Positions 1 to 32,000 of a stretch of 32,000 nucleotides of DNA are shown piece by piece. This DNA is from Citrobacter sp. Marseille-Q6884 (GTDB taxonomy: Bacteria; Pseudomonadota; Gammaproteobacteria; Enterobacterales; Enterobacteriaceae). The number at the start of each line of letters is the position of its first letter. The stretch's first letter is position 1. Made by a program: the position numbers and the translations under genes. The stretch spans positions 741,513-773,512 of the forward strand of contig NZ_CAMDRE010000002.1 in the NCBI RefSeq assembly GCF_945906775.1. Direction: 5' to 3'. Under the pieces are notes generated by a model, which worked only from the letters and a program-made list of their open reading frames with translations, had not been told where the DNA came from and did no database searches.

Positions 1-12
1 GGAGTCAGTCAT
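1..12 (-). CDS. fliL: 5' end of fliL (flagellar basal-body-associated protein), runs off the window
   Basis: Reverse complement of 1-12 reads ATG ACT GAC TCC (MTDS), the N-terminus I recall for Salmonella FliL. It follows fliK on the same strand as in fliK-fliL synteny. Only 4 codons are visible. Confidence 0.4.
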
Positions 13-116
13 CAGATACGGGCTTCCTGTTTCGGTACAGCTTATGGCCTGATTATCCCGTGTCCTGACCACAACAAAGCGTGGAAAAGACGCGGATAAT
101 CATGCTACCTCTGGCG

Positions 117-1331
117 TTAGGCGAAGATGTCTACCGCGCCATCACCGCGTGCCGCAGCGTGCAATGAGGCCGGTGTTGCCATCACGGCGTCATCTTCAGC
201 GGCAAAAATATCGTGTCCCTGACTACGGCCAGTCTGTTGTTGTTGCGCAGAAGACTGCTGTTGACCCGCGAAACTTTCGCTGCTGATGCTGCTTTGCCCC
301 AACTGAATCCCACTTTCAGCCAACTGAGTGCGCAGCATCGGTAACGCGGCTTCCAACGCGGCACGAACGTGGCTGTGCGGCGACACCATTTGTAACTGCG
401 CCAGGTTGTCATCCAGTTTGAGTGAAATCTGTACCTGACCCAGATCCTGCGGATGCAGTCGCAGTTCAGCACTTTGCTGACCCTGACGCGTGAATAAGGT
501 GACGTGCTGGCTCAGCGATTGCTGCCATTCATGGCTTCCCAGCGGCGCGCTCAACACGGGAGCGGCTGTCGGCAGAGGCTGTGCGTGTGGCGAACTGCCA
601 GCCAGCGGAGCGACTGCGATACCCGCAGTGGTAGGGGAAGGGGTGCTTTCAATCTCACTTCTGGCCGCAGCGGCCGCTGTCAACGGGGTGATTGTTGGAT
701 TGCCGGACGGATCTGCGCTACTGGTGTGCAGTGCAGCCTCGGTTTTGCCTTTTTTCACATCGCCTGGCGCGAGTTCGACGGCATTATCCGCAGCACCGCC
801 GTGCGCCGTACCGCGTAAAAGCGCGGTCAATGCGCTATCCGCCGGTGCTGATGGGGTTTCTGCAACAGGTGTCACGATCTGCTGTCCTGGCAGCATGGCA
901 AACAGCGCGCTCAGGCTGGCGAGATCCTCGTCGCTCAGAGTGGTGGTGTTTTCATCCTGTTGGGCGGTTTTGCCCAATGCTGTCAGCGCATTAAGCTTCG
1001 TCGATGGCGTCAGTGTTGACAGCAGTTGCTGTGCATCCGTCAGATCGGTCAGTGAGGCATCTGTCTGTGCCGCTTTTTGTGTCAGAAGGTCGGCTAATGT
1101 CGTGGCGTGTGCTGTATCGCCATTTTTTTGCAGCAACCCTTTTTGCAGTTTGCTGCCTGCCGCCTGTAAATCAGCCAGCGACAGCGGGGCATCTTTACTC
1201 TGAGCATCGCCCGCGCCTAATGCGCCAGCCAGTAGAGCCAAAAAATTCTCGGGTGAATCTACCGCTTTTCCTGACTGAAGACCTGCGGCTACGTCGGTGT
1301 CGGGGGTAATCAGTTGGGGCAAAGTAATCAT
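117..1331 (-). CDS. fliK: flagellar hook-length control protein FliK
   Basis: 404-aa ORF. The N-terminus MITLPQLIT... and the C-terminal block [11 protein letters not shown]...[50 protein letters not shown] match Salmonella FliK as I recall it. Its start overlaps the fliJ stop by 4 nt. Confidence 0.93.
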
Positions 1332-1771
1332 TCGGGTTTCCTCATAGCTGCGCGCTGAGCAAATTCATCCATTTTCTTCTGATCCAGGCGGTTTTCAGCC
1401 AGTAAAGCCGCCGTCGTTTGTCTGTCCTGCAGGGTCTGCCACGCCTGAAGCCGTTGCTTTTTATCGCGCCAGCTGCTCAGCGCCTGGTCAACTTTCTGCG
1501 TCCACTGGTTAAGCTGTTGGCGGTGCTGCTCAATGGCTTTTTCCAGCGTCTGAATAAATTGCTGGTAGTTAAGCCAGCGGTTACTGGTAATTCCCTGACC
1601 CATATCGCTGTTGAGATTGGTGCGGTACTCATGCTGATAGTCGATCAGCATCTTTAACTGTTCTTCTGCCTGCTGACAGCCACGACGCATTTCTCCCAAC
1701 AGAATCGCGGCGTCATCGACCTCTTTTTCCGCCAGATCTTTCAGTGTGGCCAGCGCACCATGTTGTGCCAT
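1328..1771 (-). CDS. fliJ: flagellar export chaperone/stalk protein FliJ
   Basis: 147-aa [24 protein letters not shown]...[10 protein letters not shown], near-identical to Salmonella FliJ from memory. It lies between fliI and fliK. Confidence 0.93.
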
Positions 1772-1792
1772 GACTTATGCTCTCCTGCTTTA

Positions 1793-3162
1793 TCACGCCC
1801 CAGGGAAAATCAGCTCCAACGCCTGCAGAGAGTCTTCCCAGTCAGCGCGCTCAAAGATGCCTTGCTGCAAAAAGGCTTCCAGTTGCGGCCACAACGCGAT
1901 GGCTTTATCCAGCATCGGGTCACTGCCTTTGGCATATGCTCCCACGCTGACTAAGTCACGGTTACGCTGGAAACTGGACAGCAGCTGTTTAAAATTACGC
2001 ACCCGCGTGTAGTGCTTTTCACTGATAAGCGACGTCATTGCGCGGCTGATGGATGCTTCAATATCAATGGCCGGATAGTGGCCAGCTTCGGCGAGATGAC
2101 GTGACAGCACGATGTGTCCGTCCAGAATCGCACGGGCAGAGTCCGCGATCGGATCCTGCTGATCATCACCCTCGGTCAGTACGGTATAAAACGCGGTCAC
2201 TGACCCGCCGCCATGAATCCCGTTCCCGGCGCGTTCGACCAGCGCGGGTAATTTGGCAAACACTGACGGTGGATAACCTTTGGTTGCAGGCGGTTCACCG
2301 ATAGCGAGAGCAATTTCGCGCTGTGCCATCGCGTAGCGGGTGAGGGAATCCATAATCAACAGGACGTGTTGCCCGCGATCGCGAAAATCTTCGGCAATGC
2401 GTGTGGCATAGGCCGCTCCCTGCATACGTAACAGCGGTGAGACATCAGCCGGAGCGGCAATCACCACGGAACGTGCGCGACCCTCGGTGCCGAGAATGTT
2501 TTCGATAAAGTCTTTCACTTCACGACCACGTTCGCCGATCAGTCCGACGACGATGACATCGGCCTGGGTGTAACGCGCCATCATGCCGAGCAGGACGCTT
2601 TTACCGACGCCTGAACCGGCGAAAAGCCCCATACGCTGGCCACGACCAACGGTGAGCAGCGCATTGATCGGGCGTACCCCGGTATCCAGCACGTGCTCAA
2701 TGGCGGTTCGTTGCAAGGGGTTAAACGGCGGCGTAATTAACGCCCCGGTTTCGGTGGTATCGGGGGCGGGCAGACCGTCGAGCGGTTTACCGCTGCCGTC
2801 GAGCACGCGTCCAAGCAGGGCCGGACCCAGCGGTAATTGTTTCCCGCTTTGCAGACCTTCTCCGGCCATGTTTTTGGCGTAAACGCGCGCGCCGGGCAGC
2901 ACGCCTTCAACTTCTTCGAGCGGCATCAGAAACAGGCGTTGACCGTTAAAGCCCACCACTTCACTTTCGACTTCCTGGGTTTCGTTACCTTCCTGGCGTT
3001 CAATCACGCAGGTTGCGCCCAACGGCAGTTGTAAGCCGGTCGCTTCCAGTACCAGCCCCGTTGCGCGGGTCAGGCGTCCGTAGCGGCGGACTGACGGAAG
3101 CAGCGACATTTTCTCTTCGAAGTTATCCAGCGTGTTGAGCCAGCGAGTCAGGCGAGTGGTCA

Positions 3163-3163
<1 letters not shown>
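1793..3163 (-). CDS. fliI: flagellum-specific ATPase FliI
   Basis: 456-aa ORF with Walker A GSGVGKS and an LLIMDSLTR Walker-B region. It resembles F1-beta/T3SS ATPases and is very close to Salmonella FliI. Confidence 0.97.
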
Positions 3164-6530
<3,367 letters not shown>

Positions 6531-6746
6531 CTCGCACCTCGTGGATTATCGTGGACGGCGTTTTTTGCAAAGTGGAACAAGACTCACTCCCGGGTCAGCA
6601 AACTCGAAAAATTGACGGTCTCATTATTTGCGGTTTCAAATTTTTCTATGCGCCAAAAACCGAGGTTTTTTATCGTTATTTAACGCCTTTATCCTATTGA
6701 CGAACTGGTAATCTCAGCTACGTAAAAAAACATCCAGGGGATCAGA
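6531..6746. promoter_or_regulatory. divergent fliF / fliE class-2 flagellar promoter region
   Basis: A 216-bp AT-rich intergenic region lies between divergent fliF and fliE. In enterobacteria this region carries FlhD4C2-dependent class-2 promoters. I did not map individual boxes. Confidence 0.5.
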
Positions 6747-7061
6747 ATGTCGGCAATACAGGGGATTGAAGGGGTCATCAGCCAGCTACAGGCCACGGCG
6801 ATGTCCGCAAAAATGCAGGATGTACAGCCACAATCGACCGTGAGTTTCGCCGGTCAACTGCATGCGGCGTTGGACAGAATCAGCGATACGCAGACGGCTT
6901 CTCGCGTTCAGTCAGAAAAATTTGCGTTGGGTGAACCGGGTATTGCGCTAAACGATGTGATGACCGATATGCAAAAAGCATCTGTCTCAATGCAGATGGG
7001 CATTCAGGTGCGTAACAAACTGGTGTCGGCGTACCAGGAAGTGATGTCGATGCAGGTGTAG
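6747..7061 (+). CDS. fliE: flagellar hook-basal body protein FliE
   Basis: 104-aa [21 protein letters not shown]...[10 protein letters not shown], divergent from fliF. Confidence 0.95.
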
Positions 7062-7087
7062 GTTCACTAACCTAATGATATTTATAG

Positions 7088-8383
7088 TTAATACCCATCC
7101 GATCCTACTGCGTGGGGCATGGATGGGGCAAACTCACTCAATTTCTGGTTGAGTATGAGTACCTGGTCATGATTGTTTTCCGCCATCCAGGATCCGTAAA
7201 CCCTGTAAACCATTTGTGCATCGGTGTGTCCCATTTGCTTCGCGATGAAGTTAGGGTTGGCACCGGCAGCTAACGACCAGCATGCGTAAGTATGTCGTGA
7301 TTGGTATGCTCTGCGATAACGAACTCCGGTGCGTCTCATTGCCGCCTCCCACGACTGGTTGATCGATCCCACTGCGTAATGATGCCCTGCACGGCCATTG
7401 CGCGATACTATTTGTGGGTTGAAAACGAATGTGCATGGATGCACATCAGCACGACCATATTCACGCAGTTTCACCTCAACCTGATATTGCTTTCCTAACC
7501 TGGTCATTTCAGCCTGGTTCTTCAGCACATCGATGGCTGGCTGAATTAGGTTTATGATACGGTCCGTTCCGGCCTCAGTTTTTGGAAGGGTGAACTCCTT
7601 CGTTAAAGTGTGGTTGCGACGGATCATCATCGTTCCTGCTTTCAGATCGATATCTTCCCATGCCAGCGATACCAGTTCCCCATGCCTAACCCCCGTGTAC
7701 ACTGCCAGCGACCACATGTTTTTCAGTTGTTGATGAGTACATGCGTTAATGAGTCTGACGAACTCCTCTCGTGTGAGTGGATCTGGTTCAGTACGTGACC
7801 GTTTAAGCATGGAAATACCGCTAAACGGATTTGCCTTAACATAACCACTGTCCGCAGCGAAGTTAAACATTCCTGACATCGTTCTCATGTAGTTGTTGAC
7901 CGTTCTGACAGACCGACCTTTTATCGGCGTTTTCTGTCCTGTCTTCAATACGTGATAACCGGTTAATAACTCCTTCCTGATAAACAGCAGGTCTTCCTGC
8001 GTCACAGCAGATACCAACTTATCGCCACCAATTCTCGGCACCATGTTGCGCGTTATTGATGAATAGCGCGACATCGCATTGGTGCTGATCTCCATACGCT
8101 TCAGTTCAAGCCACTTATTCGCCAGCTCAAGCACGGTGATCTCCTTGCTCTCCACCCCAAACTTTCTCAGGTTCGGTGAGTCCGGGAACTGAGCGGCATA
8201 GTTGAAGTTTCCGGTCTTAATCGCGAAGCACACCGACGCGCGCAGCTCGCCAGCGATCTTTCTGTTTTTTGGTGTATCCGGCACGCCGAGGCTTTCACGC
8301 ACCCGGCTGCCTTTATAGATGAACCATATGCGGAGCGTTCCGCCGTGGTTCTCCACGCCTGTTGGGTATGCTGACTTAGCCAT
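7088..8383 (-). CDS. int: tyrosine integrase
   Basis: 431-aa ORF with a strong SD (AGGAGGG). The catalytic-domain signatures are ...YTGVRHGELVSLAWEDIDL (Arg), QSRHTYACW (H-x-x-R) and MGHTDAQMVYRVYGSW (His, Tyr). It sits next to xis at the prophage edge. Confidence 0.93.
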   Translation of the reverse strand: MAKSAYPTGVENHGGTLRIWFIYKGSRVRESLGVPDTPKNRKIAGELRASVCFAIKTGNFNYAAQFPDSPNLRKFGVESKEITVLELANKWLELKRMEISTNAMSRYSSITRNMVPRIGGDKLVSAVTQEDLLFIRKELLTGYHVLKTGQKTPIKGRSVRTVNNYMRTMSGMFNFAADSGYVKANPFSGISMLKRSRTEPDPLTREEFVRLINACTHQQLKNMWSLAVYTGVRHGELVSLAWEDIDLKAGTMMIRRNHTLTKEFTLPKTEAGTDRIINLIQPAIDVLKNQAEMTRLGKQYQVEVKLREYGRADVHPCTFVFNPQIVSRNGRAGHHYAVGSINQSWEAAMRRTGVRYRRAYQSRHTYACWSLAAGANPNFIAKQMGHTDAQMVYRVYGSWMAENNHDQVLILNQKLSEFAPSMPHAVGSDGY

Positions 8384-8428
8384 TATTCCCTCCTGACGTC
8401 CAAGAGCCTGCTAAGCATAAACGGATCT

Positions 8429-8674
8429 TCATTGGCGCGCACCAGGCTGTTTCTTTGACATGCTCTCAACCCACTGGTCGACAGCCTTTCTGTTGTACAT
8501 GCATTCGCTGTTCTTCTTCGGCACACCGTCCGGGGAAACGTGAAGATATTCCCGTCCGATCATCCAGCAATTTTTGCGGGCCCGCTCGATAGTGCCCGGG
8601 CGAAGGCCGGTAATCTCGACGAGCTTTTCTTCGGTTACCCAGTCGTTAGGTACGATTAAGGTCATTTCGCTCAT
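8429..8674 (-). CDS. xis: excisionase-like DNA-binding protein
   Basis: 81-aa ORF immediately upstream of int with a GGAG SD. A winged-helix-like segment (ITGLRPGTIERARKNCWMIGREYLHVSPDG) resembles lambda-type Xis proteins. Confidence 0.75.
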   Translation of the reverse strand: MSEMTLIVPNDWVTEEKLVEITGLRPGTIERARKNCWMIGREYLHVSPDGVPKKNSECMYNRKAVDQWVESMSKKQPGARQ

Positions 8675-8687
8675 GCTTTTCTCCAGG

Positions 8688-8715
8688 TAAAAAGAATGCC
8701 CTCACAATGGAGGGC
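8688..8715 (-). terminator. intrinsic terminator-like hairpin upstream of xis
   Basis: The minus strand reads GCCCTC-CATTGT-GAGGGC followed by ATTCTTTTTAC, located just before the xis SD. Confidence 0.5.
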
Positions 8716-8781
8716 AAATGGTGGATAACGTGGCAGTGCATTCGCACCCAATAGCCAGCTCATAACTGGCTATCAGTTGCG

Positions 8782-9012
8782 TCAATTTCCGGTACTTCCG
8801 AGCAAGAGAGTTGCGTTTCCTTCTTTGTCCCGGTAGACCTCGAAATACTCAGTCCATTTATTCTCATTCGTGCCTGGTTGTGGCGTAAAATCTCTGACCT
8901 CAATATTCCCTCCCTGGTCGTAGTGGGTTGTACCGCTCTCGTGATAGATGACCTGAACGACGGCATCCTGCGGCATCGTCTTCAGCCATTCTATAAACGC
9001 CTGTACGTCCAT
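8782..9012 (-). CDS. hypothetical protein (76 aa)
   Basis: ORF with a strong SD (GAGGAGA) 4 nt upstream of the ATG, within the co-directional early-left operon. Confidence 0.6.
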   Translation of the reverse strand: MDVQAFIEWLKTMPQDAVVQVIYHESGTTHYDQGGNIEVRDFTPQPGTNENKWTEYFEVYRDKEGNATLLLGSTGN

Positions 9013-9223
9013 AATCTCTCCTCATGCCGCCCGCATAGCGCGGAGGCGTTTTAAGTGTTCTGCTGTTTCAAGTTCGGCTCGTATCTGTGCCGCCTCGTGT
9101 GGGTCGAGGTGCTCGAAGTCGTTATTAAATCGGTCGATTGAAGCGGTGTTGATCCGCCCCTGTCGCCAGTAGCGGACTATTTAGGATGTGCAACTGTGGA
9201 TGATGACTGGCCAGTTATGCTGG

Positions 9224-9607
9224 TCAGCGTATATCTGACCCCGTTGAATTAGCTGGAAAATTGAGTAACTCCTGCATCATGAGGAAGACAATCATTGCGG
9301 CGCGGAGTGGGTTAGTGTCATAGTATGATTTCGTGGTCGCGTTATTGAGCGCGTAAGATTTCCATTCGCTATTCTTCCATTCATGCCATTCGATATTAAT
9401 TTTGCGTTCAACGATAATCGGCCATGCGTCCGCCGGGTTGTTGCAGTAGTCAGGGATATCTATTTGGTTCCATCCATCACCTGATGGGCCGCAATCGTAA
9501 AAGCATGAATTATCTGCACTCAGGCACATATGTTCGATGTCTGGGCTGAATACCGCTAACACCACGCAGTTAATCTCAAAGTCACTCATCTTGCTGTAAT
9601 CCATCAC
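9224..9607 (-). CDS. DUF2591 / NinX-like phage protein
   Basis: 127-aa ORF. Its GTG/ATG start overlaps the stop of the upstream gene (GTGA). The pattern YCNNPADAWPIIVE...I...YDTNPLRAAMIVFLMMQ resembles the DUF2591 family as I recall it. Confidence 0.6.
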   Translation of the reverse strand: MMDYSKMSDFEINCVVLAVFSPDIEHMCLSADNSCFYDCGPSGDGWNQIDIPDYCNNPADAWPIIVERKINIEWHEWKNSEWKSYALNNATTKSYYDTNPLRAAMIVFLMMQELLNFPANSTGSDIR

Positions 9608-9825
9608 ATCCTCCCAATCTTCTTACGCAATTCCATATCGCTCTGGCATCCGACGCACATCGTGCATCCCGGATACGCTTTCCGGCGCGCATCCAGTAAC
9701 TTGTCGCCGCATTCCTCACAGTGCGTTGCTGATACTGCTGAGTGGTTGAGTCTGTGAGCCTGAATAGCGTTTTCGCGCATCATCTCTTCGAGAGCGCTGG
9801 CTTGGTCGATGATTTCAGATGTCAT
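9604..9825 (-). CDS. TraR/DksA-family C4 zinc-finger protein
   Basis: 73-aa ORF with CEECGDKL...(17)...CVGCQ four-Cys spacing typical of phage TraR-like proteins. ATGA overlap with the upstream gene. Confidence 0.75.
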   Translation of the reverse strand: MTSEIIDQASALEEMMRENAIQAHRLNHSAVSATHCEECGDKLLDARRKAYPGCTMCVGCQSDMELRKKIGRM

Positions 9826-10310
9826 GATTCGGAACCTTTTATAAAGATAATCCAGTGAGTTTTGTCGCTCTTACCGGTGCGCTGACCGATGATTGGCTTA
9901 ACGTCAGTCAAAGCTAAAATCTGGCTGACAGGTATCTGAGTTTCATTCCATTTGAAGATGAGAACGCCTTGTGGCCATAGCACCCTGAATGCTTCAGCGA
10001 AACCGGCGCGAATGTCGTCACGCCACGTTTCTTTGTTGAGCCGCCCGTACTTTTTCCCCATCCACGCGTTATCGCCGACACGTTCTAGGTGCGGCGGATC
10101 GAACACGACGACAGGAAAAGTGTTATCGGCAAAGGGTAGGGCGCGGAAATCAGCTATAAGGTCCGGGCTGATAACCAACTGGCGACCGTCACAAAGCACG
10201 TGTTCTTCTGCGCGAATATCGCTAAACACTGCTCTTTCGTCCTGCTTGTCGAACCAGAACATGCGAGAGCCGCAGCACATATCCAGAATTGAAACTTCGC
10301 TCATAATCAC
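9822..10310 (-). CDS. small SAM-dependent methyltransferase, probably DNA N6-adenine or N4-cytosine
   Basis: 162-aa ORF with a motif-I-like ILDMCCGS and a motif-IV-like FDPPH ((D/N/S)PP(Y/F/H) type). Confidence 0.65.
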   Translation of the reverse strand: MIMSEVSILDMCCGSRMFWFDKQDERAVFSDIRAEEHVLCDGRQLVISPDLIADFRALPFADNTFPVVVFDPPHLERVGDNAWMGKKYGRLNKETWRDDIRAGFAEAFRVLWPQGVLIFKWNETQIPVSQILALTDVKPIIGQRTGKSDKTHWIIFIKGSES

Positions 10311-10356
10311 TGCTCCCTAAACTGTCGGTTAATTCGGTTGAAGGTGAACGCCAGCA

Positions 10357-10381
10357 ATAAAAAAGGCCGACATAGCGACCT
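10357..10381 (-). terminator. intrinsic terminator after the C5-methyltransferase gene
   Basis: The minus strand reads AGGTCG-CTATG-TCGGCC(T) followed by TTTTTTATT. Confidence 0.55.
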
Positions 10382-10401
10382 TGTGATTCGTTTGGTTAGC
10401 G

Positions 10402-11157
10402 TCATGCTGCGTCCTCAATCTGGTTTAAGCAGGGAGAATGCTGCTGCAGCCACTCTTGGAACCTGTCCATTGCCAAGGGCTTTAATTCTGTCCACCCCGA
10501 AGGCCACATCATCAGCCACTCTGCGTAGTTTGGGCAGATGTTCAGGCCAGGCGTTTCCTCCCCGCCATCCTGCAAATGCTTCCATGCTAACCAGTCCTCC
10601 AGGTTGTGACGGTGCTCCCCGGTTCTCGCTCTGCACCATGCTATCCCATGACTTCCCATGCTTGCCCTTGGTGTAGGCTGCAATCCAGATACGGTCACGT
10701 CGATGGGGCGCTCCAAGGTCTGATGCTGATAAACAACACCATTCCGAATCAAACCCCATTTTGGCAAGGTCACTAATGACCATTGCAAGTCCTCTTCCCA
10801 CAAGCAAAGGTGAGTTTTCCACGAATGCGAATCTAGGTCGTACCTCACCGATGATTCTTGCCATTTGCCTCCAAAGTCCAGATCGACTTCCGTCGATTCC
10901 TGCTCCTTTTCCTGCTCCTGATATGTCCTGGCATGGAAACCCGCCAGAAACGACATCAACAATTCCCCGCCACGGTTTTCCGTCAAAGCTACACACGTCA
11001 GACCAAATCGGGAAAGGTCGGAAAATTCCATCGTTTTGTCGTTGCGCGAGAACTTGTGCGGCGTAGGCATCACGTTCAACTGCGCAGACTGTTCGCCACC
11101 CAAGGAGGTGTCCACCGAGTACTCCTCCACCAGCGCCTGCGAAAAGAGCCAACTCAT
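10402..11157 (-). CDS. alternative-frame ORF (+1 relative to the C5-MTase) spanning the whole methyltransferase gene; coding status unverified
   Basis: 251 codons without a stop. The ATG directly abuts the upstream TGA (TGAATG) and lies 8 nt after the shared GGAGG. Contains LQPTPRAS and NYAEWLMMWPSGWTELKPL. See findings. Confidence 0.3.
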   Translation of the reverse strand: MSWLFSQALVEEYSVDTSLGGEQSAQLNVMPTPHKFSRNDKTMEFSDLSRFGLTCVALTENRGGELLMSFLAGFHARTYQEQEKEQESTEVDLDFGGKWQESSVRYDLDSHSWKTHLCLWEEDLQWSLVTLPKWGLIRNGVVYQHQTLERPIDVTVSGLQPTPRASMGSHGIAWCRARTGEHRHNLEDWLAWKHLQDGGEETPGLNICPNYAEWLMMWPSGWTELKPLAMDRFQEWLQQHSPCLNQIEDAA

Positions 11158-11161
11158 TCAC
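10415..11161 (-). CDS. DNA (cytosine-5) methyltransferase, short orphan phage type
   Basis: 248-aa ORF with a GTG start overlapping the upstream stop (GTGA). C5-MTase motifs: I LFAGAGGG, IV GGFPCQDIS, VI FVENSP, VIII APHRRDRIWI, X LGNGQVP. Confidence 0.9.
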   Translation of the reverse strand: MNELALFAGAGGGVLGGHLLGWRTVCAVERDAYAAQVLAQRQNDGIFRPFPIWSDVCSFDGKPWRGIVDVVSGGFPCQDISGAGKGAGIDGSRSGLWRQMARIIGEVRPRFAFVENSPLLVGRGLAMVISDLAKMGFDSEWCCLSASDLGAPHRRDRIWIAAYTKGKHGKSWDSMVQSENRGAPSQPGGLVSMEAFAGWRGGNAWPEHLPKLRRVADDVAFGVDRIKALGNGQVPRVAAAAFSLLKPD

Positions 11162-11616
11162 ATTTCCTCCCGTTCAGGACTTCTCGTATCCCATCCATTC
11201 CGCTCAATATTCACAGCCAGCCGCTTATCTCCGACCTCTTCGATACTCCTACCAGTAATCTCGGCTACTTCTGCGTTGGTGTATCGCATGAGTATTGCTA
11301 ACTCTTCAGTTGACCATTCACGCATAGTTAATCCTCCGGATCGGGCCAGCGCGTCACGCTTGCTTCTGACTGAGTAAATGGAGCGACCGGTTGCCTTGGC
11401 TATCTCTTCCTCTGAGAACCGACCAAATAGATGAAGCTCGGCTGCCGTCCATGGTCTGCCGGTCATCTTTCTGATAAGTGGTGCACCAATACGTGATGCC
11501 TGGCGAGTGATTGCCGCTTCGGAACGCTCAAGCTTTTCTGCTATTTCTGAGCGGGACATCTTCATCCCAACCTCGTGCAGAAACAGGTTTTCAAAGGGTT
11601 GCCAAAGTTCGCTCAT
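11158..11616 (-). CDS. protein with three Myb/SANT-like HTH repeats
   Basis: 152-aa ORF with three copies of the pattern W..(E)EL....(5-8)..EIA..TGRS...V..KR: SRSEIAEKLERSEAAITRQ, WTAAELHLF..EEEIAKATGRSIYSVRSKR and WSTEELAIL..NAEVAEITGRSIEEVGDKR. Confidence 0.6.
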   Translation of the reverse strand: MSELWQPFENLFLHEVGMKMSRSEIAEKLERSEAAITRQASRIGAPLIRKMTGRPWTAAELHLFGRFSEEEIAKATGRSIYSVRSKRDALARSGGLTMREWSTEELAILMRYTNAEVAEITGRSIEEVGDKRLAVNIERNGWDTRSPEREEM

Positions 11617-11894
11617 TGGTTCTCCTTAAGGCGATACACACAGCCGCCGATCGTTCCGTTTCCCCATTCCTCAGCGACCAGGTGTTGCTGTATCTGGTCC
11701 AGCGCCGGGCCCGAGATGAATCTTTGTTGCATCTCTAAGTTAGGTGCCCATCCCTCGTAATATGGCTCGTGGTAATTGAGGGTGATTCCTTCTGAGTGGC
11801 TTAGTGCGCCTGCTGAAGTTTTCCATCTATGGAACGCAGTGATATTGTTCCGCGCGTCCTTGCGCAGAATGCTGAGGATAGTTTCTGGAGTCAT
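11613..11894 (-). CDS. hypothetical protein (93 aa)
   Basis: ORF in the co-directional operon. Its stop overlaps the next start (ATGA). No clear SD. Confidence 0.5.
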   Translation of the reverse strand: MTPETILSILRKDARNNITAFHRWKTSAGALSHSEGITLNYHEPYYEGWAPNLEMQQRFISGPALDQIQQHLVAEEWGNGTIGGCVYRLKENQ

Positions 11895-11937
11895 ATCGAT
11901 AACGGCGATGCCGCCCGCTGTTAGATAGGAGAGGCGG

Positions 11938-12663
11938 TTATGCCGCCTGTTTGAGTTCTCTGATTCGAATGCCGGTAACGTCTTTGCACTTCGCCTGATG
12001 CTCAGAAAATCCGTTTAACAACTTCCACGTTTCTTCATAACGAGCTTTCAATTTCACGCCGTCGTTTTCTTTGCTGGCATATTGGGAGAAATCGGCGAGC
12101 ACCTTGTCAGCATCCACGTCTTGATATGGTTCTGACTCGTTGATTTGCTCTGGTGACTGTGTTTCTGGCTGATGAACAACTGTTCCGTCAGGTAATGCCC
12201 AGGCTGGAAGGGAAGGCGGTTTCCAGTAAAACACGCCAGCCTCTTTTGACTTGGCATAATGGAATCCTGGTGCCCGCTGTGCCGATACAATGGCGAAGCC
12301 TTCCTCCAGGTTGTAGAGGTAACGCCCGATACCCCACTGGACAGCTGCACGCTTCATAGCTCCTGAGCGACCACCTTTAACCGCTTCTACTTGCGTGTTT
12401 TCGGCTGCGTCCCACTTGGTGATCCACTCGCCATCAACTTTGATGGAAATACCGCACTCAACCCCTCCATTGTTCGGGATATCGCGATACTCGTTACGCC
12501 ATCCAGCCTTACCACATACCTCATCAAGGCGCTTCATGATTGCCCTGTTGGTTACGTAGGCCAGCACTTTTGCCCAGATACCGTTATTATTTTTTCCCGC
12601 CTGCTGAATGCGCCATTCAATATCTTCACTGGCAAATGGCGCATCTAACTGATCCAGATTCAT
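11938..12663 (-). CDS. Rad52/Rad22-type single-strand annealing recombinase
   Basis: 241-aa ORF. DIEWRIQQAG...AYVTNRAIMKRLDEV.G..GW...Y and AMKRAAVQWGIGRYLY are signatures of the Rad52/22 phage recombinase family. Confidence 0.8.
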   Translation of the reverse strand: MNLDQLDAPFASEDIEWRIQQAGKNNNGIWAKVLAYVTNRAIMKRLDEVCGKAGWRNEYRDIPNNGGVECGISIKVDGEWITKWDAAENTQVEAVKGGRSGAMKRAAVQWGIGRYLYNLEEGFAIVSAQRAPGFHYAKSKEAGVFYWKPPSLPAWALPDGTVVHQPETQSPEQINESEPYQDVDADKVLADFSQYASKENDGVKLKARYEETWKLLNGFSEHQAKCKDVTGIRIRELKQAA

Positions 12664-12818
12664 GTAAAATCCCCCGCAAATTCGGCCATGCTGATAATCG
12701 GATTCTGTTGCTCAGCAGCCAGGTTAACCGGCTCATCTTTTTCATCTGGAGAAACGAGAGCAACATCAGCCATCATCCGAATGAAAGAATCATCATCCCA
12801 TCGCTCTGCTACGCTCAT
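12660..12818 (-). CDS. small acidic hypothetical protein (52 aa)
   Basis: Not in the ORF track because it is under 60 aa. I translated MSVAERWDDDSFIRMMADVALVSPDEKDEPVNLAAEQQNPIISMAEFAGDFT. ATGA overlaps at both ends suggest translational coupling to the flanking genes. Confidence 0.5.
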   Translation of the reverse strand: MSVAERWDDDSFIRMMADVALVSPDEKDEPVNLAAEQQNPIISMAEFAGDFT

Positions 12819-13012
12819 GCCGCTCGCTCCTGATGTGTGATTACATAACCCTGTTCAGCAAGCCATTCGAGAACTACAGCACCATCTAACTGCGGGAGGA
12901 CTTCTCGTGTGTCTACCGTTCCATCAAGCGTCACGCCATCAAGCTCTAAGACCTGATTACGCTGGCTGTCCAGATATCCATGAGCGTGGTCATATTTGAG
13001 TTTCAGTTTCAT
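12815..13012 (-). CDS. hypothetical protein (65 aa from the internal ATG)
   Basis: The track ORF is 12815-13054. I prefer the ATG at 13012 (MKLKLKYDHAHG...) because GAGGTG lies 5 nt upstream and the longer form would overlap the upstream gene. Confidence 0.5.
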   Translation of the reverse strand: MKLKLKYDHAHGYLDSQRNQVLELDGVTLDGTVDTREVLPQLDGAVVLEWLAEQGYVITHQERAA

Positions 13013-13019
13013 ATGCACC

Positions 13020-13991
13020 TCAGTAGTTAATTTGTGTTCTCGGTACCAGACCATCCATCAGCGCTTTCAGGACTTCGATAGCCTGGTCGCGTGAGATGCT
13101 GGTATTAGCGGTGAGTGCGTTTACGATTTCAGTGCCAACGGCTTTGCGGTGCTTCACGTCAGCTTCACGCTTTGCCTTTTCGTCAGCGATGCGTTTCTCT
13201 TCTTCCAAACGGGCGGCTTCTTTCGCTTCAGCTTCACGCTTAATGCGATCTGCTTCTTCCTGAGCTTTTCGCTGTTCCGCTTCAATGGCTGCTTTCTTCT
13301 CTGCTTCAGCTTTCGCCGCGGCGTCTTTTGCTTCCTGCTCTGCGCGTTCTTGTGCTTGCTTAGCCAGTAATTCAGCCTGTGCTCTTGCTGCAATCGCATC
13401 CTCTTCGCGCTTCTTCGCTGCCGCCAGTTCAGCGGCTGCTTTCTCTTCGGCTTCTCGCTTGGCCTGTTCTGCTGCCTGACGCTTTAACTCTTCTTCATGA
13501 GCAATGCGCTGGCGTTCCGCTTCTGCTTTTTTCTCAGCCATTTCACGGTCGAATGCATCGTTCATCAGCAAAGCAATTTCATGATCGGATTCGAACTTCT
13601 TCCGGTCTTCCTCGGCTTTAATTTTGGCGGCTTCCTCTGCCTTAATTCGCTCCTGCTCAGCCTCCCACTCTGTTAGCGGTCGGCGCACTTCATCTTTCAG
13701 CGCATCCAGACGCTCACGAACAATACGGCGACTCTCATCAATCTGCTTTGGCAATGCTTTCAGTTCTGCTACAAGGTCTTTACCGGCGTTGTCGATGTAT
13801 GTTTTTGAACGCGCAACCTTGTGCGCCATGGATGCGATAGCATCACGGCCTTTCTTGGTTGATACATCCGGTACCAGGCTGCGAGCTTCTTTCTCGATTT
13901 TTTCAATGATGGGATCGAGTTGCTCGTTATTGGTGAATACAGCCATTGCGCTCGATTTTTCGATAACGACTAAATCCGTTACTTCACTCAT
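13020..13991 (-). CDS. DUF1351-like phage protein with a long E/A/K-rich coiled coil
   Basis: 323-aa ORF with a strong SD (AGGAGA). The N-terminal about 100 aa resemble DUF1351 proteins found beside phage recombinases. The central about 170 aa are low-complexity AEEKAKREAE-type sequence. Confidence 0.6.
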   Translation of the reverse strand: MSEVTDLVVIEKSSAMAVFTNNEQLDPIIEKIEKEARSLVPDVSTKKGRDAIASMAHKVARSKTYIDNAGKDLVAELKALPKQIDESRRIVRERLDALKDEVRRPLTEWEAEQERIKAEEAAKIKAEEDRKKFESDHEIALLMNDAFDREMAEKKAEAERQRIAHEEELKRQAAEQAKREAEEKAAAELAAAKKREEDAIAARAQAELLAKQAQERAEQEAKDAAAKAEAEKKAAIEAEQRKAQEEADRIKREAEAKEAARLEEEKRIADEKAKREADVKHRKAVGTEIVNALTANTSISRDQAIEVLKALMDGLVPRTQINY

Positions 13992-14064
13992 GGTCTCTCC
14001 TGAAATTTGGTTGTGCGCTTCCCGTCTGCGAAAGGCCGGACAGGGAGTGATTAAAGTGGGGGGG

Positions 14065-14358
14065 TTACTTGCCTAGTGCTTTGGCGATTACGTAGCTAGC
14101 CATCATTAGAGGATGTTCTTCGTGACAATCATCTGGACACACACCGCAGACGTCTTCTGCGTAATCTCGAAGCTTCTGTAGCGCTTCGAGTAATTCAGGT
14201 GCTGCTGATATTAATTGCGCATCCTCTCGTTCGTTTCTGGTTGCAATTTCAATGTACGTGTCGCCCATAACCACGCCGTGGAATGTCGTCATCATTTCAT
14301 TCACATTTCTGATTGTGTATTTCCACGGACCAGGCGTTCCTTTGAATTCTTCCATCAC
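14065..14358 (-). CDS. hypothetical phage protein (97 aa)
   Basis: A GTG at 14358 or an ATG at 14355 overlaps the upstream stop. The GTPGPW...LISAAPELLEALQ pattern is common in small enterobacterial prophage proteins of unknown function. Confidence 0.6.
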   Translation of the reverse strand: MMEEFKGTPGPWKYTIRNVNEMMTTFHGVVMGDTYIEIATRNEREDAQLISAAPELLEALQKLRDYAEDVCGVCPDDCHEEHPLMMASYVIAKALGK

Positions 14359-14663
14359 ACCCTCACTTCAAACGAGTTACGATTTACCCTGACTCCAAGC
14401 GCTTTACGCTGGGCCTCAATTGCCTGTTGCAGCATCACCGAATCTTCCAAATAGCGAGCAATGGCTTTCTTGCTCAGTGATGCGCGGAGCTTGTGCGAGT
14501 CAACAATGACCTGATTAACGATGTGACCGAAGCCATTCTTAATCATCTGGTCACGGTTCATTACCAGCTTGTGGCGAACGTTGCCGACTTCTACCAGTTG
14601 CCATGAATGACCGTTTGCAATCTTTGTCACTGTGTACTGCTTGTTGTTGTGGGTGACTGTCAT
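14355..14663 (-). CDS. hypothetical protein (102 aa)
   Basis: ORF with a GGAGG SD and ATGA overlap with the upstream gene. Confidence 0.55.
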   Translation of the reverse strand: MTVTHNNKQYTVTKIANGHSWQLVEVGNVRHKLVMNRDQMIKNGFGHIVNQVIVDSHKLRASLSKKAIARYLEDSVMLQQAIEAQRKALGVRVNRNSFEVRV

Positions 14664-14896
14664 GATGCCTCCCGGGCGCGGAGCATTGCGTCTGCGATGT
14701 GATACGCATCAACAGCTAATTCTCTGTACTGCGGTGAGTCCGGGCCACCACCAAATGAATGTCCGTCGTATCTACGCACAATTGCTGCCATCGCTTTTAT
14801 TGCCATGTAATCACGCAGCGTCATGCCTTCAATTGGGTAGTTGTGATCGCTTCCAGCAACTGGAAACGCTGGGCCGCCGTTATTTTCTTTGCTCAT
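14660..14896 (-). CDS. hypothetical phage protein (78 aa)
   Basis: The track ORF extends to 15001. I chose ATG 14896 (MSKENNGGPAFP...GMTLRDYMAIKAMAA...) with GGAG 6 nt upstream. The longer form runs through two hairpins. Confidence 0.55.
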   Translation of the reverse strand: MSKENNGGPAFPVAGSDHNYPIEGMTLRDYMAIKAMAAIVRRYDGHSFGGGPDSPQYRELAVDAYHIADAMLRAREAS

Positions 14897-15029
14897 AATC
14901 ATCTCCGCGCTTAAGCCGCGCCGCTGAACGTAAAGACCTCTGCATGCAATTTTCATCACTGCAAAATTAAGCGGTGGATAGCCGCCGTGATACCACAGCA
15001 CCCTCGTGAAGGAGCTGTGGTATCAGCAA

Positions 15030-15051
15030 TAAAAAACCCGCCGAAGCGGGT
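15030..15051 (-). terminator. intrinsic terminator after the DUF551 gene
   Basis: The minus strand reads ACCCGC-TTCG-GCGGGT followed by TTTTTTAT, starting 1 nt after the stop codon. Confidence 0.7.
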
Positions 15052-15276
15052 CTATTCAGTCGGTGGGTGAGGTAGCGGCATCCAGTGGGTTACGTTTATT
15101 GGGTGCCACTCGATGCCGTAGTTGTGCTCATAAACCTGTGCGTACCAGCCAGCGCCTTTCTTGTTGAATTTGTCGTACTGCCCAACATGCAATTCAACGC
15201 CAAAGTCCGGAAGCGGCCAGATTTGAACAAACTCGTCGCTATCTGGCATCCGCTCACTGCACTTAATCCACTCCAT
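15052..15276 (-). CDS. DUF551-domain protein
   Basis: 74-aa ORF. MEWIKCSERMPD...VTHWMPLPHPP is the characteristic DUF551 pattern. Confidence 0.7.
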   Translation of the reverse strand: MEWIKCSERMPDSDEFVQIWPLPDFGVELHVGQYDKFNKKGAGWYAQVYEHNYGIEWHPINVTHWMPLPHPPTE

Positions 15277-15409
15277 CGCCTTACCCTCTGTTTGTATCGT
15301 GAGCTAATAAAAAGTCCGCCATCAGGTAGCCTCAGCTTGAATTAGTGCCGGGATTTTTATCCACGCCCGGCGCGTGGTTTCCCGCTATTCCCCAACAGCA
15401 AGAAATCGC

Positions 15410-15751
15410 TTACTCTTTAATCTCCCCAACAGTAGAAAGGATATATTCATGCAAACCATGCGGACCGTGTGCCCTGACTGTGGAAGTGAGATGTTCAACC
15501 AGCCCGATGATTTTGACTTTGAGACAAATTTCACCGGCGTCAGTTGTGCTGACTGTGGTCGCGAAATCACTAAGGACGATGTTGTCAATCAGGCCACGGA
15601 CACGGTCAAAAAACAGCTCGACGACATGCTCAGGAATTCCCTCAAAGGAACTGGCTGGAAGTTCGACTAATTTCAAAAGCTCCCCGAACTGAGTAAGAAC
15701 CTCACTGGCGTCTACGTTAAGCAGTAGTGGCGCCGTTTTTTTATCTGCCAT
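15410..15751 (-). CDS. hypothetical protein (113 aa), co-directional with the PL operon
   Basis: The ATG lies 5 nt after GAGG (GAGGTGTGTATG). The ORF extends 27 codons upstream and 13 codons downstream beyond the antisense zinc-ribbon ORF. No recognisable motif. Confidence 0.45.
   Translation of the reverse strand: MADKKTAPLLLNVDASEVLTQFGELLKLVELPASSFEGIPEHVVELFFDRVRGLIDNIVLSDFATTVSTTDAGEICLKVKIIGLVEHLTSTVRAHGPHGLHEYILSTVGEIKE
15449..15670 (+). CDS. small zinc-ribbon protein (73 aa); opposite strand to the surrounding operon
   Basis: The ATG lies 7 nt after AAGGA. Two CxDCG knuckles (CPDCGSEM and CADCGREI) are 22 residues apart, and the tail is acidic. It is fully antisense to the 15410-15751 ORF. 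Confidence 0.45.
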   Translation: MQTMRTVCPDCGSEMFNQPDDFDFETNFTGVSCADCGREITKDDVVNQATDTVKKQLDDMLRNSLKGTGWKFD

Positions 15752-15805
15752 ACACACCTCATAAGTTAATTAACGCGCCGTAACCGAATCTTTGCTATTG
15801 CGATA

Positions 15806-16135
15806 TCAAATCAGCGGGGTAGATTTGCCGCGTGATTTCTGCACCGCGTGAATTTTGTTGCCGAACGGGTTGCTGTCTTTTTGAGAGTTCAGATGCATTC
15901 TTCTCTCCAGCTTTAATCTGTTAGCCTGATGGAATTCGGCAGCCTTAAGAATCTGCGTAGCCATTTCGTTTTTGATTGGCTCTACAGCCTTACCAATACG
16001 ATTTACAGAACGCTTGAATTTAATGGCTCTTGAGCTCTCTGGCTTGGCGCTCACCCCAACCAACAGGGGATTTGCAGCTTTCCATTCGGCCTGTTTCTCT
16101 GCGCGGCGTTCGCGGCGGCGTGCTTGTGCATCCAT
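15806..16135 (-). CDS. N: lambda-type antitermination protein N
   Basis: 109-aa ORF. The N-terminus MDAQARRRERRAEKQAEWKAANPLLVGVSAKP is nearly identical to the arginine-rich motif region of lambda N, and the C-terminal ...KGKSTPLI resembles lambda ...KGKSIPLI. Confidence 0.92.
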   Translation of the reverse strand: MDAQARRRERRAEKQAEWKAANPLLVGVSAKPESSRAIKFKRSVNRIGKAVEPIKNEMATQILKAAEFHQANRLKLERRMHLNSQKDSNPFGNKIHAVQKSRGKSTPLI

Positions 16136-16247
16136 TGTGAATCTCCTGTCAGTTAGCTTTGGTGGTGCCGCGCCGGATGCTGATCTTCCGGTTGCTGTCG
16201 GTGCAGCTGCAATTCACGACACCCCAAAGCTTTCTGCTTTGAATGCT

Positions 16248-16278
16248 GCGCTTTTTCAGCGCCAGATTTTTAAGAGCA
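16248..16278 (-). promoter_or_regulatory. nutL (boxA TGCTCTTA plus boxB hairpin GCGCT-GAAAA-AGCGC)
   Basis: On the minus strand, boxA-like TGCTCTTA (16271-16278) is followed 8 nt later by a boxB-like 15-mer (16248-16262). It has the lambda GAAAA loop and lies between PL and N. Confidence 0.75.
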
Positions 16279-16315
16279 TCACCGTCCTGGTGAGTAGTGC
16301 GTCCTGCTGATGGGG

Positions 16316-16352
16316 TTAATATATGCGTTATGCGCAAATGCGTCAAGCGCAT
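16316..16352 (-). promoter_or_regulatory. PL promoter with OL operators
   Basis: On the minus strand: TTGACG (16341-16346), a 17-nt spacer, then TATATT (16318-16323). These overlap two adjacent 15-bp operator-like sites, ATGCGTcaaGCGCAT (16338-16352) and ATGCGTtatGCGCAA (16323-16337). Confidence 0.7.
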
Positions 16353-16443
16353 AATTATAGTGAAAAGGGTGTTGCTGCTTTAAATTAATTTATGCGTATG
16401 ATTCAAAAGGAATTAAAAAATTTACTGATATTGCTTAAGGCAC

Positions 16444-16466
16444 AAAAAAACCCGCCGGAGCGGGTT
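16444..16466 (-). terminator. intrinsic terminator after the repressor gene
   Basis: The minus strand reads ACCCGC-TCCG-GCGGGT followed by TTTTTTTGTG, 20 nt after the cI-like stop. Confidence 0.75.
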
Positions 16467-16485
16467 ATTTATATGAGGTTTTGTG

Positions 16486-17193
16486 TTAACCGTGTCTGCG
16501 GAACTGCTGTGACTGGCTTAGCATTACTCTACCAGATACGTGAAGCATCGCAGCCTCTTCAGGGCTTATGCTCCACTCTCTATACTTTGGGTTGTCCGAG
16601 ATTACGAACAGATCATTTTTAACTTTTTGAAGACGTTTGACGAAAGTATCACCATTGAAATCGAAAACGTAAATACCATCGCCATCGAAGTAATTGACTC
16701 TGATATCCACAAAAATCAAATCGCCCGGCTCAATGGTTCCCTGCATACTATCGCCGCGCACATTGATAAGCTTCACTGATTTTTGAGGGATGCTACCAAA
16801 TATAGATTTTGCCTGGTCAACGTCATACTCAATTGATCGGACAACCTCCACAATGTCTTTTGATGGCGAGCCATTGCCTGCGCTGGCGGAAACGTTAAGA
16901 ACATCAACCCTATACACATCCTTTTCCTCTCGACTGTTTAGGGAATCTACACTGTATGAATCTACAGTATTTCCCTCATCATCGGAAGAGAATAGTACAG
17001 CTACAGGAACATCGAGAGCTTTCGCTATTTTTCTTAGAAGCTGATCGCTATACCCTTGAATGCCACGCTCAAGGCGTGAAAGGTTACCGACGTCGCTATC
17101 TACAAGAAGCGCCATCTCATTCAATGTGTATTTATTTTTCTTCCTAAGAAGTCGTATCTTTTCACCTACTTTCATATCTTCATTAGAAAACAT
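16486..17193 (-). CDS. cI: cI-like prophage repressor (XRE HTH plus S24 LexA-type autopeptidase domain)
   Basis: 235-aa ORF. N-terminal HTH (YTLNEMALLVDSDVGNLSRLERG), a candidate Ala-Gly cleavage site (SASAGNG), Ser nucleophile GDSM and Lys in FVKRL. It is divergent from cro and AT-rich. Confidence 0.9.
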   Translation of the reverse strand: MFSNEDMKVGEKIRLLRKKNKYTLNEMALLVDSDVGNLSRLERGIQGYSDQLLRKIAKALDVPVAVLFSSDDEGNTVDSYSVDSLNSREEKDVYRVDVLNVSASAGNGSPSKDIVEVVRSIEYDVDQAKSIFGSIPQKSVKLINVRGDSMQGTIEPGDLIFVDIRVNYFDGDGIYVFDFNGDTFVKRLQKVKNDLFVISDNPKYREWSISPEEAAMLHVSGRVMLSQSQQFRRHG

Positions 17194-17272
17194 TTATGCG
17201 TCCTTCGCAAAGCGCCTTGCGCAAAATTTGCAGATGGATTAATATGCGTCTAACGCATTATGGAGGTGCAAT
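17194..17272. promoter_or_regulatory. OR operators with PR (and presumably PRM)
   Basis: A perfect palindrome ATGCGTctaACGCAT sits at 17244-17258, with weaker sites at 17196-17210 and about 17211-17224. PR candidate: TTGCGC (17217-17222), 17 nt, TAATAT (17240-17245), then a GGAGG SD for cro. Confidence 0.7.
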
Positions 17273-17485
17273 ATGTGTACACCACTTAGAAAAATGCGCG
17301 TAGAGAAAGGTCTGACAATTTCTGAAGTTTCCAAAATGACAGAAATTGACGTTGGCAACCTGAGCCGAATTGAACGCGGTATGCAGGTTACATCTCTGGA
17401 GACAGCTGAAAAGCTATCCAAGTTCTTCGAAGGGAAGATCTCAGAGATGCAGATTCTCTACCCGCATCGGTATATGGCAGCCTAA
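17273..17485 (+). CDS. cro: Cro-like XRE-family HTH repressor
   Basis: 70-aa ORF divergent from cI. The HTH is LTISEVSKMTEIDVGNLSRIERG. Confidence 0.85.
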   Translation: MCTPLRKMRVEKGLTISEVSKMTEIDVGNLSRIERGMQVTSLETAEKLSKFFEGKISEMQILYPHRYMAA

Positions 17486-17492
17486 GAAACAC

Positions 17493-17525
17493 CGCTCTTA
17501 TCACATCTCAGCCCTGAAAAAGGGC
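17493..17525 (+). promoter_or_regulatory. nutR (boxA CGCTCTTA plus boxB GCCCTGAAAAAGGGC)
   Basis: Exact lambda boxA (17493-17500) and exact lambda nutR boxB (17511-17525), located just after the cro stop. Confidence 0.9.
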
Positions 17526-17607
17526 GATTCAAAACAACAAGTCTTTATGGCTATGCGTGTCCGCGCATGGCCTTTAACCATTTTTTACACCAAAGGAATT
17601 ATCACAG

Positions 17608-17931
17608 ATGGAAAACTCAATTAACCGCAACAAGGTCAATGCCCGTCGCATTGAATCCTGGTTGCTAAACCGTATCGCCATGAAAGGTGGAAGCAACGTA
17701 GCTAAAGAGATTGGCGTCGATAAGGCACAGATAACCCGCTGGAAAGAAACGTGGCTGCCGAAGATGGCAATGCTGTTGGCAGTTCTTGAGTGGGGTGTGG
17801 TTGATGACGATATCGCAAGGGTTTCAAAGCAAGTTGCTCTCTACCTTGAAGAGAACATTTTGACGAACGTCAGAAAGAAAAAATCCCCGGCGGCAACCGA
17901 GGATTCAGATCAAATCACCATGCAATTCTGA
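17608..17931 (+). CDS. cII: CII transcriptional activator
   Basis: 107-aa ORF. RIESWLLNRIAM.G....A..IGVDKAQITRWKETWLPKMAMLLAVLEWGVVDDDIAR closely parallels lambda CII. Confidence 0.92.
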   Translation: MENSINRNKVNARRIESWLLNRIAMKGGSNVAKEIGVDKAQITRWKETWLPKMAMLLAVLEWGVVDDDIARVSKQVALYLEENILTNVRKKKSPAATEDSDQITMQF

Positions 17932-17956
17932 GTCGAATAACTGGATCAATTCACAG
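17874..17956 (-). ncRNA. oop: oop-like antisense RNA (overlaps the cII 3' end)
   Basis: Minus-strand promoter TTTACT (17985-17990), 17 nt, CATAAT (17962-17967). The terminator CCTCGGTTGCCGCCGGGG+ATTTTTTCTTT (17871-17901) is very close to the lambda oop terminator ...CTCGGTTGCCGCCGGGCGTTTTTTATT as I recall it. Predicted length is about 80 nt and the ends are approximate. Confidence 0.6.
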
Positions 17957-18018
17957 GAGTAATTATGCCTGGACAAAACAGACAAGTAAACCATGACAGA
18001 TGCAATGGAGAATGATTT

Positions 18019-18906
18019 ATGGCCCGTTCACGAAACATAAAGCCAGGCTTTTTCACCAATGATGAACTGGCTGAATGCTCTCCATATGCCCGCCTACTTT
18101 TTGCCGGGTTGTGGACTATAGCTGACAAAGAAGGGCGATTGGACGATCGCCCAAAGAAAGTAAAAGCAATGGTGCTGCCTTTCGATGATGTGGACTGCAA
18201 TGATCTGCTTCAACAGCTTCACAGCCATAAATTCATCAACCGATATCAGGTAAATGGTGATTCATACATCCAAATAAATAACTGGAAGAAGCACCAGAAC
18301 CCTCACTGCAAAGAAGCTGCTAGTGAGATACCAGAACCAGTAGAGAACAATGACAGCACCGGACAAGAACAGTGCAAGGACGATAAAGAGGAAGACAAGA
18401 AGGATACTGATGAACCTCAAGTCATTGAAAATAATGAAGCACCAGAAAAGCACCATGCAAGCACAGTGCAAGAACAAGTAGAGAACAATTTAAATCCTGC
18501 TGATTCCCTTAACCTGATTCCTGATTCCCTCATTCCTCATACTGATTCCCTTTCTAACACCCAAGCCGCTGATGCGACTTGCGAAGGGTCTGAGGCTGAT
18601 GTCCATAAAATTTCAAGTCGCTATGCATTCGAAGGAAATATCGTTCGGTTAAACCACAAGGACTACGAAGCCTGGAGACGCCTGTATCCGAACATTGACC
18701 TGAAGTACGAACTGGAAAAGCTGGATATCGAATTTAGCCATGAGAAGCCAAAGAACTGGTTTATCACTGCTAGCCAGAAACTTAGCTACCAGAACAAGCA
18801 AGCGCTATCCAGACCGGTACGCAAGGTTGCTAATGGCCTTCAGTCTGAAGGTTTTGCGTCGAAGGACTACGGAAAAACTGAAATCCCATCCTGGGCTCAG
18901 GAGTGA
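18019..18906 (+). CDS. replication initiation / replisome organiser protein (functional analogue of lambda O)
   Basis: 295-aa ORF after cII. The N-terminal NIKPGFFTNDELAE..PYARLLFAGLWTIADKEGRLDDRP pattern recurs in phage replication proteins. The gene contains an internal iteron array and is followed by a DnaC-like loader. Confidence 0.7.
   Translation: MARSRNIKPGFFTNDELAECSPYARLLFAGLWTIADKEGRLDDRPKKVKAMVLPFDDVDCNDLLQQLHSHKFINRYQVNGDSYIQINNWKKHQNPHCKEAASEIPEPVENNDSTGQEQCKDDKEEDKKDTDEPQVIENNEAPEKHHASTVQEQVENNLNPADSLNLIPDSLIPHTDSLSNTQAADATCEGSEADVHKISSRYAFEGNIVRLNHKDYEAWRRLYPNIDLKYELEKLDIEFSHEKPKNWFITASQKLSYQNKQALSRPVRKVANGLQSEGFASKDYGKTEIPSWAQE
18499..18552. repeat. iteron array (candidate ori) inside the replication initiator gene
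   Basis: TGATTCCCT occurs at 18501, 18522 and 18543, plus TGATTCC at 18515, at about 21-bp (two helical turns) spacing. An AT-rich, acidic-coding stretch flanks the array on the left. Confidence 0.6.
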
Positions 18907-19760
18907 ACATGACACTGGACGAAAAGATTTTCTCTCTGGAAAAGATGCTTTCAGAGCTATCACAGCCACCGTTAGAAATTCCAAACAGCACTGTTGAGTT
19001 TGATGATGCCACCTGCGAAATACATGGACCGTTTCAACAGCGCCGACGCGTATCGACTACGCACATAAAAATACCAACCGTTCCGTCTCGTTGCCCTGGT
19101 TGCATTCGGGATGAGCTAATCGAACTACAGGCTGAAAAAATTCGCATCGATGAGGCATCTCGCAAGAGAAATATCGAAATGCTGATGGAGGCGTTAGACA
19201 TACCAAGCCGTTTTTTGTTCTGCACCCTACAGAACTACGAGCCAGTAAACGACGATGCTCAACGCGTTCTGAAAGTCTGCCAGGCGTACGCTAACCGATG
19301 GCCTGAGCGATTGAAGAAAGGTGGTGGACTCGTAATGTGTGGCAAGCCTGGAACCGGTAAGAACCATCTCGCTTTTGGTATCGCTCGGATCGCCATTGCT
19401 GAGCATCAAAGCTCGGCTGTATTCACCACCGCTCTGAAAATTGCCCGAGAGTACAAATCAACCTGGTCGAAGGGTTCAACGCGCACTGAAGACGATGTGA
19501 TCCGCTACTTCACCAAGCCAGACCTGCTGATCATCGATGAGGTAGGGGTACAGTTCGGAAGTGATGCCGAGAAGCTGATCATGTTCGAAATCATCAACAC
19601 CCGATACGAGCGCATGAAGCCAACCATCCTGATTAGCAACCAGACCAAAGAAGAACTGGCAGCATTCATCGGTGAGCGCGTCATAGACCGCATGAGCGAC
19701 GGCGGTGGCTGCACTCTGTCATTCACCTGGGATTCATACCGATCGAAGGGGGCCGCATGA
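18903..19760 (+). CDS. DnaC/IstB-like AAA+ helicase loader
   Basis: 285-aa ORF with GTGA overlap with the initiator gene. Walker A CGKPGTGKNHL and Walker B DLLIIDEVG. Confidence 0.85.
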   Translation: MNMTLDEKIFSLEKMLSELSQPPLEIPNSTVEFDDATCEIHGPFQQRRRVSTTHIKIPTVPSRCPGCIRDELIELQAEKIRIDEASRKRNIEMLMEALDIPSRFLFCTLQNYEPVNDDAQRVLKVCQAYANRWPERLKKGGGLVMCGKPGTGKNHLAFGIARIAIAEHQSSAVFTTALKIAREYKSTWSKGSTRTEDDVIRYFTKPDLLIIDEVGVQFGSDAEKLIMFEIINTRYERMKPTILISNQTKEELAAFIGERVIDRMSDGGGCTLSFTWDSYRSKGAA

Positions 19761-20167
19761 TGGACAGCTTAAAGCAACGCATTCTCGATTACGTATCAGC
19801 CAACCAGCCCGCCAAGGTTGACCTGATTTACAAGGAGCTTGGCATCTGCCGTAACCGGTACTACGAAGAGGCTAAGCAACTCCGGTTCATGGGTATGTTA
19901 CGCAGCGTACCGGGTATCGGTGTATTCCCCGGAGAAGATGCTTATCAGCACTGGCTGAAAAATGGCGGCTACGAAGAAATCCGGCAGCGCGCTGTCGATG
20001 CAAATCTGAGTAGCCAGGAAGCGAAGGGGATGAAGAAACCGCGTAACAGTGATGACCCGAAGATGTTCGGACCATACGACCCGGCGAAGAATGGAGTCGT
20101 TGCAGAGTTCATGCAAAGCGATGCGAGAAAGCGGCTGATGATGGTTTACGGGAGATTAGGAGCATGA
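19757..20167 (+). CDS. hypothetical protein (136 aa), possible winged-helix N-terminus
   Basis: ORF with ATGA overlap with the upstream gene. No confident motif. Confidence 0.55.
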   Translation: MMDSLKQRILDYVSANQPAKVDLIYKELGICRNRYYEEAKQLRFMGMLRSVPGIGVFPGEDAYQHWLKNGGYEEIRQRAVDANLSSQEAKGMKKPRNSDDPKMFGPYDPAKNGVVAEFMQSDARKRLMMVYGRLGA

Positions 20168-20463
20168 AAGAGACACGTAACACGCGAGAAATCATTGAGC
20201 AGGAATATAACGAATTTCCCGAAACCATCCTCCACGCTGAACTGTGCCGCGCATGTGCTCGCGTAGACGGTCGCAGCATCAAGCAGTCACTCAAGGCATT
20301 TGCTCTGGCACGTATCGAAAAGGTTGAGAGCAAGCCGCTTAAGGGCGCACTGGAGCAGATGGCATCCAGCATGTTTCCAGAGACAGAGATAGCCCGTATC
20401 CGCGCCTGTGTAGGCCGCATGGAGTCGGCACTGGTTAAGACATTCGGAGTGAAGCGAGCATGA
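20164..20463 (+). CDS. hypothetical protein (99 aa)
   Basis: ORF with ATGA overlap with the upstream gene, followed by twin terminators. Confidence 0.55.
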   Translation: MKETRNTREIIEQEYNEFPETILHAELCRACARVDGRSIKQSLKAFALARIEKVESKPLKGALEQMASSMFPETEIARIRACVGRMESALVKTFGVKRA

Positions 20464-20497
20464 CTGAAGCCTACATAGCAGAGCTATCTGCAAGCGT

Positions 20498-20521
20498 GGC
20501 CGTGATAGTCGGCCTTTTTTA
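20498..20521 (+). terminator. intrinsic terminator (first of a tandem pair)
   Basis: GGCCG-TGATAGT-CGGCC followed by TTTTTTAT. Confidence 0.7.
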
Positions 20522-20548
20522 TGCGATACGCAAAAACATCGATTAACA

Positions 20549-20572
20549 GGCTCGCATCGCGGGCCTTTTTTA
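20549..20572 (+). terminator. intrinsic terminator (second of a tandem pair)
   Basis: GGCTCGC-ATC-GCGGGCC followed by TTTTTTAT. Confidence 0.7.
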
Positions 20573-20585
20573 TGAGGGTAGGATT

Positions 20586-21041
20586 ATGAGCGTTAAACGT
20601 TATTGGTCATACGCTGGCGGCGATTCCTCAATGCAGGAAACGGAAACCGGTAATTACGTGAAGTACGAAGACTACGCATCACTTGAAAGAAAAAACATTG
20701 AACTGGCAGTACAGATCGCTAACGCCGAGAGCAAGTGCAGGGAGCTGGCAGGGGTAGTTGCTGAGAACGCTGATTTAAAATCGCTGATTGAACAGCATGC
20801 AGGCTCTATCGCTGTATGCCCAAATTGCTCACATGAAGAGCCGAGCGAAACTGACGACATAGTAGCGCTTTATCGATCAATGGAAACCCCGGGCACCAAA
20901 GTTTTCATAGCTGAAGTGGGTGCTCAGGCTGTGGAAGCATGCGCAGAGTCATTACTGTCAAATGACGATATTGGCATTAACAGCGAGTATGCACTGATGC
21001 GTGACTTCGCCGCCCAACTTCGCAAAGGAGCCGCGCTATGA
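20586..21041 (+). CDS. Ead/Ea22-like protein
   Basis: 151-aa ORF with a GAGGG SD. A coiled-coil segment is followed by ...TPGTKVFIAEVGAQAVEACAE...FAAQLRKGA, a pattern I associate with Ea22-like prophage proteins. Confidence 0.55.
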   Translation: MSVKRYWSYAGGDSSMQETETGNYVKYEDYASLERKNIELAVQIANAESKCRELAGVVAENADLKSLIEQHAGSIAVCPNCSHEEPSETDDIVALYRSMETPGTKVFIAEVGAQAVEACAESLLSNDDIGINSEYALMRDFAAQLRKGAAL

Positions 21042-21604
21042 GCAAGTCAATCGCAGATGGCGCAAAACTGACGCCAGAAACATTCGCTGATTTTATTGAG
21101 CGTCTGAAATATCACCATTGCGGAGAAGGTGTTAGTCGCCATATCACCGCCGACCCAATTTTCATGGTTCAGAAGGAGTCAACAATTTACGGTATGGACA
21201 CCGATTATTGCGATGGCCGTTTCGTAGCGTTCGAAGATAGCGTCTGGTTTTCCCCGCAAGAATACTGGGATGACCTGGACGATGATGAACAGGCTGATCT
21301 CAACGCTGAATGTGAGGAAACATACGACACGCCATTCACAGAGCTTTGTGAAGATACTCAGTGGTCTGTTCTAGAAGATCTAGAAAATCACACTGTAAGC
21401 GGGTTCAAAAAAGAATGGCAGCACGTAAACGCGCACCTTACCAGAGAGGCTGCGGAGGCGTTCATTCGACGAAAACAACACGACTACCCACCGCTTCGAG
21501 TTTACGTCGAAAGCATGTATTTCGGGTGGGAGTATCGGGAAATCATCAATGCTCTTTGTGATGGACGCTTAGTTCTCGCAGATACCCAGGAGGCAGCCCA
21601 ATGA
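21038..21604 (+). CDS. hypothetical acidic protein (188 aa)
   Basis: ORF with ATGA overlaps at both ends. No confident motif. Confidence 0.6.
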   Translation: MSKSIADGAKLTPETFADFIERLKYHHCGEGVSRHITADPIFMVQKESTIYGMDTDYCDGRFVAFEDSVWFSPQEYWDDLDDDEQADLNAECEETYDTPFTELCEDTQWSVLEDLENHTVSGFKKEWQHVNAHLTREAAEAFIRRKQHDYPPLRVYVESMYFGWEYREIINALCDGRLVLADTQEAAQ

Positions 21605-22059
21605 AAGCACTCAACAAACAGGCGCTGCGTAGTCAGAGCGTTGAAGGTTCTTTTTACCTGGTCGAATGCTGCAATTGCGGTGAAATGTACCCAAGCAACC
21701 TTTTGGATGGTGGGGAGGCAATTGCTGACTCTGGAGATTACGGTGATTGCTACTGCCACCTGTGCGGAGCAGATGACACGGAACGTGCAGATTGGGGAGA
21801 TGTAAATTCGAATGAAGCAAAGGCGTGGAATTTTCAGCAGAAACGTATTGAGGCGCTGCTGGATGATTTGGAAGCCGCAGAGAAGCGCATAGCGGAACTG
21901 TCTGCTAGCCACAGCAAATTGCGCGACACAATGGCTGGCATCCACAACACAATCCGAATGGATGGCGGCTATACGCCACTGGCAGCAATACTCAATGCCG
22001 CTAAACGCGCATATGAAGAATCAGCCACCGCCGCTGGCATTGGCGTGAAGGGAGAGTGA
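21601..22059 (+). CDS. Cys-rich N-terminus plus coiled-coil protein, Ea22-like C-terminal half
   Basis: 152-aa ORF. CCNCG...CYCHLCG is followed by KRIEALLDDLEAAEKRIAELSASHSKLRDTMAGIHNTI. Confidence 0.55.
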   Translation: MKALNKQALRSQSVEGSFYLVECCNCGEMYPSNLLDGGEAIADSGDYGDCYCHLCGADDTERADWGDVNSNEAKAWNFQQKRIEALLDDLEAAEKRIAELSASHSKLRDTMAGIHNTIRMDGGYTPLAAILNAAKRAYEESATAAGIGVKGE

Positions 22060-22060
22060 G

Positions 22061-22336
22061 ATGGAAAACGTTAACTTTGTAGTGCAACTACTGAAGAGTG
22101 ACGAATGCGTAACGCTCATGGCCCACGCAGAAGTCAGTAAGGATGAGCTTATCGACGAAGCCATTCGCCAGGGTGAGATTGAAGAAGATGAGCGAGAACG
22201 CTTCGATAAGGCCGAGTTTTGCGCCAGCAAGTGGATGAAGGCAGTTCCGCGCGCTGGCTACTCAACCTACTACTACGAATCGCGTGAAGGTGTTCGCGGA
22301 GCATTCAAAGCAACCTGTCTACAGTATCTCTGGTAA
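22061..22336 (+). CDS. hypothetical protein (91 aa)
   Basis: The ORF starts 1 nt after the previous stop and is co-directional. Confidence 0.5.
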   Translation: MENVNFVVQLLKSDECVTLMAHAEVSKDELIDEAIRQGEIEEDERERFDKAEFCASKWMKAVPRAGYSTYYYESREGVRGAFKATCLQYLW

Positions 22337-22346
22337 GGACTAACCC

Positions 22347-23336
22347 ATGACAACTAACCACCCGGCGCACGGTCCCGTATCACTCGAGAGCCTGCACCAG
22401 ATAAGCGAAATACTCAGCAAAGCATCAGCACAAAGTGGCGGCGGTAATCTCGGCTACGCAATGGCTGATGCTGTGAAGGTGATTGATGGGGTAATAGCGA
22501 CAACGAATATAGAGCCAGTAGCGTGCATTGACCGAGCGAACCTTGATTACCTAGCTGACGGGTGTGACGGGCATGTATGGGCTACGTCATACGCTGAAAC
22601 CGGCGATGTTCTGCTCTATACCACCCCGATAACGCCAGCAGTGCCGGATGAAAAACGGGATGATGACGGTAGCGTTACGTCAGATTTCGACCACGGCTGG
22701 AACGCCTGCCGCGCCACCATGCTTCAGGGTGCCGATGGCAAGCCTGAGTTAACAGTCTGGTACGGTGCAATGCCGGAAACGAACGGCAAAACTAACTGGA
22801 CCGCTATGCTGCATCGCAAAGATCACCACCCGTGGGAAGGCATCACAATCGACCGTTCCGAGTATCCTGGCCGAGTACGCTATGAAGCTGACCGCATGCG
22901 TCACCTTATCGGTGAGCTGGCGGATAAGCCGGATATCCTAGCTTACGATTCAGATGCTCACAGCGGATGCGTTGAACCTGTAACGACGGCTTACAAGTTG
23001 CGCGATGCGGTGGAAATCATCCGCAACTCAGGAATAGAAATCGACGCTGAGAAAATCTTTGCAGAGCGTGACGTTCTCAACACTCCAGATTGTTGGTGCA
23101 GAACATGCCGGCCAGTTACCGTAACAGACATGCGATTCGTCGTCTGCCCTGATTGCGGCAACAAGCGCTGCCCGCACGCCAATGACCACCGGAATGCATG
23201 CACAGGAAGTAATGAGCCAGGGCAGGAAGGTAGCGCGTACCCAGCGGCACCGCAGCAGGAGGTGAAGTCAGCGCTTGAACATGGGATGCAGCGTTACGCC
23301 GGAGCTATGCAAAAACTGTCTGAAGGGGATAAGTGA
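22347..23336 (+). CDS. hypothetical protein with a C-terminal Cys-rich zinc-ribbon-like region (329 aa)
   Basis: Long ORF. The C-terminal region is CWCRTCRP...VCPDCGNKRCPHANDHRNAC. Confidence 0.6.
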   Translation: MTTNHPAHGPVSLESLHQISEILSKASAQSGGGNLGYAMADAVKVIDGVIATTNIEPVACIDRANLDYLADGCDGHVWATSYAETGDVLLYTTPITPAVPDEKRDDDGSVTSDFDHGWNACRATMLQGADGKPELTVWYGAMPETNGKTNWTAMLHRKDHHPWEGITIDRSEYPGRVRYEADRMRHLIGELADKPDILAYDSDAHSGCVEPVTTAYKLRDAVEIIRNSGIEIDAEKIFAERDVLNTPDCWCRTCRPVTVTDMRFVVCPDCGNKRCPHANDHRNACTGSNEPGQEGSAYPAAPQQEVKSALEHGMQRYAGAMQKLSEGDK

Positions 23337-23632
23337 TGGCTAACCTTCAACTGGCAGTTAACGGTGAATACTTCGACCAGATGAAGTCAGGAGAGAAGAC
23401 GGAAGAGTATCGCCTGGTTAATAAATACTGGTGTCGCAGGCTATCGCATGGTCACAACCAAAAGCTACCGCGACGATTTGATCGCCTTATTATCACCCGC
23501 GGATATCCAAAGCGTGATGATATGAGTAGGCGTATCGATGTCCCATATGCTGGATATGAAGTGAAGGTGATAACTCACCCTCACTTCGGGCCGGAGCCGG
23601 TTAAAGTGTTCGCTATCAAGGTGAATATTTAA
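23333..23632 (+). CDS. ASCH-domain-like protein
   Basis: 99-aa ORF. The N-terminal ...GEYFDQMKSGEKTEEYRL... and later ITRGYP pattern resemble ASCH/PUA-like phage proteins. Confidence 0.5.
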   Translation: MMANLQLAVNGEYFDQMKSGEKTEEYRLVNKYWCRRLSHGHNQKLPRRFDRLIITRGYPKRDDMSRRIDVPYAGYEVKVITHPHFGPEPVKVFAIKVNI

Positions 23633-23655
23633 TACTGGCGCAACGTCAAGCAACA

Positions 23656-23684
23656 TTACTCACCCTCAAAATTAGTGTTATAAT
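23656..23684 (+). promoter_or_regulatory. near-consensus sigma70 promoter upstream of the nin genes
   Basis: TTACTC (23656-23661), a 17-nt spacer ending in TGT (extended -10 TG), then TATAAT (23679-23684). Confidence 0.55.
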
Positions 23685-23837
23685 TAGGTCGCAGTCGGAT
23701 TGAGCACCCGGTTGTGACCTCTGCATCTGATTGGGAAATTAGATGCGAAACACAAAGAGTACTTCAAACCACCTGTCACAGATGCAGAAATGCACCTGCG
23801 ATTTTCTGCATTCTGCGTTACCTCTCGTAGGTGGCGT

Positions 23838-24287
23838 ATGAAGCAACAATTCCACCTCGTAAACGAATCCGTAAAGCAGAACGCCATCAACTACATTCGT
23901 GAGTTGCCGGTCGACGCTAAGCGTCCACTGATTCTCGACATCAAAGAGATGACCCGCACTGCTCAGCAAAACCGTAAATTATGGCCTCTGCTGAAAGACC
24001 TCTCCGATCAGGTTCTCTGGTTTGGAAACAAATACGACTCAGACGACTGGAAAGATTTGATAACCGCAATGGTCGCAAAGTCCAATAAGCAGGAGCAACG
24101 AATGGCTCCAGGTCTGGATGGCGGAATTGTGATGTTCGGTCAACGTACCAGCAAGATGACTGTGCGCCAGATGGTAGAAGTCATCGAGGCAATCTACTGG
24201 TTCGGCACTCAGCAGAACGTCAAATTCAGCGACAAGTCACGCATTGAAATTGAATGGGCTAAGCAGTGGGGTGATCGCAATGCGTAA
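23838..24287 (+). CDS. ninB: NinB (Orf-family recombination mediator)
   Basis: The track ORF starts at 23790. I prefer ATG 23838 (MKQQFHLVNESVKQNAINYI...), which aligns with the lambda NinB start. QNRKLWPLL, GQRTSKM and EWAKQWGDR mirror lambda NinB. Confidence 0.88.
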   Translation: MKQQFHLVNESVKQNAINYIRELPVDAKRPLILDIKEMTRTAQQNRKLWPLLKDLSDQVLWFGNKYDSDDWKDLITAMVAKSNKQEQRMAPGLDGGIVMFGQRTSKMTVRQMVEVIEAIYWFGTQQNVKFSDKSRIEIEWAKQWGDRNA

Positions 24288-24855
24288 ACCAACCAGCCGC
24301 AGCTGCAAAATCTGCAAGACCAAATTCACCGCTATCTACGACAACGTATGGTGGTGCTGTCCTGAGCATGGCTTCGAGTACAGCCAACTCCTGTTAGCCA
24401 AGAAGAAACTGGCAGCCGAGCGCAAGCGCAAGCAGGAGGCGCAGCAGGAACGCCGTGAGCTGAAGGTTAGGAAAGCCGCACTTAAACCTCTCAGCCACTG
24501 GATCAGCATTACTCAGCGCGTTTTCAATGACTACATCAGGGCCAGAGATGGGAAGGTTTGCATTAGCTGTGGCAGCAAAACCGCCATCAGTTACCACGCT
24601 GGTCACTACAGAACGACAGCTGCAGCATCTCAGCTTCGGTTCAATGAAGATAATTGCTCCAGCCAATGCGCCGCATGCAACGTTCATAAGTCAGGTTCAA
24701 TCACAGAGTATAGGTCTGGGCTTATCAAAAAAATTGGCCTTCAGAGAGTGTTGGACCTCGAATCAGACAGCCGAGTAGTGAAGTACACAAAAGATTCACT
24801 AGCGGAAATCCGTCAAACCTACCGTAAGAAACTCAAGGAGATCCTCAATGATTAA
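24280..24855 (+). CDS. ninG: NinG / Rap recombination endonuclease
   Basis: The chosen start (MRKPTSRSCKICKTKF...) overlaps the ninB stop. WWC.PEHG, ALKPLSHWI, CISCG and AGHYRTTAAASQLRFNE...C..CN.HKSG closely parallel lambda NinG. Confidence 0.9.
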   Translation: MRKPTSRSCKICKTKFTAIYDNVWWCCPEHGFEYSQLLLAKKKLAAERKRKQEAQQERRELKVRKAALKPLSHWISITQRVFNDYIRARDGKVCISCGSKTAISYHAGHYRTTAAASQLRFNEDNCSSQCAACNVHKSGSITEYRSGLIKKIGLQRVLDLESDSRVVKYTKDSLAEIRQTYRKKLKEILND

Positions 24856-25627
24856 GAGGAAATTATCTGTCACGTCTGGGCAGAAGTTCAACAGATTAAC
24901 TGTCGTGGATCCTTGCGTACGAAAAAATGGCGATATTTACCATTTCTGCCGGTGCGAATGTGGCGTTGAACGGCTTTTCCTCGCGCGAAATATTGAGAGC
25001 GGTAAGTCAAAAAGTTGTGGCTGTCTTTCCAGAGAGAAGGCCAAAGAGCGGGCAACGCATGGCCTTTCAAAATCCCCTATTTATATGACCTGGTCTCGCA
25101 TGTGTCGACGTTGTGATAACCAAAAGGTTGCTAGATATAAAAACTACGGCGGAAGAGGGATTAAGGTCTGCGAACGTTGGAAAAACTTTGAGAACTTCTA
25201 TGAAGACATGGGAGATATTCCAGGACCTGATTTCTCAATTGGGCGCATTGATAACGATAAAGATTATTGTCCTGAAAATTGCAGATGGGAGACAGCGGAG
25301 CAGCAGCAGAACAATACAAGCAGAACCATCTGGATAGAGCACGATGGCTTGCGCATGAGCTTGACTCAGTGGGCAAAGAAACTCAATCAGCCATATTCAC
25401 TCCTAAAAAATCGACATGCCGCAGGTTGGAGCGCCGAGGAGATCCTTTCAGATAGAAAGGACCAGCGTAAATTCATCACCTTCCAAGGCGAGACGAAGCT
25501 TACGACAGAATGGATGAGAGATTTAGGCATCCCCATTTCGTCGTTCTACCACCACGCCAGAAAAGGCCTAACCAAAGAAGAAATAATTGCTCTGTATGCA
25601 GGCAACGCGAGAGAGGATAAGTCATGA
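24848..25627 (+). CDS. Cys-rich DNA-binding protein of a widespread phage family (degenerate HNH/AP2-like core plus two HTH-like repeats)
   Basis: 259-aa ORF. F.RLTVV....(Y)..C.CECG......SGK.KSCGC...H.....Y..W..M..RC.N.....YKNYGGRGI.VC.RW..FENFY.DMG, then IGRIDNDKDYCPENCRW.T. The C-terminal half has two ...L(S/T)..(W)...LG...S......GW(S/T).EE(I/L) repeats. Confidence 0.6.
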   Translation: MIKRKLSVTSGQKFNRLTVVDPCVRKNGDIYHFCRCECGVERLFLARNIESGKSKSCGCLSREKAKERATHGLSKSPIYMTWSRMCRRCDNQKVARYKNYGGRGIKVCERWKNFENFYEDMGDIPGPDFSIGRIDNDKDYCPENCRWETAEQQQNNTSRTIWIEHDGLRMSLTQWAKKLNQPYSLLKNRHAAGWSAEEILSDRKDQRKFITFQGETKLTTEWMRDLGIPISSFYHHARKGLTKEEIIALYAGNAREDKS

Positions 25628-25818
25628 CCCGCACCGATATCGACAACTATCAGCGCTCGTCAGTAGAGCGTGCTACCAGGCTGACTCCTTACGCAAGAAG
25701 CGAAATAGCCCGTCTGGATGTTGAGACAGCAGAACTTCAGAAACGCATCGATCGGAACAACGAATTACGCCGTGAAATCATCAACCGCGCAAACATGAAC
25801 AAGGGGCCGTCAGCATGA
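25624..25818 (+). CDS. hypothetical protein (64 aa)
   Basis: ORF with ATGA overlaps at both ends, between the nin genes and Q. Confidence 0.5.
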   Translation: MTRTDIDNYQRSSVERATRLTPYARSEIARLDVETAELQKRIDRNNELRREIINRANMNKGPSA

Positions 25819-26315
25819 AACTGGAACTAACTGCAGATCAACATCGCTGGATAGATAACTGGCTTCACCTTTGGGGCGCGTGGGCTCAGACCGGTAAAAT
25901 CGACAAATCGATGATTAACATGATCGCCAATTTCATGGCGACAGTCGAAGGGCAACAATCCAGCCGACCGATGTGTAGTGATGATGATGGCATGCTGATT
26001 GATGCAGTGCTGCGTCATTACCTGAAGAACGTCGATGAAAACGCGTGGCGGGTAATTTTCGCTTACTACGTCTGCAACTCCAGCGAGATACGGATCGCCT
26101 CATGGCAGCATGCTGTCAGCAAACCACGCCTGATGAAGACCCGCGCCGGTAACCAGTACAAGCGCCCGAGCCTTTCTACTACTCGCAGAGAAGTGAAAGA
26201 AACCATCAATGCAGCGTTGTTCTGTTTGTATCAACCGCTGCAAAATGCTTTCAACGGTCGTGAAAGTGTGAGGAAAGTTGCAAAAAATGTTCACAACGTG
26301 CTTGCATTCCAATGA
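25815..26315 (+). CDS. Q: late-gene antiterminator Q (QuuD / phage-82 type)
   Basis: 166-aa ORF immediately upstream of the late promoter and lysis region. LWGAWA, SRPMCSDDDGMLID and YYV parallel E. coli QuuD (LERWGAWA...SRPQCCDDDAMII...YYV) from memory. Confidence 0.78.
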   Translation: MKLELTADQHRWIDNWLHLWGAWAQTGKIDKSMINMIANFMATVEGQQSSRPMCSDDDGMLIDAVLRHYLKNVDENAWRVIFAYYVCNSSEIRIASWQHAVSKPRLMKTRAGNQYKRPSLSTTRREVKETINAALFCLYQPLQNAFNGRESVRKVAKNVHNVLAFQ

Positions 26316-26330
26316 ACAAATGAGCATTAT
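26302..26330 (+). promoter_or_regulatory. candidate late promoter PR'
   Basis: TTGCAT (26302-26307), 17 nt, CATTAT (26325-26330), overlapping the end of Q. The position is as expected for PR'/qut. The sequence match is moderate. Confidence 0.35.
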
Positions 26331-26390
26331 ATTTAGTGTAGGTTGCCGTATTTGCGTTTAACCTATACAGACATGAAGCCAGAGGTAGTT

Positions 26391-26567
26391 ATGTTTTCAG
26401 CAGGTAATGACACGAAGGAAGGTGTTGAGTACATCACTGGTACTGATGGCGTGAAAAGGCCAATGTCTTATTACAAGGCTGCGGCTGAACGGGCAAGAAA
26501 GGAAAATGAACCTCAAAAATATGGTTCTTTTTTTGATTTTCTTGATAATCCGCAATGGCCATTCTGA
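26391..26567 (+). CDS. small hypothetical protein (58 aa) between Q and the lysis genes
   Basis: The ATG lies 5 nt after AGAGG. MFSAGNDTKEGVEYITGTDGVKRPMSYYKAAAERARKENEPQKYGSFFDFLDNPQWPF. An intrinsic terminator follows 10 nt later. Confidence 0.5.
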   Translation: MFSAGNDTKEGVEYITGTDGVKRPMSYYKAAAERARKENEPQKYGSFFDFLDNPQWPF

Positions 26568-26577
26568 ATATCAAACA

Positions 26578-26600
26578 GGTCGCTTAGGCGGCCTTTTTTA
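26578..26600 (+). terminator. intrinsic terminator
   Basis: GGTCGC-TTAG-GCGGCC followed by TTTTTTAT. Confidence 0.7.
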
Positions 26601-26659
26601 TTGCACCAAATCCCTACCAGGACCATAAGAGCGAAAGCTCAACGCACTACCCTCATCTT

Positions 26660-26684
26660 GCCCACTTCGCCGTGGGCTTTTTTA
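26660..26684 (+). terminator. intrinsic terminator (tR'-like)
   Basis: GCCCAC-TTCGCC-GTGGGC followed by TTTTTTAT, about 100 nt upstream of the holin gene. Confidence 0.7.
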
Positions 26685-26784
26685 TTCGCGCCCATCCATA
26701 CAGCTAACCACTTACTCCTTGAACGCAATGGGTGAGGCGCTTCTCTCTACGACACAGCACCCGCTAATTACGCGAGGTGAGAGC

Positions 26785-27000
26785 ATGTATCGAATGGACA
26801 AACTAACAACGGGCATCGCCTATGGAGCTTCAGCCACCAACACCGGCTACTGGTTGTTGCAGCTAACAGATCGTGTGTCTCCATCACAATGGGCGGCAAT
26901 TGGTGTCATTGGAAGTCTGGTGTTTGGCCTTCTGACGTATCTGACAAATCTCTATTTCAAAATCAGAGAGGATCGGCGTAAAGCCGCACGAGGTGAATAA
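26785..27000 (+). CDS. S: phage-21-type pinholin (S21-like) with a dual-start motif
   Basis: 71 aa from ATG 26785 (GAGGTG SD). [14 protein letters not shown]...GYW.LQ....[37 protein letters not shown] is very close to S21 (MKSMDKISTGIAYG...) from memory. Met1/Met4 match the S21 71/68 arrangement. Confidence 0.9.
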
Positions 27001-27497
27001 TGTCTCCAGCATTGCGGAACAGCGTACTTGGTGCCATTGGTGGCGGGGCTATTGCTATAGCTTCTGTGCTGATCACCGGTCCGAATGGTAATGATGGACT
27101 CGAAGGCATCCGATACGAGCCGTATCAGGATGTTGTTGGGGTGTGGACCGTGTGCTGGGGTCATGCCGGCAAAGACATTATCCTCGGCAAGACCTACACA
27201 AAATCCGAGTGTCAGGCGCTGCTTGATAAAGACCTGAACACCGTGGCGCGTCAGATTAACCCGTACATTAAGGTTCCCATTCCAGAAACGACTCGAGGGG
27301 CGCTTTACTCATTTGTCTACAACGTCGGCGCTGGCAACTTCAAAACATCCACACTGCTACGCAAAATCAACCAGGGTGACATCCAAGGTGCATGCGAACA
27401 GTTAAAGCGATGGAATAAAGCCGGTGGCGTTGTCTGGAAAGGATTGATTACCCGGCGTGAAATTGAGCGTGAAGTCTGCGAGTGGGGGCAGAAATGA
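27000..27497 (+). CDS. R: SAR endolysin (GH24 lysozyme, R21-like)
   Basis: 165-aa ORF. The N-terminal signal-arrest-release segment is [18 protein letters not shown]. The catalytic region GLEG..Y.PY.D.VGVWT.C.GH is near-collinear with phage 21 R. Confidence 0.92.
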
Positions 27498-27955
27498 GCC
27501 GGTTAACCGCAATCATCATTGCCGTTGTCGTCTGCATCATCGTGTCGCTTGGCTGGGCTGTTAATCACTACCGCGATAACGCCTCCGAATACAAGAAACA
27601 GCGCGACGAGAAAACTAAGGCGCTGAATATGGCTAACGACACTATCACCGACATGCAGACCCGCCAGCGTGATGTTGCTGCTCTGGATACCAAATACACT
27701 CAGGACTTAGCTGATGCGAAAAAGCAGCTTGATGATTTGCAGCGTTGCGTTCGTGATGGCAAGTGTGGGTTGCGCGTCAACGCAAAATGTCCCACGAACG
27801 GAGCGACCGGCACCGGCAGCCTGGGCGATGCTTCCGGCCCCCGACTTACAGACTCCGCTCAACGGGATTATTTCACCCTCAGAGAGCGAATTGCCACAGT
27901 GACTAAGCAGGTCGAATATCTGCAGGACTACATCAAGACGCAGTGCCTGAGGTAA
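27494..27955 (+). CDS. Rz: i-spanin Rz
   Basis: The ATG at 27494 ([21 protein letters not shown]...) gives an N-terminal TM segment followed by a coiled-coil periplasmic domain. It directly follows the endolysin gene. Confidence 0.88.
27714..27902 (+). CDS. Rz1: o-spanin Rz1 (embedded in the +1 frame of Rz)
   Basis: 62-aa ORF within Rz. It has a lipobox (VMASVGC) and a Pro-rich mature part ([22 protein letters not shown]). Confidence 0.85.
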
Positions 27956-27958
27956 GAG

Positions 27959-28159
27959 GTGAGAAAGCGAGAGCGCGAAGTAACATTGCTCTACGGAATA
28001 TCACTCATACGCGATGACGTTCTCAATCATCCTGAGATAAAGCCAACGCTGGCTGACAGAATAATCACCCTCATACACCACTTTTTCTACATCGCATCTG
28101 CGCTTGTTATCGCAGCGTCAGGATTCGCATTCTTCATCTGGTCATCGACATTTCTGTAA
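27959..28159 (+). CDS. small membrane protein (66 aa, GTG start)
   Basis: The GTG lies 7 nt after GAGG, right after the Rz stop. The C-terminal hydrophobic helix is IITLIHHFFYIASALVIAASGFAFFIW. Confidence 0.45.
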   Translation: MRKREREVTLLYGISLIRDDVLNHPEIKPTLADRIITLIHHFFYIASALVIAASGFAFFIWSSTFL

Positions 28160-28189
28160 GTCGATGCAATACAACAACCGGAGCCAACA

Positions 28190-28432
28190 ATGGCAGAGCT
28201 AAATACCATGACTGACGAACAGAAATTCAAGTTAGAAATTTACAAGCTGGTCATGAGCCAGAATGCGGCCGCTGAAGAAGCTTTCTCCTTTATCGGGACT
28301 GACCAATTGAAACTGGAGTTGTTCAAAATCCACTTTCAGGCAGGCGGCGCGAATTCAGATGTCACTACTCGAACGATTGAGGCTGTGCGCAAATCGAAAG
28401 AAGCGTTGGGCCTTTTCACTACCGGAGCATGA
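28190..28432 (+). CDS. small helical hypothetical protein (80 aa)
   Basis: The ATG lies 6 nt after GGAG. The stop lies 1 nt before the start of the next gene. Confidence 0.55.
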   Translation: MAELNTMTDEQKFKLEIYKLVMSQNAAAEEAFSFIGTDQLKLELFKIHFQAGGANSDVTTRTIEAVRKSKEALGLFTTGA

Positions 28433-28433
28433 T

Positions 28434-28934
28434 ATGACCACTGTTGCATGGGACGGAAAGACATTGGCATCTGACACCCAGGCTTCAACTGGTGATGTCG
28501 TTTGCTCTCTCAGTGAGCAGAAGATTTACACTGCTCCATCATCAGGATGGGAAGTGTACGGAGACAAGATCGTTGCCGTTGGGTGCTCTGGTGATTGCGG
28601 AGCTGAAATGGAACTGCAAGAACTCATGACGAATGGCCTGACATATGCCACTGAGTTTCTCCCAACCTTCGGATTCTCTGCCATAGCTATTATTGGCCAC
28701 GGTCGAGCGTATGTAATTAGTAAAAAAGAAGGTGATACCCGGGCAAATATTTCGCTTCAGGTTGAGCCTTACGCCATAGGTTCTGGTGGATTAATTGCCA
28801 GAGCTGCAATGCGATGCGGTAAAGACGCTCGTGATGCTGTACGGGTAGCGATTGAGATGGATTGCTACTCAGGCGGCAATGTCGATTCATTCACCATCGA
28901 CCAACTGCCATACATCATTGTGGGGAAAGATTAA
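28434..28934 (+). CDS. HslV / proteasome-beta-like Ntn threonine peptidase (stand-alone)
   Basis: 166 aa from ATG 28434 (GGAG 6 nt upstream). It starts MTT like HslV. Asp in LASDTQAS (compare IAGDGQAT) and Lys in EQKIY sit at the same relative offsets as HslV D17 and K33. Also AVGCSGD (compare AGFAGGTAD) and an identical AIGSGG. Confidence 0.7.
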   Translation: MTTVAWDGKTLASDTQASTGDVVCSLSEQKIYTAPSSGWEVYGDKIVAVGCSGDCGAEMELQELMTNGLTYATEFLPTFGFSAIAIIGHGRAYVISKKEGDTRANISLQVEPYAIGSGGLIARAAMRCGKDARDAVRVAIEMDCYSGGNVDSFTIDQLPYIIVGKD

Positions 28935-29006
28935 ATGACACTTAAAAAAGGTCGAAGCAAAAAAGTTATCGGTGAGAACATCGCAACCGAAATTAAAGCC
29001 CACTAA
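28935..29006 (+). pseudogene. short (23-codon) copy or 5' fragment of a small Lys-rich protein gene
   Basis: MTLKKGRSKKVIGENIATEIKAH* starts right after the previous stop (TAAATG). Its TAA shares 2 of its 3 bases (29004-29005) with the TAG of the convergent HNH gene (29003-29005). It is paralogous to the N-terminus of the 29606-29743 ORF. Confidence 0.35.
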
Positions 29007-29596
29007 GTGGGCTTGGTGGTGGAGTTTGGTGCGTGCGGAGTGTGCTTCATATGCCTCAATGAATGGCAATTTGGGCATAACGGAATCAGATTACTAGGGT
29101 GATTGTTAAGTCTGTTTTCGTCATCATGATGAACTCCAATTATTCTTGGCTCTTCATCATATCCGCAATCGTGACACTTATTTAACATGCCCCTAACAAG
29201 CATCCATTTTCTTGCTGTTGTAAATGATGCTGGTGATTCACTCCCCATTACCCGGTAATCAAAAGAGCATTGCTTACTGCAGCAATCTTTATCGGCGCTG
29301 GGTGATGTGAAAAAAGTCTCATTGCAAAAAAGACATTTTTTCTCAACCGTCCCTTTCTTGTTCATCGCTTTGTAGTAACAAGATCTTGAGCAATATTTTG
29401 CTTTGTTTGAGCGGGATGATATGTGACTAAACTCATTTCCGCACGTCACGCAGTTCGCTATTACCTGCACCTTAGCTGCATGCGCCAGACATGAGCGAGA
29501 GCAGTATTTAAAAGACTCAAGTCTATTTTTAGGTACGTAAACAATCTTTCCGCAATGTTGACACGGCAATTCAGATCCAGTTTTTAAATAACCCAT
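29003..29596 (-). CDS. HNH endonuclease with three N-terminal zinc-ribbon repeats
   Basis: 197-aa ORF. Three repeats of C..CG/N...(10-14)...(Y)C(S)(R/K)(S/Q)C, then VHHDDENRLNNHPSNLIPLCPNCHSLRH (HNH). It is AT-rich and on the opposite strand to all its neighbours. Confidence 0.85.
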   Translation of the reverse strand: MGYLKTGSELPCQHCGKIVYVPKNRLESFKYCSRSCLAHAAKVQVIANCVTCGNEFSHISSRSNKAKYCSRSCYYKAMNKKGTVEKKCLFCNETFFTSPSADKDCCSKQCSFDYRVMGSESPASFTTARKWMLVRGMLNKCHDCGYDEEPRIIGVHHDDENRLNNHPSNLIPLCPNCHSLRHMKHTPHAPNSTTKPT

Positions 29597-29605
29597 AGGT
29601 GATTT

Positions 29606-29743
29606 ATGCCCTTATCGAAAGGTAGTGATAAAAAGACGATTAGCTGAAATATCAAGAAGCTAATTGTACAAGAAAATAAGCCAAAAGACCAGGCGGTCGC
29701 AATTGCTATGAGCAAGGCCGGTAAGAAAAAGAAAGGAAAATAA
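29606..29743 (+). pseudogene. small Lys-rich protein gene interrupted by an in-frame TGA (29645-29647)
   Basis: An AGGTG SD precedes the ATG. [44 protein letters not shown] is read in one frame. It ends 2 nt before the terS ATG. Confidence 0.4.
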
Positions 29744-29745
29744 TT

Positions 29746-30390
29746 ATGCAGAAACCGGACTGGGAAAGGATTGAGGTTGATTACCGGGCCGGTGTTCTTT
29801 CTGTAAGAGAAATTGCATCAAGCCAGGGAATATCTCATACCGCCATAAACAAGCGGGCAAAAGGTGAAGGGTGGGAGCGAGATCTAAACGCAAAGATTAA
29901 TGCCAAAGCTGATGCCTTGGTTTCCAAGCGCGAGGTTTCCACTAAGGTTTCCACCGGAAACTCAATTTCAGAAAAGCAGATTGTCGAAGCCAATGCGGAG
30001 GTTATCGCTAATGTTCGCATGGAGCATCGAGGCGATATACGAAAGGCTCGGGCGCTAACTAATGCGTTGCTGAATGAGCTTGATGCTGAATGCTCTGACG
30101 TTCCGGCTCTTGAGCAGCTTGGTGAGTTGCTAAGGCGAGAAGATGATAAGGGAATGGATAAGCTAAATGACCTTTACCACAAGATCATTAGTTTACCTGG
30201 CAGGGTGAAAGCCATGAAGGATTTAGCTGATAGCCTGAAAAACCTTATCGCACTTGAGCGACAGGCCTATGGGCTAGATAACCCTGATGCAGGTAAAAAT
30301 ATCCCCCTCAAAGATAAAACTGACGACGAGCTAACGCGGCGCATTCAGGAGCTAATGAATGGAAAATCTGACGCGGGAGCAAAAGCTTGA
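29746..30390 (+). CDS. terS: terminase small subunit
   Basis: 214-aa ORF directly upstream of and overlapping terL. The N-terminal HTH-like region is DYRAGVLSVREIASSQGISHTAINKRAKGEGW. Confidence 0.75.
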   Translation: MQKPDWERIEVDYRAGVLSVREIASSQGISHTAINKRAKGEGWERDLNAKINAKADALVSKREVSTKVSTGNSISEKQIVEANAEVIANVRMEHRGDIRKARALTNALLNELDAECSDVPALEQLGELLRREDDKGMDKLNDLYHKIISLPGRVKAMKDLADSLKNLIALERQAYGLDNPDAGKNIPLKDKTDDELTRRIQELMNGKSDAGAKA

Positions 30391-31804
30391 GTTGGTTCAG
30401 CTTTTAGAAGAACAAAAGCGACGCCAGCACGTCTATAGGTATCGCGATTACTATGCGACGCGCTATGACTGGCAAAAGAAATTTATTTCCCACACCGCAA
30501 ACTTTTCACAGGTTGCGCTGATCGCCGCTAACCGAGTTGGTAAAACTGACACTGCAACATTCATTGATGCCATTCATGCTATTGGAGATTATCCAGATGA
30601 CTGGGCAGGTCATAGGTTTACGCATGCTCCCCTGATCTGGTGCCTTGGGTATTCAGGTGAAAAATGCCGTGACTTACTTCAAACCCCTCTAATTGGCCGT
30701 AAGACGGATAAGGGATGGGAAGGTGGGCTAATACCAGGTGAACTGATCACCGGCACTGAAATCATGCAGGGAACTGCCAATGCCATGCGTTCGGTGTATG
30801 TGAAACATAAATCAGGTGGCGTCTCCAAGATTCAGTTCTGGTCGTATTCACAAGGACAGCATGCATTGATGGGTGACGCCGTCGACTGGTTCCACATTGA
30901 CGAAGAGCCAAAGGATCCGACCATTTACCCCCAGGTGCTGACGCGAACCGCAACTGGCGACTCAGGCAATGGCGGGCGTGGCATTCTGACTTTTACGCCA
31001 GAGAACGGGCGCACAGAGTTGGTTATCCAGTTTATGGATTCTCCTTCATCTGCACAGCATTGCATGAATGTAGGCTGGGACGACGCACCTCACCTTAGCG
31101 ACCGGGTCAAAGAAGAATTGCTAGCATCATTCCCTCCGCACCAGAGAGATATGCGAACCAAGGGTATACCAATGCTTGGGCATGGCCGGATTTATGATGC
31201 CAGCGAAGAACTTATCACCTGCGACCCGTTCCCAATCCCCGATCACTGGTTTGTTATCGACGGCATGGACTTCGGTTGGGATCACCCACAGGCGCACGTC
31301 CAGTTAGCCTGGGACAGGGATGAAGATAAGTTCTACCTGACCCGCGCATACAAGGCCAAGCAGACATCACCAGCTGAGGCGTGGTTCGCCACCAAGATGT
31401 GGGCGAATGGCATACCGACAGCGTGGCCGCACGACGGCCTGCAAACGGAGAAAGGATCAGGGCTCCAGCAGAAGACGTATTACGAGGAGGCCGGCTTCGA
31501 CATGTTGCCTGACCGCGCTACCTGGGAAGACGGCAGCAACTCAGTTGAGGCTGGCCTGTTCGAGTTGTACGACCTAATGCGCTCTGGGCGACTGAAAGTA
31601 TTCCGCGGTCTGCGTGACTGGTTCGAGGAATACAACTTCTACCACCGTGACGAAAAAGGCCGCATCGTGAAGATCCGCGACGACCTGATGGACGCCACCC
31701 GCTACGCATACATGATGCGCCGGTTCTCCATCCGTTACGGTGATATTGGCAGGCCGAAATTCAATGACTACTCAAACTACAACATACCCTGCGGAGTTGG
31801 ATGA
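30359..31804 (+). CDS. terL: terminase large subunit
   Basis: 481-aa ORF. Walker A-like AANRVGKT, Walker B-like VDWFHIDEEP, and a C-terminal nuclease-like region (IDGMDFGWDHP...DDLMDATRYA). Confidence 0.9.
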   Translation: MENLTREQKLELVQLLEEQKRRQHVYRYRDYYATRYDWQKKFISHTANFSQVALIAANRVGKTDTATFIDAIHAIGDYPDDWAGHRFTHAPLIWCLGYSGEKCRDLLQTPLIGRKTDKGWEGGLIPGELITGTEIMQGTANAMRSVYVKHKSGGVSKIQFWSYSQGQHALMGDAVDWFHIDEEPKDPTIYPQVLTRTATGDSGNGGRGILTFTPENGRTELVIQFMDSPSSAQHCMNVGWDDAPHLSDRVKEELLASFPPHQRDMRTKGIPMLGHGRIYDASEELITCDPFPIPDHWFVIDGMDFGWDHPQAHVQLAWDRDEDKFYLTRAYKAKQTSPAEAWFATKMWANGIPTAWPHDGLQTEKGSGLQQKTYYEEAGFDMLPDRATWEDGSNSVEAGLFELYDLMRSGRLKVFRGLRDWFEEYNFYHRDEKGRIVKIRDDLMDATRYAYMMRRFSIRYGDIGRPKFNDYSNYNIPCGVG

Positions 31805-32000
31805 TGGCAGACGATAAAAAGATGGATGACTGGCATCGTAAGGCACTATGCAACTTCGATAACGCCTGGTCAGCGACGCAGGATATGCGTGAGCAGATCA
31901 TCGAGGCTCAACGATTTGTCAGGGTATCCGGTGCGCAGTGGGAAGGGAGCACCAACGCAGGCTACTCATTCGATGAGGGGCGCTTTGAGCATTACCCGCG
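31801..32000 (+). CDS. portal protein, N-terminal fragment (P22-like); runs off the window
   Basis: ATGATG overlaps the terL stop. M(M)ADDKKMDDWHRKALCNFDNAWSATQDMREQIIEAQRFVRVSGAQWEG parallels the P22 gp1 N-terminus ([44 protein letters not shown]) from memory. Confidence 0.7.
   Translation, partial: MMADDKKMDDWHRKALCNFDNAWSATQDMREQIIEAQRFVRVSGAQWEGSTNAGYSFDEGRFEHYP

Follow-up and report, generated by a model that had tools for sequence, protein, structure and literature searches.

M.HhaI, M.HaeIII and the single-chain proteins P0496 and P0420 are C5 DNA methyltransferases (C5-MTases) that share both the motifs and the motif order of the locus described here, but carry them in one frame and on one chain. 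Split enzymes have also been described. The published account of M.AquI alpha/beta assigns motifs I-VIII to a first open reading frame (ORF), and a portion of the variable region with motifs IX-X to a second (Karreman & de Waard, 1990). M.EcoHK31I (E. coli; YGGCCR; Lee, Kam & Shaw, 1995) is a two-polypeptide C5-MTase whose alpha chain has motifs I-VIII as well as X, and whose beta chain holds motif IX; beta lies wholly inside the alpha gene in another frame, and both chains are needed for activity (PMC2836561, PMC3404938). Internal Met codons of this beta were suspected to be starts and their silent removal abolished activity. A different kind of overlap occurs in actinophage methylases, where the 'ShiLan' insertion carries an HNH endonuclease that is out of frame (PMC11855218).

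The prophage locus analysed here is probably likewise a split C5-MTase. M.AquI and Gordonia phage Upyo, in which gp53 (four LLPTPxAxD modules, motifs IX and X) is read +1 relative to gp54 (motifs I-VIII), differ from it in having consecutive ORFs and motif X together with motif IX. Here motif X is back in the first frame, so that the second ORF must be read across the first. In architecture the closest likeness is to M.EcoHK31I, with motifs I-VIII and X in alpha and motif IX out of frame in beta. Three differences stand out: beta here matches alpha in length (251 vs 248 codons), with starts 4 nt apart on one Shine-Dalgarno sequence (SD); no nuclease adjoins the locus, whereas M.EcoHK31I belongs, as its methyltransferase, to a named restriction-modification system; and selection places the recognition modules in beta and filler in alpha, whereas the recognition domain of M.EcoHK31I was assigned to alpha. 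An earlier note, which proposed dual coding at this locus from the letters of the DNA, overlooked this experimentally characterised precedent. Overprinted viral genes and the 'ShiLan' HNH gene share with the locus a long same-strand overlap and a frame that is open only for read-through. In contrast to both, the second frame here is no new or foreign gene but probably the portion that the enzyme itself lacks, and most positions are constrained in one frame only.

Two full-length frames and a common initiation site

ORF A and ORF B cover a common ~750 nt of prophage DNA within the window (the whole 32,000-nt stretch that was analysed), in two reading frames. The two full-length overlapping same-strand ORFs claimed previously are present as described, the strand being minus, and are laid out as follows.

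11158 to 11616, minus strand: upstream gene, a 152-aa helix-turn-helix protein (Sigma70_r4_2, phrog_11492)
10415 to 11161, minus strand: ORF A (alpha), GTG start, 248 aa
10402 to 11157, minus strand: ORF B (beta), ATG start, 251 aa, +1 frame of A
11155 to 11170, minus strand: common initiation site of A and B, with the SD GGAGG at 11166-11170
11159 to 11161, minus strand: A start GTG, within the common initiation site
11158 to 11160, minus strand: upstream gene's stop TGA, between the A and B start codons
11155 to 11157, minus strand: B start ATG, within the common initiation site

The initiation region runs GGAGG-AAAT-GTG / TGA / ATG, the three codons being the start of A, the stop of the upstream gene and the start of B, and reads GGAGGAAATGTGAATGAG; both start codons, 4 nt apart, stand on one SD. 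At the other end the ORF B stop lies 13 nt downstream of the ORF A stop. The upstream gene is in the frame of B, and in 57 of 130 homologous loci the corresponding stop terminates an upstream ORF that is 50 codons long or longer. The two genes flanking the A/B locus encode this helix-turn-helix protein and a second MTase.

The placement of the start codons beside the upstream stop, which the earlier note had singled out, is found here and is conserved in homologues: [A/G/T]TGAATGAG forms the first bases of 122/144 of them, and ATGAATGAG-type starts are conserved. The ATG of B is fixed across the family, Asn2 of A being encoded by AAT in 133/133 genes vs 40% AAT at other Asn codons. Two compositional remarks made earlier are also accurate: GGA, CGA, AGA, AGG and ATA account for 36 of the 248 codons of A, vs 3.3% in 12 other ORFs of the window, and B contains 13 Trp.

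Stop avoidance and selection along the gene

The question posed earlier, whether the +1 frame stays open in homologous genes, has a clear answer. Of 149 homologues, which share 47-97% identity in A, 141 lack internal B-frame stops, and the B frame is open also in variants with long inserts. Synonymous-codon shuffles of the 149 A genes predict 4.5 internal +1 stops per gene and a probability of finding none of about 1%, which rules out B as the mere +1 shadow of a Gly/Ala/Val-rich gene, a caveat raised at the outset. Across homologues the +2 frame has ~16 stops per gene. The statement that five of the six frames are depleted of stops was an overstatement: the antisense ORFs at the locus are just 56-147 aa, and antisense frames have 4-8 stops per gene across the family. 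Frameshift errors of assembly are ruled out, the same layout being present in more than 150 independent contigs.

When codon-position identity was taken over the whole gene it resembled ordinary single-frame coding in A, and a signal emerged only after the gene was split into zones. These are given below with their dN/dS values, which are naive estimates biased in overlapping frames, the contrast between frames being very large.

10685 to 11161, minus strand: zone 1, spanning A codons 1-159 with motifs I-VIII; purifying selection on frame A, B kept open; dN/dS 0.16 in A, 0.94 in B
10493 to 10684, minus strand: zone 2, spanning A codons 160-223; purifying selection on frame B, with its recognition module and motif IX, and A an open filler; dN/dS 1.45 in A, 0.17 in B
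10418 to 10492, minus strand: zone 3, spanning A codons 224-248 with motif X; selection on frame A, the overlapping B tail ELKPLAMDRFQEWLQQH apparently constrained too; dN/dS 0.28 in A, 0.62 in B

Selection thus switches from A to B and back to A along the gene, the other frame being merely stop-free. The distribution of substitutions over A codon positions has the same form in 22 close pairs of genes, which are not phylogenetically independent: 177/58/398 in zone 1 (28/9/63%), 301/118/100 in zone 2 (58/23/19%), where the largest class is the third position of B, and 47/31/75 in the motif X zone (31/20/49%). The motif IX block, the 14 codons before motif X, has 30/6/5 (73/15/12%), again with B third positions as the largest class, and a distant Vibrio phage clade repeats the pattern with 90/0/10% in zone 2. 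Stop avoidance follows the zones as well. There are no B-frame stops over zone 1 in 108/108 genes, vs 2.76 expected per gene, and no A-frame stops over zone 2, vs 2.27 expected per gene.

These values bear on the earlier interpretation in two ways. Its view of B as a real, selected frame stands, while full-length double constraint does not: dual coding over ~750 nt is contradicted by a dN/dS of at least 0.94 in one of the frames in each of zones 1 and 2. The converse reading, B as the real gene and A as its shadow, is ruled out by the A dN/dS of 0.16 over motifs I-VIII. Constraint in both frames is suggested by the sequences for zone 3, where motif X and the B tail overlap, and for a few scattered positions of zone 1. 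Conserved codons of zone 3, rare ones included, read GAC AGA CTT AAA GCC xTT GGA AAT, and in zone 1 some residues of the B leader are fixed through four-fold sites of A (V68 GTT in 99%, G136 GGG in 100%).

Homology of the two frames

Four motifs mark the division between the frames.

10925 to 10945, minus strand: motif IV GGFPCQD with the catalytic Cys, frame A, aligned with GFPCQ of M.HhaI; the B reading is AGFHART
10660 to 10683, minus strand: LQPTPRAS, the PTP module, frame B, core of the recognition region; family consensus SGLWPTPRAS
10489 to 10545, minus strand: motif IX LNICPNYAEWLMMWPSGWT, frame B; the frame A reading of those bases is PEHLPKLRRVADDVAFGVD
10457 to 10480, minus strand: motif X ALGNGQVP, frame A; G230, N231, Q233, V234 and P235 invariant

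All the C5-MTase motifs previously attributed to ORF A are seen (I LFAGAGGG, IV GGFPCQD, VI ENS, VIII HRRDRIW and X ALGNGQVP), and Pfam PF00145 matches it over aa 4-170 (E=2.9e-30). Frame A aligns with residues 15-168 of M.HhaI, and comparison of the A-family profile with single-chain PF00145 enzymes by hhalign gives E=1.2e-35 over aa 1-168. The recognition region and motif IX are missing from frame A between motifs VIII and X, their place being taken by unconstrained filler (aa ~160-223). AlphaFold pLDDT values follow this division, with 73-88 for aa 1-166, ~30 for aa 167-224 and ~70 for aa 225-248; the filler that includes RVADDVAFGVD stands at ~30 between flanks of 66-88. Motif X, as GNxxVP, is found in frame A of 128/144 genes vs frame B of 1/144. 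Several A-type matches of 303-337 aa, P0166 and P0178 among them, cover two thirds of A; they were considered as single-chain forms and rejected, being ordinary alpha proteins with a longer filler.

Frame B opens with a largely unconstrained leader, after which come a single 'PTP' recognition module, motif IX and a tail that is conserved. SGLWPTPRAS and LNP show stronger conservation in B than do the A residues that they overlap. PTP motifs (one to three counted) occur in frame B of 86 of 99 distinct variants, vs frame A of 1/99, and the IX-like pattern in frame B of 125/144 genes vs frame A of none. Pfam and NCBIfam scans of B returned no match. The middle zones of B match phrog_1008 (E=6.5e-18 and 7.5e-13), a family that Upyo gp53, curated as 'DNA methylase', matches at 5.6e-57. 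Pairwise BLASTP of B against the single-chain P0420 is weak (E=0.05), so a profile-profile comparison was needed; with hhalign the B-family profile matches single-chain PF00145 enzymes over the last PTP module and motif IX, with 97% probability and E=5.8e-11. The module aligned to B in single-chain C5-MTases is "LLPTPxAxD", and motif IX of B is aligned with their RLsPxFxEWMMGLPxG. In monomeric C5-MTases the counterpart of frame A is the N-terminal 170 residues, and that of frame B is the last PTP module together with motif IX.

The likeness that the earlier note had drawn between 'long' methyltransferases and the B-frame stretches LQPTPRAS and EWLMMWPSGWT is therefore one of real homology. The note's idea of a frameshift relationship between two subfamilies is right in one sense: when motif IX (EWLMGWPxGWT) is read with a shift of one base, it gives the short-type signature RVADGVxxRVD; in A this signature is free of amino-acid selection, with 73% of substitutions on third codon positions of B. 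In artificial A-B-A and A-B chimeras compared with Pfam and PDB sequences, the match to PF00145 or M.HhaI stays within aa 160. Structure prediction for B alone gave a mean pLDDT of 44.7, with just aa 170-220 reaching 60-78 and the leader below 50, and Foldseek found no match for the predicted structure.

A two-polypeptide model, its rivals and the extent of the family

We consider it likely that the locus encodes a two-polypeptide C5 DNA methyltransferase translated from a common 750 nt in two frames. Alpha, the product of ORF A, would be the large catalytic and AdoMet domain, with motifs I-VIII and X joined by an unconstrained bridge of ~60 residues, a filler that would be the out-of-frame reading of the functional part of beta. 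Beta, the product of ORF B, would add the recognition module or modules 'LLPTPxAxD..G', motif IX (LNPxWVEWLMGWPxGWT) and the conserved C-terminal tail. Its first ~150 residues would be the out-of-frame reading of the alpha catalytic domain, mainly a translated stop-free leader. Because one SD serves both starts, which flank the upstream stop, (re)initiation at a single spot probably yields both proteins. Beta would be expected to associate with alpha, taking the place of the small domain in monomeric M.HhaI. By analogy with M.EcoHK31I and from the conserved ATG and open frames, we infer that both proteins are made, associate and are both required for methylation. A leader of 150 residues with a dN/dS near 1 is an odd cargo for a subunit and counts against this model, as does the low-confidence structure predicted for B alone.

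In a related reading, beta is real but is an internally started, nested ORF, and both its long open leader and the ATG at the 5' end are incidental or regulatory; ribosomes starting at the adjacent ATG may, for example, be kept from terminating inside the gene. Its leader dN/dS of 0.94 and pLDDT below 50 would fit, as would the suspected internal starts of M.EcoHK31I beta. Furthermore, relatives in Bacteroides, Porphyromonas and Synechococcus phages have B-frame stops within the first 38 codons or fewer and keep the PTP and IX parts, so that beta must start internally there, and initiation at the 5' ATG may be neither exclusive nor essential for B. Against a nested beta at this locus stand the invariant B ATG, the stop-free zone 1 and the leader residues fixed through four-fold sites of A, and we regard it as unlikely. 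Programmed ribosomal frameshifting at two points, from A into B (+1) past motif VIII and from B back into A (-1) past motif IX, could also give a single canonical polypeptide with motifs I-VIII, the recognition modules and motifs IX and X. The selected segments A, B and A match the canonical motif order exactly, and single-chain relatives with that order exist. However, neither a conserved slippery heptamer nor an in-frame stop is present at either A/B junction, both frames being open end to end, and such a mechanism needs no open B in zone 1, no open A in zone 2 and no B ATG, all of which are conserved. To our knowledge, two efficient frameshifts within one gene would be unprecedented, and we hold this route to be quite improbable; a single chain produced by two in-gene frame changes, with full-length A and B as by-products, is disfavoured by the sequence evidence to the point of being very improbable.

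The two remaining readings deny B a part in methylation. B might be an independent overprinted protein with another function, such as anti-restriction or regulation, as its lack of Pfam and NCBIfam matches and its low-confidence fold would allow; yet the portion of B under selection has its homologue in the recognition/IX segment of single-chain C5-MTases, and frame A is without exactly that segment, which makes this highly unlikely. Alternatively, B could be a non-functional relic or shadow left by two ancient compensating frameshifts, its traces persisting through conservation of A. Conservation of A does largely explain the similarity of B over zone 1, and in part the tblastn matches of B to very distant methyltransferase genes. 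We give this reading next to no credence, since in zone 2 it is A that is unconstrained (1.45) and B that is constrained (0.17), SGLWPTPRAS and LNP are more conserved in B, the B frame is open in nearly all homologues, long-insert variants included, and the PTP modules are essentially confined to frame B.

The two-frame layout, known from one E. coli enzyme (M.EcoHK31I), is here conserved throughout a very large phage and prophage family, where it mostly goes unannotated and for which no description as a two-frame gene was found in the literature searched. The A-type 'DNA cytosine methyltransferase' family comprises at least 8000 clusters at 90% identity, and homologues of B form 2844 database clusters, mostly of 241-255 aa and labelled 'hypothetical'. 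A-type proteins are annotated as the complete enzyme, with the partner ORF missing or filed as 'hypothetical protein', and some phage records annotate the B-type ORF instead of A. If the two-polypeptide reading is true, alpha alone would be without the DNA-recognition part, and specificity predictions based on frame A would rest on meaningless sequence.

The 750-nt same-strand overlap is conserved across Proteobacteria and, as a nested arrangement, in Bacteroidota and in phages of cyanobacteria. It offers a clean case of one frame held by stop avoidance only while the other bears amino-acid constraint, and is for this reason a useful natural case on which to test methods that detect overlapping genes. 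Since the homologues include single-chain, AquI/Upyo-like and EcoHK31I-like forms, a path via two successive frameshift mutations is visible. The number of P[TS]P motifs varies from 0 to 3 per gene, and the repeated PTP modules suggest a modular recognition subunit that could vary without touching the catalytic protein.

Layout and start site of the two frames

The window is the early region of an enterobacterial lambdoid prophage, and in it two overlapping reading frames occupy the same DNA. ORF A carries motifs of a C5 DNA methyltransferase (MTase):

ORF A: 10415..11161, minus strand, GTG start, 248 aa
ORF B: 10402..11157, minus strand, ATG start, 251 aa, +1 frame relative to A, ending 13 nt beyond it

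The start region reads, on the minus strand, GGAGG AAAT GTGAATGAG. A Shine-Dalgarno sequence is followed by the GTG of A, overlapped by the TGA of an upstream 152-aa helix-turn-helix gene, and directly afterwards by the ATG of B, the two start codons being 4 nt apart. ORF A matches PF00145 in Pfam at aa 4-170 only (E=2.9e-30); ORF B has no match in Pfam or NCBIfam. The ATG of B is invariant, as Asn2 of A is AAT in 133/133 genes, compared with 40% AAT at other Asn codons.

The upstream gene (11158-11616, minus), whose stop codon sits between both MTase start codons, encodes two Sigma70_r4_2-like helix-turn-helix stretches and matches phrog_11492 and, more weakly, a D5-like transcriptional regulator. 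Salmonella phage S9-5 carries instead an upstream 'adenine methylase' gene ending at the same TGA. Just downstream (9822-10310, minus) lies another DNA methyltransferase gene, which matches phrog_954 (E=2.4e-87) and, weakly, SAM-MTase families in Pfam, so the prophage has two MTase genes in tandem.

Open frames and selection among homologues

Searching databases with B returned 2844 proteins. The best 120 are mostly 241-255 aa long, with identity down to ~46%; all are labelled 'hypothetical' and none has PF00145. Gene callers have thus picked frame B over A thousands of times. The openness of frame B was assessed in 160 loci fetched with A, not B, as query, from hosts including Enterobacterales, Pseudomonas, Acinetobacter, Chromobacterium, Ralstonia, Nitrosomonas and several MAGs. 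Among 154 intact A genes (47-97% identity to the A of the window), frame-B stops lie at codon 0 (the [A/G]TGA at the start of A) and in the last few codons, with rare internal exceptions; the +2 frame of homologous A genes holds ~16 stops per gene, compared with 4-8 in the antisense frames. Permuting synonymous codons within each gene, with A protein and codon usage preserved, gives an expectation of 4.5 internal B-frame stops per gene and a probability of none of ~1%; the earlier note had asked whether the +1 frame stays open in homologues, and 141/149 genes have no internal stop. Frame B is open even through variable inserts that stretch the gene to 300-400 codons. The exceptions include loci L144 and L079, with a stop at codon 88, and L040, at codon 298 of 398. 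Decay of these copies, or internal starts of beta (the predicted product of B), may explain them.

Public phage records differ in the frame that they annotate for this gene, some giving A as 'C-5 cytosine-specific DNA methylase' and others B as 'hypothetical protein' (L162 from Ralstonia phage Gerry, L169 and L172 versus L164 and L170, Vibrio phages), even inside one group's single collection. By blastn, DNA-level identity reaches 70-80% to records of phages of Acinetobacter, Pseudomonas, Ralstonia, Microcystis, Vibrio and Bacteroides, an unusually far reach that is probably linked to two-frame constraint and horizontal spread.

Viewed as a whole gene, A resembles an ordinary single-frame gene with the third position most variable. 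Division into zones 1 (A codons 1-159, motifs I-VIII), 2 (160-223, variable region and IX) and 3 (224-248, motif X) alters this picture.

Share of substitutions at A codon positions 1 / 2 / 3 (22 close pairs of equal length, 75-99.5% nucleotide identity, not phylogenetically independent)
Motifs I-VIII: 28 / 9 / 63%; selection on frame A
Variable zone: 58 / 23 / 19%, equal to B positions 3 / 1 / 2; selection on frame B
14 codons before motif X: 73 / 15 / 12%; selection on frame B
Motif X zone: 31 / 20 / 49%; selection on frame A, mixed

dN/dS by zone (Nei-Gojobori, 12 pairs, not phylogenetically independent; a simple estimate that carries bias where frames overlap)
Zone 1 (motifs I-VIII): A 0.16, B 0.94
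Zone 2 (variable + IX): A 1.45, B 0.17
Zone 3 (motif X): A 0.28, B 0.62

A distant Vibrio phage clade (~30% identity to B) has the same pattern (zone 1, 12/7/81%; zone 2, 90/0/10%). The motif X zone seems to be the sole place with constraint on both frames. The unselected frame also stays open: B has 0 stops in zone 1 (expectation 2.76 per gene) and A has 0 in zone 2 (expectation 2.27 per gene).

The encoded motifs follow the same division. In zone 2, frame B carries recognisable modules, W/LPTP(T/V/Q)A(S/R)D..G and then LNPxWVEWLMGWPxGWT(D/E)L, whereas frame A reads as R/G/S/E/Q-rich filler. P[TS]P motifs number 1-3 per gene in frame B in 86/99 distinct variants and 0 in 13; in frame A one occurs in 1/99. 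An IX-like pattern is found in frame B of 125/144 genes and frame A of 0/144, and motif X (GNxxVP) in frame A of 128/144 and frame B of 1/144. The 'short-type' signature RVADGVxxRVD, to which the earlier note drew attention in A, results from reading the bases of EWLMGWPxGWT one position early. Its amino acids are under no constraint in their own right, and it falls in a low-confidence part of the AlphaFold model of A.

A probable two-frame enzyme

Gordonia phage Upyo (L161 1284-2553) has a split C5-MTase, in which gp54 contains motifs I-VIII, with its +1 frame open throughout, and the gene after it, gp53 ('DNA methylase'), occupies that +1 frame and encodes, in a single frame, four LLPTPxAxD..GG modules followed by LNPKLSEWMMGLPDGHVTD (IX) and ALKILGNGVVP (X). 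This pair may work via two subunits or +1 frameshift. Homologues of gp53 number thousands. Many of them, 350-406 aa long and matching PF00145, are single-chain enzymes whose one frame holds motifs I-VIII, recognition-region (PTP) modules, IX and X. In profile-profile comparison, the A family aligned to residues 2-182 of these enzymes (99.9%, E=1.2e-35). The B family aligned to residues 254-377 of the same enzymes, a segment that comprises the final PTP module and motif IX (97.1%, E=5.8e-11). PHROG scans were concordant, B mid-zones and gp53 matching one family, phrog_1008. Thus A and B encode consecutive pieces of one canonical C5-MTase.

The selected segments, in the order A, B, A, follow the canonical order of large-domain motifs I-VIII, recognition region and IX (small domain), and X (large domain). 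Two ribosomal frameshifts could use this order to make a single chain, but they would not require both frames to be open end to end, and no conserved slippery site was found at either junction. Because of this, the invariant ATG of B and the experimentally characterised precedent of the E. coli enzyme M.EcoHK31I, we consider it likely that the layout specifies two polypeptides. Alpha, the product of A, would then be a complete large domain with translated filler as the VIII-X connection, a reading supported by AlphaFold pLDDT values of 73-88 at aa 1-166, ~30 at 167-224 and ~70 at 225-248. Beta would be the small domain behind a leader, and the shared Shine-Dalgarno sequence, together with the GTGAATG where the upstream gene stops, points to a single site at which translation of both proteins could (re)initiate.

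The two-frame split principle is already known from M.EcoHK31I (1995) and, with consecutive ORFs, M.AquI; our literature search found no paper treating this large phage/prophage family as two-frame. In the passages on M.EcoHK31I in PMC2836561 and PMC3404938, alpha contains I-VIII and X, beta contains IX, and both are needed. Set against published descriptions of M.EcoHK31I, beta is here as long as alpha, with starts 4 nt apart and recognition modules in beta; the inter-motif segment of alpha is filler, and the neighbouring genes encode a helix-turn-helix protein and another MTase, not a nuclease.

The leader of beta

The 150-aa leader on beta is odd, being stop-free from a fixed ATG despite a dN/dS of 0.94 and pLDDT <50; for ORF B modelled alone, no fold was predictable. 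Some leader residues are pinned through four-fold sites of A, V68 (GTT, 99%) fixing Leu67 of B and G136 (GGG, 100%) the WG of LPKWG. In zone 1 (10685-11161, minus), 26/159 A codons (16%) are rare GGA/CGA/AGA/AGG/ATA, versus 3.3% in other ORFs, and the rare xGA codons give Asp/Glu in the leader. This reading hints at selection on leader composition, and some constraint on the leader, whether compositional or local, is likely. In phages of Bacteroides, Porphyromonas and Synechococcus, frame-B stops occur in the first <=38 codons and the PTP and IX parts are kept; if translated, beta must start internally there, a form that resembles the nested layout of M.EcoHK31I.

Protein P0111, from a metagenome contig, is a 432-aa ORF in which a full B-frame protein continues stop-free into a domain resembling Dam N6-adenine MTases (PF05869, NPPY motif). 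Unless a gene-calling accident created it, this would be a naturally occurring beta-Dam fusion, in favour of frame-B translation. Two other B-frame proteins (P0241 and P0042, 392-402 aa, N-terminus MSWLFSK) have ~150 extra helical-looking residues before normal B sequence resumes at ...LQELAEEYS, which could be an insertion or mosaic junction just past the start codons.

Follow-up and report, generated by a model that had tools for sequence, protein, structure and literature searches.

A predicted proteasome-type threonine hydrolase of phages occupies the lysis-to-terminase slot of a lambdoid Citrobacter prophage as a single-gene accessory cassette

Protein turnover relies centrally on threonine proteases of the proteasome type, whose phage branch, PPH, is not known to have been examined by experiment. 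It has been previously reported that PPH proteins have about 140 residues, carry equivalents of the catalytic Thr1, Asp17 and Lys33 and of the oxyanion Gly47, and lack both a propeptide and H2 (Fuchs et al. 2021, PMC8665760). The missing H2 sets PPH, together with RPC, apart from the other homologues, and on the published cluster map the PPH proteins extend outward from BPH (PMC8665760). In the proteasome, contact between the rings is made by the H3-H4 segment. Connectase is a monomeric proteasome homologue that ligates proteins; it carries a two-helix lid (PMC8665760). Our literature searches for work on the function of HslV-like proteins of phages, or of PPH, returned annotation-level mentions only. 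An accessory gene product of the jumbo phage RAY, gp116 ('HslVU protease family'), has been reported at the phage nucleus, which does not imply kinship to the clade described here.

We analyzed a stretch of 32,000 nucleotides (the window), which holds a lambdoid prophage flanked by the host genes fliFGHIJK. Holin, endolysin and Rz genes lead into a cargo slot that ends at the terminase small subunit gene (Table 1). The initial annotation had placed three same-strand ORFs after Rz/Rz1 in this accessory slot, and their coordinates, the GTG start and transmembrane helix of the 66-aa protein, the 1-nt gap before the 166-aa ORF and the MTT start of its product were all borne out, as was the location of the slot between Rz and terS. 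These are not chance ORFs, because each of them has conserved homologues.

Table 1. Features of the late region of the prophage (window coordinates).
Feature	Position	Strand	Evidence
Q-like antiterminator	25815..26315	+	phrog_943, 1.1e-66
Rz spanin, end of lysis cassette, left limit of cargo slot	27482..27955	+	Pfam Phage_lysis 1.3e-39; phrog_13 3.2e-68
Putative Rz1, 62-aa ORF embedded in Rz	27714-27902	+	identity from position
66-aa protein, C-terminal transmembrane helix, GTG start, GAGG 6 nt before	27959..28159	+	ORF and TM segment
DUF2560 protein, 80 aa, equivalent of P22 Orf80 and HK620 HkbM	28190..28432	+	Pfam PF10834, 4.8e-40
Shine-Dalgarno GGAG within 3' end of DUF2560 ORF, 6 nt before PPH ATG	28424..28427	+	sequence; junction alignment with L090, L091, L092
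PPH-type proteasome/HslV-fold N-terminal threonine hydrolase (predicted), 166 aa, starts MTT	28434..28934	+	PHROG 1040, AF2 model, Foldseek
Remnant (23 codons) of small basic ORF, phrog_2423	28935..29006	+	alignment with L090, L004, L092
HNH endonuclease gene	29003..29596	-	phrog_1271, 1.9e-25
Terminase small subunit (terS), right limit of cargo slot	29746..30390	+	phrog_1206, 4.6e-79
terL	30359-31804	+	follows terS; L004 homologue with Terminase_6N/6C

The 166-aa protein matched PHROG 1040 ('peptidase HslV family') with an E-value of 1.6e-33. Relatives are carried by 181 sequenced phages and by 216 IMG/VR stretches, 64 of its homologues are close, and at E<=1e-3 the search yields 8838 cluster representatives. 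The initial annotation had implied novelty, which does not hold: the family has been known as PPH since 2021 (PMC8665760) and as PHROG 1040, many phage records already bear the 'peptidase HslV family' label, and the locus represents no new family. At the sequence level the similarity to HslV is weak. Pfam yielded no significant family for the protein (Proteasome, PF00227, was not reported even at E<=1), and neither did NCBIfam, whose curated HslV model TIGR03692 failed at 12.0 bits against a cut-off of 157.75. Scores also stayed below the cut-offs for HslV PRK05456 (11.6 bits, cut-off 137) and for the 20S proteasome beta models TIGR03634 (18.6, cut-off 224) and TIGR03690 (15.6, cut-off 191.9). 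The protease was placed by PHROGs, profile searches and structure only, and PHROG 1040 serves as a proxy for sequence clustering with the published PPH set (reference WP_042125023.1) as opposed to AAH or RPC. No PADLOC defence-system model was matched by the 66-aa, 80-aa or 166-aa protein. A megablast search with the region as query, covering phage sequences as well as 5,426 complete E. coli genomes, returned one partial, 78%-identical E. coli prophage only, and no close phage.

To place the protein structurally, we used an AF2 model (pLDDT 92.8, pTM 0.87). Foldseek against the PDB gave 156 matches at E<=1e-3 with TM up to 0.66, and the top 50 were HslV, BPH or 20S beta chains throughout (probability 1.00). 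A profile of 21 homologues (A1) likewise matched HslV and proteasome beta chains only among PDB entries, the best match being HslV (E 2.7e-5). In the HMM alignment to E. coli HslV, Asp14, Lys30 and Gly53 correspond to Asp17, Lys33 and the oxyanion-hole Gly48, and AIGSGG aligns with AIGSGG; the HslV motifs quoted in the initial annotation are real, and their positions are confirmed. Its claim of a retained HslV catalytic geometry holds for one offset and fails for the other. The Asp-to-Lys spacing is 16 residues in both proteins, whereas the Thr-to-Asp distance is 12 residues here and 16 in HslV, 4 shorter because the first hairpin is shorter. Met1, Thr2, Asp14, Lys30, Gly53, Gly116-Ser117-Gly118 and Asp143 are invariant across the 21 homologues. 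Among the 150 best family representatives taken after 50% clustering, the catalytic Thr, Asp and Lys are conserved in 145-148 (Thr2 in 145, Asp14 in 148, Lys30 in 145), Gly53 in 149, Ser117 in 137 and Asp143 in 135, and position 146 is Ser, Thr or Cys. Fold (AF2, Foldseek) and conserved catalytic residues thus uphold the earlier reading of a stand-alone Ntn proteasome-type threonine hydrolase, and sequence and model together indicate an N-terminal-threonine hydrolase of the proteasome fold in which the catalytic set is both complete and conserved.

Of the same 150 representatives, 139 begin 'MT', and in almost every homologue the first position of the profile falls on the first residue; there is therefore no propeptide. 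We also considered an alternative start at ATG 28359 (191 aa, overlapping DUF2560) and dropped it, as homologues begin MTT. The median length of the representatives is 159 aa (5th-95th percentile 139-231). The only helices in the model are residues 57-66, 119-127 (H3) and 132-142 (H4), with strands at 81-97 after the first of them, and H2 is missing. Outside the catalytic residues, H3-H4 is the most conserved block (mean frequency of the top residue 0.51 versus 0.26 for H1), and it has no insertion. The enterobacterial clade carries an extra beta-hairpin at residues ~33-47, which adjoins Lys30 and Gly53, and the C-terminal tail is disordered.

Measured against the described families, the protein resembles PPH in its compact proteasome-like beta-sandwich, its Thr/Asp/Lys/Gly catalytic set, the absence of a propeptide and of H2, its occurrence in tailed phages and prophages of Proteobacteria, and the lack of an associated unfoldase. 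It differs from PPH in length (166 versus ~140 aa), the excess consisting of the hairpin and the disordered tail. With HslV (ClpQ), the peptidase of the bacterial ATP-dependent protease HslUV, it shares the fold, the MTT start, the Asp-to-Lys spacing and the identical AIGSGG Ser loop, but it lacks H2, has the shortened first hairpin, carries a residue other than Lys at the Lys28 position and has no hslU beside it. BPH of Thiobacillus denitrificans (PDB 5OVS) is similar in being a group I homologue without a known unfoldase (match E 6.5e-7, TM 0.63); BPH retains H1 as well as H2, has a pore loop that is long and acidic and forms heptameric double rings, whereas the 166-aa protein lacks H2 in the model.

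Terminator-like hairpins at 26577-26594 and 26660-26677, found by a terminator scan after the Q gene, define a late operon that includes the cassette. A simple consensus scan found no + strand promoter-like or terminator-like site between 26677 and 29782, and with it no moron signature of this kind in or just after the three ORFs, whose GC (0.485 versus 0.493 for the prophage) is unremarkable. From this arrangement, PPH is probably transcribed late, in a Q-dependent manner, with the late operon, although a promoter of another type that is active in the lysogen is conceivable. The GGAGCATRA junction in front of its start codon is conserved in the alignment with the related prophage loci L090, L091 and L092 and serves any gene that occupies the slot. 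We found no HslU-like gene and no adjacent hslU in the window, in agreement with the initial annotation; the sole AAA+-type phage ORF there encodes a DnaC/IstB-like helicase loader (18903-19760).

We also characterized the two small ORFs upstream of the protease. The 80-aa protein matched DUF2560 at 136.1 bits against a gathering threshold of 25, over profile positions 2-72 of 72, and is predicted to be all-helical (single-sequence AF2, pLDDT 57, a low-confidence model on which no fold search was made). DUF2560 is carried by 177 phage records, P22 orf80 included. Orf80 of P22 and HkbM of HK620 are 85-86% identical to the 80-aa protein and lie likewise before terS in the late operon with a stop-plus-1-nt junction; in both phages, however, the next gene is a 59-aa ORF (orf59c, hkbN) and not a protease. 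Residues 42-60 of the 66-aa protein form a hydrophobic helix (mean Kyte-Doolittle 2.17). Of the 85 loci retrieved first, 8 contain copies that are 48-97% identical (L004, L005, L008, L009, L025, L027, L029 and L030), and 4 further DUF2560 loci have copies that are 92-95% identical, L090-L092, which are without PPH, being among the carriers. Among sequenced phages the 66-aa protein had no tblastn match.

Comparison of related prophages provides a natural experiment, in which prophages sharing the 66-aa and 80-aa genes at 95-98% identity either have or lack a single gene. L090 and L091 carry these same two genes, and the protease is missing through a clean single-gene indel at the ORF boundaries; window 28430|28935 corresponds to L090 3241|3247, and the ORF alone differs. 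In L092, where terS and terL are 98% identical at the amino-acid level and DUF2560 is 98% identical, the slot holds two unrelated genes. The orf59c and hkbN genes of P22 and HK620 follow DUF2560 with the same stop-plus-1-nt spacing, and this 1-nt spacing is a property of the slot, not of the protease. Conversely, L004 carries a 98%-identical protease allele next to a DUF2560 protein that is just 44% identical. When neighbours were clustered across 134 loci (40 PPH lineages), the commonest were terL (8 lineages), Rz (7) and endolysin (6), DUF2560 was found in 3 of the 40 lineages, and no recurrent AAA+ gene or hslU stood beside PPH. In this prophage, PPH is a self-contained single-gene accessory cassette in the variable lysis-to-terminase slot. 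Since close relatives do without it, it is probably not needed for the basic lytic cycle. Among distant phages, Jerseyvirus has the gene upstream of the holin, Jedunavirus has it in a tail-module island and Gungnir39 among connector genes, and it is gp001 in SPN3US; as these contexts differ, one shared role is not guaranteed.

This distribution bears directly on the idea, raised in the initial annotation, that the three genes form a module. In such a module the membrane protein of 66 aa and the DUF2560 protein would serve the protease as anchor, regulator or substrate. The genes are indeed closely packed on one strand, DUF2560 lies <=5 kb from PPH in 30 of 44 closer (>=41% identical) IMG/VR PPH loci, mostly directly upstream, and all three genes recur together in the 8 loci listed above. 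However, PPH is present in just 2 of the 80 closest DUF2560 viral loci, leaving 78 without it, and 3 of the 4 such loci that carry the 66-aa gene lack PPH. P22 and HK620 carry DUF2560, yet neither is among the phage records matched by PPH, and DUF2560 is missing from every distant protease lineage (35 of 35 distant PPH loci, as well as the jumbo-phage, Jerseyvirus and Jedunavirus contexts). Together with the mismatched DUF2560 of L004 and the indel of L090, these counts largely refute the module, which we now regard as highly improbable; the genes do not co-occur as a unit, the 66-aa gene goes with DUF2560 more than with PPH, and the DUF2560 protein is an independent neighbour and no dedicated partner. 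A misleading lead of two supposed partner genes is thereby removed. The same prophages speak against a morphogenetic role, for example as a head or connector maturation protease, for which one could cite the position of the gene beside terminase, portal or connector genes in many lineages (Gungnir39, VLCpiS13a) and directly upstream of a terS homologue in L016, L031, L047, L048 and L076. PPH is absent from prophages with the same flanking 66-aa and 80-aa genes or with 98%-identical terS and terL, as well as from P22 and HK620, its position varies across lineages, and known prohead proteases belong to folds other than that of the proteasome and HslV. A morphogenetic protease, already doubted in the initial annotation, accordingly has very little probability. 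Still less credible is a catalytically dead remnant or purely structural protein: the full proteasome catalytic set is kept across hundreds of diverged lineages, which one would not expect of a pseudoenzyme.

We therefore lean towards a late-expressed accessory protease that is activated by Met removal and is self-contained, working without a phage unfoldase or the 66-aa and 80-aa proteins. Its transcription would be part of that of the Q-dependent late operon, and translation would start from the ribosome-binding site that lies within the last part of the gene upstream. Host methionine aminopeptidase would then cut off Met1 and expose Thr as the nucleophile, as in E. coli HslV, and Asp14, Lys30, Gly53, Ser117, Asp143 and Ser146 would make up the rest of an active site of the proteasome type. 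Probably as a homo-oligomer, the enzyme would cleave some host or phage protein late in infection, and this cleavage would need neither a phage-encoded unfoldase nor the two neighbouring proteins. Activity, oligomeric state and substrate cleavage are what we infer here from sequence and model. Alternatively, the phage protein could replace or join host HslV and use the host AAA+ ATPase HslU. Among solved structures HslV ranks with the nearest relatives, the E. coli enzyme likewise begins MTT and has no propeptide, a phage-encoded unfoldase is absent, and the enterobacterial relatives carrying the present clade come from groups which we take to encode HslU. However, the model lacks H2, which is located on the side that HslV and 20S beta turn towards the neighbouring ring or HslU. 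HslV Lys28 anchors the C-terminal tail of HslU in HslUV structures, and the residue aligned with it is Ser, Thr, Glu or Leu across the family, Lys never predominating. Group I homologues, moreover, can do without an unfoldase, as shown by BPH (PMC8665760). Dependence on HslU thus appears rather unlikely. A taxonomic argument against it was dropped, since Table 1 and the text of PMC8665760 disagree on the distribution of PPH. We consider it unlikely, too, that the protein is a specific ligase, transpeptidase or amidase of the kind exemplified by connectase instead of a degradative protease. The family is very compact and its loss of H2 means that a canonical barrel is not assured, the extra hairpin beside Lys30 and Gly53 could shape specificity, and unprecedented quaternary structures were expected by the authors of the family paper (PMC8665760). 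On the other hand, the top 50 structural matches include no connectase or Anbu chain, no helices lie between the strands after Lys30, where connectase has its lid, and the conservation of H3-H4 is compatible with stacked rings.

More speculatively, the accessory protease could be a virus-encoded, unfoldase-independent enzyme that acts late on one specific target and passes from phage to phage as a counter-defence cassette of one gene; we hold this extension of the proposal to be possible but doubtful. Candidates for such a target include a regulator that sets the timing of lysis, or an immunity or stress protein by which the host senses late products of the phage. The loss of H2 and the extra hairpin seen in the model might produce an assembly or a specificity unseen in characterised proteasome homologues. 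A miniature proteasome subunit without an unfoldase is present in more than 180 sequenced phages, which range from P22-like prophages to jumbo phages, and finding the target of PPH would explain why they carry it.

On its right-hand side the PPH cassette ends at the phrog_2423 remnant. The intact ORF has 44-45 aa and normally lies directly before terS, and the intact copy in L092 matches phrog_2423. Beyond it, the HNH gene represents an insertion of ~690 bp that is absent from L004, L090 and L092 and lies outside the protease cassette; L004 and L090 have nothing that corresponds to window 28997-29686, and the GC of the insertion is 0.418, compared to 0.49 for the prophage.

The initial annotation had read the 166-aa protein encoded after Rz as an HslV/proteasome-like threonine protease, and family, profile, structure and active-site comparisons all support this assignment. 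Although Pfam and NCBIfam gave no significant family, the protein falls in phrog_1040, "peptidase HslV family", of PHROGs (E 1.6e-33). A profile of 21 homologues compared with all PDB sequences matched only HslV and proteasome beta chains (best E 2.7e-5), aligning D14 with HslV D17, K30 with K33, G53 with G48 and AIGSGG with an identical AIGSGG. The AlphaFold2 model built from the 21-homologue alignment was confident (pLDDT 92.8, pTM 0.87), and Foldseek returned 156 PDB matches to it at E<=1e-3, the best 50 of which were all HslV, BPH (another proteasome homologue) or 20S beta, with TM-scores up to 0.66. The predicted fold is that of the proteasome and HslV, and dozens of uncharacterised phage proteins in BFVD have it as well.

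The putative catalytic residues are conserved as a full set. M1, T2, D14, K30, G53, G116-S117-G118 and D143 are invariant in the 21 homologues, and among 8838 cluster representatives (3267 at E<=1e-10) the best 150 retain T2 in 145, D14 in 148, K30 in 145, G53 in 149, S117 in 137 and D143 in 135, with Ser, Thr or Cys throughout at position 146. The HslV geometry originally proposed held for the Asp-to-Lys spacing, which equals that of HslV, but not for the Thr-to-Asp distance, which is 4 residues shorter. Since 139 of these best 150 start with "MT", the family has no propeptide, and Thr becomes N-terminal once Met is gone; E. coli HslV is also propeptide-less, its Thr being N-terminal after Met removal. 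Between Lys30 and the Gly53 loop we noted an extra beta-hairpin, SSGWEVYGDKIV (window 28530-28574, residues ~33-47), which is present in the enterobacterial lambdoid clade and missing in more distant homologues (P0060-P0064); lying near the active site, it might shape specificity.

It has been reported that there are 22 new proteasome homologues, all without propeptides (Fuchs, Alva and Lupas 2021; PMC8665760). One of them, PPH (~140 residues), occurs in tailed phages and prophages, and helix H2 is missing only in PPH and the related RPC (PMC8665760). Our model likewise has a single helix (57-66) at the H1/H2 place, followed by H3 and H4, and this trait, together with the phage context, argues for placement in PPH rather than in its sister group AAH. 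By tblastn, relatives were found in 181 sequenced phages, including the jumbo phages SPN3US, EL and phiEaH2 and Jerseyvirus, with hosts that include Salmonella, Klebsiella, Erwinia, Escherichia, Pseudomonas, Vibrio, Aeromonas and Caulobacter. The novelty first implied is not upheld: the family has been described computationally (PMC8665760), forms a PHROG and is already annotated "peptidase HslV family" in many phage records. The protease thus adds a member to a family known from computation; we found no experimental study of any PPH-family member in the literature, the nearest being a localisation experiment in which an accessory protein of jumbo phage RAY ("HslVU protease family") entered the phage nucleus.

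The window holds a lambdoid prophage adjoining the host flagellar genes fliFGHIJK, with no tRNA gene at the junction (window 1-8383). Replication genes lie between the CI-like repressor and the Q-like antiterminator; past two hairpins come a P21-type holin, an endolysin and Rz, which contains an embedded 62-aa ORF at the Rz1 position, and terL follows terS downstream of the protease. The three ORFs after Rz are exactly as initially annotated, including coordinates, GTG and MTT starts and the 1-nt gap. No + strand promoter-like or terminator-like signal was found in the window between the post-Q hairpins and terS, which points to late, probably Q-dependent expression of the protease. The opposite-strand HNH gene has a GC of 0.418 versus 0.49 for the prophage, and its insertion cuts the phrog_2423 ORF, intact at 44-45 aa in the related contigs L092 and L004, to 23 codons. 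With the second HNH gene, upstream of Q, two such genes flank the late-operon start and the terminase.

Features of the prophage, and of the corresponding slot in contig L092
Feature	Coordinates	Strand	Remarks
fliFGHIJK host flagellar operon	117-6530	-	neighbour of integrase
104-aa ORF	6747-7061		divergent; between fliFGHIJK and integrase
Integrase	7088-8383	-	next to fliFGHIJK
CI-like repressor	16486-17193		after integrase
HNH endonuclease, 259 aa	24848-25627	+	phrog_374 (1.7e-63); immediately upstream of Q
Q-like antiterminator	25815-26315
Terminator-like hairpins (2)	26577 and 26660		after Q
66-aa protein	27959-28159	+	GTG start; directly after Rz; C-terminal hydrophobic helix, residues 42-60
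80-aa protein	28190-28432	+	DUF2560 (Pfam, 136 bits)
166-aa protease	28434-28934	+	begins MTT; starts 1 nt past preceding stop
Small basic ORF remnant, 23 codons	28935-29006	+	phrog_2423; just upstream of terS
HNH endonuclease	29003-29596	-	~690-bp insertion, absent from L004, L090, L092
terS (small terminase subunit)	29746-30390		phrog_1206
L092 slot gene 1, 95 aa	3247-3534		phrog_11049
L092 slot gene 2, 123 aa	3546-3917		phrog_1365 (function unknown); HEACH motif

We found that the protease behaves as a single-gene cassette, and the two ORFs proposed as its partners are not supported as such. The 80-aa protein, DUF2560 (P22 Orf80, HK620 HkbM), occurs in 177 phage records. Of 79 protease-bearing IMG/VR loci that were fetched, 30 had DUF2560 within 5 kb, all of them among the 44 whose protease is at least 41% identical, and none of the 35 more distant ones had it. 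The 66-aa gene turned up in only 6 of the 79, and additionally in the metagenomic contigs L004 and L005. Conversely, of the 80 closest DUF2560 loci just 2 have the protease and 4 the 66-aa gene, 3 of these 4 without the protease, so the three genes form no unit. DNA alignment with the related contig L090 revealed an exact one-gene indel (window junctions 28430/28935, L090 3241/3247): the small basic ORF that follows the protease in the window directly follows the DUF2560 stop in L090. In both L090 and L091 the protease is missing, while their 66-aa and 80-aa genes are 95-98% identical to those of the window. L004 has a protease 98% identical to ours and a DUF2560 only 44% identical, indicating that recombination separates the two.

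In L092, whose terS and terL show 98% amino-acid identity and whose DUF2560 is 98% identical, the slot holds two unrelated genes of 95 and 123 aa; the HEACH motif of the latter is reminiscent of zinc metallopeptidases, so a different putative peptidase may sit there. P22 and HK620 have a 59-aa ORF after DUF2560 with the identical stop-plus-1-nt junction. The conserved GGAGCATRA at the DUF2560 end is the Shine-Dalgarno for whatever gene comes next, which makes the close packing a feature of the slot itself. A 95-aa ORF separates DUF2560 from the protease in L001 (phage Dewey), L015, L017 and L024, and in L034 and L041 the protease comes first, with DUF2560 downstream of it; the arrangement of genes in the slot is thus fluid.

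Same-strand neighbours were clustered over 134 loci representing 40 protease lineages (55% identity). The commonest by lineage were terL (8 of 40), Rz spanin (7), endolysin (6) and DUF2560 (only 3); no AAA+ protein recurs near the gene in this set, and the protease has no conserved partner. In Jerseyvirus it comes just before the holin gene, and in Jedunavirus it belongs to an island of opposite orientation embedded in the tail module. VLCpiS13a has it between terL and the portal gene, Gungnir39 among genes for the head-tail connector, and SPN3US beside tRNAs, as gp001. What these distant contexts share is insertion where late gene modules meet, a pattern typical of mobile accessory genes.

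In the mechanism we propose, host MetAP would strip Met and leave Thr exposed to act as nucleophile together with Lys30 and Asp14, and the enzyme would cut a target late in infection. Basic growth would not require the enzyme, given that close relatives lack it. No defence model in PADLOC matched any of the three proteins. Canonical use with host HslU is weakly disfavoured by the apparent loss of helix H2 in the model and by the residue aligned with HslV Lys28, presumably the anchor of the HslU tail, which is not Lys in this family. A connectase-like activity, as a specific ligase, may be an alternative to cleavage. For the proposed protease, H3-H4 (residues 119-142) is the best-conserved non-catalytic block (mean top-residue frequency 0.51 versus 0.26 for H1); the proteasome counterparts of these helices form the contact between rings (PMC8665760), and their conservation is compatible with oligomeric assembly, without proving one.

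The main use of the locus is as a natural with/without pair for testing what a phage PPH does. A further observation concerns the first post-Q hairpin (26577-26594), which with its T-run has an exact 28-nt copy (window 26577-26604) at L092 2911-2938, within the cargo slot, where it separates a 72-aa ORF from DUF2560; the shared hairpin may be a mobile terminator or boundary element.
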